From assembly GCA_010015585.1 (NCBI GenBank), contig ML975165.1: a stretch of 64,000 nt of DNA; one strand, written 5' to 3'. The DNA comes from Eremomyces bilateralis CBS 781.70. Lineage: Eukaryota. The notes under the pieces are model-generated. The model was given only the letters and a program-made list of their open reading frames with translations. It did not search any database and was not told the origin of the DNA. Positions 1 through 64,000 of the stretch are shown here, in pieces. Position 1 is the first letter of the stretch; the number at the start of each line of letters is the position of its first letter. The translations under genes and the position numbers were made by a program.

Positions 1-2150
1 CCTTCGAGTTGACGTCAGCTTGGCCCGTCTCGAGCAGCAGTTTGACGATGGCCTCGTGCCCGTTCTCAGCGGCCCACGATAGCGGTGTCCAGCCGGACCA
101 GTCCTTCGAGTCGACGTCGACTTGACCCGTCTCAAGCAGCAGCTTGATGATGGCCTCGTGCCCGTTCTTAGCGGCCCACCACAGCGGCGTCTGGCCGGAG
201 CTGTCCCTCGAGTCAACGTCGACTTGACCCGTCTCGAGCAGCAGTTTGACGATGGCCTCGTGCCCATTCTCAGCGGCCCATGACAGTGACGTCTGGCCAG
301 AGCGGTTCTCCGAGTCAATGTCGACTTGGCCCGTCTCGAGCAGCAGCTTGNNNNNNNNNNNNNNNNNNNNNNNNNNNNNNNNNNNNNNNNNNNNNNNNNN
401 NNNNNNNNNNNNNNNNNNNNNNNNNNNNNNNNNNNNNNNNNNNNNNNNNNNNNNNNNNNNNNNNNNNNNNNNNNNNNNNNNNNNNNNNNNNNNNNNNNNN
501 NNNNNNNNNNNNNNNNNNNNNNNNNNNNNNNNNNNNNNNNNNNNNNNNNNNNNNNNNNNNNNNNNNNNNNNNNNNNNNNNNNNNNNNNNNNNNNNNNNNN
601 NNNNNNNNNNNNNNNNNNNNNNNNNNNNNNNNNNNNNNNNNNNNNNNNNNNNNNNNNNNNNNNNNNNNNNNNNNNNNNNNNNNNNNNNNNNNNNNNNNNN
701 NNNNNNNNNNNNNNNNNNNNNNNNNNNNNNNNNNNNNNNNNNNNNNNNNNNNNNNNNNNNNNNNNNNNNNNNNNNNNNNNNNNNNNNNNNNNNNNNNNNN
801 NNNNNNNNNNNNNNNNNNNNNNNNNNNNNNNNNNNNNNNNNNNNNNNNNNNNNNNNNNNNNNNNNNNNNNNNNNNNNNNNNNNNNNNNNNNNNNNNNNNN
901 NNNNNNNNNNNNNNNNNNNNNNNNNNNNNNNNNNNNNNNNNNNNNNNNNNNNNNNNNNNNNNNNNNNNNNNNNNNNNNNNNNNNNNNNNNNNNNNNNNNN
1001 NNNNNNNNNNNNNNNNNNNNNNNNNNNNNNNNNNNNNNNNNNNNNNNNNNNNNNNNNNNNNNNNNNNNNNNNNNNNNNNNNNNNNNNNNNNNNNNNNNNN
1101 NNNNNNNNNNNNNNNNNNNNNNNNNNNNNNNGAGTCGACGTCGACTTGGCCCGTCTCGAGCAGCAGCTTTACGATGGCCACGTGCCCGTTCTCAGCGGCC
1201 CACCACACCGGTGTCTGGCCGGAGCGGTCCTTCGAGTCGACGTCGACTTGGCCCGTCTCAAGCAGCAGCATTATGACGGCCTCGTGTCCGTTCTCAGCGG
1301 CCCACCACAGCGGTGTCTGGCCTGAGCCGTCCTTCGAGTCGACATCGACTTGGCCCGTCTCGAGCAGCAGCTTGACGGTGGCCTCGTGCCCGTTCTCAGC
1401 CGCCCACGATAGCGGCGTCCGGCCGGACCAGTCCTTCGAGTCGATGTCGACTTGGCCCGTCTCGAGCAGCAGCTTGACGATGGCCTCGTGACCGTTCTCA
1501 GCGGCCCACCACAGCGGCGTCCGGCCGGAGCGGGTTTTCAAGTCGACGTCGACTTGACCCGTCTCGAGCAGCAGCTTGACGATGGCCTCGTGCCCGTTCT
1601 CAGCGGCCCACCACAGCGGCGTCTGGCCGGAGCTGTCCCTCGAGTCAACGTCGACCTGACCCGTCTCGAGCAGCAGTTTGACGATGGCCTCGTGTCCGTT
1701 CTCAGCGGCCCACGACAGCGGCGTCTGGCCGGATCCGTCCTTCGAGTCGACATTGACCTTGCCAGTATCGAGTAGCAGCTTGATGATGGCCTTATGCCCG
1801 TTTTTAGAGGCCCATGACAGCGGCGTCTGGCCGGAGCTGTCCTCCGAGTCAACGTCGACTTGGGCCGTCTCGAGCAACAATTTGACGATGGCCTCGTGCC
1901 CGCTCTCAGTAGCCCACGACAGCGGCGTCCGGGCAGAGCTGTCCCTCGAGTCGACGTCGACTTGGCCCGTCTCGAGCAGCATCTTGACGATACCATCGTG
2001 CCCATTTTTAGTGGCCCACGACAGCGGCGTCCGGATATAACTGCTATCCTTCGAGTTAACATTGACCTTGCCAGTATCAAGCAGCAGCTTGACGATAGCG
2101 TCATTCCCGTTCCCGGCGGCCCACGACAGCGGCGTTCGGCCGTCGTTACC
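1..2150 (-). repeat. Tandem 102-bp ankyrin-coding repeat array with high internal nucleotide identity
   Basis: Ten units are readable between 1132 and ~2150 and about three more in 1-350. The motifs GTCGACTTGGCCCGTCTCGAGCAGCAG and GCGGCCCAC recur every 102 nt. Confidence 0.95.
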
Positions 2151-3566
2151 CTTCGAGTTACCACCAACGCTTGTGGTTGAAAGCAAATGCCTAGCAATCA
2201 CTACGTGTCCTTCTTTCGCTGCTTTTAACAGAATCCCAACTCCACCATTATTGTTCCAGTTCGGGTAATTTGATTCGAAGAGATGACTGAAGATATCTTG
2301 ACACACTGTCCTAGTGCTTTTTTGGATACTGCGATTCTCCTTAGAGTTCTTCGAAAAGGTTATAAATGCTTCCATTTCTCCTCCGGTCGAGATGCGCGTC
2401 CTTCTAGCTTGGGCATGACCAATAATTGTAGAGCGTGTTATACAGAGAAACTTTAATGCTTCGGACGAAATGGTCGATCGATTGACTCTATCCAAAACAA
2501 TGAATGGAAGGAAGGGTAAATTCTCAAAAAAAATATCCAATGTCCATCGCGGAGCACTGAACACGGGGCGATTGACCCTAACTCCGAAAGAAAGGAAAGA
2601 TATAATATCCTGAACAAGGTCCTGCTCACTAATCTCGTAGCTCGCTTCAAAATTCCCGTTGGTAATATCACTCGCAATACCAAGGAAAGCATAGATCTTG
2701 TCCCTCTGTTCGGTCGTTTTACTGTCGCGAAATTTAAGGAGAAGCGCAAAGAGATCCCGTTCTAACGTCCACCAGGAGTCTTTTCTCTCTCTTAAGAATC
2801 CGGGCATAACATTTAGTAGAGGCTCGATTGGAGATATCTCAACGGATTTTTCAAGCATCCAGGAGAGAGACGAAAAAATCCCTGCTGAGACCGACTTCTT
2901 CCCACACATGATAGTAGCGCTGCGGGCAAGAGCAATTTCCTGGACGATCCAGGCTCTCTGGTACCATTGCCTTTGGAGAAGGTCTCGAAAGCCATCAACT
3001 GCTTCTTGATGATGGACATTGATTCTTAAGAGAGATTTCGATCTTAGATCCTCCTGCTGTCCTACACCAAATTTGTCAAGCACATCTGCAAGATAATTTA
3101 GGGAGTCCATGGCAATATTGGTTTGCTCGGTGTCTTCTCCAAGCCAAACGACCACCCCTTTTGCTCCTTGAAAAATGCTCTTCATCAAATTCACTTGATG
3201 GCCTCTTTCTTTATTATTATTCTGATCAATACAGATTGCATCTACCCAGAACGTTCGGGCGGAATCCTGGTTTCGAAGGGATTGTAATGCCAAGTGCAGA
3301 TTCGGTCGAATCGTCATCCTCTCGTTGTTGACAGTGATTTCGGTCGAACCTTCCCCCTCCCCCCAAACGTAAGAGAGTGCTTCATATGGCTTCTGATCAG
3401 CATCTTTAATCTCGAAATCCATGAGCTCACATCGAATCTTGCCATCAGGGTCGCCTGGAAGAAGTTCTAGAAGACGAACCACTGCCTTCTTCTCCGGCAG
3501 TGATGAGTACTGGAAACCAAAACTTTGGACTGGTGGGCTAACATCAGAGAGTACTTTCATGGACAT
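1..3566 (-). CDS. HET-domain (HET-6-like) protein with C-terminal ankyrin repeat array; 3' end runs off the window and is interrupted by an N gap
   Basis: N-terminus has HET hallmarks: RLLELLPG, YEALSYVWG, NLHLALQSLR, FWVDAICIDQ, ERGHQVNLMKSIF, VVVWLG, WYQRAWIVQEIALA. From ~2150 down there are 34-aa ankyrin units (DSKDxSGxTPLxWAAENGHEAIVKLLLETGQVDV). Positions 349..2 translate open as three more units. Confidence 0.92.
351..1131. other. Assembly gap (781 N) inside the ankyrin array
   Basis: Run of N flanked on both sides by the same repeat. Confidence 0.99.
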
Positions 3567-4124
3567 GATGTTTTACAAGCTGCTTCAGGATTGTGCTAGG
3601 CAGCTCGGTTGTTCAAGAATACTAGATTCTGACTGGCAGTGTTGCAGAACGGCATGTAGAACCAGGTTGATACCTTAGTAAGTGCCTCCCTTGCTCTGCC
3701 TCAGCCTTGTGGCCTTGGCGGTGATCGTGATCCGGCGTGGTTGGTGATTGACTCTCGTCTTTGGAATCATTATTAGGAATGAGCGTTATACTCCCACTAT
3801 TTCTCGATAATAGTCGTTATCCCGGCAATGTGGAGTGTGATTATAAATAGAAGGTAGTGAGGCAGGCCCAAGCTGCGGGCAATAGAATTTAGAAATTCCT
3901 TACCAGTTACCACTCACCGTTGCTAATCCAGGTCACCCAAAAGCAGCAAAACGGGAAGCGCAGCAAGTCCACATATTCCCTAATCATGGTATGTGGTGAA
4001 CGACGGCACATTGCGGATGAAGATTCATCATAACCCCAGACTCCAGTATCGTAACCAGAATGATGCATAATCATCGGTCTGTTATTAAATACCTATATGA
4101 AACTTAATGTTACATGTATAATAT

Positions 4125-7100
4125 CTAAGCGTAGTACCTAGGCTCATCGAAGACATGATATCTGTGACCCTTCACGCCCTCTCCACGGAACAATGCCGGA
4201 AATCGCATGTCTTCCGGAACGTGATCTTCGGATATATGCTCGTCGGAGCCCTCCGGTTGACCAACAACGAACTTCCCAACCTGCACATCATTAGCATGCG
4301 TTACGGAAAAAGATGCTGCATGTGAAAAGGGGGATTAAATGACAGCGTACCTGCAACTCGGTATCGGTAATCGTCCCTCGACTCAGTCGAGCATACCCAA
4401 TCCTCTTCAACCCCTTATACAACACATACTCGCACCACCGATCCCAATCCGTATGATCAATATCCCTCATGCCACTTACCTCCCCGACATACGTGTTATA
4501 GTTCCCCTGCTTTGGCGTGGTAACCAGATAACTCAGTAAGATCACCGGACGCGTCGTCACCGAGCCCATCAAGTTCGATAGGTACTCGGTCTGCAATCGC
4601 CGGTCTTCCGGGTCCTCTTCTTGCCCGGAATGGAATACCACCACATCGACCAGCTCCCCGTACGCATCGAGCGTGGCGTGGATGGCGGGGGCTAATTCAC
4701 CGACAGGGCTAGGTAGGAGGTGATGCGTGCTGTTGACGATGGGGAACTTGCTGAGAAGTGCGGCACCCCATGTGTGTTTATCAGGGCCCGGGCCGTAATC
4801 CACGTACATGCCGAGCTCTTCGGCGAGATACTGCGTGGTATCGCGGTTGCCCATGATGACCCGCTGGAGATCCGACTCGAGCAGTCCAATAACGTCGAGT
4901 TCCATGTTTTTAAGCAGGTATGCCATGCGGCGAGACGAATCCCACATGTCGTTGTCGAGAGAGAAATGGACGGTCCAGATACCAGCGGTCAGGACATTGG
5001 AGTCGGGATGGTAAGGAGTGTAGTCGTACGTTGGGAAACGGAGGTACGCGACCGCGATCGCAAGGAGCTGCAAACCACCCAGGATATAGATGTAGAAACC
5101 GCGCTGCCTTCGTGCTGTCGGAGACGTCTGCGCAGGCTTTTTTGGCTTCTTTGAAGGTGCTGCAGCACGTGCGGTGGCCTCGTAGACTCCGGCCCCGATG
5201 CAGAGCATGGTGACCGCCACGACCCAATCCGTGTGCTCGCGCATCAACGGTCCGCCTGGAACGAACGCGTAGGCCACGACCCAGACGTGGGCGAGGACAA
5301 GGATATTGTAGATCAAGAAGCCGAACCCGAAGGTAGATGCGTATGCCCTTTGGTGGACGGCAGACCGAATCAAGACGGGCGCAATGGCCATGATATAGGT
5401 TGCAATAGCCAGTGCACCGTAGTACCCAGTCCAGTCATCGAATGCAACCAATGCAGCTGCACCAATGGATCCAATCCCGTAGAAGGTCCAGCTTCGCGCG
5501 ATACCGGGTACCATCACCCCAAATAGCAGTCCCACCCCCATCGCGATGATCGTGTAGGCACCATGTGGAGATGCCAAGGGGCCATTGACCGGATAACCGC
5601 TCCAGACCCAGAGGGTCATCGTGCTGGAATCCGATAGGAGGGAGTGCATCGAAAACATGACTCCCGCAAAGCCGAGTCCAGCCAATGCGGGGGAACCGGG
5701 CTTTCCCCCAGTTCGCGGCGGGACCGGATAGAATTTGTCCGAAGTGTCGTCCCTTGTGGAACGCAGGATGGAAAGAACGGCGAATAGGAGGCCAATTTTG
5801 TTCCAGCCACCGTTAGTCTCGTTGACAACAGGCCAAATGGGGTTGTTCGTGTGCCATGCGAATTTCGCAATGCTAGACATTATCAGGCCGAGGCAGAATG
5901 CGGAGATGCGCGATTCAAGACGGTATGCAGGCTTGCTTTCAGCGGCGCCAAAGGTACAGACCCAGGCAAGGCAAGACATACCGACGCCAAATGCAACGGC
6001 AAAGAGTCGGTATGTGGGATCTTTGAGCAGCCAAGCTAGCAGGCCGGATAAAGAGAGAAGATGGAGGACGCGCACGTTGCGGAAGAAGAGGTTTCGAATG
6101 GCTCTCGGACCAAGGATGTATGGAGTCAGAGTACAGACGATAAAGGCTTCGAAACCAGAGATACCCATGTGCCACAATGGGAAGTACCAAACGCAAAGTC
6201 CAAGCGAGGTCAACATTGACCAGAATACAAACTGTAACCGATGTAAGCTTCATTTATTGACAAGATGGAAAGTACATACCCCATTGTAAACATCTGCAGC
6301 AGCATCGAAGGCTACGGGCCAGGAAAAACCAGCAGATATGACCTGGGCAGCCGGTTTGGCTTTCCTATATATCTACTCAGCATAGGATCGAGGGGAATGG
6401 GGAGAAAGGCTTACTGCTTCTCCAGAACAGCATCCGCAAGGCGGTTGTCGGCACTGTGGAACCAAAGCGCGTTATTAAATTTCCTTTCATTGCTATTTAC
6501 TTCGGTAGCCATGGAACATACCCTCTTGTAATGCCTCGGATATCTTTGACAACGACCTCAACGCCGTCAAAATCCAGCATTGTGACGGCATCGAATCCAA
6601 CGTCAAGTAAGACAAGCGCCCACTCAAAGAAGGCATAGATCGTATACGCTGAAGCAAAAGTCAGTATCTCTCAATAACGAATCGATCTGGCGTGATCGCT
6701 TTACCTCCTGCCACCTTATGCACTTTATGCTGAATGAAGAAGTATATCAGGGGTACAATCGTCCCGAAGAACGCGGTCGCGAACCGCTTCCTCCACCTGA
6801 TAGCTTGAGGGTTTTGCGGACTGAGAGCTAGGCAACCCAAAGTCCACGGCACCGTAGCGACCAAATACGAGATCATGAAGATATCGTGCCAATTGTGATC
6901 ATCGGTAGACGTCACGTATGTCCACCCGCCGCACGTAAGGGTTCTGAAAATGCCCACTCCGGCCACGAAGTTCGAAAGGGATGAGTTTGGTCGTTTGGTC
7001 AGGACGTACCAGAGCGCTACGAGCGCGAATCGGGGCCCTGAATCCGGTTAGATATGCCAGAATTCGTATCGTAAACCGCTATTACCGGAGGTTATGGCAA

Positions 7101-7543
7101 TGAAGAGTTGGAATACCGATCGTTCGGGGTATCGGTCGCCAATCGTCGCAGACACTGAGGGGAACCATTCTTCCGGGTATCCCTAGATGTATGTATTAGC
7201 AAGTATAGCTAGGTATTCACCCCAACTGCTAGACTTACCCAGTGCTCATTCTGCACAATCTTTTCATAATGCAGAGCTCTAGTTGCTATAAGATTCTGGT
7301 GAGGGTATAGGCAATGGGATAACATACATTCCCACGATCAAAGCCCCAACAAACGCCGCTGCCTTTGTCAGTATATCTAGCTCATGGAATTGTGAAGATG
7401 CCTATTCCGTACAATATGCAGCGATCGTATGTGCCCCTGATATCCATTTCCCTGAGAACTGCCAGCTGTCAGCTTGGACAAGCCATAGAACGGGGAATGC
7501 GTACCGAAGCAACCACGTCGCCGTCCCGAGATATTGGGGCCAT
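4125..7543 (-). CDS. CWH43: Cwh43 GPI-lipid remodelling protein (Frag1/PGAP2-like N-terminus, multi-TM region, exonuclease/endonuclease/phosphatase-like C-terminus); multi-exon
   Basis: Spliced start [28 protein letters not shown]. Motifs [61 protein letters not shown] and [14 protein letters not shown]. Ends [14 protein letters not shown]. Confidence 0.93.
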
Positions 7544-7901
7544 CTCACAAGAGACTCAAGGTCTTACAGACCCATAGAAGAAGACAATTAAAAAGGAAAG
7601 CAAAGGAGCGTAGAGAAGGGTTGGAACGTTAAAGACGCGTTGTTGATGGACAGCGAGCGTGAGATCGGATGAACGTGAACTGTCGTGAACATCTCCTGAG
7701 TGAAATCCAAGCTGTCAACTGTCAAGGGACCCACGTCAGGCGGCAAGTCGGAGGTGGCTTCATCAGCCCTACATCTTTTGTCTATCGTGTTCGCTAACCA
7801 AGGGAGTGAGCTACTTTGAATATCAATGCTTTACAAGTTGCATATCACTACCAATTGAGGCCCAGCAAGTCTTCCCGACCCATCTAAGCTAAACATCCAC
7901 A

Positions 7902-9260
7902 ATGGCAGACGAAGAACCCTCCTATATCGACTATGAAACCTTCCTGGACCCCGACTTCTCACCCACCTCTTTCGCCAATACTCTCGTCCTCTCGACCAAC
8001 GACACATCCGACACGCCGCTGGACCTCTCCACCCCTCTTTCTCGCGTCCTCTTCGACGTCCAGGAGATCGACACCCATATCGACACCCTGACCACCAAGT
8101 CTGCCGTTCCCCTTCTCAAGTACTCCATTGACCAAGATGAAGCGGCGGGGAAAGTCCTTGGCGAGGTGGAAGCGCAGGTAGCGAGCTTGACCGAAGCATA
8201 CACAACCCTAGAGAAAGAGGTGATCGAGCGCCATGAGGCAGCCGAGCAAGTGCGTCTTGCAGCCGATCGACTGTGCGAGACGGTTCAAATCCTTCGAGCT
8301 GTCACACGTTGCTTGACCCTGGGTCGACAGCTTGATGGGCAATTATCCGAAGTCAACGGCACGAGTAAAGATGGGAGCGGCAACAAGAAACCCGAGCATC
8401 GCGCGATGGTTCGCTGTGCAAACACCATTCTCCTCTTCCGGCAGCTCTACAGTGCCTCTGAGCCCGGAGAAGAAGGCCAACACCTGGGCCGCATCAAGGT
8501 GATCGTCACTCTACGCAACGACCTCATCCTCGCCGCCGAACGGTCGATCCTCTCCCGCTCCCAGCAAATCGTCCGGGAATTTTCCATGTCGACCCTCCTC
8601 TCCAGCACGTCCCAAACGGGCGCCAACACGTTCTCGCAAACCGACGACACCCGCTCGAAAGCCACCGCCGCGCTCCTCTCGCTCTACCTCCTCTCCCCAA
8701 CCACCCGAGCGACGACAGCGGAGACGTTCGACCCGAAACTGCTGCTCTCCGCCCTGCAAGACTACCTCCAGACATCCCTCAAGTCATCCCTCGCCAGCCT
8801 CTCCCGCTCTCTCGCAACATTGCCAACCCTCGACCGCACCCTTCTCGAGATCTCCGCCCGCTGCCAGAACATCGTCGCCCTAGAAGCCCTCCTCGAATCC
8901 ATCAAACCACCCTCCCACCCACACTTCCCCACTTCCCCCTCCACCCCCCCGAACTTCCTCGCCCCCCTCCTCACCTCCCTCGACACCGCCTCCCTCCCCT
9001 CCTACTTCTGGCGCTCCCTCGCCTCCTCGCTGTCGTCGCGCGTCCAGGAGATCATGTCGCGCGGCGGCGTGTCGGCACGGACGCTGCGGACGAATAGCGA
9101 CCGGGTCAGGGCGGCGATTCGGGGGTGCGTGAATCGTGGGAGCCAGTTGCCGACTGCGGCGGCGGGGTTGGCGGCGAGTGGGAAGGGGAGGACAGGGGAG
9201 GGGCATTGGGAGAGGGAGGCGGCGGTGATGGTGGGGGCGGTGATTGGGTCGATGAGATGA
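7902..9260 (+). CDS. COG5: Conserved oligomeric Golgi complex subunit 5
   Basis: Intronless 452-aa ORF. N-terminus SYIDYETFLDPDFSPTSFANTLV..LDLSTPLSRVLFDVQEIDTHI and the motif LPSYFWRSLASSL are typical of fungal Cog5. Confidence 0.88.
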   Translation: MADEEPSYIDYETFLDPDFSPTSFANTLVLSTNDTSDTPLDLSTPLSRVLFDVQEIDTHIDTLTTKSAVPLLKYSIDQDEAAGKVLGEVEAQVASLTEAYTTLEKEVIERHEAAEQVRLAADRLCETVQILRAVTRCLTLGRQLDGQLSEVNGTSKDGSGNKKPEHRAMVRCANTILLFRQLYSASEPGEEGQHLGRIKVIVTLRNDLILAAERSILSRSQQIVREFSMSTLLSSTSQTGANTFSQTDDTRSKATAALLSLYLLSPTTRATTAETFDPKLLLSALQDYLQTSLKSSLASLSRSLATLPTLDRTLLEISARCQNIVALEALLESIKPPSHPHFPTSPSTPPNFLAPLLTSLDTASLPSYFWRSLASSLSSRVQEIMSRGGVSARTLRTNSDRVRAAIRGCVNRGSQLPTAAAGLAASGKGRTGEGHWEREAAVMVGAVIGSMR

Positions 9261-9419
9261 GGGATGGTATCGAGTTTTCGCTCTCACAACGTATGTTCTA
9301 TGGATTTCCCCAACCATATGTGTGGATGTATGGGTATATGAGGAGTCTGATCCTGCCTCCATGCCAGAAATTCATTGTGTTGGAACTAATCTTCGCCAAC
9401 AACTCTATTCTTTTGCTGT

Positions 9420-9990
9420 CATTTCCATAAGCTCACCTATCTCGGGTATCCGCAATCTCCCAGATATACGAAGAGAGTCAAGATATAGACCAATAAAATG
9501 GGGTTGTCGTTGAATTCAAACAATAGTAACAATTTGCACTTCCGAATCCCGAAAATGATAAGACCAAGAGGAAGATCATTGGTCAGGTCACAAATCTATG
9601 ATTCCTGGGCGCTAGTAACTCCGACCTCGACAGAAACAAGAGACAATATCCGTGATCAAAACGAGACTCCTCAGGGGAGCAGAACAGTGGTACGCAGGAT
9701 TAATCATGCTCGTAGGCAGGAAGATCGTGCACAATCCGTACATTCGCGGACACCCAAGACCAGGACGGCCGGCGACTTTCCAACGGCTCAGTTATCAATT
9801 CGTGTTGGGGCCTCCCCATCAGGTCTCTTGCGATGTCGTCTTCCCAGACTAGCCAAATGCCGTCCGTCCTCTAAAGTGACCGATAGATCCATAGTGCCTG
9901 ACGAGGCCAGATAGGGAGGGAAATTTGTCACCGGGGGCGGTCAGACCTGACTGGAGAGTAGTAAATAATATTTTAGGTTAGCTGGTATTC
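9420..9990 (-). pseudogene. Degenerate fragment of a HET-domain gene (C-terminal part of the HET/TOL-type family)
   Basis: Minus-strand translation gives LTAPGDKFPSLSGLVRHY (~9891-9944). After a frameshift it gives WEDDIARDLM...RRPSWSWVSANV (PSWSW at 9754-9768). The order matches the family pattern LTxxxDKLPALSGLA...GLWxxDLxxxLLW...PSWSWAS. Stops and frameshifts surround these motifs. Confidence 0.7.
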
Positions 9991-10150
9991 CTGCGGCTAT
10001 GGAGTCCGTCGTACTGTAAAGGCCGCACTTTATGGCAACGGATCCCTCAACTAAGACCCTCAGACCGGCCTAAACTTTGAACAGAATCCTACCTCTCCGT
10101 CTCCGAAATATAAGATCCAAATCCAACGATCGTCCGCAGAACGCCAAATG

Positions 10151-10204
10151 AAATTTCCCCATGCCAATTTCCCTATGCCAATTTCCCCATACCAATTTCC
10201 ATCC
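10151..10204. repeat. Short tandem repeat, 14-bp unit AATTTCCCYATRCC (about 3.5 copies)
   Basis: aaatttccccatgcc aatttccctatgcc aatttccccatacc aatttccatcc, ~90 nt downstream of the metacaspase stop. Confidence 0.8.
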
Positions 10205-10289
10205 CTTTTCTGATCCCTACGGCCGTATATACATGAACCTTCCGCTGCAAGGGTCGCTTCCATTCGACAGGGATATACATATCGGGCCG

Positions 10290-12493
10290 TTACATCACAT
10301 AAAGCAGGTTCTGGAGGGAGCGATTAGCATCGGTTGACGCCAGGAAGGAGGAGGGTACATACCACGTTCAAGGGGTGGCTGCTGGACAATTGTGGCTTCT
10401 GACTGTACTTTCCGGACAGCTCCGTGCGGATAGAATTGAGGAGCTGCACGTAGCTCTGATGCGGGTTCTTCTTCAGGGCGGTGACGAATGCTAGCGTATG
10501 TTAGCGAGGAATTAGATGGTAGGAGGTGGGCGGTCAACATACCCCAGCTCATGGCACCGGTCGCTTCACCACTGATAGATGCATCGGCCCTAAAGAGTAC
10601 ATGTTAGCTTGAGTTCCTTTCAAGATAGGCGAGCAAGTAAGCAGGTGAAGGACAAAGGCAATGTGACTCCCCGCAAACCTCCGTGGGGTCATCCATGCAA
10701 CGCAACTCGTCGTCCCAAAACCGGCTCTAGCCGACATATCCCCCCTGGTTGGAGGGATATGCAGCCAAGCCGATCTTGGGACGTGAAAGTCGTTCATATC
10801 GTAGCTATATATAGACTCGTACAAATGCTGAAAAAATGCGAAAGACTTTGCGCTCTATGGGGTATATCCTTTCCTCGTCCAAGCGCCTTCGCTATCCAAA
10901 TGCCAAAAAAAGAGAACACCAAGGCGTGCTAAACTGCAGAGAACTCAAAAGAAGGAGGTGGCACGACCCAAGGGTTAAGATACGGATCGGGTGCAAGTGT
11001 AGAATAAGGGGGGGAAGGTGTCAACGAGGGTGGGGTCATGCACGAAGGATCCAAATACGGTTCAAGATAAGGCGAAAGAAAACATCCGTCCACGTACGAA
11101 GTCTGAGTATCCTTGGAGCCGCTCCACATGATCACATCGGCGGGGCTCGTTTTCGTCCGGAGGTTCTTCTTGTAGGTCGCATCTCCCGATGCCGCTCGCT
11201 TCACGAGGCCAAGACCAGTAGAAAGCACTAAGAGATATTAGTCAGGGGATTATATGTGGCCGGAAAGTGGACAACACGTACTGCCACTGATATCACCACG
11301 AGCATATGAAGAGACGATGCCGAGAAGACCTTTTCCAGCTTCTTTCGCGAGGTCGGGCTCTTTGAGAAGACCTTGGGTGGAGTAGATGTAGGGCAAGTCG
11401 AGGGCGGAGCCGGAATGGCAGGAGTCGAAGATCGCAGTGAGGCGGACGCCGGGTTTGAGGCTAGACACCCTGAATGTATGTTAGCGGATAATTCGATTGC
11501 CAAATTGAAAATTGTCATACATTATCTGGTGCATCTCGTCGTCAACGACATGACTAAGAATTGTCAGTAACGCTACTCTGTATCTGGCTATGGAGAACAT
11601 ACCCAGCAGTTCGGAAGTCCACAGGATAGATGACCTCGTCGTGACCGTCTTCTTCATCACCATCCAAGTCGCGAGTCTGACCTCCATGACCAGAATAGTG
11701 GAAGAAGAGGGAATCGTTGGGTTGAGCATCCTTCACAAGCCAGTGCATGGCTCGCAGGATATTCACCTTGGTCGGCTGGCTCATAGGATTTTGTTGGTCA
11801 TCGGTGAGAAGGACCATATCTGAAAACGTCATTAACAAGGGTCGAAGGGATTGGATCGGTCCTCCTACCTTCGCGACGATAGCCGAAGTGCTGGTTGAGG
11901 TAGTTGCTCAAATTCTTGACATCGTTGATGCATCCTCGAAGTTGTCCTCGCTGGCCGAAGTAGTTGATCCCGATCAGTAGCGCTTTTCTTCGACCTGTGC
12001 AATTCGAGTACTGGAAGGTATAGCCACCGGGAGCGCCATGGCCGAACTGTTGGCCGCCTGTGGGTGGAGGAGGGGGGCCCGGCCGAGGGGAATGTGAGGG
12101 CTCTAAAACCTGTCAGATCTGTATCAACACTACAATGGAGAGTACCTACGAGGAGCATATTGCTGTGGAGGGGGTTGCTGGTAGTAATTTTGCTGAGGAG
12201 GGGCATTATAGCCGTAACCTCCTCCTCCATATGCAGGTTGCGAGCTTGGAGGGGGTTGACCGTATGGCTGCGGGCTTGGGGGATGTCCATGGTATTGTGG
12301 CTGCTGTTGCTGCGGGCTATTGCATATATTAGATAGGGGAGGACGACGAACGTGCTCCCATCACTTACGGGTAGCCTTGAGGCGGGTACTGCTGGTATTG
12401 CTGGGGTGGCGGCGCGCCATACTGCTGTTGAGGGGGGCCATACCCGCCCTGCGGAGGGGGTGGACCAGAGTGGTACTGCTGTCCGGGATACAT
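10290..12493 (-). CDS. MCA1: Type I metacaspase (multi-exon)
   Basis: P/Q/Y/G-rich prodomain starting MYPGQQYH. Motifs [13 protein letters not shown], catalytic HYSGHG and [42 protein letters not shown]. Ends [19 protein letters not shown]. Confidence 0.95.
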
Positions 12494-14643
12494 CCGGATG
12501 GAAGATATCAAGTCGAAGACTCTTAACTCTTTGAGATTCTCAGTAGAGAAGTCGCAGGGCTCGATAACTCAACCGAGATCTGCCAAAGGTGGAGAAGCGA
12601 CGGAATATAAACACACGATCTATCTCGACCGGTAGTTCTGGTAAGGGACAGGTGCAGGGCTGTATGGGGCTATGTTTAGACGCGAAAGCGGTTCGAGGGG
12701 ATACAGCACGGTCGGCAACGTCAGTGGACTCCACGCAAAGGCTTCTTCAGGAATAAGAGATGATGTGCAATGGTGATACTGGGAGGTAATCTGTAGGTGT
12801 GTCGGCGGTTGTGGTCGTGATGACCAAGTGTGGGGGAAAGAAACGATACGAGGCCAGTCATGCTGTGGTTCTCCCCTCCCTGCCATTCCCTGCCATTCCT
12901 TTTCGGCGCCCTCAAGGATTTCGCCATCCAGTCGTGATCCAGGGCTTTCAGGCTTCAGTGGAGTCCGTGCGGATGTCAGGGAAACCATTCCTCATCGGGA
13001 CAGAATAAGACGACTTCGAGAGTTGGAGACGAACCATACCATAGTAGACACCGCTGATTAGCATCCGAATGCTATGCGTCATCCACTCAATCTTGACAAA
13101 AGTTTGACTGTTCATAGATAATATGCATATTTCGCGATATTGCAAGGCGCGGTGACCCCATCTACTCTGTCAGGGACAGCCTGGAATCTACAATATCTGC
13201 CAGCCACCTGGTGGCTTCATCATCCTCGATTCAGCAATGCGACGCCCAAACGGCTATCCCGAAAGCCTCAATGGAGGTTCAATAGATTTGATAATCATAT
13301 CACGAAATACATTTAGAGAGGCCCTCGTCGGGGTAGGATTCCCCATCCGAGCGCTCTGCGTTGCTCCAATCGAATGCTTGCTCGCTTCCAAGACCTCAAA
13401 CCAACCACTCGGGATTCCTAGGCTGAGGCTCATCGCGGTCGGTCCTGTGTAAGGAAAGAATCGCATGTGGACTGACATAACCGGAGCGCCTTTTCAGGTT
13501 AGCCGGCTCATGAGGCTACAAAGCTGCATGAAACGCACACATTTCTTTCCGTAGGCACGCGAACCGGCCGGGAAATCGGAGGGAATATCCATCCGTCCCA
13601 TAAATCCCATTGGATACTTCGGCGCGCCGAGGAGAAAGTCTGCGATTCCCATGCACGTCTGACGGCTGACCGACTAAGACCGAGAGACCGTCCAGCACGA
13701 GCGCCTAGCCAGATCAGGGCAAGTCATGGAAGCTTTCTCGAAGATGCGAAGAAACGTGGCTTGCGTCGAAGCTGGCAAGGATCGGCGGCCATCACCGAGT
13801 TGCTGCTCGTGAACGTTCAAAAACATGAGGTAATCCACGCCGCAGACATGGCGGTTGCATAATATGATTGAATAATGTGACCGTCGCTTTTATTCAGCGT
13901 ATCTGCCAGGATCCAAGGTACGATACTGTTAAGAGAGCAAAACGGCGGTAAAGCCTCTCTGCTCCGCCGCAGGTTCTTCGCATCGTGAGATGTTGCTAAA
14001 TTTGGATGGATGGTGGACGTGTGGCTTCATGTTCAGTCTCTTCGTCGCTATTGTTGCCCAAATTCATCCATGACATGTGATTTTGATCAGAACTTATACC
14101 ATTGCGATGTTGAGCTGACGAACAACGCAACATTCGTGTCAATGAACCGTGGCTGTGGTGCATAGGATAGGATAGGGTTCACCGTTTATATGACAATCTT
14201 GATGACATATTTTAGATCAGTTTGACATATAACAAATGGCCAGATGAGAGAAAGGGCGTAGTATTACAACTCAGTGGCTCGCGGAGGAGAGAATGGACAC
14301 TCGGATTTAGGAAACGACTGGAAGCTCTTTATCGTATTCCCCAGAGTCGATGCACCGGTTGCTGTATGTATGAATTTGGATGATTTTCCCAGACCAGTCT
14401 AAGGGCAACACGACTCGATAGCATGAAACAAGAGATAAGACCTTTGGTACGGTTGGTAAGTCGGTTTAAAAGCAAATGCAAAAGTGATCTCTTTTATTCT
14501 TGTGAAAGGGCCATCCAAGGATGGTGGACAAGTAAAGTCCATAGTGTTTACTATACAGTATCAATCAGGCGAGGACATCTCAAAACACCACCCCTTATAC
14601 CAAGTTGATGTCCCGTACTTAACTATGCATGCATCCACGTTCT

Positions 14644-16961
14644 CTATGACCCCCGCTCGCCAAACTCGTTAGCCCACTCCTCGAATTGCTGCAGTCCCCG
14701 CGTCGTCACGCTCGGCTTGATCGCCGCCAAACTCGCCTCGAAGTCCTCGAACTGAATCGGCCGGATCTCATCCATCGTCATTTCCAGCAGCCGCTCGCCC
14801 AGGCTGCGGAGCGGACCCATGGCGGCATCCTTCGCAAGCGCCGTGATGTCGGAGCCCGAGTACCCTGAATGATGTCCGATTAGCACGTTGATCCACGCAA
14901 GCAATAAACATCAGCGACCTACCCTCAGATCTCTCCACTAGCTTCGCGATGTCTTCGTCGCTCAACCCATGCTTCTGATGGCTCAACAACCCCCTCATCT
15001 GCACCTCCCGCGTCTCTTTCTCGGGCAACGGGATATACTGCCTCCTTACAAACCGCCGTCTCGCCGCCTCGTCAATTGCCCACGGCATATTCGTCGCCGC
15101 CAACACCAGTACCCGACTCGCCAATTCCCGCTCCTTCTCCCCCTCACCGGGCCTCCCCGCCGCCGCCCGCGCCAGGTCGCTCCACTGGATCAGAAACTCC
15201 GTCTTCACCCGCCGCGTCGCGTCGTGCTCGCCTTCGCGCCGCGTGCCGAGCAGCGCGTCAATTTCGTCCACGAAGATGATGCTGGGCGCGAGGGCCCGCG
15301 CGAGCGCGAACAGCGCACGGACTAGCTTCTCGCTCTCGCCGAGCCACTTGCTGGTCAGGCTGGCGGCGCTGATGGCGAAGAAGGTGCTCTTGCTCTCGGT
15401 GGCGACGGCGCGGGCGAGCATGGTCTTGCCGGTACCGGGGGGACCGAAGAGGAGGAGGCCGCGGGCGGGCTCGCGGAGGCCGTGGAAGAGGTCAGGGCGG
15501 AGGAAGGGATAGATGACGGTTTCCTTGAGGGTGCGCTTGGCGGAGGAGAGGCCGGCGATGTCGCTGAAATAGACGGTGTCGCCGTCGTAGACAATTTCGT
15601 GGACGATTTGGTTGGCGGCATCGCGGTCGATGCCGTTCGGGAGTTCTTTGAGGACGGAGGCTACGCGGCGGTTCCATTCGGATTGCCCGGTACCAGGCGG
15701 TGGTTCGATGATGGATGCAACGGTTTCATCCTCAGGGGATTCTGGTGCTGAGGTTGGTTGATCCCCACTAGGAGAACGAGGTCTGCGTGCCTTCTGCGAC
15801 CTCGTCGATCCCTCGCCCCTTTTCATTGCCGTATTTGAAGCTTGGTCGGGTCGGCGCTGCTGAAGTTGCTTTCGCGAGATCGCGGGAGTTCGTGCGGGTG
15901 ATTCAGATAAGTGCTTCCTCTCCATATCAAGAGCGCCGAGCCTGCCCTTGGAGCCATGACCCAAGCGTTCCCCCAACGATAGACTCGAACTAGACTGGTT
16001 GGGCTTCCTTGGTTCCACGTGGTTGACCGTGTTATTCGACGGCCAGCCGGTGTCGTTGGAATTCTTAATAGCGGCCTTGGCTGAACTGGCGGGTAGGTCG
16101 TATGACGAGGTAGCTGATAACATCTCGGTCGACTTCGACAACGATTGGGCCGCCGTGGGATCGATCTTTTCCGACGGCGCCAATTCATACGCAGACGTCG
16201 CCTTCGTCCCCCAAGCTTGCGTAGCCGCCTGTGCTGCATGCGGCTTCGACGGCGACCCAAACGCCCTGGTAGACGATGGCGTTGGTTTCCTCGCGGCACC
16301 CGGCTGACGCAGTGTCTTCAGCAGCATCCCGCGCTTCTCAGGGCTCGATGACCGCAAGGACTTCGTCTCGGGATCTCTGCCGCTGCGGGTCGAGCTTTCT
16401 GAACGATTCTTGGTTAACGGAGGCCGCGATGACTCCCCGACGCTGGCGGACGAAGGGGCACGGTACGGTAACGAGGGAGGTTTCGACAACGCCGGAAAGG
16501 CGAACGGTTCCACAGTGCCCGAACCGAGCCATTTTGAAGTGTCCACTCCTCCAGCTGTCGCTGTGGTACTGTAGCTTGGTGATCCCCTTCTCTCCTGTCC
16601 CGAACCATCTCCAGTCGATGGCGCCACCTCTCGGGTCTGTTGAAGTGCCTCCAGCAGGTCCACCCGTTCCTTGCATTGCAGCTCCAATTCCTTCAGCGAG
16701 TCATCCAGGGCCTTCTCGGTCTCAGTCTTCGGTCGAAAGTTCGAAGGGAGCTTGAAGGCCTTGTGGTAGTGGAGTTGGTCGAGAGCGTTCTTCCAGGCGC
16801 GCAGGGCTTCGGCTTCGTTGTTCTGATGGCTCGTTTCAGTGGAGGATTTCATAAGCAGGAATAGACCGACATACCTTGCCTTCGAAGTACACGGCAGTAG
16901 AGCATATGAGATAACAATCATCGTATGTCTTTTGGAGAATGGTGGACGGCTTGCCCTTCAT
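14644..16961 (-). CDS. Spastin/fidgetin-like AAA ATPase (Sap1/Yta6 type) with Vps4-like C-terminus
   Basis: Exon 1 MKGKPSTILQKTYDDCYLICSTAVYFEGK, then NNEAEALRAW. Walker A GPPGTGKT, Walker B IIFVDEID, second region of homology ATNMPWAIDEAARRRF. Last exon GYSGSDITALAKDAAMGPLR...WANEFGERGS*. Confidence 0.9.
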
Positions 16962-17858
16962 CTTCCTGGTTGGAGAATGGAGATTGTTCTACTTGCCCCT
17001 CGTCACGGAGACAGCAGGCATGCGTGCATCGATCGCAATGTTAGTCTCAACTCGGGATGGATTCCATATGATGGGTTTTCAGATATTAGAAAACGCAAGA
17101 TGTATGGTTGCGTGATTTGCCTGAGTTGAAGTGATGAACTGAGATCCTGATATGGCGAGGAGCCACTGGAGGAGCCACTGGCGATTTGCGGGGTGACGTC
17201 GCTGTGGTGTCTTGCATGCCATAACGATGAACACAGGAAAGGTACTCTTTAGGGTCGTCTTGTTTAAAGAACACATGAACGATCTGAACCGCAGAAGGCT
17301 AGACGCTTATATCTAGGATTCAATATCTATTTCTGCTATTCGTATCACAATCCATAAAACATGTTCATGCAACGCTGGTCTTATTGTCAGCATGGCTGCA
17401 AGCAATGTCACGTGCCGAATTACTCTATGCCGTTGTAATTGCGCCGACTCGCCATAAACACAGCGATGCTCAAATATCGTTTCTATCAGCTATGGTACAG
17501 TTCCGATAACTCCGACACCAAGGCCGCCGAACCTAAAGAGTCGAGTTGGATCGTCAAGCCGCCATCAGCGCCACGCTGCCGCCCGTCCTGAGCACCATAT
17601 TCTGGCTCACGACGGGACCAAGGAAATCGTCGGATGCGACGTCGCTCACCGGGAACGGCGAGGGATATGGCCGTCCCCGGCCGATGCCCGGTTGGTGGAC
17701 CGCATCGTGCAACCATCGCACGGGTTAAAAACACACACTTAAATGCCTGAGCCAGACTGTCTACATGGATTCCAAGATAGTAACCCAATCGCCGCGCTCC
17801 TAAGTGTCGAACTCCGCAAACGAGAGGTCGATGACTGTCGTTAGACAGCGCGAGTGTA

Positions 17859-19158
17859 TCATTCGGGGTTCTGTCGCTTCGCCTCGGCGAGGAACGCCGC
17901 TTTGAGGACTTCGTAACCGGACCTGATGAAAAGTGAGCGAAATATCCGGATATGGGGAAATACGACGTCCTTACCAGCAAATCGCCGTACTTGGCATGGC
18001 GGCGAGGACTCGAGGTTTTAACCCTCGAAAGAACCCGGACATGCCTTCTCGACGGAGGATGACCGCCGCCGCGTCCCGGATTCCGGACACATTTCGCAGC
18101 TCCGGGTCCATCGCCGAGCCTCTCGTCTGTAAGGTGGTCTTAATGACGTCTAAGGGCGTGGTTGCAGCCGCTGCAAGCCCGCCTGCAAGAGCGCCAGCAC
18201 CACAATGGGTGACGGGGTCGTACTTCCCGGAAGGATTCCAGTACTTGGATATTGAGTCGTACGCGAGGATTTGGAAGCCGTTGAACGGGATCATGATCGA
18301 GATGGAGGTAGGGTATGAAATGTAGAAGGATCGAAGTCCCTCGGTTCTCCATAGTGACTGGGCGCAGTTGACGATCGACCTGTGTTCGGAGCCTTGTAGT
18401 TGCATTCGTTGTTTGATGACTGTAAATCGTGAGCCAATTGCACCAATTCGAGTATGTGGGCGAGATACATACCATCAAATGGGTTCATTATGGCCTCCCC
18501 GCCAATCGCCGCCGCCACACCAGCAGAAACTAGAATCCGTCAGCGCCATTCCAAATATATTCCGCGAGCAAACCCACATGAAGCGACTGGATGATGTTCA
18601 TTTCCGCCGCCGCCCATTACATCTTTTATTTTTTCGTATGCCGTGAAGTGCACCGCGTGTGCCGGACCTAGCGACGTCAGCGTTCAGCTCGACCCCGGTG
18701 CGGGAATCCGAGATCACCAACCTGCCCCAATTGCCACGCTCGATATCCCTCGCCATAGTGTGAGGAGGCCTTCTCGCCGTGTGATGGTGACGACTGCATC
18801 GGATAATCCGTTGTATATCCCCGATGGTGATGGGCTCATAATTTGCATTCGAGTCTGCAAGAATTGTGGTTAGGTGGTGGAGCTGTAGGGAACGCCTTAT
18901 GTCTCACCTTCAGTAGGTCAACTGGATACATGGCCGTGTGTTCCTATTGTACGAGTTAGACCGTAGCCTCATAGTCGGCCGAAATATTCCATACCAGAAT
19001 GCCTGCGAAGGCTCCAGCCAGCATATTTGCTCCCCATGAGAAGTTTGGCGGCAAACTCTCATATCTATGACCTCGATCAGTTACCACGACCTCCAAGGCG
19101 GAAGTAGTTCCTCTTACTCGTAGCCAGCATCATGGGGAAGTGCCTCGGATGCGGACAT
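17859..19158 (-). CDS. MRS3: Mitochondrial iron carrier (mitoferrin, Mrs3/Mrs4); multi-exon
   Basis: YEYESLPPNFS..NMLAGAFAGIL|EHTAMYPVDLLK|TRMQ, GPAHAVHF, MNPFD, TTPLDVIKTTLQ, MPSTAICW|SGYEVLK. Three Px[D/E]xxK carrier signatures. Confidence 0.92.
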
Positions 19159-19783
19159 AAGCCGCGACGGTGGGATTACGGCGGAGGTATCCAGATTGTC
19201 GGCGTTGCCAGGTGAATAACACCTTGTGAATAGGATTCGCGTATTTCGACGGTCGCCCGAAACCTCTCCGGACACTCTCGGGTGGTCGAATACGATATGC
19301 AATTGGATGTAGAGAAGTCGGATTGCCAGCCAACTTAAAGACGAAGAAGAGAAACAGCAGACAGACTGGGGGGGACTGGAAATGGGTAGAAAACTGGTGA
19401 CGAGACTTTTGGGGGTTCTTACGCGGACGGGGTAAGGTGAATGGAGTGTGGACTGTAGGAGCGATTCCTGGTGCAAGGGAAAGATCTGATAAAGTGATAA
19501 TCTTGGTTTCTTTAGATCTTTTCACAGGCCAAGACCCTAAGCCACCTCAGCGTCACTCGCCGACTCTCCGAAATCGCGGCTGTGGTATTGCCGCATCCCG
19601 GTCATTTCTATGCCGCGCCAACTATCCGTGGAACTTTTCTTCACATGAGAGTTTGCCCGAATATCCATCCCAACAATTATAAATCTGGGAATGCACATAA
19701 AGACGAATTCTTTGCATAATCGGGTAGAGTATTGTCGGTAGTAGCTGCTGTATTCCCTCCATCCATATCCTCGGCTCCCCAAT

Positions 19784-21144
19784 ATGGCGTCCGCAAACGA
19801 TAAAGCAAGGTTCTACCTGGAGCAGTCCGTCCCTGACCTTCGCGAATATGAACGGAAGGCCATCTTCACCAGAGTATGCCTCCTCGCGCCTATCCACCGT
19901 CTACATGCTCAAATTTTCCCTAGGATGAAATCTCCGCTATCACCCGCAAACGAGCCGGCTTCGAGCACGTTCTCAACTCCCCCGGCGCCCCGGCGCCCAC
20001 CTTCGCTCGCTACGCCGAATACGAAATGAACCTCGACACCCTGCGTCAAAAGCGCGTCAAGCGTCTGGGGATCAAGGACCGCGATCACTCCGGCCAGAAG
20101 CGGATCTTCTCCATCCTCAACCGGGCGACCAAGCGGCATCGCGGAGATGTGGGGTTGTGGATGCAGTATATCGAATACGCGAGGAAGGAACGCGCGCACA
20201 AGCGGCTCGAGGAAATCTTGACGAGCGTGCTGCGTCTGCATCCGACGAAGCCGCAGCTGTGGATCTACGCCGCGCGGTATGCGGCCGAGAGCGATGGGGA
20301 TGTCGCGGCCGGGCGGAATTACTTGCAGCGCGGGCTCCGGTTCTGTGTCAAATGCAGGTCGTTGTGGCTGGAGTACATGAAACTGGAGATGCTATACATC
20401 GCGAAGATCGAAGGGCGTCGGCAAGTTTTCGGAGGCCATATAAAGATCGCGGCGAAATCTCAGTCAGAGCAGGAGGAGGGAGCGGACGCCGATATGATCC
20501 AACTGCCGGACGGATCTGAGGAAGCACTCGCAGGAGACGCATCGGAGCTTGCATCAGATTCCATCGACAAACTCGAACCGATTTTGAACGGAGCAATCCC
20601 CATTGCGGTTTTCGACGCTGCTATGAAGGACTTCGACTTCGACTTGAGTCTTGCCGAAGAGATATTTGACATGATCACGGACTTCTCATCCCTCCCATGC
20701 TCGCGCACCATCCTCCAGCACATCTGGAGCGAAATGGAGGAGCAGGCCGAAGACGATCCGTTGACGATCCTCTGCTCGCTCAGAATGGTTTTGATGGGAG
20801 CGGATCCCACCGATCCCGAATTTCCATCGACGCTGGGAGCCACCCTGGCTCGCATCAACGGTCTTCTCAAAAACAATCCACTTGCCCCTCAGATGGCATA
20901 TCGGACTATATCCTCCCTGCTCGCGTTCCTCAGGAACGAAGAACTGGATTCCGCCTTGCGCAAGGTGCTAGGAGCATCGGTGCGCCGACTCACGAAAGAG
21001 GCGGAGGAGGGACATCAAAAGTCCGAAGAGCATTCACTAGGCGCCCTGCTTCTAAAGCTGGAGAAGGCCAATCGAGCGGAAGACGCCCATGCATTGAAAG
21101 AACTGCTACCAACCAAACACACCCAAGTCGTTTCAGTCGGCTGA
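19784..21144 (+). CDS. UTP6: U3 snoRNA-associated protein 6 (HAT repeats); one intron near 19873-19923
   Basis: MASANDKARFYLEQSVPDLREYERKAIFTR|DEISAITRKRAGFEH. HAT motifs LWMQYIEYAR, LRLHPTKPQLWIYAA, LQRGLRFC, LWLEYMKLE. Confidence 0.92.
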
Positions 21145-21165
21145 TGCAAGGAAACACGTTGATGC

Positions 21166-21846
21166 TTAGTCATCCCCACGACGGCTGGCCTTCTTGCTAC
21201 TATGATACCTTTTCTCCTTCAACCGCGATTCGTTCGCCTCTTTGGCTCTACCCATCACCGTCAGCAACGATTCACCTCATCAACCGAAGCACCTACAGAT
21301 TCTCGATCCGCTTTTTCTTCGACTCGGGCGTTTCGGCGGGGATATGTTCCCGGCCGAGGTCCGCGACCAGATGAAACAGCTTCGCGTGGCAGCTCTGCGT
21401 GTTCTCGCTCTGCTTCCGCGACTCGTCGGACTGGATGACGATGTCGTTGGATTTCTTGGCGACGTGGGGATCCTGCAGGAGCGGGGCGCGGAGGAGCGGG
21501 GGAACGAGCGGGAGGAGACGGTCGAGTGCGATGCGGAGGGTGGCTTTTGAGTTGACTCTGGGCGGGCAACGGGTCGTGATTAGATATTGGGAGGAGGATC
21601 GGGGGTGGGGGGTTGTTACTTATTCACATTTTGGCCGCCGGGCCCGGAGGAGCGGCTGTAGGTCACTTCGCAGATCGACTCCGGGATGGATTTCGGATTG
21701 AAGTCGTTCAGCCAGCGCCGGGCGCCCCGCAGCTCATCGTCAGACGGCGGGACCTGGTGCCGAAAGGACCGGGAAAGGATCGGATAGACCGGAGGGTTAT
21801 ATACAATCGCATTTGCCTTTCGGAATAAATGCCGCATTAAAGCCAT
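21166..21846 (-). CDS. PTH4: Mitochondrial ribosome-rescue peptidyl-tRNA hydrolase (ICT1/Pth4, RF-1 family); three exons
   Basis: YSRSSGPGGQNVNK|VNSKATLR (GGQ motif), IVIQSDESRKQSENTQSC, and a basic tail RLKEKRYHSSKKASRRGDD*. Confidence 0.88.
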
Positions 21847-22757
21847 ATTCGATGAGGATCCGTCCCAGTATCACAGGTGCATGAAAGTTATGTGAAGATG
21901 TCAATGAAACCCAAGAACCATCAATTTCCGGGACAAGAGCACCATCGACTATGGACAATTTCTATGCAAGTCCAATTCGGGATTGCGCACTCAAGTACCA
22001 TCGGTTAATGGTAAAGGAAAGTCGGATCATCAATCGTATCGTACAGGTACTGTGCCACAATGTTGACAGGAATTGTGTGGGTGCTTGTGCCAGTGATTGA
22101 TGGCTATGGATGATGCATTGATATTTGATGCTTGCCTGTATTACATAATCCGAACCACGCATGGCATATCCCGCCAGAAACTTGCAGTGACAAGAGTTTG
22201 AAATGGTCGACCCATGAATTCAAGGATCGACAACATTGCTCTCCGTTGGCCCTGACATTTGCAGTATGGCGTCCAGCAGAGCAGGCCTGTTCTTTGTAAA
22301 ATTGGTGTGTCCATCTGGCAAGCGGTAGAGATGTTGCGAGCCAGTAGAATCGTGGCTTTGCCGCCCAAGGCCGAATCCCAGAATTCCTCATCCGGACCAG
22401 TCGTTGGAAGCCCATCCAGACCCAAACGGTCCTTGCTTTGGACTCAAGCTTCGATTTCAAACCTTTGGAGTCAGATATCATGGCAGGCATTAACGCACAG
22501 AAAACATGGCGTTTCATCATTATTTCTTGTAGAGGTCCTCGGGTCTGAATCTGTTCAAGCCACAGGGTAGATCAAGCCTTGCGGCCAAAGGAAGCCTTAT
22601 GGAGTCCGGAATGCAAATTGCCTGCTCGATCGGGCTAATGTATATCCCAATCCCATCATACGTTCCTTCGTAATCGAAAATCCAATTGTCCTCCCTCAAG
22701 AAAATCTTCCCTGCAATGAGCCGAATTCGAGTAGACCGCGTGGGGGGACCTTTGTAA

Positions 22758-23546
22758 TCAAATTCTGAGTAATAGATTCCTTCGTCCGTTCGCTGGGATA
22801 TGCGTCGTTTTGAGGTCTTCTTGAGACATTATCTGAGATTCGGAATCAAATGCATCTATCCCCAAATCCTCTGCGAGATTAAAGGGCAGTGCTTCGGGAG
22901 GGTAGTACCTTATACCACCCAGTGTCTGTACCCAGATTGGGTGTCTGTGCTTGACATCTAGCAGAGGCCGCACGCAAGTGTTGCCGTTCAAGACTGCACC
23001 TGCTCATGGATCAGATATGTTCACAATTCTCTTATAGTCATCCCTGACAACATACTTCAGCGGTTGCGGCATAATCTGATCGAATATTTCGTGTCCCTTG
23101 TCCCCGCTTTCCCGAGATTATTCTGCAATCGGGATGTTCGGGAGGAGGTCAAGGTCTTAGTAGAGGTTGACACAGCCTACCATAGCGCAAGCTTGTCCGA
23201 CCTGGTATTTCATAGCCGGGTACTTCAGCGCCCGTTCGCGGTATGTCTTCTGCTCTGCCACCTCCGGATGCCATATACAATATGATTGCTCGTCAGGGTT
23301 CTCCATGGTCAGAATCATGCTGCTCATAATTTTGCGGGCGTTGAGAGCACGTGTAAATTCAGGCGTGGCGCCTCGTAGCTAGGATGCGAAGTTTGCATGA
23401 TATCGGATACCTCAAATGATACAGAATCTGACCCAGTCCGTGTCTGAAGTATGGGGAACCGATCTGCCAGCTATTGCAATTGAACACATTTCTTCACTCA
23501 ATCCATGGGGCAACAAACGCTCTTCCATTGATATTGTAGTTGACAT
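22758..23546 (-). pseudogene. Pseudogene of an uncharacterised filamentous-fungal protein family; more degraded remains may extend to ~22250
   Basis: One frame reads FCII*GIRYHANFAS*LRGATPEFTRALNARKIMS...YCIWHPEVAEQKTYRERALKYPAMKYQVGQACAMVG..LY*DLDLLPNIPIAE*SRE...KYVVRDDYKR..P*AGAVLNGNTCVR..FNLAEDLGID. Five internal stops at 23412, 23379, 23157, 23118 and 23004. Confidence 0.8.
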
Positions 23547-24221
23547 TTGCAGATGCGCTGTGTCTTGGAAAAAGGTAGCGAGATGAAGAAAATGACTCGA
23601 AGATGGTCTTCCAACAGATATATAGGCGGGATCCAGGTGACCGGAGCATGCAAGACTTGAAAGTACGGTACAGCAATAGCAGGCAGTTCGTAGCGCCAAT
23701 AGATGAGTCAAGAAAAACCCAATTACCTACCTACCGTTACTTGGGCAAAGTATCTCAAATCCCATTTGGGATTGATTCATGGGACTTGAGACAGGTGATG
23801 ATGGAATAATGGATGTGGCAGACGATTAATATCGAACTGCCAAGGAGCGTGAAGCTGGAGTTGGACATCGGATTCTGCATGTTGATGGTGCTGTTAATAT
23901 TCTGTTGCGGACTGGATGGACTGGATTTCTGGTACCCATGTAGCCTTATGACCTGACGGGCCCAACTGGCAGGGCATCAAGACTTCAAGAGTCAAGACAT
24001 CAAGGCAGAACCGCGTGACGGTGCGGCCCGTTAAGAAGCGTCCCGTCAATCATCAATCTCGCTCTAAGTGAAACCAAGAGAAATCCATTTCTCCCAAGTC
24101 CCAAGTCCCAACACCACGGTATTACTCCCAATCATTCCACCGAAACAAGTGGACCAGAACCGCCCGCGCACGAGAATATGCGACCATAACAAAAAATCTC
24201 GTCGCCTCAATCTCCACTCAA

Positions 24222-24407
24222 CTATTTACGCCTGTCCACGTTTTTCCGCAAAGTGGATCTCCCAACGTCAGGAAGTGAGGCAGAAATTTGCATACTGATA
24301 CGAGGGATGGTGTTGAGGGCGAGTGGAAATGGATCTCGCGATGCTTGGCGGGGGGGGACAGGGGGCGAGGGAGATTTGGGAAGGGGAACGGCGGTTGAGA
24401 AAGGCAT
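24222..24407 (-). CDS. Candidate small protein (61 aa), unknown function
   Basis: TATAAAG ~45 nt upstream on the minus strand (24447-24453), then a CAA/CAC-rich leader ending at ATG. No family recognised. Confidence 0.3.
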   Translation of the reverse strand: MPFSTAVPLPKSPSPPVPPRQASRDPFPLALNTIPRISMQISASLPDVGRSTLRKNVDRRK

Positions 24408-25079
24408 CTGGATTTGGATGTGAGGTGGTTGTTGAAGTGTTCTAAACTTTATATGGCTTCGAGTTCGACAAACGCCCTTCGCAGAGTAACCGACTCACTC
24501 GTCGAAGTCGTCGTCAATTGTAGACGGGTTGTTAGTAATACTCCATTAATAATGTCCATCACAGCGATGTCGCAATGGCATTATTAAGACACCGTTTCAC
24601 GCTTGTAGCCAACACGCGGGCTCGTATATCCAAGCTACACGCGGTCCATCGTAGCGCAAATGTCCACATCCCCTGAGACCGATTCCTGACAAAGCGGCGT
24701 CACTCCAAGATTTCACTGGTCCATCTGCAACATGACACCCTCCCTGTCACCCATCCACCAATCACCTCTCATTATCTCACCCTGCTTACATGAACAACCA
24801 CGCCCTTCGCACTCAATCAAAGACAACCCCCCTGTCCCCACCAGGCACCACCTCCTAACATCGTGAATTCGCCGCTGACCAATGCGTTTTTCACCACCGT
24901 ATTCAGCATTTCCAGCCGTTTCGCAGTGCCTGATGCGCCATGGATGCGCAGGGTCCAGCTTAATGATTTATGCCGAAACGAGATATTTGGAGTCACGGTC
25001 CAGCAACGCATGGACGTGGTGTCATATGTGCTGCTCTGAAGAGCGTGAATATTTCATGATGGATGGACGTCCGGAAAAG

Positions 25080-25086
25080 TATAAAG
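25080..25086 (+). promoter_or_regulatory. TATA box of the 89-aa gene
   Basis: TATAAAG followed by an ATCAAAG-repeat / CAA-rich leader leading to the ATG at 25326. Confidence 0.55.
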
Positions 25087-25146
25087 AGGGCTGAAGAAGT
25101 CGGCGAAAGGTAGGAGAATATTTCAGCGCATCAGTTCATCAGAGCA

Positions 25147-25240
25147 CCAAAGCATCAAAGCATCAAAGCATCGCATCAGTCAATCAATCCTCAAAGCGTA
25201 TCAAAGTCTATCAAAGTCTATCCAGTCTTATATCAAGCTT
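25147..25240 (+). repeat. Imperfect short repeats (CAAAGCAT x3, TATCAAAGTC x2) in a predicted 5' leader
   Basis: caaagcatcaaagcatcaaagcatc ... tatcaaagtctatcaaagtctatc. Confidence 0.7.
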
Positions 25241-25325
25241 TCATCAACTACCACAACACAACCACCCCCACCAACCATTACCACCTCACCACCATCTAAA
25301 CCCAAACCAACCAACCAGACTCGCA

Positions 25326-25595
25326 ATGGAATCAGTCACCCTCCAATACCTCTCCCGCCCCGACGCCATGGACCACAAAACGGCCACCTTCCCTTCCACC
25401 TCCCAACCCTCCTCCGGCACCTCCACTCCCACCCTCGCCGGTTCCACCAAGTCAACCTCCTCCCTCAAATCCACGCTGAGGTACGTGGCCCGCAAAGCCC
25501 GCGAGCATCATCACAGCGTCAATGAGGCGTATATGACCTACTACGGCGCCAGGACGTATAGCCTGGACGAGAGTCGGCAGGGGAGCGTTGCGTAG
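25326..25595 (+). CDS. Small fungal hypothetical protein (89 aa)
   Basis: Good start context (GCAATGG), TATA and leader upstream, C/G-ending codon bias. The motif AREHHHSVNEAYMTYYG resembles small conserved Pezizomycotina proteins (from memory, unverified). Confidence 0.7.
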   Translation: MESVTLQYLSRPDAMDHKTATFPSTSQPSSGTSTPTLAGSTKSTSSLKSTLRYVARKAREHHHSVNEAYMTYYGARTYSLDESRQGSVA

Positions 25596-26393
25596 AAGGG
25601 GACGTTTACGCCGCAGACTTAGGGATGAGATGATAGGGGGATGAGAGGGGATGATACCATTGAGCGTTAGATCTTCATGGGAAGGGGTTCGGAGTTTGCT
25701 TTTGGGATCTTTGCGACGAGTTTTTTGGGACGGCGGGTTCGGTTGGATATAGATTGGATGAGATATGAGGATCGGGGTTCAGTGCGAATGGATGAATACC
25801 TGGCCTACTTAATAATACAAATTTCTTCAAACAATTGAGCGCTGGCTTGGTGAGACGTTGAAATGAAATGCTTTAAGGCCCAAACCACGTGACGACCGAA
25901 CTTTCCTCAAGACTGGTACCTCACCGCTTATGTAATTCGTCGATATGCTAGAACTGGAAGCTTTTCAGGACTCATCGTCTTCATCACCATCATCATCAAA
26001 CGTCCCACTCCATCCAGCACGCAATATCGCCATTACCATCGCTTTCAGTACACCATCACCGCTGTGTTCAGTGTCCCAGAAACATCCGGTCCATCCAATT
26101 CTTCTTCTACTGCAATCTTCCAGACCTACCCAACATTCTGTGATGGCCTCGCATATCCTCACCAATTGAGCCCCAAACTGGTCCAACAACCAGGTTGCCA
26201 GACTCCCACTCCCACACACAATCATTTGCCAGTCATCTCCAACCTTGACTGATACACAATCCGAGCAAACTCCTATAACAACATCCCCCCAACTCCCAAG
26301 CTTTGTTCGCTGATGATCATCAATTTGCCCACGATCCATAAAGGACTTGTTTGCCTGAGAAATTAGACCCGATACGGCATACCCTTCGCATAC

Positions 26394-28962
26394 ATGACAT
26401 TCAGCCCTCCCACCAACGCGCCTGAGTTCCGCAGCAAAACCTTGTCACCCGTCTCTCCGAAGCCACTCCACTATCCATCCCCGTCGAATATCCCAATTCT
26501 TGAGATGCAGATGGACCCCGCGTACCAAGCGGAACTCCCCCACGACGCCCCTCAGGCTGCCGGCAACCAGCCCAACATCATTCAAGATGCACCACAACCC
26601 GGCCGGCCAGAAGGGGTAGAAACCATCCACATGTCGCAAGTCCAAGGCCACGCAAATCCGGCGATGGATGGAACAGGGCTGGCTGTGGACAATATCTCGA
26701 ACGCTTTTGCCGGCAATGGCGGTGATGGAGTTAATTCTCAGAGCAACTCATTAATCGATCAACTCGCCCAACAACCGACCACATCAAATGTCGATGCGAC
26801 CAGTGAAGCCGTCAACCCGGATACCACCACCTCCACAACCCAATTTCCTACTCCTGAGACGGGCGACTCTCAGCCACCTCAGCCGACCCAGACGGGTGAA
26901 TCCCAAGAACAACCCAACAAAGCTACGAGTCTCCCAACCACTGTAGAGAGTGGCGGCGTAGACTTTCAAGCACTGCTTGACAACCTTACCACACCTTTAC
27001 CATCGCAACCCGAAGACCCCAATGTTTCCGCAACATCTATCAGCGGTGAAAACCCCTCCAATGGATCACAGTCTTCATCGTCCGCTACCATCTATTCCAC
27101 CCTCCCTCCACGACCACCTCCACAAGATAAGCCTACCACACACCCGAACTACGACCCGGGAGATGATATACGTAGTTACCATCCCCACAACCAGTTGCCT
27201 GGCTCCAACCCGTACCGAACGCAGTCCGGCGTCCCGCCCATCATGACCGGTAGCACTCCCGCTGTGCAGCCTCCGGCGCAGTTGCCCGCGCAAATGCCAC
27301 AGCCAAGCCCAATCACACCCGGGGTCCAGCCGCCGGTCGAGGGACCGGGTTCTGGTGACGATGAGATCCCGTGGACCCCGGAAATGCAAACCGACTATGA
27401 TCAATTCTTACAGGAGGAGCGAGCATATGTGAGCGAGGGACAGTGGGACAAGTTTCCGGCGGGATCAAGGTTGTTTATTGGTCAGTAAATTATTGACTCC
27501 ACTATCTTCGGTGACTGAAGTCCTAACACGTGCCACAGGCAACCTGCCAACAGAGAAAGTGAACAAAAAAGACATCTTTGCGAAGTTCTCCAGACATGGT
27601 AAACTCGCGCAAGTTTCCATCAAGCAGGCATACGGATTCGTCCAATTCCTTGACTCGGAATCCTGCTGGCGATCACTGCAGGCAGAGCAAGGCATGCTTC
27701 TCCGCGGTCGGAAGATGCGTAAGTCACTTCTGCAAATCGACGAAGAAATTTGCCGCGACTAACACATCGCAGACTTGGAGATCTCCAAGCCGCAGAAGAA
27801 CACGAAAAAGGCCGAGAAACGTCGCTCCCGCTCCCCTGACCATGGCCGCGGTGGGCGAGGCAGAAACGTGGATCGATATGTGGGTGATATGAATGGGGGA
27901 GGTGGTCGTCGTGGCCGGGATGATTATCGACCGGGACGCTCGCCTTCGCCGCGTGGATATGGCCGTGAGCGCGACCGTTATGAGCGCTATCGACGAAGCC
28001 GATCGCGATCCCCGTACGGGGGTCGTGGTGATCGCGGTGATTACTATGGCCATCCATCCAGCCGGGATGATGACGATCTGCCTCCGAGGAGGAATCCTAG
28101 GGACGTTCCGGATGTCCAGATTCTCGTGCTGGATAATCTCGATCGGTAAGTTGGAGAATCCAAATGCATGGGTGGTAGCTGACACGGTGGGCAGTGGCTT
28201 CATCCAATATGTTGAGAAAGGCTTCATCGGGGCGGGGATTCGTGTCGACACGTTGATCATGAGCCCTCGACTCTCGGAAAGCGCGGTGGTGCAACGCCAG
28301 ATTGTCGAAGGGGTATATGCTGTTTGCAAGTTGACGCGTGGGTCACAAGCGTCGGGAAAGATCAACCTACAGGTCTTCGACCGCAGCCAGGGTCTTGATA
28401 ATGTTCGCTTTGATGGTGCGTTATGGGGCCCGTTCTTATCAAGCGCAGCACTGACATCTTTGTCTTAGAATACGCGAACCTAGAACCGACCATCGGAGCC
28501 GCCCTTGTCACTCGCGCAAAGCAAGCCACCCCCCAGCCCGGCTACGGCTCCCAATATCCACCCTACGGCGCCCCCTCTGCCCCCTACGGCATGCCCCCTC
28601 CATCCGCCTCCATCCCCCCCCTCCCCAACTCCGTCCCCCCCACCCCCTCCAACGTCGCCTCCCTCATCGGCAACCTCCACGGCCCCGATCTCCAACGCTT
28701 CCTCAGCTCCTACCAACAACAGCAACCAGGCCACGCGCAATCGGACGCCACCTCCCTGACCCCGGACCTCGCCCGCATCCTCTCGACCGCCTCCACCCAA
28801 CCCCCCGCGCAACCCGGCGCATATCCACCGCGCGGGACCGGTCAGTATCCGCCGTACAATCCGACAGGCGCGCCGCCGCAAGGAGCGCCTGGGCCGGCGC
28901 CGGGCGGGCAGCAGCCGAATGTGGATGAGTTGATGGCGCAGTTGGCGCAGTATCGTCGGTGA
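26394..28962 (+). CDS. NAB3: Nab3-like RRM RNA-binding protein with RS/RG-rich region and P/Q-rich tail; multi-exon
   Basis: FLQEERAYVSEGQWDKFPAGSRLFIG|NLPTEKVNKKDIFAKFSRHGKLAQVSIKQAYGFVQF (RNP2/RNP1), LEISKPQK, RSRSRSP, VPDVQILV. Confidence 0.82.
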
Positions 28963-29969
28963 AAGGAGCGCGTGTGACGGATGACGTGCGCTATCGCATT
29001 GCCCAAAGCGGACGATTTATGCGCGCTCTGGCGTTCCAAATGAACCGACAATGCCAGACGAGCGTCCGGCTCCTGGACGCACGCGTGAATTGTCATTTGG
29101 ATGAGGGTGCTACGAAAAGAAGAAGGATACCCAGTCCTTCAAGGGACCGAGAGATCACGAATATGGGCAGGTGGGATCTCGCAGGTTACGGACGGCATGG
29201 GACTCGGTCAACGCTTTGTATAATTTGTGGCATTGATCATCGGGGTTACTGACATGCTTTGTTTGATTGAAAGGAAGTGGCTAGGGGCATACAGACTTAC
29301 ATAGCCATTTTCGAGTTCGGAAACGGATTGTATGTATGTAGTTCGGAAGTAGCAAGATGGGATTATCGAAGACGTTCATGTTATTACTATGGATGTTATT
29401 CGTGTGGACGTTGACATAAGGTGTAGTCAGGTGACTCGTATCATTTGACGCGTGGCTTCACCCCTGTCCGCCAAGCCACCGCGCCTGCCAAGTGAACCGA
29501 AGTGCCAACTCAGGCTGGTCTTGGCAGCACCGCCACAAATCATCATTTCCACTTCTTCTCCTGCGTCTCTGATGCTGAGGATGTGAGAGTTGGCTGTGGC
29601 TGCGTCCGTTCAATTCAATCATCAATCACTTCTCTCCTGCGTCACGAATCTCATCGTCGTATTATCCCACCGCTCTACTCTCCATAACTATTCCCCTGCT
29701 GAGCTTTCGTATTCGTCGAAAGTCTCGTAACACATTGTTCCTCCTATTCACCCGCTAGCTCCATCGACTTCCGTCTTATCACCCCATCCCCGAACCTCCG
29801 ATCAACAGCATGTCCACAACGGCGGTTTGAGAACACACAATACTCCCCCTTACAGTAATATCTGCGGAATTCGCGTGCGAGCAGCTGGTCGACATATCTT
29901 TCAATGATGGATATTGTCCAGGGCCGAGCTTAGCACCGTGTCGTTCCGGTTTCAGCTGAGATCCGGTTG

Positions 29970-32900
29970 ATGGCTTCGGTTGCCGCGATGCCGTCGTTGG
30001 CAGGTTTGGCACAGCCCGTGGCCGATGCGTTCCACTACCGATCCAAGAAGCACTCCCATGAGGAGAGAGATGCCATGGAGAATGAGAAGAACGATACCAC
30101 CCAGACGAATGGGGATCTGGCCAAGTCGAACGGCCTCCCGAATGGCCGAGCGACGTCCTCAAAAGAGATAGAACGTCCGAATGGCGCCGCATCGGAATCG
30201 ACCTCATCCGGGATTAATGGGATCAGACGAGACAGCAAAGATGGACCAGAGAACACTCGGCTGCCATCAATTGAGGAAGCGGAGCGGCAGCAGCCGGTCA
30301 CTCAGCCACGCGCGCCGCTCGGGAGTCTCCGTGATGATGGATCTTTTGCAGCGATCGAGAGTGCCAAATTCTTAGGCCCGCAGCGATTCGGAACCACCAG
30401 CGTGCAGCTCGAGGCCTCACCAAGTATCGCACCAACTGATAAATCGAGGGAGCATAAATCGAGGGAGCCGGCTCCGGCTCCAAATCCCGTCGACCACTCC
30501 CCCCAGTCCGCACGGAACTCGTCCATCGCTCACACAGAGCGGCTCTCCGAAGATTCCGCGCTAAAATATTCTTCACCCTATCGAATGTCGACGCCGCCGT
30601 CCTACCCAAACCCTCCGTCCTCCTCCAGCCAATCATCCCAACCGTTCCCCGGCCGACTACAACATCGTCATACGTTAGAAGTCCCACGCGTCACCACCGC
30701 CTCCCGCCCCTCTCGCGAGCTTCCTCGTGGCAGCACTCCAGATGATGTCATTTCTGCCGCCGGACGCTTCTCTCCCAGCACACCCACCCGCCCCCGTCGG
30801 TCATCGATGACGCTGGTTCGACGAGCAACCCGCTCGATCCAGTCCGACATTCATGACGAGGGGCCGCAGGATGAGGAAGCGGCTCGGTGGGCGGAGCATG
30901 TGAAGCAACGAAGGGTGAGCAAACGGAAGCGGAAAGATGATGAGGATGAGGACCGAGTCGTGGTCGGGACGAAGGTGGATCAAACCCATGTCAACTGGGT
31001 GACGGCGTATAACATGCTCACGGGCATTCGCTTTACGGTGTCGAGAACCAATGCGAAGGTCAATCGAGATCTGACCGATGCGGACTTCGATGCACGGCAT
31101 AAGTTTTCCTTTGACATGTGAGTCTAACCAAAGTTCTTTCATGGATACCATTGACAATCCTAGCACCGGGAACGAGTTGACGCCATCCGCGAAATATGAC
31201 TTCAAATTTAAAGACTATGCTCCCTGGGTGTTCCGTCACCTCCGCTCCAACTTCCGTCTCGATCCCGCCGACTACCTGGTGTCTCTCACCAGCAAATACA
31301 TCCTTTCCGAACTCGGCTCCCCCGGCAAGAGCGGGAGCTTCTTCTACTTCTCCCGAGACTATAAATACATCATCAAAACCATCCACCATGCCGAACACAA
31401 GTTTCTCCGGAAGATCCTGCGGGATTACTACAGACACGTCCAAGACAATCCGAACACCCTGCTTTCGCAGTTTTACGGCCTGCATCGGGTGAAGATCCCT
31501 TACGGTCGAAAGATTCATTTCGTCGTCATGAATAACCTCTTCCCGCCACACCGCGACATTCACCAGACCTTTGACCTGAAAGGCTCAACAATCGGTCGGG
31601 AGTATAGGGAAGAGGACCTGGAGAAGAATCCGCGTGCCACATTGAAAGACATCAACTGGCTCCGACGAAACCGTCATCTCCAACTCGGCCCGACCAAAAA
31701 GCAGCGGTTCATCCAGCAAATGGAGCGCGATGTGAAACTGCTCCAGCGGTTGAAAATCATGGATTACTCGCTCTTGATCGGTATCCACGACCTCAGCCGC
31801 GGCAACGAGGAGCAGCTGCGCGAGAAGAATCTGAGCGTGTTCCAGCCGGGCGGGGAAGCGGACGACCCGGGATCCCGCTCACTGATGCGGACGCCGTCGG
31901 TGGTGGAGAACGCGCGGAAGGCGAGGGAGCTGCGGCAGATGATCAAGAGTCAGAAGCCCATTCCGATCGGCGAGGCGGTGTATAAGATGCCCGAGGAGAT
32001 GGAGGAGAATGACCGGAGCATGTTCTATTTCTACGGGGACGACGGCGGGTTCCGGGCGACGCATGAGGACAATCGGCCAGGGGAGGAGATTTATTATTTG
32101 GGGATTATCGATTGTCTGACGCACGTGAGTACCGACATCGGGTTTCGAAGTTCCATTAAATCTGCCGACGCTGACATTCACCGTAGTACGGCTTCATCAA
32201 GCGCTTCGAACACTTCCTCAAAGGGCTCACCAACACCGAGCCCGAAATCTCCGCCATCCCACCCGATCGCTACGGTGACCGTTTCGTCCGCTTCATGTCC
32301 GGCATCAGCAAATCCCGCGAAGTCGTCGACAACGAACGCCGCGCCTCCCAAACCGCCGAACAGTCCCAACCCACCTCCACCCCCGCCGCCTCCCAGCCAC
32401 CGCAGCAATCTTCCCCCGGGATCCTCTCCCCCTCCGTCGCACACGAACACCCCAAAACTGAACGCCTCCTCGAAAAAGCCAGCCGACTCGTCAAGTCTTC
32501 TCTACCCTCTAACCCCGACGTCGCCCCCGACCGCACCCTCACCACCCGTCCCCCCGACCCCCGCGCGGCCGATCGCGGCGAGTCGGGCGCGTACACGCTC
32601 CCGGTCGTAGAGGAGGCGGCGGAGGATCGGAGCGTTGGGGGAAAGAGTAACGGGAGTGGGGAACCGGCGGGGGATAAGCAGAAGCAAGACGGGGACGGGA
32701 AGACGAAGGAGGGTGGCAAGGAGAAGGAAATGGATAGGGCGCCGGAAAGACCGCCGCCCACGCCCCCGAAGGACGACGCGGTGCCGGCGCCGATCACAGG
32801 TGGGACGCGGGGCGCGGAGGAGGGGAACGGGACGGGGATGCAGGCGTCGTGGGCGGATACGGGTACGACGGCATGGGATGGGGTGGATGGGTCGTGGTCG

Positions 32901-33071
32901 GTGGAGAAGTTCGATCGCTGCTTAGAGAGTGCCGATGGGAATGCCGGCGCTACCGTCCAAGCGAATGCGAGTGGGAACGGGAACGGGAAGGCGGTGGAGA
33001 TGCCGTTGCGGACGAAGGGGAGCTTCGATAAGGATAAGGCGCTGCCTGCGTTGCCTGCGCAGGAGCGATGA
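29970..33071 (+). CDS. MSS4: Phosphatidylinositol-4-phosphate 5-kinase; introns 31118-31163 and ~32125-32186; start ATG at 29970 or 29988
   Basis: [78 protein letters not shown]. Confidence 0.95.
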
Positions 33072-33869
33072 GATGGTGGACATACCGAAGAGATCTTGTC
33101 CATCGATCTCCATCCGATTCGATAGCGAGAAAGCAGAACTAAAGGCGGATGACCGAGCCCACCCCAGGTTCGTTGGCGGATGAGAGCAGGACAAAAGGGC
33201 GTTCGAAACAGCAGGAAGTTATTTGCATTCTCAGTATACCAGGACTTTCGAACGGGCGACGGGGTCGTGCGGGCGAGCGGGATCCGTGGCTAGTCAGGCG
33301 CGCGGCCGGGGTCTCCTTTGTATTGTTTGTATGAATATCGTACGTGCGGCGGTGCTGCGGTGCTGCTGGGTGGGCATTGATGGTGGGCATAGGGCAGTCA
33401 GCGTAGGGCTGGGTGGGCAATGGGCAGGGCATTCTGGCGGTAGCGAGTACGACGGCAATAGATCATTTATGTGGAATGCGGTAGGGAGGCGGAATCTAAT
33501 TCTTAACGTATATTTGCTTGTTTGTGCGATGAAACGGTTTCAGTGATGATCAGTGATGATGTGGTGAACGGTTCGGTTGGTCTGATAAAGGGTTTCGTAC
33601 TGCGTAGATTCCATGGCATTTCCACTGGCGCGGCGGACGATGGGCCTGGGATGTCTGATCGGCGTTGAGGGAATAATTATCCTGTGTCTATGTCCGCAAA
33701 TACGGGGTAGTCTGGATGGCTAATGCATGGGACTCCAATCCCAGTGCGATGCAAGGCAACCAGATTCCCATCTTTCGTCCGGTTTCATCCTGTCACATTG
33801 CCATCATCTCATCGCATCACCTCATCACCTCAAATTCCATCGTACGCTCATCCTCCCATCCTCATCCAC

Positions 33870-36316
33870 TCAAACCGCCCCGGAATACCCCAACCCATCC
33901 AATTCCCGCCGAATCCCCTCCTCCGTCGCAATCTTCTTCACCTGCGTATCCTCCAGCTTCTCCCCCCCTGCCTGCCGCATCTTCAGCTCGTCGATCGCCC
34001 GCACCTTCTTCAGCAAGCCCCGGATCTTCTTGTCCGCGGGACTCTGCCCCAGCACCCCTCCGCCGGGGCTCGTGATTTGCAGGTCCGGTGCTTCGACCGC
34101 CGATTGCTGCGGTGCCGTGCGCAGTGGCGCCGGCGCGGACGGCTTCCCGTTCGCAGCGTGATGGTGGGCATTGCCAGTGTGCTGGTGCGGATGCTCCCCA
34201 CCATGTTGCTGCCGATTCCGCGATCCACCACGATGATGCGTCCCATGCCCCTGGAACCCACCGCCCTGGCTACGCGTATGCTCATGCCCTTGCCTCCTCC
34301 CGCGCCGCTCCGGGCTACGGCTCACGCTGCGCGGACCGCGCGGGATGTCGCCCGACGGGTTCGCCTTCTCCGCCGCCTCCTTGGCTTTCTTAGCTTCGCG
34401 CTTCTTGCGGTTCTTCAGGGCCGCCTTAGAGAGGCCTTCGTCGGGGCCTTCGATAGCACCGGCGAGGCTGACGCCGCCGCCGGGTGCGGCTCCGGGAGGG
34501 AGGGCGTCGGTAGGATCGGCGCCCGGGACGAAGCGGGTGCGGGCGCGGCCGGCGCCGAAGCCGTTGGCGGCGGCGGAAGCGCCATTGGAGACGTAGGCGG
34601 CGCCGCCTTCATCTTCGCGCTTGAAGTGAAGGGGAGTGCTGGTGCCGCGGGCTCCGGGGGGACGGTAGGCGCCGGCAGGTTTGGTAGGTTGCTTTCGGGT
34701 GCTGAGGTAGGCGAGGGCAGAGGGGTGGGGGGTGGGGACGGGGTTCAGCGGGTCGCCCAGCGGATGTTTGTCGCTGGACTGCGGGCGCCAGCAGACGCTG
34801 TACAGCTCTTGCATGTCCTCGTTGTACATCAGGCCTCCTCCGACATGCCAGACTCGGACACCGTTGTCGACGCGCAGACGCGGGGAGGTGGTCGCCGTGA
34901 GGATGTGTTTGCCATCCGGGCTCCACTCGCAGAATGTGGCATTGCTCGCTTCGACGGTCGTGACCTTGGCGTAGTCCTTGGTCATGTCGTAAATGTCCAT
35001 CTGGCCCGCTAAGTTTCCAAAGCCGGCCACGAGGACGAATTTGCCGTGCGGCGAGAATAAGATCGTGTTTCTCGGGGAAAGGGGGAAGCTATGCTTCGCG
35101 ACGGCCCTGACATTGAAGATGGTGGTCTTTGCCGGCATATAGCCGTAGACGACACCGAACTCCTTGGAATTAGGTGACCAGGAAACATCGTGGATCGGAC
35201 CTTCTTTGTCTGCAGGTCATGTCAGCCCCGAAACAGAGGAAATGAAGGAATTTCCTTACCAAGCTGAACCCGCGCATCGAACCCTCCATTGGCACTCAAG
35301 ATATACATGTTGGTCTCGCCGTAGTAGCTCTTGTTGGTCTTGTCGACATCGGTTTGCGCCAGCACGATCACACTGGTACCGAGGTCGTTCCACTTCAACT
35401 GCACCTTGTCTGCTTTGAAGAAATTCTTCTGCGAGACGGGCTGGCCGAAGTTCGGGACATTAAACACCTTTACGGCGGCAGGTTGGCCCTGAGGTTGGTG
35501 TTAGAACAGTCAACAACGACGGTGACGGATGCTGAACAAACCTTCCTCTCCGGCACGAATACGGCCACCGAGCTCTGCTTCCCAGATGACAGTGCAAAGT
35601 CCGTGACGCCCTCCACGATGAGTTTGTTCCAAACGGTCCTCAAATCCACACTCTCGTAGAACTGCACCTCGTTGGTGACCACCCGCGCGCACAGCTTCTC
35701 GTCCGAGGCATACTGCAAGTTCCATCCGGTCTGCGAGCGCTGCACAAATTGTCCGACCACCTGTTTCTCGGAGCCGTCGACATCCTCGATGGTCTGCCAG
35801 ACCTTCAGGTTCTTGATGGCATTTCCGTCCTCATCCTTCGCTGGTCGCTGCCAGGTGATGATGTATGTTCCAAGAGGGGAGAATCCTATTTCGAAAACGT
35901 TCGCAATAGGGATTATGCCGGTGATATGTCCTACAGAAGCATCGATGACGGTGACTCTGAGATCTGTGAGTGACGTGTACGCCAGTAATTTGGTATGTCG
36001 AAGGACTTACTGCTCGGGGCTTGCCCATGCAAAAAACCGGCCGCATGTTGAGTAGCAGGAACACCGGAGGTTTCCCTCTGGCCTATATGAAATTGACGTC
36101 AGTATATTCCACGATATACGATCGTAGGGCGGGATAGATATTCGGGCAAGCATACCTTTGGAACGCGGGCAAAGGCTCATAGAGAGGAGAAGCGTTCACA
36201 ACGCCAATAGCCTTGGCCGTTCGATCTAACCGGATCATCAGCATCCACCAAATCTGTCGGACGCACACAGGGAATGTCGGGGGGGACTTACAAGCAAACT
36301 GGGTGGGTTCCGCCAT
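33870..36316 (-). CDS. Eukaryotic translation initiation factor 2A (beta-propeller); multi-exon
   Basis: FSPLGTYIITWQRP, KNFFKADKVQLKWN, TDVDKTNKSYYGET, EGPIHDVSWSP, VLVAGFGNLAG, TATTSPRLRVDNG, AYRPPGARG, KKIRGLLKKVRAIDELK..GEKLEDTQ. Confidence 0.93.
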
Positions 36317-39300
36317 GACTAGCTAAAGTCACAGAAGAAAAATTGAGCCGAAGACGGTTCTCAAAAACCAAAGTTTCAGATCCGAGTCGAACGGGTTCGA
36401 AGCGTGGGGAGTGTCGAAGAGTGATGAGTGCGTGGTTGGAGGCCTTGATCTCGAGATGTTGGGGAGGTGGCAGCGGGTGAGTTGGCTAGCAGTAGTGGTA
36501 GTTTAGGGCGGGGCGGAGCGGAACGGTGTGCGCGTGCCGTGCAGTAGTTCTGGATAGTGAAGATCTGCTGATCTCTGAGAGTTGACGGCGCTTAGAGGAC
36601 AGTGGCTTGTAGTACAACTTTCTGGTTGTGCCGCACACAATCCGTGAAAGAGAAATCGGAGGGTAATGACGAGCGAGACAAAGAAGATCTGTCGGCTTTG
36701 GGGGTGGGTGGGAGGAGAGATTCGAGCACGCGAAAGATCAAGGACCACGTCGATTCAGGACCGAGGAGAGAGGGAGAAGGGAAGAGGCGGGGAACGAGAG
36801 GTGAAGAAGAGAACGGAAGAGAGAGAGAGGAGGGAAAAGATATTTTGAGGCTCAGGTGAAGAATTGTCCAGCGAAATAATGGAATTCTATTGGTCCGATT
36901 GGCGGTGAGTGTGGCGGTGCGGGTGACGAGTGGTGTGGCTGTGTGGCACAGTTCCGCCGAAAAGAGTACGTGAGGCAATAAGGCAATAAGAACCTCATCG
37001 TCGTCATCAACAAATCATTCTTACTAGATAATAGCATCATTCTCAACCACCATGGTAGGTAAACACTCAGTTAAGTAAGATAGTTAGATGCAATAATCAA
37101 TCTACACTAACAGTGGCATTTCTTGACTCGAAAATCATTTCAGTCGATTGATTTCACTATCCTCATTACAACAACGCGCTCAAAATATCTCGTCTTCTTA
37201 ACTTTTTTTTTTGAAGTCAACATTCAGCGTGCAGCAGCATACAGACAGCCATAACCGTCATTCTATATGTTATTATTCCCTGAATGAGAGCCATTTCCAT
37301 GTCAGCGTGTTGAATTCTTTGGCCATAGGCTACTCTTCTGTAACAGGTAAATTTACCGGTCAATTCAAAGCAAGGCCTCTGATTATTGCAGATACTCTAG
37401 CACCATAATGACAGTGAAATTGACTTGTCTGACGGTCTGAATCTACAATGTACATAGGGATAGTTATAAAACTTTGACTACTACTGAAGATGACGTGCAT
37501 GGCAAAGGACCTGTATATACCAGACGTCTACCAAAAGTCTGGAGACACACTGATATGTGAGGTAGTAATCCAACCTCTAGCGCTATCCATGTCTATACGG
37601 AATCAGTTTATACTTTATACATCAGGCATTCACCCTCCAGCATTTGTCGCTCCGCTTTTCGCATCACCCTTACCCCTACCCGTCCATCAACCATTAATCT
37701 ACTTGCGACATCGTCGGCGGATGATCGACTCCTAGCATATGCGGACAGCCATGGAATTACCTGGTGAAGAGTCAGGCCATTCACCCTGTACCGACCATCG
37801 ATACCCACGCCGGTTGTCCTAGGATGTGATAGAGGCATTCACATTGCTCGGAGCGGCAGTCAGTAATAATGTGAAGATCTTGATATCTAAGGCGCATGTT
37901 TTGACGTGGATATGCGACATGGATGCGGATTCGGTGCGGAATGAGGAAGTCGTGGAGTCTAAGCGTGGTGCAACGGGATGATGACCGGACGATACCACAT
38001 TTCCGTTTAGTGACAGATTACCACCCATAAATTTGCGAAGGATGCGTAGGTATACTACACAATATTATGCTACGATTAATCCATGTGGTGTTATAGTGAG
38101 GGAGGAAGGGGAACATCGAGGCTGCAGTTCCTTTCATGTGGCATGGGACTCGTGATGCAGCCATTCTGTTGAGGTGAGAGGTGGTGTCAGGCACCGATCG
38201 TTGATTGGATGGTCGTTAAAAGGTACCCTACTTTAGAGTCCTTGTAACCCCCTGTCCAATCCCTGTTTCGGTGATACCATTGGTTGGTCTGCATTTTAGC
38301 ATTCACTGATGTTTCAGCGTGTGGTGTTCTCTCCGCCCTCAAGTTATCCAGTCAGAATCAGATGCAGTGGGATCTGGAGAACTGTTGGATAAGTTCATTG
38401 GAATTGGAGGAGCGGATCGAGGGTCGTCCCGGAAGATCCCGTGGTTCCCGGGACGATGGGATGGAATCAGGGAAGTAGAGTCAGATGAGATTCTGGAGAA
38501 GCGGGGGGAAAGTGATTGCACGGGAGGGAGTGTATGTGTCCAGGTCGCCGGATCACAATCATATTATTCCTGTTGTACATGTACAGGAACACCAGACCGA
38601 TTACATAATCTGGACCAGCTCTCCTCCACCCTTTTCAATGTTCACACGTGCAATTCGGCTGAAGTATGAAGGGTGCCACGACAGTCGACAGCAGCAGTCA
38701 GCATGCCAGGATGGATGTGCATCCCGGGATTGACGATGGCCTTCAGATTGATTGCTGCTGATCGTGGTGATAGACGACACAAGGAATGGCAATCAGCTCA
38801 ATGAACTCGTTCCCGGACTTCTGCCATATTATTTCCCACTTCAGGCCTCTCCATACGAAGCGATTGGACATCGGCTGAACGGTGATCCACGACGTCGGTG
38901 ATTGCCCTAAGTACCGCACCTCTCTAAAGATGATTGGAAGTCTCGGGCCCATTCGGCCTCGATATCGGTATAAATCTTCATTGTTTGTCAATCTGGGCAA
39001 AGAGATGCCACGCAAACCTCAAAATGTCTATCAATCTGCATTCCCTCTCAGCCAACAAACAGTATCAACTACCAAAACGAGCCACCGAACGTCCTGTCCA
39101 GCGTCCGCATTCCTAGGAGATCTGCGGTAAACAATGAACGACTGGTCCCTGTGGCGCCACGCTAGCACCGGCTGGCTGCAAATCGCGCACGTTTTCCGAT
39201 CTAACATCTGAAAACCAAAAAGTCAAAACCGTGGAATTATCAGAATTCGGACGGGATGCCTTGCGTTGCTGCAATTCACAATTGGGTCGAGCGGGAAAAA

Positions 39301-40432
39301 GGGGACGCGATGCATGCTTTAGCCGGATGTTCTTTGGCGCGACAGCTATTGCTTCAATGCCTGGTCGGTTGGGTCTTTGCCCTTTGGCGTTGGTCGGATG
39401 TCTTGCACACGGCTCCCCAGTCGCCACGATTCCACAACCACCATTTCGAGGATCCAGGCTGTCAATTGCTGTACCCCTGACCACGCGTGCTGCAGTCTGC
39501 AGGAGAACGGGGAGGACAACCTGAATGTTGGCGGTTGACCGGTCTAATTACCTACCGTGCCTGGACTCAGTAATTCGGCATAGGTATGCCCTGCAGACGG
39601 AACGACATGTAGTAATCTGTAATAGCCGCTGTGGATGGGATGATTCGGTGGTGGAAGTGGAGATGAATCTCGTCCCTCGTAGCGGTTCTCCCTCAACCCC
39701 TGAACCCTCCTTTGTTCTCGCGTGCCGTTTTTCCTCCCCCAATCCCTCCACTCCCCGTTCACCACCACGCATCTGGCATCCCTAATCCCTTCGCTGAGTA
39801 GTGGTGAATTCCCTCCGGCTATCAATCCTCATTTGCTTTCCCCAAAATTTCTCCAGAAAGATTCGCTCCTTTCCATTCCAAGCCTCCAGCGCTTGACAAC
39901 GCCCAGTTCACCCCCGTTGCTGACCACCACCTATCCTGTCACAAACTCTCTTCCATCCAATCTGCTTCTCTGCAGCCACCCGTCCGTTCTCTGGAACTGC
40001 CATTCCTTCGGGTGCGCTTCTCGATCCCCCCTCCCTTCCTATCAGCGCGACGTGCCACACATCTGCAGTTCTGCAACCAGCAGCACCGCTTGCCAACGTT
40101 CGACGCGGCCAATTGCACATCGACGCGCTCTAATACGTCTACCAGTTGCCAGGCGGACAGACACCAGGTTACAGAAACGGTTGAGCTAGGACCGCTTCCA
40201 CACGCCAACCAAACGTCGACCTGTCCGGTTCACAGCATTCGATGTATAATCGGAAGTCATAGTGTATGCAGGATTCAGTTTCATCGCTGCCGGACACATT
40301 CCTAGTGCGGCTTGTGCTTCTATCTAGCCGAGAAGAAACCTGAGTTGACGGAACCGTGATGTTGGTGCGGCTGGTGGCCCTGACTGTAACTTGTATTTAG
40401 AGTTTCTCTCTCCTTTCTCCCCTTCTCCCGCG

Positions 40433-43400
40433 ATGGAGTCTTCTTCTAGCCGTACCTCTGTCCCACCTCGATCCACCTCCTCGACATCCGCCTCCACCTC
40501 CCACCGCCCTCGAAATCGCCCTCGCCGCTCTCGCGAAGCCCCTTCGTCGTCTCGGCACCGCGAAAACGACATCGATGAGGACCTCTCCCCTCCGCAGACC
40601 CCGAAAGCGCGCAATCCGGGCAAATCGTCTAGCCGGTCACATCGTCGGGATTCCGAGCGGATGCGCCGGCTCAATACACACGCCGCACCACACGAGACGT
40701 TCCTCGATGACATAACCCCCGTGGACGGTCCGTCGTATGAGTCGCTGGCTCGCCATCAGCGCGACTGTTATCGTGACGACGAGGAGTTCGATCCACGGGA
40801 CTCACACGACTTGACGTACGGCAACCTCACGCGGAACTCCGTGGTCGATAACATGTTGCTGTCGCTGGACTCGTTCGGGATGGGCGACATCGTCATGCCC
40901 GGGAGCTTTCCCTCTGGATCGCCCACCACGCCGACATTTTACGAGGGTGAGAACGACTCGCGGTATGGGACCACTCCAGCAACCAATGGGAATACCGGAC
41001 GGTACCGTGGACATACATATACCTCCTCATACTCCTCCGACTATGACTTGCAGCAAGCCGAATATATGGGTCGTCGATCGTCGAGCCAATATGCACCAGC
41101 AAAAAATGGATTGCATCTTTCATCGGCGCGGACGAGTCCGGAACGACGGCATCGAGGCGGGTATGCCGATTCGGGTGCGACGGCGTCGCATGCTCGCAGT
41201 CGTGGGAAGAAAGGGAGCAAGGGGAGCGGGTCGTCGAGTCTCGATTACGGCTACCACCAGGTTCTCGGATCGATGCGACGGTCCGGAGGACTGGGAAGCC
41301 GGTCGGCAAGCTTCGACCAAGGATACGAGAGACTGGTGAAGTCGACGTCCGCGACTCAGCCGGATGGAATGAGGAAAGGCGGACTGCACAAGACAACGAC
41401 CGCACCCGACCGCGACCATGGGAGAATGCAACACCAACAGCAACATTACCAGTATCCGCAATCACCGGTTGAAATTGGCGGAGGACAAGGAATGGATTAT
41501 TACAGCAATTTCGATGCTGCACCGACGCCGACGGTTCCTGCTGGGCCTCGTCGCGGCACCCCCCTGGCCTCCCCCGCTACTGCAGGAACACCCACCGCAC
41601 CGAATTATCCCCCACCACTCCCGCCATCCTACGCACCGCCCGCACCGCCTGTGCGAAAGAATTCCGCCAAATCCTCCAGTAGTCGGATGGGCCGAAAAAA
41701 GAAAGCGGCCGCCGTGCAGGCCTCCAAAGAGGCCCTCGGCACCGCGACACTGAAAGGCAGCGGGAGGAATCATAAGGAGCAGGGTAATCTGCCCTCGGCC
41801 GACGAATCCCAGCTCGACCAGCTCTTCTCCCCGGTCGACAATAACCATGGAGGGCCGGGCGCCAACCCTTCCTCGCTGATCGCGGGCGCAGGTGCGGGCT
41901 CCTCGGATCTAGCAGCGCCCAGTCCCAATGTTTCCTTCCACAAGTCGTCGACCGCCATCCCGTCAGGCCAAGCCCTGCCCTCGACCACCGCTCCCAAGGA
42001 CACGCGACCTGGCTTCTTTCGACGCGTATTCGGCTCCTCGAAGAACAATTCCGCGCAGCAGGCTCAGCAGCAGCAGGAGCAATTGCGCGCGCAGCAGCAG
42101 AAACAACTGCAGGTGCAGTTGGAAAATGCACAGAGCTTGAACGTGCTGACGTACCGGCCGACGTCACCACCGGCATCGTCGCCATCGCCGCAGCAGCAGC
42201 CGTCATCACGCAACGCCGACATGCATCATTTCCGACCCTCCCGCCGTCCGAAGACGCAGCCGAGTTCCAGCCACATCGCCGGCCAGCTGAAGACATCGCC
42301 GACGGCTCCACCGCCCACGGCGACCCACCCCAACCCCACCTCGTCCTCCCCACACGGTGCGTCCAAAGGTCGACATTCGATCTCGCGGCCGTCGACGCAC
42401 GATGAAAACGAGGAGATGCCGATGCCCGCGCCGCCGCAGACGCTGGTGAAGAAAGGCTCCTCGTTCTTCCGGCGGCGGAAGAAGAGCTTTGTGACGGAGA
42501 CGCCGCCGGTGCCGCAGTCGCTGCAACCGGCGCCGCCGTCGAGGACGGGAAGGCCGCCGATGTCATCGTCGTCAAGACAGACGCAGAGCAGAGGGGAGGG
42601 CGATCACCTCGCCGAAGCGAATGGGAGACCGTCGGAGTCGGTGCCGCAGCCGCTGAGTCCAAGCATCAGCAGCCTGAGGAAGGTGATGGATCCATTCCTA
42701 ACTCACGGCAACGGGGTCGAAGGTGCGGTGGATGGGCATTTAAAGAAAGACACATCGGCGGCCGGGACGGTCGGAGACGTCAAGAGCCCCCAAGATCTTT
42801 ATTTCGACTCCCGCGAAATGCAATCGCCAACCCTCGCGGACAAGGATGCCATGTCCGCCAACGCAAACGCGGAAATAAACCCATCATCAAACGGCGACAG
42901 TGGAGCAACGGCTCGATTCGCGCAGATGGTTGGTGCCGCCGATCGTACAAGCGCCGACGCACCCCGCGACGTTGTGAGACCCTCGACGGGCATCGAGACA
43001 GGCATGTCGTCAGGGAGCACCACCACGGCATCCTCCACCCTCCCCGCAACGAAACCTCCCTCCCGCCACACCCTACACGACCGCCCCGCCTCCTCCCACC
43101 CCAACCTAACCGAGAAGCTCTTCTCCAACCCCCGCTCGACCAGCACCCCCGACAGCCAGCGCCTAAAGCTCAAGATGCGGCATCCAGGCAGTACGAACAC
43201 CGCGCACCGCAGCCGCAGTCCGCCGAAACCCCTCCCGCACGACGACTCGACATCATTCCTCGCGGATAGTTCCGGGCCTGAAGACCGCAGCGGGCGCCCG
43301 AGCCCCGTGCCGCAGACGTTCACGCACCTTAGTAGTCGGTCGAGCGCAGTGACAGAGGGAAGCATCAATCAGAGCGGGACGCCGAGTCCGACGTTCGGAT

Positions 43401-46400
43401 TGCCGGAGGAGCAGCAGCAACATCAGCAGCAGCGTAGCGGGAAGGAGAACGTACATCCGCGACAGGAGAAGCGGTATCAAGCAGGCACGAGAACCGGTGA
43501 CGAGGATAAGCTCAGCCCAATCCTATCTACCGCCGGCTCCCCCCGGTTGCGGGATGCGAACCACAACGTCGGAAACCTCGCCGTCGATGCCAACACGAAC
43601 GCCACGCACCTCTCCCTCGACTCGGCGTCCAGCTCCCCGCGCGAGACATCACCGGGGACAGGCACCCCGTCGCGGACCTCGCGCAGCCCGATACGGGCGG
43701 GTCAGCCCGAGTGGCCGAAGCGCACGGCGAGCTTGTCCGGGCGATCGGGCAGTGCGACGTCACGGAGTAATCGGGTGTGGTTGGAGCCAAGTAGCAGTGA
43801 GGAGAAGTTGGCCGGGGTAGAGGATGATAAGCCGAAGAAGATTAATAACAAGGTTGTAGTGGATGATGAGTATGATGAGGACGAGGACGAGAGGTTGAAG
43901 TTGCCGATGGAGGGGGTGCGCGCGGTGCGCGTGGCGAGTGCGGTGCGGGAGGGTGAGGAGACGGGGATGGATTTGAGCGCGCTGGATGCGCTGGATGGGG
44001 TCAGTCCGGTGAGCACGGATGCGAACGCGAATGAGGAGTTTGCGAGCGCGACTAGCCTGCCGGTCGTGAGAGTCGACACACAAGAAGAGGAACCGAAAGA
44101 TGAGGAGAAGGACCCCCTTCCGATCGACCAGGAGCCCGACGACGAGGACCGAGAACACGCGCAGAAGATATTCGATGGGGACGAGTCGTTCCTCAAGAAG
44201 GATCTAGCGGCGGCGTGGTTGGGTGAACGGGTGCCCAGGCACGCGCGGACGAGGAAGGCGTATATGGAGCTGTTCGACTGGAGCGGCTACAATATCTTGC
44301 TGGCATTCCGCGATCTCTGCACTCGTCTTGTGGTCAAGGCCGAGTCGCAGCAGCTTGATCGTGTCATCGATGCGTTCTCGCAGCGATGGTGTGCGTGCAA
44401 TCTCAGCCACGGATTCAAATCGCCGGATGTCGTGCACACGATTGCATACTCCATCCTCATGCTTAACACGGATCTTCATATCGCGGACATCAATGAGAGG
44501 ATGACGCGGTCTCAATTCGTCAAGAACACGCTCCCTACCATCCGCCGTATCGCTGACGAATCTGCCGGTGACCTTCAAGTGGAAGAAGTCACCACCATTC
44601 GTCCGACGAGCACGCAGATCCGCTTCCCTCTTCCTTGGAGCCAAGATTCCGATACGAACAAGACTTCCTCCAGCCCTACCAGCCCTAACTTCCCGGCCAC
44701 CGATGCGGTAGACACGATCCGCGGCTCGCTCGACGCCAAACGCCGTTCGCGGAGCTCCCCGCATGTTCGCGGCCTCGCCAACGGTTCCTTCCGGTCCGAA
44801 TCTGACGGAGCCGCTCCGCTCGACACCCAGAACCCCGGCGACGCATGCACGGTGCTCGTGCACACCCCGTACAAAGGCAACATGAAAGGCTGGGAAGCCC
44901 AACTGGAGGTCGTCCTCCGCGAATTCTACAACAGCATCCGCGCACAGCGTCTGCCACTCCACGGCGTCACTACAGCCAACGGCCACATGCTTGGCGAGCA
45001 GCAGTCAAACAACAGCTTGGCTGTCATGGCCGGGAACGTCCTCCGTCGCACGCCGTCCGTCCTCAGCAAGGCGCCCTCTGACACCGTATCCTACCGCGGC
45101 CGCGCCGACCTGCGCAGTATGACCGGACGGTGGATGCCGAGCAAGACGCGCAGTCGCCCGCGGCTGACGCCCGGCCTCACGAGCAGCAGCACGATGGGAT
45201 CGAGCAGTCGGACGAGCTTCGACGACGGCAGCGTTTGGTCGCCAGCCACCAGCCACAGTACGTGGAGCAAGTACCGGCACAATAGCTTCATGAGCGTCGA
45301 GAGCCTCGGGAGCATGAGCAACGCGGCGGACTATCAGCGGAGCATCGGGTTCGCGAACGCGCTGTCGCAGGCGATCGTTCGGGAGGGATCGATGAACTTC
45401 GGGGGGTCGGCGGTGAATTTGTCAGAGGAGATGGGGAACGGTGGGGTGGCTCTGTTGGAGGATGAGTCGTTGGAGCTGGAAGGGCCACCGTGGGCGAAGG
45501 AAGGAATCTTGCAGCATCGGCATCATCTGGAGCGGGTGGACCGCGCAGGGAAAGACAGCAAGAAAGACAAGGGATGGGCGGAGGCGTTTGCCGTCATCGA
45601 GAAGGGCGTCATGCGGCTCTTCCTGTTCAAACATGGCGCTGGCAAGGATTCGTCTTCCGCCATGTCCAAATCCCTCCGCATCCGCAGCAAGAAACACCTC
45701 TCGAATCTCGTTTCCGGGTCGTCCAGTTCTTCCTCTTCGCCGGCCCCCTTCGCCCCTGTCGGCGGCGGCAACTGGCTCGACAATGCCGAACCGGCCGGCG
45801 AGTTCCTTCTCCGGCAAACCATCGCATCCGCCCTCCCTCCACCAGGTTTCTCACCGTCGCGATCACATGTCTGGGCACTCAGCCTTCCCACCGGCGCCGT
45901 CCACCTGTTCCAGGCAGGAACTCCCGAGATGGTCGTCGAGTGGGTCACCACCGCGAACTACTGGTCCGCACGCCTCAGCAAAGCGCCGCTGGGCGAGGCG
46001 GTTAGCAACGTGGAATATGGATGGGGCGATGGGTTGTTAAACGCGTCTCAGCAGCGCACCCGAACCTCCACGCCGACCGGCGAAACCCCACCGACGTCTC
46101 AAGGCCGCACATCGCGGCAGTCGATCGCGACGGTGGACATGCGGCGACCGAGCACCACCAGCGCCGTCGGACTCCCGCGGCCCAGCTTCGCGTCCCACGA
46201 CACGGCGCGCACGTCCTTCGAAGCCAGCTTCAGCGCCTCCAACTCCGCCGTCCGCAGTGGAACCCGCCCCGGTGACCGCGCGACCGTCCACGAGTGGCAG
46301 CAGCCCACTGCCAGCATGATGGCGTCCAACCTGAGCGAAGCCGAGCAGCTGGCCACGCTGACCGCGTACGTTACCACGGTCGAGCAGGAGCTCGTGACGC

Positions 46401-46687
46401 ATAATGAGCTGCGGGCGGCGATGCGGCACGTGTTCAGTGCGCGGCACGCGAACACGGTGCGGGCGATGAATAACTGGGAGCGGAAGAGCAGCTACTTGTT
46501 GAGGGAGATTGTGAAGTGGAGGACGTATGTGGAGGGGTTGAAGGAGGCGGGAGAGCGGAAGAGGGGGGTGGATGAGAAGCGGGAGAAGGCGAGGATTGAG
46601 AAAGGGGAGGCGGAGAAAGAAGAGAAAGGGAGCGTGGAGAATGAGGAAGTCGAGACGGAAGAGAAGGTGGATGAGATACCCTCGTAG
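40433..46687 (+). CDS. Sec7-domain Arf GEF with PH domain (Syt1/EFA6-like) and long low-complexity N-terminus
   Basis: Sec7: YMELFDWSGYNILLAFRDLC..KAESQQLDRVIDAFSQRW, HTIAYSILMLNTDLH, MTRSQFVKNT. PH: GPPWAKEGIL, HVWALSLPTGAVHLFQAGT..EWVTTANYWSARLSK. C-terminal NWERKSSYLLREIVKW. Confidence 0.92.
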   Translation: MESSSSRTSVPPRSTSSTSASTSHRPRNRPRRSREAPSSSRHRENDIDEDLSPPQTPKARNPGKSSSRSHRRDSERMRRLNTHAAPHETFLDDITPVDGPSYESLARHQRDCYRDDEEFDPRDSHDLTYGNLTRNSVVDNMLLSLDSFGMGDIVMPGSFPSGSPTTPTFYEGENDSRYGTTPATNGNTGRYRGHTYTSSYSSDYDLQQAEYMGRRSSSQYAPAKNGLHLSSARTSPERRHRGGYADSGATASHARSRGKKGSKGSGSSSLDYGYHQVLGSMRRSGGLGSRSASFDQGYERLVKSTSATQPDGMRKGGLHKTTTAPDRDHGRMQHQQQHYQYPQSPVEIGGGQGMDYYSNFDAAPTPTVPAGPRRGTPLASPATAGTPTAPNYPPPLPPSYAPPAPPVRKNSAKSSSSRMGRKKKAAAVQASKEALGTATLKGSGRNHKEQGNLPSADESQLDQLFSPVDNNHGGPGANPSSLIAGAGAGSSDLAAPSPNVSFHKSSTAIPSGQALPSTTAPKDTRPGFFRRVFGSSKNNSAQQAQQQQEQLRAQQQKQLQVQLENAQSLNVLTYRPTSPPASSPSPQQQPSSRNADMHHFRPSRRPKTQPSSSHIAGQLKTSPTAPPPTATHPNPTSSSPHGASKGRHSISRPSTHDENEEMPMPAPPQTLVKKGSSFFRRRKKSFVTETPPVPQSLQPAPPSRTGRPPMSSSSRQTQSRGEGDHLAEANGRPSESVPQPLSPSISSLRKVMDPFLTHGNGVEGAVDGHLKKDTSAAGTVGDVKSPQDLYFDSREMQSPTLADKDAMSANANAEINPSSNGDSGATARFAQMVGAADRTSADAPRDVVRPSTGIETGMSSGSTTTASSTLPATKPPSRHTLHDRPASSHPNLTEKLFSNPRSTSTPDSQRLKLKMRHPGSTNTAHRSRSPPKPLPHDDSTSFLADSSGPEDRSGRPSPVPQTFTHLSSRSSAVTEGSINQSGTPSPTFGLPEEQQQHQQQRSGKENVHPRQEKRYQAGTRTGDEDKLSPILSTAGSPRLRDANHNVGNLAVDANTNATHLSLDSASSSPRETSPGTGTPSRTSRSPIRAGQPEWPKRTASLSGRSGSATSRSNRVWLEPSSSEEKLAGVEDDKPKKINNKVVVDDEYDEDEDERLKLPMEGVRAVRVASAVREGEETGMDLSALDALDGVSPVSTDANANEEFASATSLPVVRVDTQEEEPKDEEKDPLPIDQEPDDEDREHAQKIFDGDESFLKKDLAAAWLGERVPRHARTRKAYMELFDWSGYNILLAFRDLCTRLVVKAESQQLDRVIDAFSQRWCACNLSHGFKSPDVVHTIAYSILMLNTDLHIADINERMTRSQFVKNTLPTIRRIADESAGDLQVEEVTTIRPTSTQIRFPLPWSQDSDTNKTSSSPTSPNFPATDAVDTIRGSLDAKRRSRSSPHVRGLANGSFRSESDGAAPLDTQNPGDACTVLVHTPYKGNMKGWEAQLEVVLREFYNSIRAQRLPLHGVTTANGHMLGEQQSNNSLAVMAGNVLRRTPSVLSKAPSDTVSYRGRADLRSMTGRWMPSKTRSRPRLTPGLTSSSTMGSSSRTSFDDGSVWSPATSHSTWSKYRHNSFMSVESLGSMSNAADYQRSIGFANALSQAIVREGSMNFGGSAVNLSEEMGNGGVALLEDESLELEGPPWAKEGILQHRHHLERVDRAGKDSKKDKGWAEAFAVIEKGVMRLFLFKHGAGKDSSSAMSKSLRIRSKKHLSNLVSGSSSSSSSPAPFAPVGGGNWLDNAEPAGEFLLRQTIASALPPPGFSPSRSHVWALSLPTGAVHLFQAGTPEMVVEWVTTANYWSARLSKAPLGEAVSNVEYGWGDGLLNASQQRTRTSTPTGETPPTSQGRTSRQSIATVDMRRPSTTSAVGLPRPSFASHDTARTSFEASFSASNSAVRSGTRPGDRATVHEWQQPTASMMASNLSEAEQLATLTAYVTTVEQELVTHNELRAAMRHVFSARHANTVRAMNNWERKSSYLLREIVKWRTYVEGLKEAGERKRGVDEKREKARIEKGEAEKEEKGSVENEEVETEEKVDEIPS

Positions 46688-47270
46688 ATATTTGGTTTCT
46701 GGACACGAGATGGGACGACACTCGTTCCATTGTTTTTAATCGTCACTATTACTTGCGCATGGTCTGGGAAAATGGGGTTAGCGCGTCGGATATTTCGTCC
46801 TCTGGTTTATTGAGGACACCGGCGGCTCGCTCAGCTATCGTGTAATATCAGTAGCATTGTTCTTCATTCCTTGGATGCTGATGCCGCTGTCATCGTCACA
46901 GCAAACATGTTGCATATGGGTACTGTGGCATTGCTTGCCTTCATGGAGGGCGACAGTTTAGTTGGCCTATTTCTGCTGTATTTCTAGTACGGGATGAAAA
47001 GGATACGGTCGGGTACGCTTCAATTGGCATCGAAGCAAATGAAAAATGTACAGAAGATTTAAAGATATGATTATCTGCACTAGACTTAAGGCTGGCTCTC
47101 TTTCAACTTGGATGATGTCCGATCATTGGAGTGTTTGTCAAAACTTTTCCTGAAGTTCCGTATGAACTCCTAGCTGCTCAACGGCACCGTAGGACAGACG
47201 GATTGCAATGATCGGGAAGGTACATGAACCAATGGACAAATCTCCATTCATCTGTAACAGCTGCATAACA

Positions 47271-50200
47271 TCAAGAATACAATTCCTCCTCATCATTCCC
47301 CGCCGCATCCGTAAACCCCCTCTCACTCACGCTACTCCCTCTCCTCCCCTTCCCCTTCATGATGCCCGACCCATTTACCGACCCATTACTCCCTTTCAAA
47401 TGGTCCGTCCGAATCACAAATTCATCCTCATCATACGGCTCATCCGTCCTCTGCGAGCTCCGCTCATCATCCTGATAGCTTGCCTCGCTCACCGCACTGC
47501 CATCGGGCGTATGCACTGGCCCTTCCGCCAGCGCCGACAAGTTCTTCGAGCTGCCTTTGCCTTTGCTCAGCCGTCGCTGCTTGCCGGACACGGACACGAT
47601 GCGCCGGAACATGCGTTGCACACCGTCCGGCTTCTTTTGGTTGCTGCCGGACGTGGCGGGGGTGTGGTGGGTCAATGTCGGGGAGCCGGGGCCCGAGGAG
47701 TTGCTGCGGGAGTCATGGGGCCCGGCGTGGTTGGCGGAGATGGAGTTCGTGGCGCCATGCGAGCGCACATCGCCCGCTGAGGGGGACGCGTGCAGTTTGC
47801 CGTTGCTTTGAACCTTGGGGGCGCCTTCGAAGGCTCGGCGGACGCGCTCGTAATGGCCGAGTTCTTCGACGCTGACAGATGGCACGAGCTCGCGTTTAGC
47901 GCCCTCGAAATCTTCCTCGGTGACCATTACTGCCATGTCTTCGGGGGTGGCATAGTGATCGAAGAACTGTGCGATCGTGGTCTTCGGCTTCGGCTTTCCC
48001 ATGCGGTCATCTTCCTGCGCAGCAAGTGCATTGATGGCGGCCACTTTTTCGTCGACATGGAAAGCTTGTCGTGTGATTGCTTTCAGCATTGCATCAGAGC
48101 AGAGAGCGTACAAGTCTGCGCCGGTGTAGTTGAACGGAAGGGTAGATGTGACCCTGGCGAGCGACACCGACGGATTGAGGGCGAATCTAAGCGGCTGTTG
48201 TTAGCATATACGAAAGTAAATAAGCAGCGACGGAGAACCTACTTCCTTGTTAAAGCCCCCATAACCATCGCTTGCTTCTCATGAGTGTCACTGATGCCCA
48301 GGTAAATCATCTTATCGAAGCGTCCCGGTCGAAGCAGCGCCTGGTCCAACAAGTCCGGTCGATTCGTCGCGCCGATGACGAAAACACCTCCGGCTCCCTC
48401 TTCACCCTCACTCATGCCATCCAATTCCGCCAGCAGCTGACTGACAATCCGGTCCATGACACCGCCCGAGTCTCCTTGGTTCCCTCTCTTCGGTGCGACG
48501 GAATCCAATTCGTCAAAGAAGACGACGCAAGGCCGTGCATCGCGTGCCCTTTGGAAGACACGGCGAACATTCGCTTCCGACTCACCGATGTACATGTTGA
48601 GCAACTCGGGGCCTTTGACGCTGAAGAAGTTGAGGCTGAACTCGGTCGCGATCGCCTTGGCGAGAAGCGTCTTTCCGGTACCCGGTGGTCCGTAGAACAG
48701 GATACCGCTTCGTTTCTTCAGACCCTTTGCAAACAGCTCGGGTCGTTGGAGCGGCAACGAGATGGTTTCGAGCACAGCGGACTTGACGTGCGATAGACCA
48801 CCCACATCGTCCCAGGTGACGTTCGGAATCTTCGGCGCGCCAATGGAATCAGCGAAGTTCTTCCGCGCCGCGTCAACCGCGGCATCGAAATCGGCTTTGG
48901 TGAGGCTGACGCTGGCGGCACCGCCGGACAGCTCGACATCCATCGGCGTGATGATGGTCTGGCTGCCGTTCGAAGCTTCGAGGACCTTTTTGCCTTCATC
49001 GACAACAACAGCGATGCGTCTCCCTCTCGCAACACCGGCGCGCTCGACGACATCGACCAAATCGCCTGCAACCAACGCTGCAGTCCGAACCGCAACGCTC
49101 CTCAAATCCACTTCGGCCGCCAACCTCAACCCCCTCTCCTCCACCACCTGTCGCAAAATCCCTTCTCTCTCTCCCTCATCAGGCGCACCGATCTCAATCT
49201 CATGGCTGAAAATCCCACGGATCCCCTCGGGCACTTTCTCGACATCAGTAGTCGTCGCTACCAGCACCCGCACCGAGCTCTTCACATCCTCCAACGCGCC
49301 ACGCATCCGCTCGGCCGTCAACGCATCGATGTGCCGGATGAGCAACACCGTGGATTCCGCTCCACAGGCGACCGCGCGGTCAGCTCGTGCGCGGAGGACG
49401 CCCTCGGACTTCACGTCGCCGCCGCCCGCCGTGGCCTCGGTCAGGATGTCCCATGCATCGATGGGGAAGACATGCAGACCGAGGTCGGCGGCCGCGCGGG
49501 TGGCCAGGGTGGCTTTACCGATCGACCGCTGGGTGCTGGTGAGCAGGATCGCGAGGGGCGGGATGTCTAGGGCGATTGCGCGGGGCGAGGTAGAGGCGGC
49601 GAGCAGTTCGCGGAGACGGCGGCGGAGCGCCGGGATTTGGGGGGTGGGGGGGGCGAGGAGCGGGAGGCCGCGGGTGGAGGTGGAGTAGATAGGTTGCGGC
49701 GACGGGAGGGCGGAGAGGTAGTAGGGCCATGTGCTGGTCGTGGACGCGGCCAATGGAGAAGCCGGGAGAGTTGCGGGGATTTTGCTGATCTCTGTGCCGG
49801 CTTGGACCATTTTGGTGTTGGATGCATCGACGCAGGTTACGCCGCCCCAGAGCTCTTCCTCGCCTTCGACTTTCGAGGAAGCCGGGACGACGTTGCCCAC
49901 CTTGAACCAGGCAATGCCCACTCCTTTTCTCGCATTTTCTGAGCCGGTCTTGACTTTCGAGAGTAGTTCATCGGTAACTGAATCTTCGCTTGCGCCACTT
50001 GCTGGTTGGAATACAGCTTTACCCAGCTTCTCGTCGACCGCAATGCCGACCAAATCACCAGTCTTAACAATGCGAGTCTTCCCTTCGAAGTACTCTTTGA
50101 GCCCCGAAAACAGGCTAGGCTGCATCGATCGATCGGTGCTGAGCGGCGTAGCTACCTTCAGTAGCGTCACTTCCTTTGCAAGCGGAGGAGAGGCACTTGG

Positions 50201-52003
50201 GGGAACCTTCCTGTTCGTCCCTGGTCGACCGATTACGCTCGCTCGCTCGCTCGGTACGTGATGTGCCATCAAAGGAGCGATTCGAAGATACTTCGGATCG
50301 CCCAAGTTCGATAGGAGGATAGGGCTGGCATACACTGCGGGAGCCGTGGGCGGAGGGAACAGCCCGGGAAATGTCATCATCCCACGCGGATGGTGCTCCC
50401 GTTCACTATGACCGGCGTTCGCACCTCGTTTCTTCGCCATATGTTCGGGGAGGCCGTACACGCGCACCGTTCGCCATTCGAATTCCTCAGGTTCTTCGTC
50501 CCGTCCGAAAGCTCCTAGGATTCCTCGAGGGAAATTGGGATTGTCGCTCGATGATTCAATGCGTACCCAATCGCCAGCAAAGCAACCTATTCTGACGAGG
50601 GCATGAGTATCGACAAAGACCCGTGCTTCATCGTCCGATGAAGAACTCGGCTTTGGATACAGCAGCTCGTCCGGTATCTTGCTCATAAGCCCGTGTGGCT
50701 TGAAAAGCTTCCCTCGTGGGCCTCCAGGTCGAGCTGTGCCGGCCGTGAAGGAGGAGATGATTGATCCAGGAGTTGAAATGCCGTTCGTCCTCGCATTCGC
50801 TCGCGGAGTTGCGACAGAAAATGCAGAGAGCACACCGGACGACTGCGGCGGCAAAGTCGGGGTATGTAGTTGTATAACATCATCTGAGCCATCCGAAAGA
50901 TCCGAGTCCGAGTGCTCAAGCTCCGAGTCAAGGGTATCTTCGTCGGTCGGCGAATTCCTATCCTCTGCGGCGCTGTAAAACTGCTCGTTCGACGTGTCTT
51001 CCCCTTCGGAGATCTGGCGTTGCTCATGTTCTGGGTCTGAATCCTCTCCCTCTTCAGGTATACCATTGACGAAAGGCTTCGGGCTCAACGGCGTGGAAAC
51101 GCGGGCGGCCTTTGCGTTTGAAATGGTTGAATTCCGCGACTTGACGATGACGATGCGTGTACTGGGTAGTATGATACCCTGTGAAACAGGTTCGCAAGCG
51201 CTGATCTTCGCTGGCGGTGGAGGGACATGCGTGATAGGATGAGAAGGTAGCGGAAGTGGGAGCAGGTCGCCCGTATGGACAACGTGCGGTATCTTCAATG
51301 CATCTCGAACTGAGTTCTTCCAAGCTCGCTCCTGCGTCGCAGCCTGCTCTGCCCGCGTGGGATACTTGGCTGGCGGCTCCTTACGGCCTATAGGGGATTT
51401 TAGAGGGAACGTTCGAAACCCCCCTCCAAACTGTTGCTGCACCTCATCCAACTTCCTGAGCCCTTCGGTGTCCAAGGTGACATACACAGCATCCAAGGCG
51501 AGTGGAACCACATCGAGCACGCGGATCTCGATCGCCGCATCACGCCTATGTGGTATTCTGCTGGGGCAGAGGGTGTTCATCGCCTGCTGAAAGCTCTGGA
51601 GGGTTGGCGCATGAGCAGGAAACTGGATCGCTGAATGCGGTTCCCGCGGCACCATATCTGGAGTCAAAGGAGGTCGGACGGGTAGAATTGTCCATGGCGA
51701 AGACGAGGGCGACGTGATACCGGATGGCATCCATGGCGTAATTGCAACGTGGAAGATCTTGCCTTGTAACGCGGCGAGACTCTGGGCATCTGAGTATTGT
51801 TAGCATTCCACCTCGACTGGAGGCCTGAAGATATACGCACCCGCCGAGACGCTGTATCCAGGGAATAGGTCGCAGAAGAGATCCTCTGTGATAACGCCAA
51901 CATCTCCTTTCATCCGCTCGTCGAGCAGAAGATGTGCCGATATTGCGGGCTTGTCGCGTCGTCGCCTCCGTCTCCGACGACGTGCATCGTATGATTGAGC
52001 CAT
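47271..52003 (-). CDS. PEX6: Peroxisomal biogenesis AAA ATPase Pex6; three exons
   Basis: Start MAQSYDARRRRRRRRDKPAISAHL. Degenerate D1 (STQRSIGKAT). D2 has IGAPKIPNVTWDDVGGL, GPPGTGKT, VKGPELLNMYIGESEANVR and GDSGGVMDRIVSQLLAELDG. Followed by YTGADLYALCSDAMLKA. Confidence 0.95.
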
Positions 52004-53090
52004 CTCCTTCGTACACAAGATCTAGCAACTGAAATTCAAGAAAAATGATGGAAATCAGCCAACAGCATGGAGGGAACTATACAACAGGTCACAACGGGAT
52101 GCCGTGAACACGGGCGATCATCTTCACGCTTGGGATCAGAGCCGAGGTTCCGGGGGTCCACGACCACGACTACAGCGTAAATCGCCGACACAAGCCAACC
52201 GGATCTCTATCGATTTGGTTACCGAAATATCGGGCCAAGTTACAACTTCAAAGCATTCGCCCGAACTAATAGCTTTGGCGTGGCATTTCGAATACCGAGA
52301 GGTCTCGGGGCCCCGAATTTCGCATTTTGCTTTAGCTCTCCCCGATCGCCACATGCGGGGAAAGCTATAGATGCCAATGCCTTCGTTGGTCACCTGGACA
52401 TATCCTTAAACCCTATCTCGAGCAGGTCGGACTCGAGTCGATAGAGTGAGACAAGTGACGGGTGGCGAGGCAACAATCTCTTTCTTAATCCATTGTGTTT
52501 GGTTCATTGATCCCTACTACATATCATGGGCTCTATCCCTAAGGTATCGGTAGTAGCTATTCAAATGCGAGAGGGAAGCCAGTCCGTCACTGAGACTTTG
52601 AAGTTTCTGTCTATATCCCCAAGTAATCCAATTACTCTATTTATATTGATCTCCTGTACTTCATTCCATCAGATCTAGAGAACGTGTGTAAATCCAAGAT
52701 TTGCCGGTGCGGACTTTGTGGACTGAAACATACCTTACCTGCAAGTACCCAACCCTGGAAATGGAGATTATATTGTTGCACATGTACGCCTCTGGTTTGA
52801 CTTGGGTAGTAGACGACCTGCAGTACGCAAGTTTCGGGGAACACAAGCTTTCGGAAAGCGCTGGCAGGAATGAACAGTGCATGATATTGCAGTACGGGAG
52901 ATGACTGCATATTGCATTTGGACAACACGCATATGATAAGAAATACCTGGACAGATCCACTTCCCATTCTCTTCGTTCGACGATGTTAGCGATTTCTTTC
53001 GCCTTAAACCCCCCCCCCAGCCGTCCACCCCTTCGTCTTCGTACATATCAGCTGTGATACTGGGCTCGTAAGTCGACATGGTAGGCTCAA

Positions 53091-54533
53091 TCAGTACGAG
53101 GTCGTTTGACTCCCTTCTTCAGCTTTCGCAGTGGGCTTAATATTCTTCCACGGCAGGTCCTCCTCAAAGCCCGCAAGCGCCAATATATTCTTTGTCGCCT
53201 GATCGTACTCCTAGTCGAACTTGAGTGGATCGCCGAGCTCCTCGCGGATAATCGAATGGACGGCATCGAAAAGGTCTGTATTAGAGAATACAAATAACTC
53301 ATCAAACTCCGCGTCGTCGGCGCCAATAACGCTTTCCATTAGGGGCGAATAGCCATCGAAGCCCATCATAGACCAAGGGCTGTCAATAATGGTTAAGCAC
53401 CCTCCATACGTGGACTCACAGCACACGCAGGGACTGCGCTCTGCATCCACCAAACATTGACCTAAGTATATAAAGCCGAATTGCCTCTTCCAGCTCGCCG
53501 GCTTGGGGCACTCGATCTTGGTGGCAAGGCGGCGATGGAGGCGCTTGAGTGCTGTTTAGAAACGGGTCTTCATATTGTTCAAGAAAGTTTCAACCGCGTT
53601 ACACTCGGCCTTTCAGAGAGTCCCGAATGATGGAGGGATTATAAGCGCATTGGAAGCTGCCCACTGCGCGGAAAGGGCAGCAAACATCTTCACTGACCGC
53701 AGTTTGAACGCGATCTAGACGAAGAAATCTATATCGTAAACGTATTCGAGATAAAAGTTCACCGAGGTATTCAGCTCTCTCGCGAAGTATTCGTTTTCCA
53801 TAGGCTTGCGGAGCACGCTAATACCGTACACTTTGGCTACTTTCGCCAGTAGTCGTTAAAAGTGCGTGTCCGAACTTGAGTTGAGGTGTTTCAGGGCGAA
53901 GCACTCAGGACGCATAAAGAATGGCAGATGGTACAATACCGCAAAGAACTTATTGTGAACCTCGATAATAACTTCGTGGATGGCTTGAAACCGGCGATCA
54001 TCGATGAGAGGCTCATCGCTATCCTGAGTCGCTGGGGCGAAGATGAAGTGGATCGTTAAGGGTCAAGGAGGCTCCGTGCCAGATGGAGTACATATCACTA
54101 AAGAAATTCTTCGGTTCTGGGTGTTCGAGTTTGTCAGTATTTAGACCCGTTGACGTAGACGAACGGCGAGTCTTACCAATTTCATCATGCGGAACATCGT
54201 GTCTGTTTCGTCCGTAACGAAGCGACTTTGAGCATCGAATTGCAGCTCGAACACATGCTTAATGTTCTTTGGGGAGTCACTAGGGATTGGACCGTCGGAA
54301 TTCTCTGGAGTTACCCAACTCCTTGGACTGTCGTTCCCTTCTTTCTCCCCATCCAAAGCTATCTCGGAGTCCAGATAGGTCGACGTGGACTCAGACAACT
54401 GGTCCCTGAGGTACGCCGAATACATTTTGAGGAGGAGGCTGTGAACTCGATAGACGTCCTGTACCTTCTTGGACAGCCGGATCTCGACATCTGCGGTGTC
54501 CTCGTTGGGGATTTGAAACGAGACATCGCGGCT
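53091..54533 (-). pseudogene. Pseudogene of a BTB/POZ-like domain protein
   Basis: A single frame reads ADVEIRLSKKVQDVYRVHSLLLKMYSAYLRDQLS (BTB-type N-terminus)...HNKFFAVLYHLP...LLAKVAKVYG...IAFKLRSVKMF. It retains a 60-nt GTAAGA..CTGAC..CAG intron (54117-54176). Six internal stops at 54063, 53856, 53715, 53613, 53556 and 53211. Confidence 0.72.
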
Positions 54534-55249
54534 TCATGCAAGTGATATGAGTTCGGGGATGAAACTCAATGGACGATGGTTGTAATGGGGATGACGACGA
54601 TTGGTATCTGTCGTTGTGTGATGGACGAAGGGGAAATGAGTATGACAAAGGAAGTGAAAGCGAAATTTCTCTAATTAGGCAGACGAGTCGAGGAGGCAAT
54701 TGGGTTGACTGCTGCTTCCTTTCCTGGAAGGACCGGCGCGTTATTGCATGCGCACACGTCGCGATACCACGTGTCGTGTCCAGACGTCGTGAGTTTAGTG
54801 AGTTCATTGGACTACCAGTTTGAGGACAACTCGACGGGTAGCATCGAGTAATTTGTAAAGTCCTTAGGATCCGCGTTGCCGGCTTGTTGGTTGAGAATTG
54901 AGGTAGCCAGGACCGGACTGAGCGTGTATGGGGAAGTGACAAGGATAGCGAGCGGCAATTGGGAGGCTTCGAAATAAGCTTGAGCGTGGAGCGACTGAGA
55001 GGTTGGATGAGGTGAAAGCGAAATGAAAGCGAAGTGATCACGCAGATATGGAAGGGTCGAAGGAAGATGAAATCACTCGATCAACGTCATGGCACAAGTC
55101 AGGCACGCAAGGAGCAGCAGAATCATGAAATATGACCTTTCAACGCAGATTCATTCTTCTTCTCTGAATCTACAAAGACAGTTGCCCATATCCGATGATG
55201 AACGTGTGACACCCATGCAACCCCATTGGAACCATGATTTTTGCAGCAA

Positions 55250-55986
55250 TTACTTGAGAGGAATGAAACGAGAAGAGTGGGTGGCACCGATACCCGGTCT
55301 TCCGTGCTTGACAGGTTTGCTGTTCGCTTGTCAGTATATTCCCTCTAAAACCTCGTTTCAAGGAAACCACGTACTATGAGATCGAGAACTCTCCCAGGTA
55401 GTGTCCCACCATCTCGGGCTTGATCTCCACCTGATTGAACTCCTTCCCGCTGTAGATTCCGATCACGCTGCCGATCATCTCCGGCACCACGATCATGTTC
55501 CGCAGGTGCGTGCGCACCTCGTCGGGCTTCTCGTTGGGCTTCGCCTGCTGCTTGGCCGTGCGCAGCTTCTTGATGAGGCCCATTGGGCGGCGCTTCAGGC
55601 CACGGTTGAATCGGCGGCGGGCGCGCGCATGGACGAGGTCGCGGAGTTGCTCGGAGGAGAGGTCAAGGAGCCTGGGGGGTGGGTTAGTGATTGCTCTGAT
55701 GGGTTGTCGGGGGTGGGATGGCGTACTGGTCGAGGTCGACTCCACGGTAGGAAAACTTGCGGAAGGTTCTCTTCTTCTTGATCTCTGTATTCGTTGTTAG
55801 CCATCTATATGTTTTCTACACATCGTCATGGCGCGATTCGTTGTGCGTGTCGCTCGGTTGAAGGTCTTCAGAACGTAAACGGATGGGTGAGAGTCGTACC
55901 GGCAGCCTCTTCGGCGTTCTGGAGATTGTCAGCATTCCTCGCTCCAAAAGACATCGAGGGTGACTCACGTATTCAGCGTCAGCCAT
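55250..55986 (-). CDS. RPS15: 40S ribosomal protein S15 (uS19); five exons
   Basis: [31 protein letters not shown]|..[63 protein letters not shown]. Confidence 0.97.
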
Positions 55987-56527
55987 GATTGCGGATTATC
56001 GAAGGGTTCCGGATGGTAGCTTCGATGGTTGCAGATGGTGTGTGGGCTGGTGGAAGGAAGTTGTGTGTCGTGGGTTCGTTTGAGGTTGGAGGCGAAGGCG
56101 AGGTGTGGACTTTGGTGGGAGCCACTAACCAAAATTAAGCGAATAACGACGGTCTTGGCACGATCTCGGTGCTTACTGAAAACACCCAATACAGATATCA
56201 AACACGCAGAATTTCGGAATTTTGGACATTATTTACGCACACGATCACTTGTGAGCATGGAAATGGATGTGAAGCTAATGTGCCTTTTATTTTCGAATTG
56301 GTCAACCGGTTGTGGCTTCTCGGTGCAGATGGTACGATATAGGTCATCATTGAAAATGTGAAGATTAGCAGCTCAAGCAGAGCAATTGACCGTTGACAGC
56401 CCATCCCTCAGTTGATATGCCGTCCTTTTCCTTGTCCGAGTGCATTTGTATCCATTGATCCATGCCCCCTTTGGAATGACACCAGTGATCCGTAGAAAAT
56501 GCATTGCAAAGCAAATCCACCCAACGC

Positions 56528-56926
56528 TTAGTCGAACAGCCCGAATCCCATATCGTCATCGGACTCCTCCTTATCCTCCTCCTTCTCCTCTTCCTTGGCC
56601 GCCTCAGCAGGAGCGGCGCCGCCAGCGGCAGCACCACCCGCAGCAGGAGCAGCAGCACCGGCCGAGGGAACGGAAGCGAGCTTCTCGGTTCCGGCAGCGA
56701 TGAGCTAGATATATAGTTAGTCTTCTGTATCCTATCCGGAGTGGAAGGGCGTCGTAGATCAACATACCTCGTTGAGGTCCTTGCCCTTAAGCTCGCTGAG
56801 CAGGGTGTTCAGGCGCTCCTCGTCGGCTTCAATTCCAACGGCGGAGAGGACAGCCTTGATGTCGTCGGCGGAGGGGCTGTCATTGCCACCGAGGCCGAGG
56901 AGGAGGTAGGCTGCGAGATGCTTCAT
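56528..56926 (-). CDS. RPP2: 60S acidic ribosomal protein P2; one CDS intron plus a predicted 5'-UTR intron (56937-57005)
   Basis: [61 protein letters not shown]...[13 protein letters not shown]. Confidence 0.97.
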
Positions 56927-57561
56927 TTTGAGAGATCTATGAGCGCCGGTTAGATGGAATGTGTTCTTGAATGCAGTGGAATTGCCGGGTAAGTGAGCGA
57001 CTTACTTGATTGAGAACTGGTAGAAGAACTAGAGAATCAATCGATTTAACCGTGAGCGACACGGAGACTGAGACTTAAAGTTCTAATGGGTTTGAAATAT
57101 CGGAAATCGTTGGCGTGTGATGTGGATGTCGAAGTTGCTCGAAAAATGGGTGGTGAATGTGTGCGCCAAGGGAACCAACTAACCGTGCCGGGTCTAGCGT
57201 ATTTTGTCTCGAATTATGGGCAAGGATGCCTGAGGAGCCTTACTACGTACGTACCTCCGTAGCGAGTAGTACAGGTTGAGCCTCAAGGCCCAAGGGTCAT
57301 TCGCCGCATCATATCAGACCAACCACTATTATCACATATCACCTCCGCGGCCACTTCCAACACTTCCATTTTCTTCTCATTTTTCATTTTCTTATGTGGG
57401 GCGTTTATTCGGGATGTCCGTAATGAATCGTCCACACTCCGTCTTCCTTATTCCTTCATGAATCGTCCTAGATCCTACGTTTGCATGCCTCGTGACCGCA
57501 TATCATTCCATGGACTCGCTTGGAGTTTTGCATAACATACACGACCGGAACGTAGGGCACA

Positions 57562-58631
57562 ATGAGCGTGAGTCACTCTATCAGAGGTATATATATCCTG
57601 CTAACTGTAGCCGCCAGTATCTGTCCGAACTCCTCGGCGAGGGAGCCACTCGGCGAAAGCCCAAGGCACCCGTTGACAGCGATTCCAAGTCCGCCAAACC
57701 CGGTGCAAGCGAAACGGCACGATCCCTTTCCAGCGGTCTCAAAATCGATGCAACCACGACCGGTTCATCACAAAAACGCAAAGCCGGAAGCCAGCTAAAC
57801 ACCGCCGATGCCAAAATCTCAAAGAGATCCGAGAGTGCAACCCAACCGTATCTAGGGACTGCGAGGTCCACCGCTGAACCGGGTCCCCCATCCTTCTCTG
57901 CGAGACCAAGTACAAAGCCTCCCACAATCCCATCTACCAAAAATGGCAGCAAAGCCACCTCCGCCGGCTCCAGCTCCCCCCCACGCCCACCCATGTCACC
58001 CGCCCCCGGCCAGCCGCTCAGCCGCTATCAACAGCTCCTCGCGCGCGGCGCCGCGATGAAAGCGACCAGCAAGCCCGTCGGCTCGATTACCCACAAGCAG
58101 GCGGAGCGGCTCTCGAAGCGCGAGCGGTTGGCGCTGGAAGCGGAGGCGAAGCAGCGGAAGAAGTCGGGGGGGGTGGTTCCGGATAGCCGGAGGAAGGGCG
58201 CCACGCCAGATCGGGGGTCTGGCGTGGCTAAGGTCGAGAAGAAGGACTATGGATATAGTGGGACTATGCGGCCGAAGGCGGTGGAATCGGATTATAAAGG
58301 GACGATGGGCATGAAGAAAGGCTCGGACAGAGACGTGCCTCGGCGTGGGGTGGGAGGCAAGAGAGCTGATGCGGGTCCGGGCATGAAGAAGGGTCGCTAC
58401 GCCGGCTACACCTTTGAGTCCGAGTCTGACCTGGAGGATGACCTAGAGGACTCTGGTTTATCCGACATGGAGGCTGGTGCGTTCGAGATGGAGGAAGAAG
58501 AATTCCGGTCACTCCGTGCGGCGAGGAAGGAAGATGAGGAGGCGTTGAAAGAAGAGGAGGCGCACCAGCGGGAGAAATTGGAAAGACGGAGGAGACTCGA
58601 GGAGCTGGGAGCGAGGCGGCGAGGCAAGTGA
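57562..58631 (+). CDS. SPT2: SPT2 chromatin protein
   Basis: ATG AGC|gtgagt...gctaac...cag|YLSELLGEG. K/P/S-rich body, YSGTMRP, and C-terminal SDMEAGAFEMEEEEFRSLRAARKEDEEALKEE. Confidence 0.8.
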
Positions 58632-58902
58632 GCGAGATTGGATACTCGTTTCCTTGGTCATCAGGATTATTCTCGCACGAATTTTATGAGCCCCTCAGCG
58701 TTCATGGATCGTTCGAATGGCTTGCCTCATGTGTGAGGTATCGCATTGTTATCGAAGCAATGGTTGCATTATTAGCGTTGCATTTTAGGCTGTTGCATAG
58801 CGCATTAGTATGTACACTGAACATTCAGAGTGTTTTGACTAGCCCATAGTCCATTTCGGCTGTTACACTTCATCCACGTCTGAACCAGCAAACCAGCCCC
58901 CA

Positions 58903-59445
58903 TCAATCAACCGTACTCGCCGGCCCTCCTCTCTGCCCTAGCACCCCCCCAACATCCACATGTTCCCTCTCCTCCCTCCTCTTCCGCCTTAACACCGCCT
59001 GTTCCGCCCTCTTCCTACATTCCCGTCAGCCTCATCCCTCCCTCCACACAACAAAACCAACTCACCTCTCTAAATCCCCCCCCACCTCCGGCCCCTCCCC
59101 CCCGGCCCCCTCCTTCTCTCCCACCTCCACCGCCTCCGCCACCTTCCCCTCCCCCTCCACCGCCATCTGCTCCCCGTCCAGCTCCCGATGTCTCCCCACG
59201 TCCTCCTCTGTCTTCCCCTGCGCTTCTTCGCCCGGGCCCGCGCCGCGGATGCCGCATGCCAGCGGGGTGGGGTGCGCGGCGTCTGGATTGGATTGCGCGC
59301 GGGGGATGCGCTGGTCGCCGAGGTGTGGTGGGGGGTGGTGGGAGTGGGAGAGGGCGGTGGCGCGCTCCGGGGGGGTTTTGGATATGGGGTTGGAGGGGGT
59401 TTCGTAGGCGGTGTGTTTAGGGGGTTGGGGGTGTTGGGTGGCCAT
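58903..59445 (-). CDS. Small hydrophilic G/E-rich fungal hypothetical protein; one intron (~59016-59065)
   Basis: MATQHPQPPKHTAYETPSNP...EQMAVEGEGKVAEAV..GGDLE|RKRAEQ...VDVGGVLGQRGGPASTVD*. GTGAGT donor, CTGAC branch and TAG acceptor join the exons in frame. Confidence 0.72.
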
Positions 59446-59670
59446 GATTAAAGACTCAAAATGCAAGTAAGTGCCGATATGCAGCAATGAGATCTGATAT
59501 TGCGATTATAAGGTATCGGGAGAGATTAAGAGATTGCAGATTCGGTATGCCGGTTGCAATTGACTTGGAATATGGAATTGGGTTTGTTTTGAGTCTATTT
59601 CTACCGTATCAACTTTGGTTTTAAAAGATGGTCATGATGGTTCTTAAGCCGCTCGATGACGCAGAATGGG

Positions 59671-59678
59671 TGACGTCA
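59671..59678. promoter_or_regulatory. Perfect CRE palindrome TGACGTCA (ATF/CREB-type bZIP site)
   Basis: ~226 nt upstream of the ATG at 59445, with an extra TGACG half-site at 59657. Confidence 0.4.
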
Positions 59679-60235
59679 AGGGACGAGACCACCATCCAAG
59701 GATCCAACTCTTAAGGTACCATATCGCTCTAACCACACACACTTTTGTATTTTAGCAAGGTATAGTCCAAGAGGGTTAATGTATCCTACCAGCAAAGACA
59801 AGTTCTAGTTGCTCAATTGTAGTCGGTTACCCGGTAGGAGCTGACTGACGGATCGCAGCCACAGCGTCCGCGATGTTCCTCTTCCTAGCCACCACTCCTC
59901 TACGCTTAAGGTAAGGCACGGGCATATCAAGTGGTTGAGCCCTTCAGAAGGCGTCCCGTATCACGGGTGAGACAAGCGGGATAACTTCCATATTGCCTGA
60001 CGAGGTTGTGCCTGTTTATCTTTTCAAGTTGAAATCGAGCCCATTCTCAAAGCCCTCTGAAGAAGACAAGGGGACGGCATCACAATCCGCAAAGTCCTTT
60101 GATTCAGATCCCTATTATGCATTAAGATCAGTCGAAATCCCATGAGTAGCCATAGTATGGCATCTCCCCAGGCGGATTCCCACTGCCATGGCTACGGGAA
60201 TACACAGGTATTCCATGTCCCATCCCGAGCGCACA

Positions 60236-62094
60236 TCAACACCGATGGTCCGTCACTAACTCCTCAAAACCTCCTTTCCCAAATCCCTTCCCCCACGCCT
60301 TCCGCCCCATCTCCCTCTCCACCTCCTTTCCCATCTCCCTTTCCACCACCCACTCCCCCTTCCCCCTCGCCCCACACTCCGTAAGCTGCCACAACCGCCT
60401 TCTCCCCTGTCCCTCCGCAATCTCCCCCGCCACCCCCTCCGTCACCCCCCGCAACTCAATATCCTGCCGCGCAAGCGCGTGCACGTGGGCGAGCCCCTCC
60501 CCCAGCTTCTCGAGCCCTGCATCTACCATGCTGCCGAGTTCCTCGAGAGCGGGGAGGGGGATCGAGATGGAGTTGTACGAGGGGTGGTAGGTAGTGGGGT
60601 GGTGCGGGAGGGAGTGGGGGGCACTGGGGGTTCGAGGGCCGGTGGGGTTGATGAGGGTAGCGGTGGTGGGTTTGGGAGGTTCGTGGGCTTCGCGAGGGAG
60701 GTCGCAGTATTTGCAGAGCTCCGACTCGGGTATATCTGGCTCTTCGGGCGGGTGTGGTCCCGCCTGTGGTGCGAGGGCTGGAACCGTCGTGTCGGGCGTA
60801 TCCAGGCCTCGATTATACTCTCCTTCTTTCTCCGCCAAGATCGCCCGCTCACCTTCCTCAGCCGCCGCAGCCATCTCTTCTACCTGCTTCTGAAGGAGGT
60901 TTCTCGCCTGCTCTATAGATCTCCGCCAGTCGGATCGGTGATCGTAGGACAGGCCTGGTAAGGAGTGGGGTCGGGGGATGGATTGTGGTAGCAGTTGGGG
61001 AGCATACGTGTAGATCCCCAACGATTGAGGACCGCCCCAGCCTTTTGGAACATCTTTCTCTTGAACAGGGGATGCGTCCTTCTGAGTCGGCTGATCGCGG
61101 TTGGTGCCGCTTGCCACCAGGAGCGAGTCATCCATCGTCATGCGGCTTTCCAATGTGGTATTCGTCGATCGCCGACCGAATCCATTCATTGACCGTTTAG
61201 AATTCCCACGGTTCAACTTCTCCCCTACTGAAACACACATCAGCCTCATTCTCACAAGCAGCCCCACCTCACACCTCACCTACCCATCTTCCCCCTTCCC
61301 CTCACAAACTCCCAAACCCTCGCCACCACCCTCCGCCGCCCCTCCCTGCTCCTCTCCTCCTCCCGCACCCCATCCTCATCCCCAATCCACGTCCTCGCGC
61401 CCCTCATCTCCCCCTCCGCCAAACTCCTCTCCGCCATCGTATACCTCACCCAATCCCCCACCTCCCTTAACACCCTCAACGCCTTCAGCACCGTATCGCT
61501 CCCGACGTTTGCGAGCCGGCGCACGGCATTGATCTCGGTCTCCTGCGCAGAGCAGAGGTGGCGGAGCTCGTCGATTTCGGTGTGTAGGTGGTGGATGAGG
61601 TGGGCTTGGGTGGTGAGGAGGGCTTGGAGGGAGGTGGGAGGAGATGGGGAGGAGGCGGAGGCGGGAGGGCTGGGGGTGCGGATTGGTGGAGGAGGCTGCG
61701 CGGAGGGAACCGTTCGGGTATCGTCGTCGCCCTCCCGCCCATCACCCCCAACCGGCATCGACGACCGATCATACCGACGCAAAAACTCCTGGATTGCCGC
61801 GACGTCACCCGGCGATATCAGCCTCGGCGATGCAACCTTTACCTGTCGATGGTGTGCGTACCGCTGCGGGCGTTCGTCCGGGTGTTGCCGGGCGTCGAGG
61901 GCGGTGATGCGGTCGTGCGAAGGGACGGTGGTGGCGAAGGGGGGGGTGGCGTTGGGGTGTTGGGATGTCGGGTGGTGCGGTTGGGCGGGGGGTTGGTTGG
62001 CAGGGGGTTGCTGATGAGGTTTCATGATGGATGTACGTCGGCGAGAGCGCGAGATAGGGGGGTGCTCAGGTTGATTGTGGGTAGGAGAGGACAT
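60236..62094 (-). CDS. Hypothetical protein (P-rich, predicted coiled coil, one CxxC-x5-H motif); probable intron ~61229-61282
   Basis: Two long adjacent ORFs can be joined in frame by a GTAGGT..CTGAT..CAG intron. Heptad-like LIHHLHTEIDELRHLCSAQETEINAVRRL. No family recognised, and the ends are uncertain. Confidence 0.5.
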
Positions 62095-62577
62095 GTTCGG
62101 GCGTGGCGATGAGAACCGTAGTTAGTGAGGATCCAAACCATATTAGCATGCTTTTGCAGCAGAGGAACGATTATAAATGCGAAACGGCCACAAGTGAAGG
62201 TAGGTATGAGCAAGCGATCTCTGTTCCACGGACGAAAAACTCGATCACGTTAACAGCAAACGGTCACTGGCGATGAATCACGTATCAGAGGACACCTCGG
62301 GGGAAGCAGGAAAACGACTCAGATTTTAGTACACATGTCTAGAGAGCTACGCATCTTCACCAGCCATCAACCAAACAAGAAAGGAGAGCTGTATCGACAA
62401 TTGTGGTGAAAGGGAACTGGGACAATGGCACCGCAGTCCATGAGCACTCCCGTGGACTGACGGCGATGTCCACGCTGGCGCTTTGCTTGGAGAGGTGTTA
62501 AGGCATATTATACATTTCCTGAGGACCGTTAGTGGTGAGCACGAACTGGGGAATATAGCACGTACCTAATCTCACAC

Positions 62578-63064
62578 TCATAGGAAGCTCTTGGTGAAGG
62601 TGACGACGACATCCTTCAACTTGCCCTCCAACTCCTTGCTCAACGCACCCTCACGCTCAATCTGGGACAGCAGCTCGGACTCGTTGGCCTTCAAGTGGGC
62701 AATGAAGTCGGACTCCCACGTGAGAATCTTCGCAACCGGGACGTTGTCCAGGTGCCCGTTGACACCGGCGTAGATCAGCGGCACCATCTCGTTGACGGCC
62801 ATGGGCGAGTACTGCTTCTGCTTGAGGAGCTCGGTCAGACGCTCACCACGGCTCAGGGTCTGCTTGGTCGACGCATCCAGATCGGAACCGAACTGGGCGA
62901 AGGCAGCGACCTCACGGTACTGGGCCAAGAAGAGCTTCAGCGATCCGGCGACTTGCTTCATGGCCTTGAGCTGCGCGGCGGAGCCGACACGGGACACGGA
63001 CAGACCGACGTTGATGGCCGGGCGGATACCCTTGTAGAACAACTCGGCTTCCAAGAAGATCTGG

Positions 63065-63102
<38 letters not shown>

Positions 63103-64000
63103 AGACACGTCACCACCCTGGGTCTCGATGATGGGAAGCGCAGTGAGGGAACCACCACCGTGCTTATCGTTCATCTTGGCAGCACGCTCCAGAAGTCGGG
63201 AATGGAGGTAGAAAACGCTAGGATGGTCAGTACGGTGTTATCAGACGTGACGGGACAACTTACTCGCCGGGGTAAGCCTCACGACCCGGAGGACGACGGA
63301 GCAGCAGGGACATTTGACGGTACGCGACGGCCTGCTTGGACAGATCGTCGTAGATGATGACGGCGTGGCGGCCGTTGTCACGGAACCACTCACCCATGGA
63401 GCAACCGGTGAAAGGAGCGATGTACTGCAGAGGAGCGGCTTCGGAAGCGGTGGCCGCGACGATGATGGTGTACTTCATGGCATCGTTCTCCTCCAGGGTC
63501 TTGACGAGCTGGGCAACGGTGGACCGCTTCTGACCAACGGCGACGTACACGCAGTACAGCTTCTTGGTCTCATCGGAAGTGTCGTTCCATCGCTTCTGGT
63601 TCAGCATGGCATCGAGAGCGACGGCAGTCTTTCCGGTTTGACGATCACCGATGATCAACTCACGCTGTCCACGACCGATCGGCACCATGGCGTCGATGGC
63701 CTTCAGACCTGTCTGCACGGGCTGGTTGACGGAGTGACGAGGCAAGATACCGGGAGCCTTAAGCTGAGCACGGCGCTTCTCGGAGGTGTTGAGAGGACCT
63801 TTGCCGTCGATGGGGTTACCCAGAGCATCGACGACGCGGCCAAGAAGTTCCAGACCAACGGGGACATCGACCTTTGGATACGTTAATCACAATTTTCCCA
63901 TCATCATGGCGGCAAACATACAATCTCTCCGGTACGCTTGACGGTCTCGCCTTCCTTGACCAATCGATCGGAACCGAAAAGCACCACACCGACTTGGCCG
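62578..64000 (-). CDS. ATP1: Mitochondrial F1 ATP synthase alpha subunit (5' part outside the window)
   Basis: [82 protein letters not shown]. Confidence 0.98.

What the first reader, a model, noticed from the sequence alone, without database searches (positions are those of the whole stretch)
1..3566. NOD-less HET-ankyrin protein with a hypervariable repeat sensor: candidate minimal fungal immune / allorecognition receptor
Seen: a HET domain, a ~200-aa linker with no Walker-A/NACHT/NB-ARC motif, then at least 13 readable near-identical ankyrin repeats (about 20 if the 781-N gap is roughly the right size). The scaffold is nearly invariant. Variation concentrates in DSKD[x]SG[x]TPL[x]W: S/G/R/W, Q/R/W and S/W, plus E/K in AA[x]NG. 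Known: HET is a cell-death effector domain. In fungal NLRs such as Podospora HNWD, highly conserved repeats with a few hypervariable codons set ligand specificity. In ankyrins, the beta-hairpin and first helix form the binding face. Inference: this is a two-part effector+sensor receptor that diversifies by repeat shuffling without the usual nucleotide-binding switch.
Basis: partly seen in the sequence, partly recalled or inferred. Interest (0 to 1): 0.72.

Follow-up and report, generated by a model that had tools for sequence, protein, structure and literature searches.

The report
Ordinary fungal HET-ankyrin protein without NOD
This is a real fungal gene that joins a cell-death (HET) domain directly to a long run of very similar ankyrin repeats with no nucleotide-binding switch, but this design is common in ascomycetes and was already noted in print, so it is a plausible yet untested immune-type sensor, not a new kind.

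Summary
A minus-strand ORF starts at 3566 and encodes a HET domain (Pfam E 2e-33). It has no NACHT/NB-ARC and no Walker A. At least 14 readable 34-aa ankyrin repeats run through a 781-N gap and off the window.

Three points need correction.
- The "~200-aa linker" is mostly a conserved, confidently folded extension of the HET module (to about residue 365). Only about 75 residues form a spacer.
- The repeats are not near-identical. The core units share 84% aa and 88% nt identity. Amino-acid changes do cluster on the binding face, but dN/dS stays below 1.
- The design is not new. By my reading of the Pfam column, 73 of the 120 best HET relatives are HET+ANK and none has a NOD. [quoted passage not shown] Podospora BH1 is a proven non-NLR HET receptor.

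The ankyrin units are of the type found in fungal NLRs: 101 of the 120 best array matches carry NOD-type domains.

Verdict: a new member of a known kind. A sensor-plus-killer role is likely but untested.

The parts
2..3566 (-). Readable coding sequence of the HET-ankyrin gene. The ATG is at 3566; the frame is interrupted by the N gap and still open at the window's first base, so the C-terminus is unknown.
   Evidence: ORF list and translations
2937..3386 (-). Pfam HET domain PF06985, residues 61-210
   Evidence: hmmscan E 2.3e-33, 116 bits against a cut-off of 22.5, profile positions 1-146 of 146
2472..3509 (-). Whole conserved, folded HET-family module, residues about 20-365: the HET core plus a helical extension shared with HET-only and HET-DUF7104 relatives
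   Evidence: 34 invariant columns from R31 to Y310 in 51 sequences. AlphaFold2 block pLDDT is mostly 81-97, with a dip to 67-78 at residues 171-190. The domain-only model has pLDDT 88.9 and pTM 0.88.
2247..2471 (-). Spacer, residues 366-440: predicted helices of low confidence, no Pfam match
   Evidence: Block pLDDT 47-72; no family at E<=1
2160..2246 (-). Degenerate first (cap-like) ankyrin repeat, residues 441-469
   Evidence: Helix pair 441-451 / 455-464 in the model; sequence read
1132..2159 (-). Ten 34-aa ankyrin units (residues 470-810) and the first residue of the next. The first four are more diverged; the last six belong to the conserved core.
   Evidence: TRF period 102, 9.9 copies; unit alignment; 10 Ank stretches in Pfam
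351..1131 (.). Assembly gap of 781 N inside the array, about 7.6 units by nominal size; neither the frame nor the repeat register is exactly kept
   Evidence: N run located; sequence read
2..350 (-). Three further full ankyrin units with partial units on both sides; the array runs off the window
   Evidence: Translation; TRF 3.4 copies; Pfam Ank, 3 stretches

Best explanation
This is a member of the widespread ascomycete family of non-NLR HET-domain proteins that carry a tandem-repeat array directly behind the HET module. Residues about 20-365 form the HET module: a TIR-like core plus a family-specific helical extension. A spacer of about 75 residues follows. Then comes an open-ended ankyrin solenoid of at least 14, and probably more than 20, 34-aa repeats of the type also used by fungal NACHT-ankyrin receptors.

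The most likely working is a one-chain sensor and effector for regulated cell death. The concave face of the ankyrin solenoid, where the variable residues sit, binds a protein ligand of self or foreign origin. Binding frees or clusters the HET module, which then triggers cell death. Podospora BH1 does this with a lectin-fold sensor instead of repeats and without any nucleotide-binding switch.

Shown here: the domain order, the lack of a NOD within the window, the fold confidence, the family relations and the placing of the variation. Inferred: ligand binding, autoinhibition or clustering, cell death, and any role in allorecognition as opposed to defence.
For: Architecture: HET at 61-210, Ank from about 445, no NACHT/NB-ARC. 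No Walker A in the query or in any of the 120 best HET relatives.

Relatives: by my reading of the Pfam column, the 120 best hits split into 73 HET+ANK, 32 HET+DUF7104 (a 31-aa repeat) and 15 HET only. None carries PF05729, PF00931 or PF24883. A re-scan of the query and 50 chosen hits gave HET in 51/51, Ank in 30, DUF7104 in 14 and TPR in 1. The query keeps all 34 family-invariant columns.

Fold: of the 50 best rows of the all-against-representatives structure search with the HET-only model, about 17 are TIR, ThsB or SEFIR domains and about 9 are nucleoside 2-deoxyribosyltransferase-like. The best Z is only 5.1, and no P-loop NTPase is listed.

Sensor: a binding-face codon set fixed beforehand has pN 0.263 against 0.106 for the rest. 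Only 54 of 20000 random 6-codon sets reach that value. In the nine core units, five codons hold 57.5% of the pairwise non-synonymous differences. The scaffold is under purifying selection, with dN/dS 0.14.

The array type is shared with NLRs: 101 of the 120 best array matches carry NACHT-type families by my reading, and 66 of 120 have a strict Walker A.

Precedent: in BH1 (HET + lectin fold, non-NLR) the C-terminal domain sets specificity (passages of PMC10890737). HET alone is reported as sufficient for cell death (passages of PMC12881547).
Against: No function was tested. dN/dS is below 1 in every codon class, so diversifying selection is not shown. Internal conservation is 84.2% aa between neighbouring units over 205 residues, just under the 85% cut-off that Dyrka et al. 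used. dS between core units is about 0.29, so homogenisation is not recent.

The gene sits beside housekeeping genes: CWH43-like, COG5, PIP5K, eIF2A, PEX6. In the Aspergilli the HET+Ankyrin subfamily was described as vertically inherited, which fits a conserved role at least as well as an arms race. Only 4 of 132 HET genes of P. anserina are incompatibility genes. Most HET genes tested in A. oryzae gave no incompatibility (passage citing Mori 2019).

The TIR likeness rests on weak Z scores, and Foldseek found nothing at E<=0.001. The query's HET module sits on a very long branch, 1.54 against a median of 0.17. The C-terminus is outside the window.
Confidence: 0.6

Rival explanations
1. It is a conserved non-immune protein. 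The ankyrin solenoid is a scaffold or adaptor for a fixed cellular partner. The HET module has a regulatory or enzymatic role unrelated to nonself recognition. The variable positions are simply the least constrained surface residues.
For: dN/dS is below 1 in all codon classes. The neighbours are housekeeping genes. The HET+Ankyrin subfamily is reported as vertically inherited in the Aspergilli. Most HET-domain genes are not incompatibility genes.
Against: The units are 84% identical to each other but only 42-70% identical to the best foreign arrays, as expected for arrays that expand or homogenise within a lineage. The array type is the one used by NLRs. Replacement changes are concentrated on binding-face codons fixed beforehand (54 of 20000 random sets). 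The HET clade swaps array type (ANK, DUF7104, TPR) at least 5 times on the tree.
Confidence: 0.2
2. It is not NOD-independent in practice. It works in trans with a separate NLR or other partner encoded elsewhere, as a sensor, decoy or guardee, or it serves mainly as a store of repeat cassettes that exchange with NLR arrays in the same genome.
For: The ankyrin units are of NLR type: 101 of the 120 best array matches have NOD-type families. Repeat exchange between genes is documented for Podospora HIC repeats (passages of PMC13449251). The DNA run X1 holds several contigs 7-10% diverged from the HET part beside exact ones, so related copies exist in that sample. BH1 itself needs a second gene product, BP.
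Against: No NLR gene lies in the 64-kb window (18 largest ORFs scanned). No second copy of the repeat exists elsewhere in the window. The genome could not be searched.
Confidence: 0.12
3. It is a decaying relic or an assembly artefact: a former HET-NACHT-ANK receptor that lost its NOD, or a HET gene wrongly joined to a foreign ankyrin array across a badly assembled repeat.
For: There is an estimated gap inside the array, and neither frame nor register is kept across it. No 100% match to this protein appeared in the protein search, so it seems not to be annotated at this length. The HET branch is long.
Against: The frame is open for 811 codons from the ATG through HET, spacer and ten repeats with no gap at the junction. 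All 34 family-invariant residues are kept. The same architecture occurs in 73 of 120 relatives. The closest HET relatives are non-NLR, whereas the HET domains of HET-NPHP3_N-ANK proteins match Pfam HET far more weakly, E 1e-11 to 1e-13. An exact 1309-base contig of run X2 covers 2301-3608.
Confidence: 0.05

Closest known systems
[quoted passage not shown] 2005, PMC1325252, passage seen)
   Same: An N-terminal HET module is followed directly by ankyrin repeats with no NACHT/NB-ARC. 73 of the 120 best HET relatives have this design. Examples with long arrays are three Botrytis cinerea proteins of 1057-1098 aa and one each from Sordaria macrospora, Gaeumannomyces and Leptodophora.
   Different: The HET module is only 30-41% identical to any of them and sits on a long branch. 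The spacer is shorter than in the B. cinerea proteins: HET ends at 184 and the first repeat starts near 553 there, against 210 and 441 here.
Podospora anserina BH1 (het-B): non-NLR HET + HAD + lectin-fold protein (Clave et al. 2024, PMC10890737, passages seen)
   Same: It has a HET cell-death module at the N-terminus and a variable C-terminal recognition domain, with no NOD. It is the functional precedent for a two-part effector plus sensor.
   Different: BH1 has a beta-rich HET-associated domain and a lectin fold. Here the extension is helical and the sensor is a repeat solenoid. BH1 specificity and its partner BP are shown by genetics; nothing has been shown here.
Fungal NLRs with highly internally conserved ANK repeats (PNP_UDP/NACHT/ANK Pa_3_8560 and HET-NACHT-WD HNWD genes; Dyrka et al. 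2014, PMC4986451, abstract, section 13 and passages seen)
   Same: The 33-34-aa ankyrin unit type is the same, and array matches are 42-70% identical. Variation falls on the hairpin/loop and inner helix. The effector is a HET domain.
   Different: There is no NACHT/NB-ARC and no Walker A. Internal conservation is just under their 85% cut-off. Positive selection and repeat-number polymorphism are not shown.
SARM1-type TIR enzymes held in check by a helical-repeat domain (recalled knowledge; only the SARM1 TIR chain 9hq0_A appears)
   Same: A TIR-like effector is regulated by a helical repeat domain without an NTPase switch. This is a model for how a NOD-less HET-repeat protein could be autoinhibited.
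   Different: The domain order is reversed and a SAM oligomeriser is present in SARM1. The likeness of HET to TIR is weak here: Z 4.6, rmsd 3.1, 98 aligned.

Membership tests
HET domain proteins (Pfam PF06985) | Match to the HET profile above the curated cut-off, full length | tested here: met
   116 bits against a cut-off of 22.5, E 2.3e-33, profile 1-146 of 146, residues 61-210
HET domain proteins (Pfam PF06985) | Family-invariant residues kept (WxDAxCIDQ block, E120, Q124, WxxRxWxxQE block and others) | tested here: met
   34 invariant columns in 51 sequences, all present in the query, R31 to Y310; 31 invariant columns in 66 sequences
HET domain proteins (Pfam PF06985) | TIR-like fold (remote homology proposed by Dyrka et al. 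2014) | tested here: inconclusive
   In the VIA-align wide search of the HET-only model, about 17 of 50 rows are TIR/ThsB/SEFIR and about 9 are deoxyribosyltransferase-like, but the best Z is 5.1 (rmsd 3.4-4.3, 99-104 aligned). Foldseek gave 0 hits at E<=0.001. A profile against PDB sequences found only ankyrin chains among the 60 best shown.
HET domain proteins (Pfam PF06985) | Induces cell death when expressed | not testable with these tools
   Needs expression of residues 1-365 in a fungal model
Fungal NOD-like receptors (STAND NTPases) | Central NACHT or NB-ARC domain with a Walker A P-loop | tested here: not met
   No such Pfam family at E<=1. No GxxxxGK[ST] motif or looser forms. After residue 211 the model has two short strands and then only helices. 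Holds for the window only; the C-terminus lies outside it.
Fungal NOD-like receptors (STAND NTPases) | N-terminal effector and C-terminal superstructure-forming repeats | tested here: met
   HET at the N-terminus, ANK array at the C-terminal side
Highly internally conserved (HIC) repeats as defined by Dyrka et al. 2014 | [quoted passage not shown] | tested here: inconclusive
   Identity between neighbouring units is 84.2% over residues 607-811 (205 aa). The core-unit mean is 83.8%, range 76-94%. Their exact procedure was not reproduced.
Highly internally conserved (HIC) repeats as defined by Dyrka et al. 2014 | Positive selection at binding-face codons | tested here: not met
   dN/dS is 0.39-0.41 at face codons fixed beforehand and 0.64-0.89 at codons chosen afterwards. 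The rest gives 0.14-0.30. The face codons do have an excess of replacements (54 of 20000 and 355 of 20000 random sets). One allele only, Nei-Gojobori counts.
Highly internally conserved (HIC) repeats as defined by Dyrka et al. 2014 | Repeat-number polymorphism between isolates and exchange between paralogues | not testable with these tools
   Only short contigs of public runs were available. Long reads of several isolates are needed.
BH1-type non-NLR HET receptors (Clave et al. 2024) | HET followed by the beta-rich HET-associated domain (HAD) and a lectin fold | tested here: not met
   The extension after the HET core is helical and the C-terminal domain is ankyrin
HET + Ankyrin architecture (non-NLR) | HET module and ankyrin repeats in one reading frame with no NOD, shared with the nearest HET relatives | tested here: met
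   One open frame of 811 codons. 73 of 120 nearest relatives are HET+ANK by the Pfam column, and 30 of 50 were re-scanned as such.

The most novel reading that the evidence does not exclude
HET-repeat proteins (ANK here; 31-aa DUF7104 repeats or TPR in sister proteins) would form a distinct, widespread class of fungal receptors that work without a NOD. Their sensor arrays would come from the same repeat pool as those of NLRs. In this genome the gene would be one of several recently diverged copies that diversify by exchanging units, giving a simple system for asking how a TIR-like effector is switched on without an NTPase.
Probability: 0.25. Interest if true: 0.6.

Novelty: new member of a known kind. 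Interest (0 to 1): 0.3.

Why it matters
Fungal immunity research has centred on NLRs. The much larger set of HET-domain genes is mostly unexplained: 132 in P. anserina, of which 4 have a known role. This gene is a clean example of a HET module wired directly to an NLR-type repeat sensor. It shows that the whole HET clade is usually fused to some repeat array (ANK, DUF7104 or TPR). If such proteins signal on their own, they would show how a TIR-like death domain can be controlled without a nucleotide switch. As it stands, the gene adds one more member to a known architecture and gives no new mechanism.

Tried and rejected
- Whole-genome search: no genome is held for this window. Paralogues, NLR neighbours beyond the window and the gene's C-terminus could not be examined.
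- Cryptic NTPase in the linker: rejected. No P-loop NTPase was listed among the 50 best rows of either wide structure search. That absence alone proves nothing.
- Foldseek against PDB with both models: 0 matches at E<=0.001.
- Wide search with the 470-residue model: only generic helical matches on residues 314-470, best Z 7.4.
- A1 profile against PDB sequences: only ankyrin chains among the 60 best of 623 matches.
- Second copy of the repeat elsewhere in the window: none. All 7 matches lie in the array.
- Expression: no listed run is on record as RNA. Run X2 is only guessed to be RNA. Its exact contig ends at 3608, the intergenic stretch 3682-4086 is almost uncovered, and the neighbouring gene is covered. 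This is a weak hint from one study, not evidence.
- Runs X4 and X5 hold next to nothing of the gene. This is no proof of absence in other isolates.
- Tree of the HET module (119 rows; P0020 and P0099 were dropped because my motif anchor missed them; FastTree only). The query's place is unresolved and on a long branch, so I draw no sister group from it.
- Exact DARPin library positions: the paper read (PMC8683736, passages) does not list them. The set 2, 3, 5, 13, 14, 33 and its mapping onto this unit are recalled.
- Print search for a treatment of NOD-less HET-ankyrin receptors (and 'DUF7104'): only the 2005 remark was found. Subscription journals are not covered.
- Earlier notes of this scan: none on this genome. 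Two notes on viral ankyrin arrays did not bear on this gene.
Full report
**Observation.** The feature is real. On the minus strand an ATG at 3566 opens a frame that stays open for 811 codons down to the edge of a 781-N gap at 1132. The frame resumes at 349 and is still open at the first base of the window (116 codons). Pfam places a full-length HET domain at residues 61-210 (E 2.3e-33). It places ankyrin families from about residue 445 to the end. No NACHT, NB-ARC or other NTPase family appears even at E<=1.

Tandem Repeats Finder gives a 102-nt period, with 9.9 copies before the gap and 3.4 after it, at 83-86% matches. I read 13 full 34-aa units, a degenerate cap-like first repeat (residues 441-469) and partial units at the gap and window edges. 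The gap would need 63+102k bases to keep the repeat register. Since 781 = 63+7x102+4, it is an estimated gap of about 7.6 units. About 22 repeats therefore lie inside the window, and the true end of the gene is unknown.

**The 'linker'.** I aligned the first 470 residues with 50 relatives chosen from the 120 best hits. This gives 34 invariant columns running from R31 to Y310, and nearly invariant ones to F324. An AlphaFold2 model of residues 1-470 (pLDDT 82, pTM 0.79) is confident from about residue 20 to about 365. Only residues 366-440 fold with low confidence, and those are helices. A model of residues 15-345 alone reaches pLDDT 88.9 and pTM 0.88.

After residue 211 the models have two short strands and then only helices, so there is no room for a beta-alpha-beta P-loop domain. 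No Walker A motif is present. The true spacer is about 75 residues. The refuting case 'cryptic NTPase in the linker' is excluded. 'Beyond the window edge' cannot be excluded formally, but repeats lie C-terminal to the NOD in NLRs, and no HET-ANK relative carries an NTPase.

**Fold of the HET module.**
- Foldseek found nothing at E<=0.001 with either model.
- A sequence profile against PDB chains listed only ankyrin proteins among the 60 rows shown.
- The all-against-representatives search with the HET-only model gave weak scores, best Z 5.1. Still, about 17 of its 50 rows are TIR, ThsB or SEFIR domains (SpbK, IL-1RAcPb, SARM1, MyD88, MAL, TIRAP and others). About 9 more are nucleoside 2-deoxyribosyltransferase-like.
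- This agrees with the published remote HET-TIR homology but does not prove it.

**Relatives of the HET module.** The search with residues 1-445 found 1418 proteins at E<=0.001 among 8000 scored. The best 120 are 33-42% identical. By my reading of the precomputed Pfam column:
- 73 of the 120 are HET+ANK.
- 32 are HET+DUF7104 without ANK.
- 15 are HET only.
- None carries NACHT (PF05729), NB-ARC (PF00931) or NPHP3_N (PF24883).
- Six of the 73 carry both DUF7104 and ANK.

None of the 120 has a strict Walker A. A fresh Pfam scan of the query and 50 of them gave HET in 51/51, Ank in 30, DUF7104 in 14 and TPR in 1.

DUF7104 turns out to be a 31-residue tandem repeat. It has 8 copies at E 4e-114 in P0054, and those copies are very similar to one another. 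This HET clade is therefore typically fused directly to one or another repeat array.

On a FastTree of the HET module, array type is clustered: 10 changes against 41 in shuffles. Even so, at least 5 changes are forced by well-supported branches. The tree has 119 rows; two were dropped because my anchor motif missed them. The query sits on a very long branch (1.54 against a median of 0.17), and its sister group is unresolved.

**Relatives of the array.** The search with residues 470-811 returned 7973 hits among 8000 scored. The best 120 are 42-70% identical. By my reading, 101 of the 120 carry NOD-type families (PF05729, PF24883, PF13401, PF13191 or the associated winged helix PF22939). A strict Walker A is present in 66 of 120.

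Fifteen of the 120 carry HET. A Pfam re-scan of these 15 shows:
- 10 are HET+ANK with no NOD. Eight have HET first and two have ANK first.
- 5 are HET-NPHP3_N-ANK receptors, whose HET matches are much weaker, E 1e-11 to 1e-13.

So the units are the type used by fungal NLRs, while the HET module belongs to a non-NLR clade.

**Variation between units.** The nine core units are 81-97% identical in DNA (mean 88%) and 76-94% in protein (mean 84%). Identity between neighbouring units is 84.2% over 205 residues. That is just below the 85%-over-100-aa cut-off of Dyrka et al..

In the core units, five codons (unit positions 5, 8, 4, 3, 12) hold 57.5% of all pairwise replacement differences.

To avoid choosing sites after the fact, I used the positions randomised in designed ankyrin libraries. 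These are recalled as 2, 3, 5, 13, 14 and 33, which map to unit positions 5, 6, 8, 16, 17 and 3 here.
- All 13 units: their pN is 0.263 against 0.106 for the rest. Only 54 of 20000 random six-codon sets reach that value.
- Core units: 0.179 against 0.058, reached by 355 of 20000 random sets.

dN/dS nevertheless never exceeds 1. The rest of the unit gives 0.14-0.30. dS between core units is about 0.29.

The data show a constrained scaffold with a tolerant or diversifying binding face. They do not show positive selection. The units resemble each other more than any foreign array (84% against at most 70%). That fits expansion or homogenisation within the lineage.

**Surroundings and source.** The 18 largest other ORFs of the window include CWH43-like (PGAP2IP), COG5, two AAA proteins (one of them PEX6), UTP6, PIP5K, eIF2A, a Sec7 exchange factor and SPT2. 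None is an NLR or HET gene. The CWH43-like product is 100% identical over 99% of its length to a protein that NCBI names as from Eremomyces bilateralis CBS 781.70, a dothideomycete. No 100% match to the HET-ankyrin protein itself appeared. It seems not to be annotated at this length, perhaps because of the gap.

**Public reads.** Three runs hold most of the HET part.
- In DNA run X1, contigs 7-10% diverged from the window cover 2049-3275 beside exact ones. Summed depth there is about 500-1640 against 221 in the single-copy flank. This points to several diverged copies of the HET part in that sample. Summed contig depth is not a copy number.
- Run X2, only guessed to be RNA, has an exact 1309-base contig over 2301-3608. 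That contig ends 42 bases upstream of the ATG, with almost no cover of the intergenic stretch. This is a weak hint of transcription from a single study.

**Literature.**
- Fedorova et al. [quoted passage not shown]
- Dyrka et al. 2014 (PMC4986451; abstract, section 13 and passages) describe highly conserved ANK repeats in NLRs, with selected sites on the concave face. They note that NLR-like proteins account for only 60-70% of such repeats in dikarya.
- Clave et al. 2024 (PMC10890737, passages) show that BH1 works in incompatibility without a NOD. BH1 combines HET, a beta-rich HET-associated domain and a lectin fold, and its C-terminal domain sets specificity. They state that HET occurs 132 times in P. 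anserina with 4 known het genes.
- A 2025 review (PMC12881547, passages) gives the HET domain as about 220-240 aa and sufficient for cell death.
- Searches for a dedicated treatment of NOD-less HET-ankyrin receptors and for DUF7104 found nothing further. Subscription journals are not covered.

**Interpretation.** The gene is an ordinary member of a large, known architecture. It remains inference.

I put 0.6 on this reading. The rivals get 0.2 for a conserved non-immune role, 0.12 for dependence on a partner or NLR in trans, and 0.05 for a relic or artefact.

What is mildly new is the general picture: this HET clade is nearly always fused to some repeat array, and the ankyrin units are of NLR type. 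The hint of several diverged copies in the same sample is also new.

Noticed in passing
window 2049-3479 (HET part), run X1: Beside exact contigs, the DNA run holds contigs of about 200 bases that are 7-10% diverged from the HET and spacer region. Summed depth is about 500-1640 against 221 in the flank. This suggests several recently diverged copies (paralogues or alleles) of this gene in the sample.
   Followed up: partly
relatives P0054, P0115, P0047, P0075: Pfam DUF7104 is a 31-residue tandem repeat (unit roughly VKVTEEVVKAAAGNTxSGKEVMALLLEQRGGE in P0054). It follows the same HET module in 32 of the 120 nearest relatives, and in 6 more together with ankyrin repeats. In P0054 its copies are nearly identical with one variable spot. 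No paper mentions it.
   Followed up: partly
window 2301-3608 and 3682-4086, run X2: An exact contig stops 42 bases upstream of the ATG. The intergenic stretch is almost uncovered, while the neighbouring CWH43-like gene is deeply covered. This looks like a transcript, but the run is only guessed to be RNA.
   Followed up: no
window 4342-6249, minus strand: The CWH43-like (PGAP2IP) ORF is 100% identical to the protein NCBI names from Eremomyces bilateralis CBS 781.70. The HET-ankyrin protein itself had no identical database entry of 446-1420 aa, so it is probably unannotated or mis-modelled because of the gap.
   Followed up: partly
relatives P0213 and P0227: Two proteins of about 1290 aa have the reverse order: ankyrin repeats first (from about residue 150) and HET at about 642-800. 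They may be true ANK-HET proteins or fused gene models.
   Followed up: no
window 3566..2472 (HET module), tree: The query's HET module lies on a branch about nine times the median length (1.54 against 0.17), although it keeps every family-invariant residue. This reflects either fast evolution or a poorly sampled lineage.
   Followed up: no
relative P0035: One relative from Cladophialophora carries HET, ankyrin and TPR repeats in one 1002-aa protein. This third array type occurs on the same HET clade.
   Followed up: no
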